DNA of 6,817 nt from Selaginella moellendorffii (GCF_000143415.4 NW_003314679.1:1-6817), one strand, 5' to 3'. Shown: positions 1 through 6,817, counted from the first letter of the stretch. The notes: generated from the sequence alone by a model not told the origin. Translations and numbers: made by a program.

Positions 1-409
1 GGACTCCACTTCGGACTCCAACTCGGGTCCATCATGGGTCCATTTCGGGTCCATCTCGGGTCCACCTCGGACTCCATCTCGGACTCCATCTCGGACTCCA
101 TCTCGGGTCCATCTCGGACTCCACTTCGGACTCCAACTCGGGTCCATCTCGGGTCCACCTCGGACTCCATCTCGGACTCCATCTCGGACTCCATCTCGGA
201 CTCCACTTCGGACTCCAACTCGGGTCCATCTCGGGTCCACCTCGGACTCCATCTCGGGTCCATCTCGGACTCCACTTCGGACTCCAACTCGGGTCCATCT
301 CGGACTCCACTTCAGACTCCAACTCGAGTCCATCTCGGACTCCACTTCGGACTCCAACTCGAGTCCATCTCGGACTCCACTTCGGACTCCAACTCGAGTC
401 CATTTCGGA
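1..409. repeat. Tandem array of 11/12-bp units inside the 3' LTR
   Basis: Units GGACTCCATCTC, GGGTCCATCTC, GGACTCCACTTC, GGACTCCAACTC and GGGTCCACCTC are read directly from the sequence. Confidence 0.97.
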
Positions 410-641
410 CACTCCCACGTGTCATGTGTTGGTCCTTTTGGGTCCCTTTTTGGAGCCTTGCCTTTTGCTCGCTTCGTGCTCGTTCCTCGAGCACTTCGTT
501 GGGAGTTCCACTCCCGCTCTTGACTTTTCAAGTCGGAGCTTTTGGTCCAAACGTGTTACGCTCTTTTGGCTCTCGCTTCGGCCACTACCATGTGGCGCCC
601 TTCCGGCTCCACTTTGGGGCCTAGGGATTTTGTGTCTCACA
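1..641 (-). repeat. 3' LTR, partial (U3 end)
   Basis: 208..641 is identical to 6160..6593. On the minus strand it begins TGTGAGACACA immediately after the PPT. Similarity stops at 642 (A) versus 6594 (G). Confidence 0.95.
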
Positions 642-654
642 ACTCCACCACCCA
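642..654 (-). other. Polypurine tract (PPT), G-rich with T interruptions
   Basis: The minus strand reads TGGGTGGTGGAGT directly abutting the TG start of the 3' LTR. Confidence 0.85.
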
Positions 655-662
655 TAGACGAA

Positions 663-682
663 GTTCGATGTCCTCATCGAAC
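663..682 (-). other. Pre-PPT stem-loop GTTCGATG-AGGA-CATCGAAC
   Basis: Perfect 8-bp stem with a 4-nt loop, about 8 nt upstream of the PPT. An equivalent hairpin lies at 6699..6716 next to the second PPT. Confidence 0.8.
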
Positions 683-752
683 GGTAAACCATTTTGTAAA
701 GTAACACCCGTATGTGTTACCATTTCCATCCTTGGCACCTAGCCAATATTTG

Positions 753-831
753 TCAATGGTTTGACATTGAAGGCTCACCATGCCTTTTGCATATGCCTCA
801 ATGGTTTGACACCAAAGGCTCACCATGCCTT
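753..831. repeat. Two-copy direct repeat, 45-bp period
   Basis: TCAATGGTTTGACA-TTG/CCA-AAGGCTCACCATGCCTT at 753..786 and 798..831. Confidence 0.9.
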
Positions 832-1847
832 GCCTATCCTCTAAGGAGGGTAGTCTCCCCAACTTAGAGACTGATTGGACCACAAGGATTAGTTCTCTCC
901 TTTTATTGGTTTAGTTCTCGCTAAACCTCTTAGAGACCCTTCTCTAAGTCAAACCCACTACTCCTTCTCGAGTAGTCTCAATTTCCATCGATATAACCTT
1001 TGCACTTTGGAACTTTGAATTTTGACTTCTTGGAGTCAATTTCCTAGGTGTCTCCGACACCTTGCCTTGCACCTTTTGTGCAACTCCACTTCCCATCCTA
1101 GGAAGTTCTCTACTCGAGGGCACCATCATCCTCTCTTCTATTTCGTGCCAAAGTTCCAGTTATCATACTTTGTGCTAGGGCTGTTCATGGCCCTATCATT
1201 TGGCTACCTTACCGCTCCCTCCCTTGGAGCTTCCACTTTTGCCAAATCGGAGCAATTCGGAATCCCTCCTTGGAAACACACTTCCTTTCCCGCAACTTGT
1301 TAGCGTCCAACACATTAGTGTTCCTCGCCTAACTTTGTCACTTGGATTCCTTCCAAGGGATTCCACGGCCCTATCTTGGCCATTCATCTTTTGCTCCTAT
1401 CCGTTGATTGTTGCACCAAGCAACATCGAATCTCTACCTCCCTCCTTGAGGTATTGTTTCGGTTCCATAGCAAAGACTCTTCTTTGCCAAGTCCGGAGGA
1501 TGTTCACCCCTAGTACGTCTCTTTATCATCTTCTGCTATGGGCTCTATCCACGGCCCAACTTCGTGACCCTCCCATGGGTCTTTTATAGAGACTACTTTC
1601 CTCGGACTCACTATGCCATCGCACCGACATAGTTTATTTCCCTTAGGTGCTCTTCCCACTTGGTTATCACGACCAAGCCACACCACCTTAAACAGTTCAA
1701 TTTCAACATTTTGAACCAGGAACTTCATTCCTTAGCCAACCAAGGACCTTGTCCTTATCTGGCCATAAGATCACCTAGTGATCTCACCTTGGCACCTTAA
1801 CAGAGTTGCCAAGAGGTACTTGGTCTTCTAGACCTCCAAGTTGTTGA

Positions 1848-2146
1848 CTATAACCCCGGGGGCATCCCCCACACTTGGCGGTGCACCCAAGCTAGCCCTT
1901 ACGGCCAAGGGTTCATAGCAACTGAGATTAGGTGTCCCCATCTCACTCACCACGACCTTGGTGCCACTTGCACCAAAGTGTTCAAGTTAGATATGCTGAG
2001 CTTTCACACTAAGCAATCTAACCGTGCATCACGACTCCGAGGCATCCCTCGCTTGGCGGTGTGCCCAAACCAGTCTCCCCACTGAGAGTCCATGACCACC
2101 GAAATATGAGTGTCCTCATATTCCAAACCATCACCACGCCCTAGTG
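1848..2146. repeat. Diverged two-copy direct repeat, ~180-bp period
   Basis: GGCATCCCCCACACTTGGCGGTGCACCCAA (1861) versus GGCATCCCTCGCTTGGCGGTGTGCCCAA (2041). Similarity continues to TCACCACGACCTTGGTG versus TCACCACGCCCTAGTG. Confidence 0.75.
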
Positions 2147-2197
2147 ATTTGGGACTCGAACCCAAGCACTAGAGGGTCGGGACTCGAACCCAACCTC
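2141..2197 (-). other. Two tandem tRNA T-arm / Pol III B-box-like hairpins
   Basis: The minus strand has TTGGG-TTCGAGT-CCC(G/A)A twice (15-bp direct repeat at 2151..2165 and 2179..2193). Each copy matches the B-box GGTTCGANTCC and forms a 5-bp stem with a 7-nt loop. Confidence 0.6.
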
Positions 2198-2949
2198 CGT
2201 ATATGCATCTACGGACGGCATCACACTAGATGCCTGGCGTGACTCCCCACGCCGGTGCACCAACCTATTTTTAAAGCGCGCTACAGATCACAGCTTAGGA
2301 ACCTAGTTCCTCCACACTGCCAAGTCCTCTCACTTGACATGTCTGTGATCATGCATGGACTCCTCCATGCTCGGCCCCATGGCCCACCCTTTTTTGAAGT
2401 TATCACCTTCAACTAGGGTATTTGTTCCCCCGACGTGCCAATCTCGCTTGGCAAGTCCTCCGACCATCGTAACATGGTTCCTGCATAAGCGTGAAAGTCC
2501 TTGACCATCGACTTTCGTTCAAAGCCCTCTCTTTGAACACTCGGGAACTACTTCCCTAACCTTGATAACCTTGCCTCATGGCAAGCTTCAAGACCACGCT
2601 TCTGCTGCGCCACTCTGATTTCGCGCGTTCCATGAACCATTTACACTTGGCCCTTTTAGGTACTACGCTACCTAGAATCGTCTTTGGGAACCTTGAAGGA
2701 ACTCTGTCCCTCAGCTTGCTAAGGCCTCCCCTTTCGCAAGCTTTATAGTTGCCATATAGTCTAACATGGACAATTCCATATTTTAGACTCTCCATGGCAT
2801 CACGGTTGCTAGCAACAACATCCTCGAGCACCCTCTTGATTCTCCACTCCCAACTTTCATAACCACTGTTGGATATGCCCTTTGATTTCTATGGTTCAGT
2901 TCCATCCCAACACTACTTGCCTTTAGCTTCGCACCTTTCCTTCGGTCAT

Positions 2950-3260
2950 TCTCCTCCAGACCAGGAGGATAGCTTTGCACTTTCTATCATGCCTTAGCAA
3001 GTATTCTTAGGGATGAACCTACCCAATAGCCCAGGGAGTGGTTCCTCAATCCGGGTATGCTCAGCTTATAATCCCACACACTGGGGTTACATTGTTGCTT
3101 ATGGGCCTTTACATGCCCATCACTAGCCTTGCCAAAATTCCATTTTTGGCTTTGTCCAACTTGGGTAGACAGTCCTCTCCTGTCTTCGCAACCTTGGACA
3201 TTTGGATAGCACCTTCTATCCATCATTCGCTAGGGACTTAGTCCCTTGGGCTTTATCCAT
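2950..3260 (-). pseudogene. Decayed aspartic protease; boundaries approximate
   Basis: ATGATGGATAGAAGGTGCT (3226..3208) reads MMD/frameshift/GA, cf. MVDTGA. It is followed in ORF 2987..3226 by EDRRGL, DGHVKAH and LGYWVG (cf. EARRLGL, GxMKAVNS, LGxWxG), then KAIL...GLE (cf. FxxILGLEF). Confidence 0.65.
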
Positions 3261-3334
3261 TGCCCTCGCGATATCAAACACCACCTTCTGGTGTTCTAGA
3301 GTGTTCGGGTGTCCCAATGATGGCTTTCTTGACA

Positions 3335-4260
3335 ATGAGTATTTCCTTTTATGACATTGACTTACTATATCGCAACATAAGAAACTTATCCCCCGTAAGG
3401 GTATATCCGACTTCCCTATACTAGAAGTCTTGGGTAGCTACCTTCTACCCGTTTAATCAGTTATTTTGCACCTCTTGCTTAGTTGCCTCATAGTTGTCAA
3501 GTCCTACAACTCATTGCTTGGTGCTTTCACACCTCCATCACTATCTAGGTCACCACACTCCAAATGCATGCTCTGCAGCTTAAGCTATGCCATTCCCATT
3601 TCCATTGGGATTCCTTTGGCAAGGGGTTCTCATGAACCCACCAACATAGCCTCAAGGTATCACACCTTGGCACATTTGGTGTCTCCACACCATCGGCTCC
3701 ACGAGCCTACCTCTATGACATTTCCCTTCGTGTCTAAGTCTTTGCCAAGACCAACACCGCTCTTTCTCATGCCAACCATCTGTTAGCACTGCCCCATAGA
3801 GGTCACACACAACTTTATGTCAAAGTTGTTTTCTTCTGGGAACACCTTTCCCATAACTTTAGCATGGCACATTTTGCCATCGATGAGATACTCTCTGTTC
3901 TCATCCTTGGATCCTATGATCCCCCGCCATCCTTTGTGGGGTACAACGCACCTCAGTCCAAATGCTTCATTCAGTCCTTTTAGGACCATCCCTTGACTCT
4001 ACTTGAGTCGTCTAGCAGTTTTGGACTTGGTTAATCCACCGACCTGTAAGGTCCTACTTGTGAGGCACTAGCTCACTGGAATACACTTCTTGCATTCCGG
4101 TCCTACTCAAAAGGACTATTTTCACAAGTGTTACTCCGACACTTGATTTTGTTCTCTGGGGGCAACCTTTGCCCCTTAGGACTACTTGTCCATGTGATGA
4201 GAATACCAACTTATCCACTTAATACACCCCCAACTCCTTGGGTTGTTCTAGCATTTATTA
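3335..4260 (-). pseudogene. gag: Decayed gag with eroded CCHC zinc knuckle; 5' extent uncertain (may reach ~4700)
   Basis: PKELG..VDK..HMDK* (~4180-4245, cf. PKxFxG..VDNFL..MEQYF), VESRD/VLKGLNEAF (~3960-4000, cf. IETWDxLKxELKxQF), REYL, CQGV (~3670), and ISFLCCDIVSQCHKRK (~3340-3390, cf. CFLCxGPHxxxxCPKRK). Many stops and frameshifts. Confidence 0.55.
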
Positions 4261-4719
4261 GAGGTAGCCCCGGCTACCATTTCAAGGACTTGAGTCCTCT
4301 TCCGTATTTGACCTTCCACGGTCATTACCTTTGGTCTCACATTCATGAGCACCAACCTCAACTATATGAGGATAATCTTGTGACTCCTTTATTGTTTTGG
4401 AGTCTCTATCTTTCCCGTGATCCCAACTTTAGTTGTTTACCACAACAACCTAAGCCAATTTGCTGAGACAAATGCTCATCCGGATCACATCCTCAACTCA
4501 ATGAGGAAAACCTTGCACTGTTCCCAAGATCCCAAAGTCGTTCCATTATTGACCCTTTTCTATCCACCACCTCGTCTACAAGTTCACACATGAACTGTAA
4601 TGGAGAGCCATGTCTTCCAGACTTGCTACTCCTCAAGGATAGGCCCACTCCTCGGACCTTCCGATGCCAACACTAGTGGTTATATACTTGAGCACCAATA
4701 AAAGTCGGACTAAGGAACA

Positions 4720-4731
4720 GCTCCGATACCA
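4720..4731 (-). other. Primer binding site for initiator tRNA-Met
   Basis: The minus strand reads ...CTTACA-ATT-TGGTATCGGAGC, an 11/12 match to the canonical plant TGGTATCAGAGC, 3 nt after the LTR-terminal CA. Confidence 0.93.
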
Positions 4732-5659
4732 AATTGTAAGCGACTAAATTTTCCATTCTACTTTAGTCACTTAACCACACCTCCGACCACTTGGAGGAGT
4801 CTCATTCACAACCTCCATCAGTCCAATTCAGGACTTGGGACTTGCTACCCCCAAGAAGGGCATCCATGCCACTCCACACTTGCACCTGGTCCAAGTGCTC
4901 CACGTGTCCGGTCCTGAGACTGACACCCAAAGGTACCACTGACATCTCGGCCCGTTACGCTAAGGCCATGCCCATTCACCTTTGCTGCACTAGTGGTTCA
5001 ACACCACTTGCATCACCACCTGGTCTCTCCAAGACTGGGCCATGTGTCACGAGTGGTCATCCTAGATCCACTCCTTAGCATCCTTAGGATGCCCACAGAC
5101 CTGGGGAATTGCCTTCCCCAAAGTCCCTTTGTCAGTTCCTACCAAGTCCCTTTCTGCCCCTGGCGGTGTTTGCCAACACTGCCACTGGATCGAGGCCCAC
5201 AGGCCCGACCACTAAGTCCCACGGTCCTCTGGGACTTCCTCACCACATGACTGTGTCCTTGGTCACTACCCCAGAGGACTGTTCCTCTTCCTTTCCACAG
5301 TCTGGGCCTTTGGGACAACATTTCGGAACACCGTGGCCTTACGCGAGCCACCTGGGTACTCTTCCCACCTATCGCCTTTAGGTGCTCTAGCCATGGGCTT
5401 AGAGCGGGTTCCGTTGAGCCACACCAGGTATCCAAGTAGGTAGTGCCACCCACACTTGGACTGGGAGCATCGGCCAGTCGATCTCCCGGGGGAACTAGAG
5501 CCGGCTCTTGAACACTTCACCAAGCTACCCCCCTTGTCGGTCTGTGTTCACTCTAGTCTTGGACTTCCCAGTGGGCAGCTCATCACCCAACACTGGGTCT
5601 GGCCTTCCTGGGCCAAACTAGCCTTTCCTGGCCAAACTGGCTCCACTGCAGTCCTCCCC

Positions 5660-5667
5660 CTACTATA
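5660..5667 (-). promoter_or_regulatory. Possible weak TATA-like element of the LTR promoter
   Basis: The minus strand reads CCCCAAAAG-TATAGTAG-GGGGAGG just downstream of the array, resembling the CCCC-TATAAATAG-GGG context of plant LTRs. It is non-canonical. Confidence 0.25.
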
Positions 5668-5737
5668 CTTTTGGGGCTCACCAAACCCCCCAGGGTCTGG
5701 GAGACGAACGCTTTGGGCTTTCACCCTCTCAGGCTCC

Positions 5738-6361
5738 GGACTCGGACTCGAACTCGGACTCGGACTCGGACTCGGACTCGGACTCGGATTCGGACTCGGA
5801 CTCGGGCTCGGGCTCGGTCTCGGCCTCGGCCTCGGTCTCGGTCTCGGTCCCGATCTCGGTCCCGGTCTCGGTCGCGGTCTCGGTCTCGACTTCGGACTCC
5901 ATCTCGGACTCCATCTCGGACTCCATCTCGGACTCCATCTCGGGTCCATCTCGGGTCCATCTTGGGTCCATCTCGGACTCCATCTCGGACTCCATCTCGG
6001 GGTCCATCTCGGACTCCATCTCGGACTCCATCTCGGACTCCATTTCGGGTCCATCTCGGGTCCACCTCGGACTCCATCTCGGGTCCATCTCGGACTCCAC
6101 TTCGGACTCCAACTCGGGTCCATCTCGGGTCCACCTCGGACTCCATCTCGGGTCCCATCTCGGACTCCAACTCGGGTCCATCTCGGGTCCACCTCGGACT
6201 CCATCTCGGGTCCATCTCGGACTCCACTTCGGACTCCAACTCGGGTCCATCTCGGACTCCACTTCAGACTCCAACTCGAGTCCATCTCGGACTCCACTTC
6301 GGACTCCAACTCGAGTCCATCTCGGACTCCACTTCGGACTCCAACTCGAGTCCATTTCGGA
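5738..6361. repeat. Compound tandem array in the 5' LTR: hexamer block (5738..~5893), then 11/12-bp units (5894..6361)
   Basis: (GGACTC)n, then GGGCTC/GGCCTC/(GGTCTC)n, then (GGACTCCATCTC)n mixed with GGGTCCATCTC, ending in 35-bp composites. Confidence 0.97.
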
Positions 6362-6593
6362 CACTCCCACGTGTCATGTGTTGGTCCTTTTGGGTCCCTT
6401 TTTGGAGCCTTGCCTTTTGCTCGCTTCGTGCTCGTTCCTCGAGCACTTCGTTGGGAGTTCCACTCCCGCTCTTGACTTTTCAAGTCGGAGCTTTTGGTCC
6501 AAACGTGTTACGCTCTTTTGGCTCTCGCTTCGGCCACTACCATGTGGCGCCCTTCCGGCTCCACTTTGGGGCCTAGGGATTTTGTGTCTCACA

Positions 6594-6817
6594 GTGCACT
6601 CTTGTTCATGGGCCCTTTCCCTCTATATTTGAACCCCTATGGATCGTCTCTCGAGTCGTTCCCTTTGGTTGCTTACAATCCACCACACTTCCCTGCAAGT
6701 TCACGCCCTCGTGAACGGAAGCTGAGAGCCGCAGCTCTCCCGAGAGCCCCGCTCTCTTGACACCCTACCCCTCAGGTCGAGCCCAGCGGGAGCAATTATG
6801 TACGCCAAGGGGAGGCT
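6594..6817 (-). mobile_element. Part of a second LTR element: internal 3' end, PPT (~6678..6693) and first 84 bp of its 3' LTR (6677..6594)
   Basis: The minus strand reads GTTCACG-AGGG-CGTGAAC hairpin, then GGGAAGTGTGGTGGAT, then TGTAAGC. This is the same hairpin-PPT-TG layout as 682..641. Confidence 0.65.

Follow-up and report, generated by a model that had tools for sequence, protein, structure and literature searches.

Short perfect hairpins tile an apparently young LARD-like LTR retroelement in Selaginella moellendorffii

Results

The window, a stretch of 6,817 nucleotides from Selaginella moellendorffii (GCF_000143415.4, NW_003314679.1:1-6817), holds a non-autonomous, LARD-like LTR retroelement, apparently young, with the minus strand of the window as its sense strand and with a PBS, a PPT and 1.86-kb LTRs. 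All evidence described here comes from this one element copy. Its features are listed below.

1..641, minus strand: 3' LTR, clipped at the window start, aligning to 5880-6593
1-410 and 411-641, minus strand: parts of the 3' LTR, a 12-nt tandem array (1-410) and a unique end (411-641) with the plus-strand terminus ...CTCACA
642..660, minus strand: PPT-like stretch GGGTGGTGGAGT, read from the sequence, the sense-strand upstream neighbour of the 3' LTR (which starts TGTGAG)
642..4734, minus strand: non-coding internal domain of 4093 nt with 104 perfect hairpins (stems of 5-8 bp, loops of 3-10 nt)
746..831, minus strand: tandem 41-nt duplicate, copies 746-786 and 791-831
1836..1990, minus strand: old duplicate p1, paralogous to 2016-2170 (~65% identity), with 6 hairpins
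2016..2170, minus strand: old duplicate p2, hairpins at positions matching p1, arm changes compensated on both sides
2196..2253, minus strand: three abutting 6-bp hairpins (2196-2215, 2217-2234 and 2236-2253)
4720..4731, minus strand: PBS TGGTATCGGAGC, read from the sequence, 3 nt past the LTR end
4735..6593, minus strand: complete 5' LTR, 1859 bp, TG...CA (plus-strand TGTAAG...CTCACA)
4735-5730 and 6363-6593, minus strand: unique parts of the 5' LTR, both hairpin-enriched
5737..6362, no strand assigned: LTR tandem arrays of 6-nt (CGGACT) and 12-nt (GGACTCCATCTC) units
6594..6817, no strand assigned: flank outside the element, unrelated to it in sequence, with a similar hairpin style

The two LTRs lie in direct orientation with TG...CA ends, as in an LTR retrotransposon (the window cuts off the 3' LTR before its outer end), and the same class is indicated by the PBS beside the 5' LTR and the PPT beside the 3' LTR. 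The PPT-like stretch stands where a PPT is expected, at the adjoining LTR, and we take TGGTATCGGAGC to be the PBS, with one mismatch to what is presumably the usual plant initiator-tRNA-Met PBS, TGGTATCAGAGC. The LTR copies (1-641 and 4735-6593) are identical over their last ~430 nt and differ only in tandem-unit content; because they are identical outside the tandem arrays, the element is, judged from its sequence, very young. The long interior carries no gag, pol or env, as in non-autonomous (LARD-like) elements, and the element would thus require mobilisation in trans. CG and CWG are depleted in a plant-like manner, coherently across the window; the sequence is not human, and the host of the element looks plant-like in its DNA methylation.

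The preliminary description of this locus had called 642-4734 a former gag-pol region converted into a hairpin array, and of such a conversion nothing is indicated: there are no long ORFs (the longest stop-free stretch on either strand, 138 aa, is antisense) and no credible sense-strand Pfam match. Among 20 sense-strand pieces (48-110 aa) searched at E<=1, the sole Pfam row, PKD at E=0.22, fell short of the cut-off for the family. Protein-database searches with the element's ORFs gave no match, and DNA scans for relatives gave chance matches only, in collections so poor in plant DNA that blank searches for relatives are expected. Rfam 15 at E<=1 likewise gave only weak chance matches (MIR2933, in the LTR arrays, E 0.1; SCARNA18, E 0.28), and no tRNA was found in the window.

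The interior is nonetheless densely filled with hairpins. The 16 stems first reported are all present, with perfect arms of 7-8 bp and loops of 3-10 nt, as is the back-to-back trio at 2196-2253, and four further stems of at least 7 bp lie at 2493-2516, 3131-3150, 3277-3295 and 4159-4175. Compared with 200 dinucleotide shuffles of 642-4734, the comparison that had been proposed, hairpin density is well above chance, with 104 stems of at least 5 bp (23.6 +/- 5.3 in shuffles), 57 of at least 6 bp (6.2 +/- 2.5), 20 of at least 7 bp (1.5 +/- 1.2) and 5 of at least 8 bp (0.4). Under Markov models of order 1-4 and shuffles of 4-10-nt blocks, stems of at least 6 bp number only 6-8; the excess is therefore not accounted for by k-mer content. 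Enrichment over the dinucleotide, Markov and block nulls is 8-13-fold (overall ~9 times chance), hairpin density is ~25 per kb in the element's non-tandem sequence, and hairpins of at least 5 bp take up ~41% of 642-4734. The stems differ from one another, as described earlier, self-BLAST giving only three small paralogous pairs.

Contrary to what had been supposed, the enrichment is not specific to the interior, since the LTR and the flank share it. Stems of at least 6 bp number 10 against 2.0 expected in the tested unique LTR segment 4735-5720, 2 against 0.25 in LTR 6351-6592, and 3 against 0.4 in the 224-bp flank (tested as 6593-6817), where 6699-6716, for example, forms a stem of 7 bp around a CCCT loop. 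The LTR tandem arrays (5737-6362) are free of perfect hairpins of 5 bp or more, and the PBS-proximal 250 nt are hairpin-poor (2 in the bin 4501-4750).

In 100-nt windows the mean folding z-score is -2.15 on either strand, and the minimum-free-energy fold of either strand keeps 70-71 of the 104 hairpins intact. Pairs spanning 30 nt or less make up 66% of the total, against 45% in shuffles, so folds are more local; the array is real, dense and local, as the phrase "beads on a string" had implied. Because both strands fold equally well, the transcript is not singled out as the selected molecule.

The geometry of the repeats is narrow. Reverse-complement symmetry with spacers of 3-8 nt shows the strongest excess (roughly 9-17-fold), spacers of 11-15 nt and of more than 25 nt show an enrichment of only about 1.3-2.6-fold, and inverted repeats in 642-4734 with spacers of 0-2 nt and 16-25 nt are not enriched. 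Direct and mirror repeats with matching geometry are at chance level, and complement-only repeats show a slight excess (12 vs 5.3). By exact stem length the excess is +29 at 5 bp, +32 at 6 bp, +14 at 7 bp and +5 at 8 bp; it is absent at 3-4 bp and at 9 bp or more. One-mismatch stems show no excess over chance, and positions of G:U-type pairs are at chance level on both strands, as would be seen if one arm were a copy of the other; perfect arms free of wobble pairs and of decayed intermediates are of the kind that template switching can make. In dinucleotide make-up the arms equal chance hairpins from the same background, including a CpG of 1.0%, so they are native sequence and not foreign inserts. 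The purine fraction of 5' arms is 0.53 (0.50 in shuffles), giving no arm polarity that would indicate the strand of synthesis. Some alternative hairpins overlap (751-766 with 753-770; 1948-1963 with 1958-1976 and 1965-1980).

Loop composition is the only strand-specific signal. It differs from that of linkers (p=4e-7), with plus-strand G at 8% of loop bases against 17% in chance hairpins, so that sense-strand loops are G-rich and C-poor. GGAG, which is also the HIV-1 SL3 tetraloop, is the commonest tetraloop (3 of 20).

Old tandem duplications lie within 642-4734. Between p1 and p2, 5-6 hairpins are kept at matching positions despite 35% divergence, and identity is 76-77% in stems and loops and 58% in linkers. 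In one of these hairpins three pairs have changed on both sides and none on one side (two sequences, with a weak shuffle control in which 54 of 500 shuffles reach the observed value); in another, one pair has changed on both sides, or two in a structure-based alignment, again with no one-sided change, in a comparison of two sequences. Hairpins thus appear to be maintained, as had been proposed, diverged duplicates keeping their positions with both arms changed in compensation. The two 41-nt copies, 746-786 and 791-831, differ at six positions in all, grouped into two clusters of 3 nt, and each cluster is complementary to a stretch close by; this is the clustered, reverse-complement type of difference that template switching would leave, at a single locus and in a small sample.

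Discussion

Our preferred reading, held tentatively and short of an even chance, is that inverted copies arose by template switching and were then kept as local stem-loops in a very young, structurally intact LARD-like element. Templated inverted copying is the most likely origin of the hairpins, and an RNA function for them is plausible. Template switching can make perfect stems and multi-base compensatory changes in a single event (Mönttinen and Löytynoja, PMC8794818). The hairpins described there resemble ours in their one-step perfect reverse-complement arms, in multi-base compensation without G:U intermediates and in clustered substitutions that match neighbouring sequence; they differ in being sporadic, in lying in rRNA and miRNA genes and in being attributed to DNA replication, whereas here ~25 hairpins per kb extend over more than 5 kb and reverse transcription is only the suspected source.

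The element is like a LARD (e.g. Sukkula of the Triticeae) in its LTRs, PBS and PPT and in an interior of ~4 kb without gag, pol or env, a likeness of architecture. LARD LTRs are ~4.4 kb long, against 1.86 kb in the present element, and we know of no LARD described as tiled with ~100 short perfect hairpins (~9 times chance) or as wobble-free. The precedent cited in the preliminary description, that LARDs have conserved, structured non-coding interiors, is stated in PMC7215508. Short stem-loops exposing purines, especially G, are also found in HIV-1 psi (SL1-SL4) and in the Ty1 5' TIPIRT domain (PMC5454406), packaging and dimerisation signals that act in cis with Gag suppliable in trans; those signals are a few hairpins within a few hundred nt of the leader, unlike a whole-element array that is sparse in the PBS-proximal 250 nt.

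Switching or snap-back by reverse transcriptase, or by host replication or repair, could also have left the array as a neutral by-product that needs no function, existing hairpins acting as hot spots for more switching and the array recording a high rate in unconstrained sequence. Such an account fits strict Watson-Crick arms without wobble pairs, the complementary 3-nt clusters at 746-831, overlapping alternative hairpins, enrichment throughout (LTR and flank included) and equal folding of the two strands. We consider it rather unlikely, however, for creation followed by decay predicts one-mismatch or 4-bp hairpins about as common as perfect ones, and these occur at chance; hairpin positions outlast 35% divergence between duplicates, and depletion of loop G on one strand beyond background is not predicted by switching alone. 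In the preliminary description, a gag-pol ORF freed from coding constraint became a hairpin array because selection acted on the transcript and on nothing else, for packaging, stability or escape from silencing. A non-coding, minus-strand LTR-element interior with a dense, local and maintained array survives from that account, sense-strand loops are purine-rich and C-poor, and PMC7215508 credits LARDs with conserved RNA secondary structures. Its other parts, a gag-pol past, specificity to the interior and selection on RNA in particular, do not: in the 20 sense-strand pieces neither gag nor pol has left a credible trace, the flank has hairpins too, G:U pairs are at chance although RNA selection tolerates them, and the sense strand folds no better than the antisense. 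Since stems are Watson-Crick only and the strands fold equally, templated DNA copying or a constraint on DNA or single-stranded DNA is at least as well indicated as RNA selection, and the account as a whole seems quite unlikely.

Short dyads might instead promote non-B DNA, whether cruciforms or hairpins, in duplex DNA or during replication, as a property of a chromosomal compartment (e.g. centromeric repeats and retrotransposons) or of the host genome and not of the element's RNA. Perfect Watson-Crick arms, strand symmetry and the enrichment of LTR, interior and unrelated flank alike agree with this; arms of 5-8 bp are very short for cruciform extrusion, however, and strand-biased loop composition beyond that of linkers is unexpected for a purely duplex-DNA feature such as centromeric dyads. 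For centromeric DNA, PMC5889037 reports an enrichment of dyad symmetries shorter than 10 bp, and PMC9910436 reports one of dyads in oat centromeres with their retrotransposons. These are abundant perfect dyads of 4-8 bp in repetitive DNA, retrotransposons included, for which formation of non-B DNA is proposed; the enrichments are described as statistical differences between chromosome compartments, modest in density and not ~9-fold. Eukaryotic perfect inverted repeats are, moreover, mostly zero-spacer (PMC13155455), whereas spacers of 0-2 nt are unenriched here, and we judge a DNA-level feature distinctly unlikely. That the sequence is not natural, but an assembly artefact or a construct with planted stems, is very improbable. 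A sharp lower bound at 5 bp, the lack of stems of 9 bp or more and the lack of relatives in the collections searched, which hold little plant DNA, could suggest it, but blank searches are expected of such collections, the arms match background dinucleotides down to a squared CpG deficit, CG and CWG are coherently depleted throughout the window, and the element has a coherent LTR/PBS/PPT layout, LTRs identical but for their diverged tandem arrays, and old internal duplications.

Several points weigh against the reading of template switching followed by retention: with hairpins enriched in the flank, the array may reflect the host genome or a neighbouring element; to keep ~100 hairpins perfect, switching alone would have to be unusually frequent; the strands fold equally well and the arms show no polarity; the covariation comes from two sequences in one element copy; and retroelement packaging signals are restricted to the leader and do not extend over 4 kb. 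By the proposed mechanism, a polymerase would briefly switch template, or a nascent strand snap back, and copy a few neighbouring bases in reverse complement, writing perfect arms in one step and re-matching an arm after mutation. The probable polymerase would be the reverse transcriptase responsible for copying the element in each generation. Hairpins would then be retained, by selection and not by recurrent switching, if the active lineage can tolerate, or even gains from, an RNA or cDNA made up of many mini stem-loops that fold independently, with loops and linkers rich in purines (G/A) and without long duplexes. An RNA of this kind might be easily melted by reverse transcriptase and have stems too short for Dicer, and its many exposed-G sites could serve, in packaging, the Gag or nucleocapsid that an autonomous partner provides in trans.

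Results

The window holds a single LTR retroelement on the minus strand, with the following parts (plus-strand coordinates).

Parts of the retroelement
1-641, minus strand: 3' LTR, cut by the window start
1-410 and 5737-6362, within the LTRs: long tandem arrays of 6-nt (CGGACT) and 12-nt (GGACTCCATCTC) units
adjoining the 3' LTR: purine tract GGGTGGTGGAGT, read from the sequence
642-4734, minus strand: interior
4720-4731, minus strand: primer-binding site (PBS) TGGTATCGGAGC (sense strand), 3 bases inward of the 5' LTR
4735-6593, minus strand: complete 5' LTR, 1859 bp, plus-strand ends TGTAAG...CTCACA

The PBS is presumably the usual plant initiator-tRNA-Met site with one base different. The last ~430 nt of the two LTR copies are identical and their differences, unit substitutions and a 45-nt indel, are restricted to the 6/12-nt tandem arrays, so the insertion is very young. 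These arrays also yield spurious low-complexity ORFs (170-340 aa, both strands), and their folding z runs from -3.9 to -5.1 on the sense strand, far below the plus-strand range of -1.5 to -3.0. Across 642-5730, CpG observed/expected is 0.35-0.49, CAG, CTG and CCG stand at 0.43-0.47, and TTG, CAA, TGG and CCA are in excess; joint depletion of CpG and CAG/CTG is what CG plus CHG methylation leaves behind, so the host is plant-like; human origin is ruled out. The copy, with its LTRs still identical, inherited this decay, which is of the plant CG plus CHG methylation type. The element passes the structural tests for a non-autonomous LARD-like LTR retroelement (LARD, large retrotransposon derivative), barring those that need the missing end or family copies.

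The preliminary description took the interior for a former gag-pol region converted by selection into a structured hairpin-array RNA. The coding ancestry finds no support: 642-4734 has no stop-free stretch longer than 138 aa, and twenty sense-strand pieces (48-110 aa) gave no credible Pfam match at E<=1, the sole row being PKD (E=0.22, below the family cut-off). It is the purine-poor composition of the antisense (plus) strand that places the interior's longest stop-free stretches (136-138 aa) there, and none of them has a homologue. The interior holds its own old tandem duplications. Rfam and a tRNA finder gave no significant match. A tRNA T-arm-like motif, GGGTTCGAGTCCC with a 7-nt TTCGAGT loop, occurs twice on the sense strand (2149-2165 and 2177-2195, minus); neither ARAGORN nor Rfam reports a tRNA there, and the motif may be what is left of a tRNA or SINE fragment that was captured.

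A 24-mer from the LTR array had no match in viral contigs and matched two loci in metagenome contigs, in which the repeat unit is the sole similarity. A 19-mer from the LTR end had no match in genome and viral contigs, and one from the PBS/LTR junction matched a single bacterial MAG contig (JAGODA010000128.1; locus L003, 443-461) without any other similarity. All three loci were rejected as relatives, their exact 19-24-mer matches being chance or repeat-unit matches. Word-indexed protein searches with three spurious ORFs and a full phmmer scan with a fourth were blank, exact-protein look-up of the two longest LTR ORFs returned no record, and the PBS string in the literature returned only unrelated primers.

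All hairpins listed in the preliminary description are present, together with 4 further stems of at least 7 bp, and stem density in the interior is well above that of dinucleotide shuffles, the comparison that it proposed. Stems are perfect inverted repeats with 3-10 nt loops unless another geometry is stated.

Stems in 642-4734, observed and in 200 dinucleotide shuffles
at least 5 bp: observed 104; shuffles 23.6 +/- 5.3
at least 6 bp: observed 57; shuffles 6.2 +/- 2.5
at least 7 bp: observed 20; shuffles 1.5 +/- 1.2

Shuffles of 4-10-nt blocks and Markov chains of order 1-4 give just 6-8 stems of at least 6 bp, so the cause is not a bias in k-mers or palindromic words; a bacterial contig run as method control gave 48 vs 29.5. 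The excess is specific to reverse-complement symmetry, with direct and mirror repeats at chance and a small excess of complement-only repeats (12 vs 5.3). It is strongest for spacers of 3-8 nt (~9-17-fold), merely ~1.3-2.6-fold at 11-15 nt and >25 nt, and absent at 0-2 nt and 16-25 nt. Low-complexity sequence and direct repeats were rejected as causes by this comparison of symmetries and spacers. By exact stem length the excess is +29 at 5 bp, +32 at 6 bp, +14 at 7 bp and +5 at 8 bp, with no excess at 3-4 bp or from 9 bp upwards; a hard 8-bp ceiling is not a significant feature, since ~1 stem of 9 bp is expected alongside 5 of 8 bp. Loops of 4-7 nt are the most enriched, and stems of at least 5 bp occupy 41% of the interior.

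The array described for 642-4734 is thus real, and its confinement to the interior is not, the LTR and flank being enriched too. Stems of at least 6 bp number 10 vs 2.0 and 2 vs 0.25 in the unique LTR parts, and 3 vs 0.4 in the 224-bp flank, which is unrelated in sequence to the element and carries a stem of the same look (7 bp, CCCT loop, 6699-6716). The flank hairpins suggest that the element is nested in DNA of a similar kind, or that the property is genome-wide. The flank (6594-6817) is pyrimidine-rich on the plus strand, like the element, and has five hairpins of at least 5 bp, among them interleaved GAGAGC/GCTCTC arms at 6720-6756. The hairpin-poorest stretches (stems of at least 5 bp) are 4501-4750, the PBS-proximal leader bin that is mostly interior (n=2), and 2501-3000 (n=7); the leader may be the site of any conventional signal for packaging or dimerisation.

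The mean folding z of 100-nt windows is -2.15 on either strand. Folds of 500 nt lie ~40 kcal/mol below shuffles and are more local, the share of pairs spanning at most 30 nt being 66% vs 45%, and the global fold retains 70 of the 104 hairpins.

Pairing within the stems is strictly Watson-Crick. Just outside them, base composition accounts for the positions, G:T and A:C being no commoner than expected; neither strand favours wobble types; and helices containing a single internal mismatch occur at chance level where the total is 5-6 pairs, exceeding it only marginally at 7-9. G:U pairs are a normal feature of structured RNAs under selective maintenance, and are absent from arms copied from each other. 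Arm dinucleotides are those of chance hairpins from the same background, CpG (1.0%) included, so the arms are native sequence and the stems are unlikely to be planted or foreign. The idea that stems have a CpG deficit of their own was rejected, the apparent observed/expected of 0.16 being exactly the chance-hairpin value in this background. Nor does arm polarity tell minus- from plus-strand cDNA synthesis: the 5'-arm purine fraction is 0.53 vs 0.50 in shuffles, which does not identify the strand of synthesis. Plus-strand loops have 8% G and 39% C, vs 17% and 30% in chance hairpins, and differ in composition from linkers (p=4e-7); sense-strand loops are therefore G/A-rich and C-poor, the commonest triplets being GAG, AGG and GGA and the commonest tetraloop GGAG. 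Simple cytosine deamination of exposed loops was rejected as the source of this bias, since the transition product expected from it does not take the place of the base that is lost.

Two internal duplicates, 1836-1990 and 2016-2170 (~65% identity), carry 5-6 hairpins at matching positions. TGAGAT...ATCTCA in one corresponds to AATATGAG...CTCATATT in the other around a common TGTC loop core, with three pairs changed on both sides and zero one-sided changes between the two copies. GGGGG/CCCCC vs CGAGG/CCTCG shows one both-sided pair change, or two by structure-based alignment. Identity is 76-77% in stems and loops and 58% in linkers (small numbers). From these alignments the hairpins appear to have been maintained. 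In a shorter pair (41 nt, 746-786 and 791-831) the six differing bases all fall within two 3-nt runs, each complementing a neighbouring stretch to form a different hairpin in each copy.

Discussion

Template-switch mutation (PMC8794818) yields stems that are perfect, and changes compensated over several bases, with no wobble stage in between. A polymerase would take a short piece of either the nascent or the opposite strand as template and write its reverse complement, a few bases long, leaving a perfect stem, and the strict Watson-Crick stems, native arms and templated clusters match this reading. The obvious candidate in a retroelement would be the reverse transcriptase that copies it each generation. 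As a neutral by-product of switching, hairpins would share these marks; the loop bias, the kept hairpins and the near-absence of decayed forms argue against mere creation followed by decay, and in favour of hairpins kept perfect by selection in the active lineage or by very frequent re-copying. We tentatively favour, at somewhat less than even probability, a combination of templated origin with retention as local stem-loops in single-stranded RNA or cDNA. An easily melted, multi-site Gag/nucleocapsid-binding scaffold would be a plausible, unproven role.

The other explanations share the remaining probability with the neutral one. Pure RNA selection on an ex-ORF would fit the local, stable folds and the report that LARDs specify conserved RNA structures (PMC7215508); the missing wobble pairs and coding traces weigh against it. 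A dyad-symmetry feature of duplex DNA, belonging to the compartment or the genome, would account for the enriched flank and has a parallel in the dyad symmetries reported for centromeres (PMC5889037, PMC9910436); perfect inverted repeats in eukaryotes are in general mostly zero-spacer (PMC13155455), and the geometry of this element differs. The native arms speak against an artefact.

A more specific version, which we consider unlikely, is a lineage of non-coding LTR retroelements in which the whole body is written, and continually re-matched, by intramolecular template switching in reverse transcription and selected as a 'beads-on-a-string' RNA. Its ~100 mini stem-loops with exposed G-rich loops would sequester the nucleocapsid/Gag of an autonomous partner, with stems short enough for copying and to avoid becoming Dicer substrates. 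In effect, a parasite of a parasite would have evolved a packaging signal as long as its genome.

To our knowledge, no interior has been described that, together with its LTR, is tiled with perfect 5-8-bp hairpins at ~25 per kb. If selection maintains the array, this would make the interior, in a non-autonomous retroelement, an evolved architecture at the RNA or cDNA level rather than junk filler, and would offer a concrete, testable model of LARD-type parasites competing for their autonomous partners' Gag. If it is purely mutational, it would be among the densest natural records of template-switch mutagenesis and a direct view of snap-back errors made by a plant reverse transcriptase or in host replication and repair. 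Either way, hairpins that keep their position, with arms compensated perfectly and without wobble intermediates, are relevant to the long-standing question of how stem pairing is kept up in evolution.
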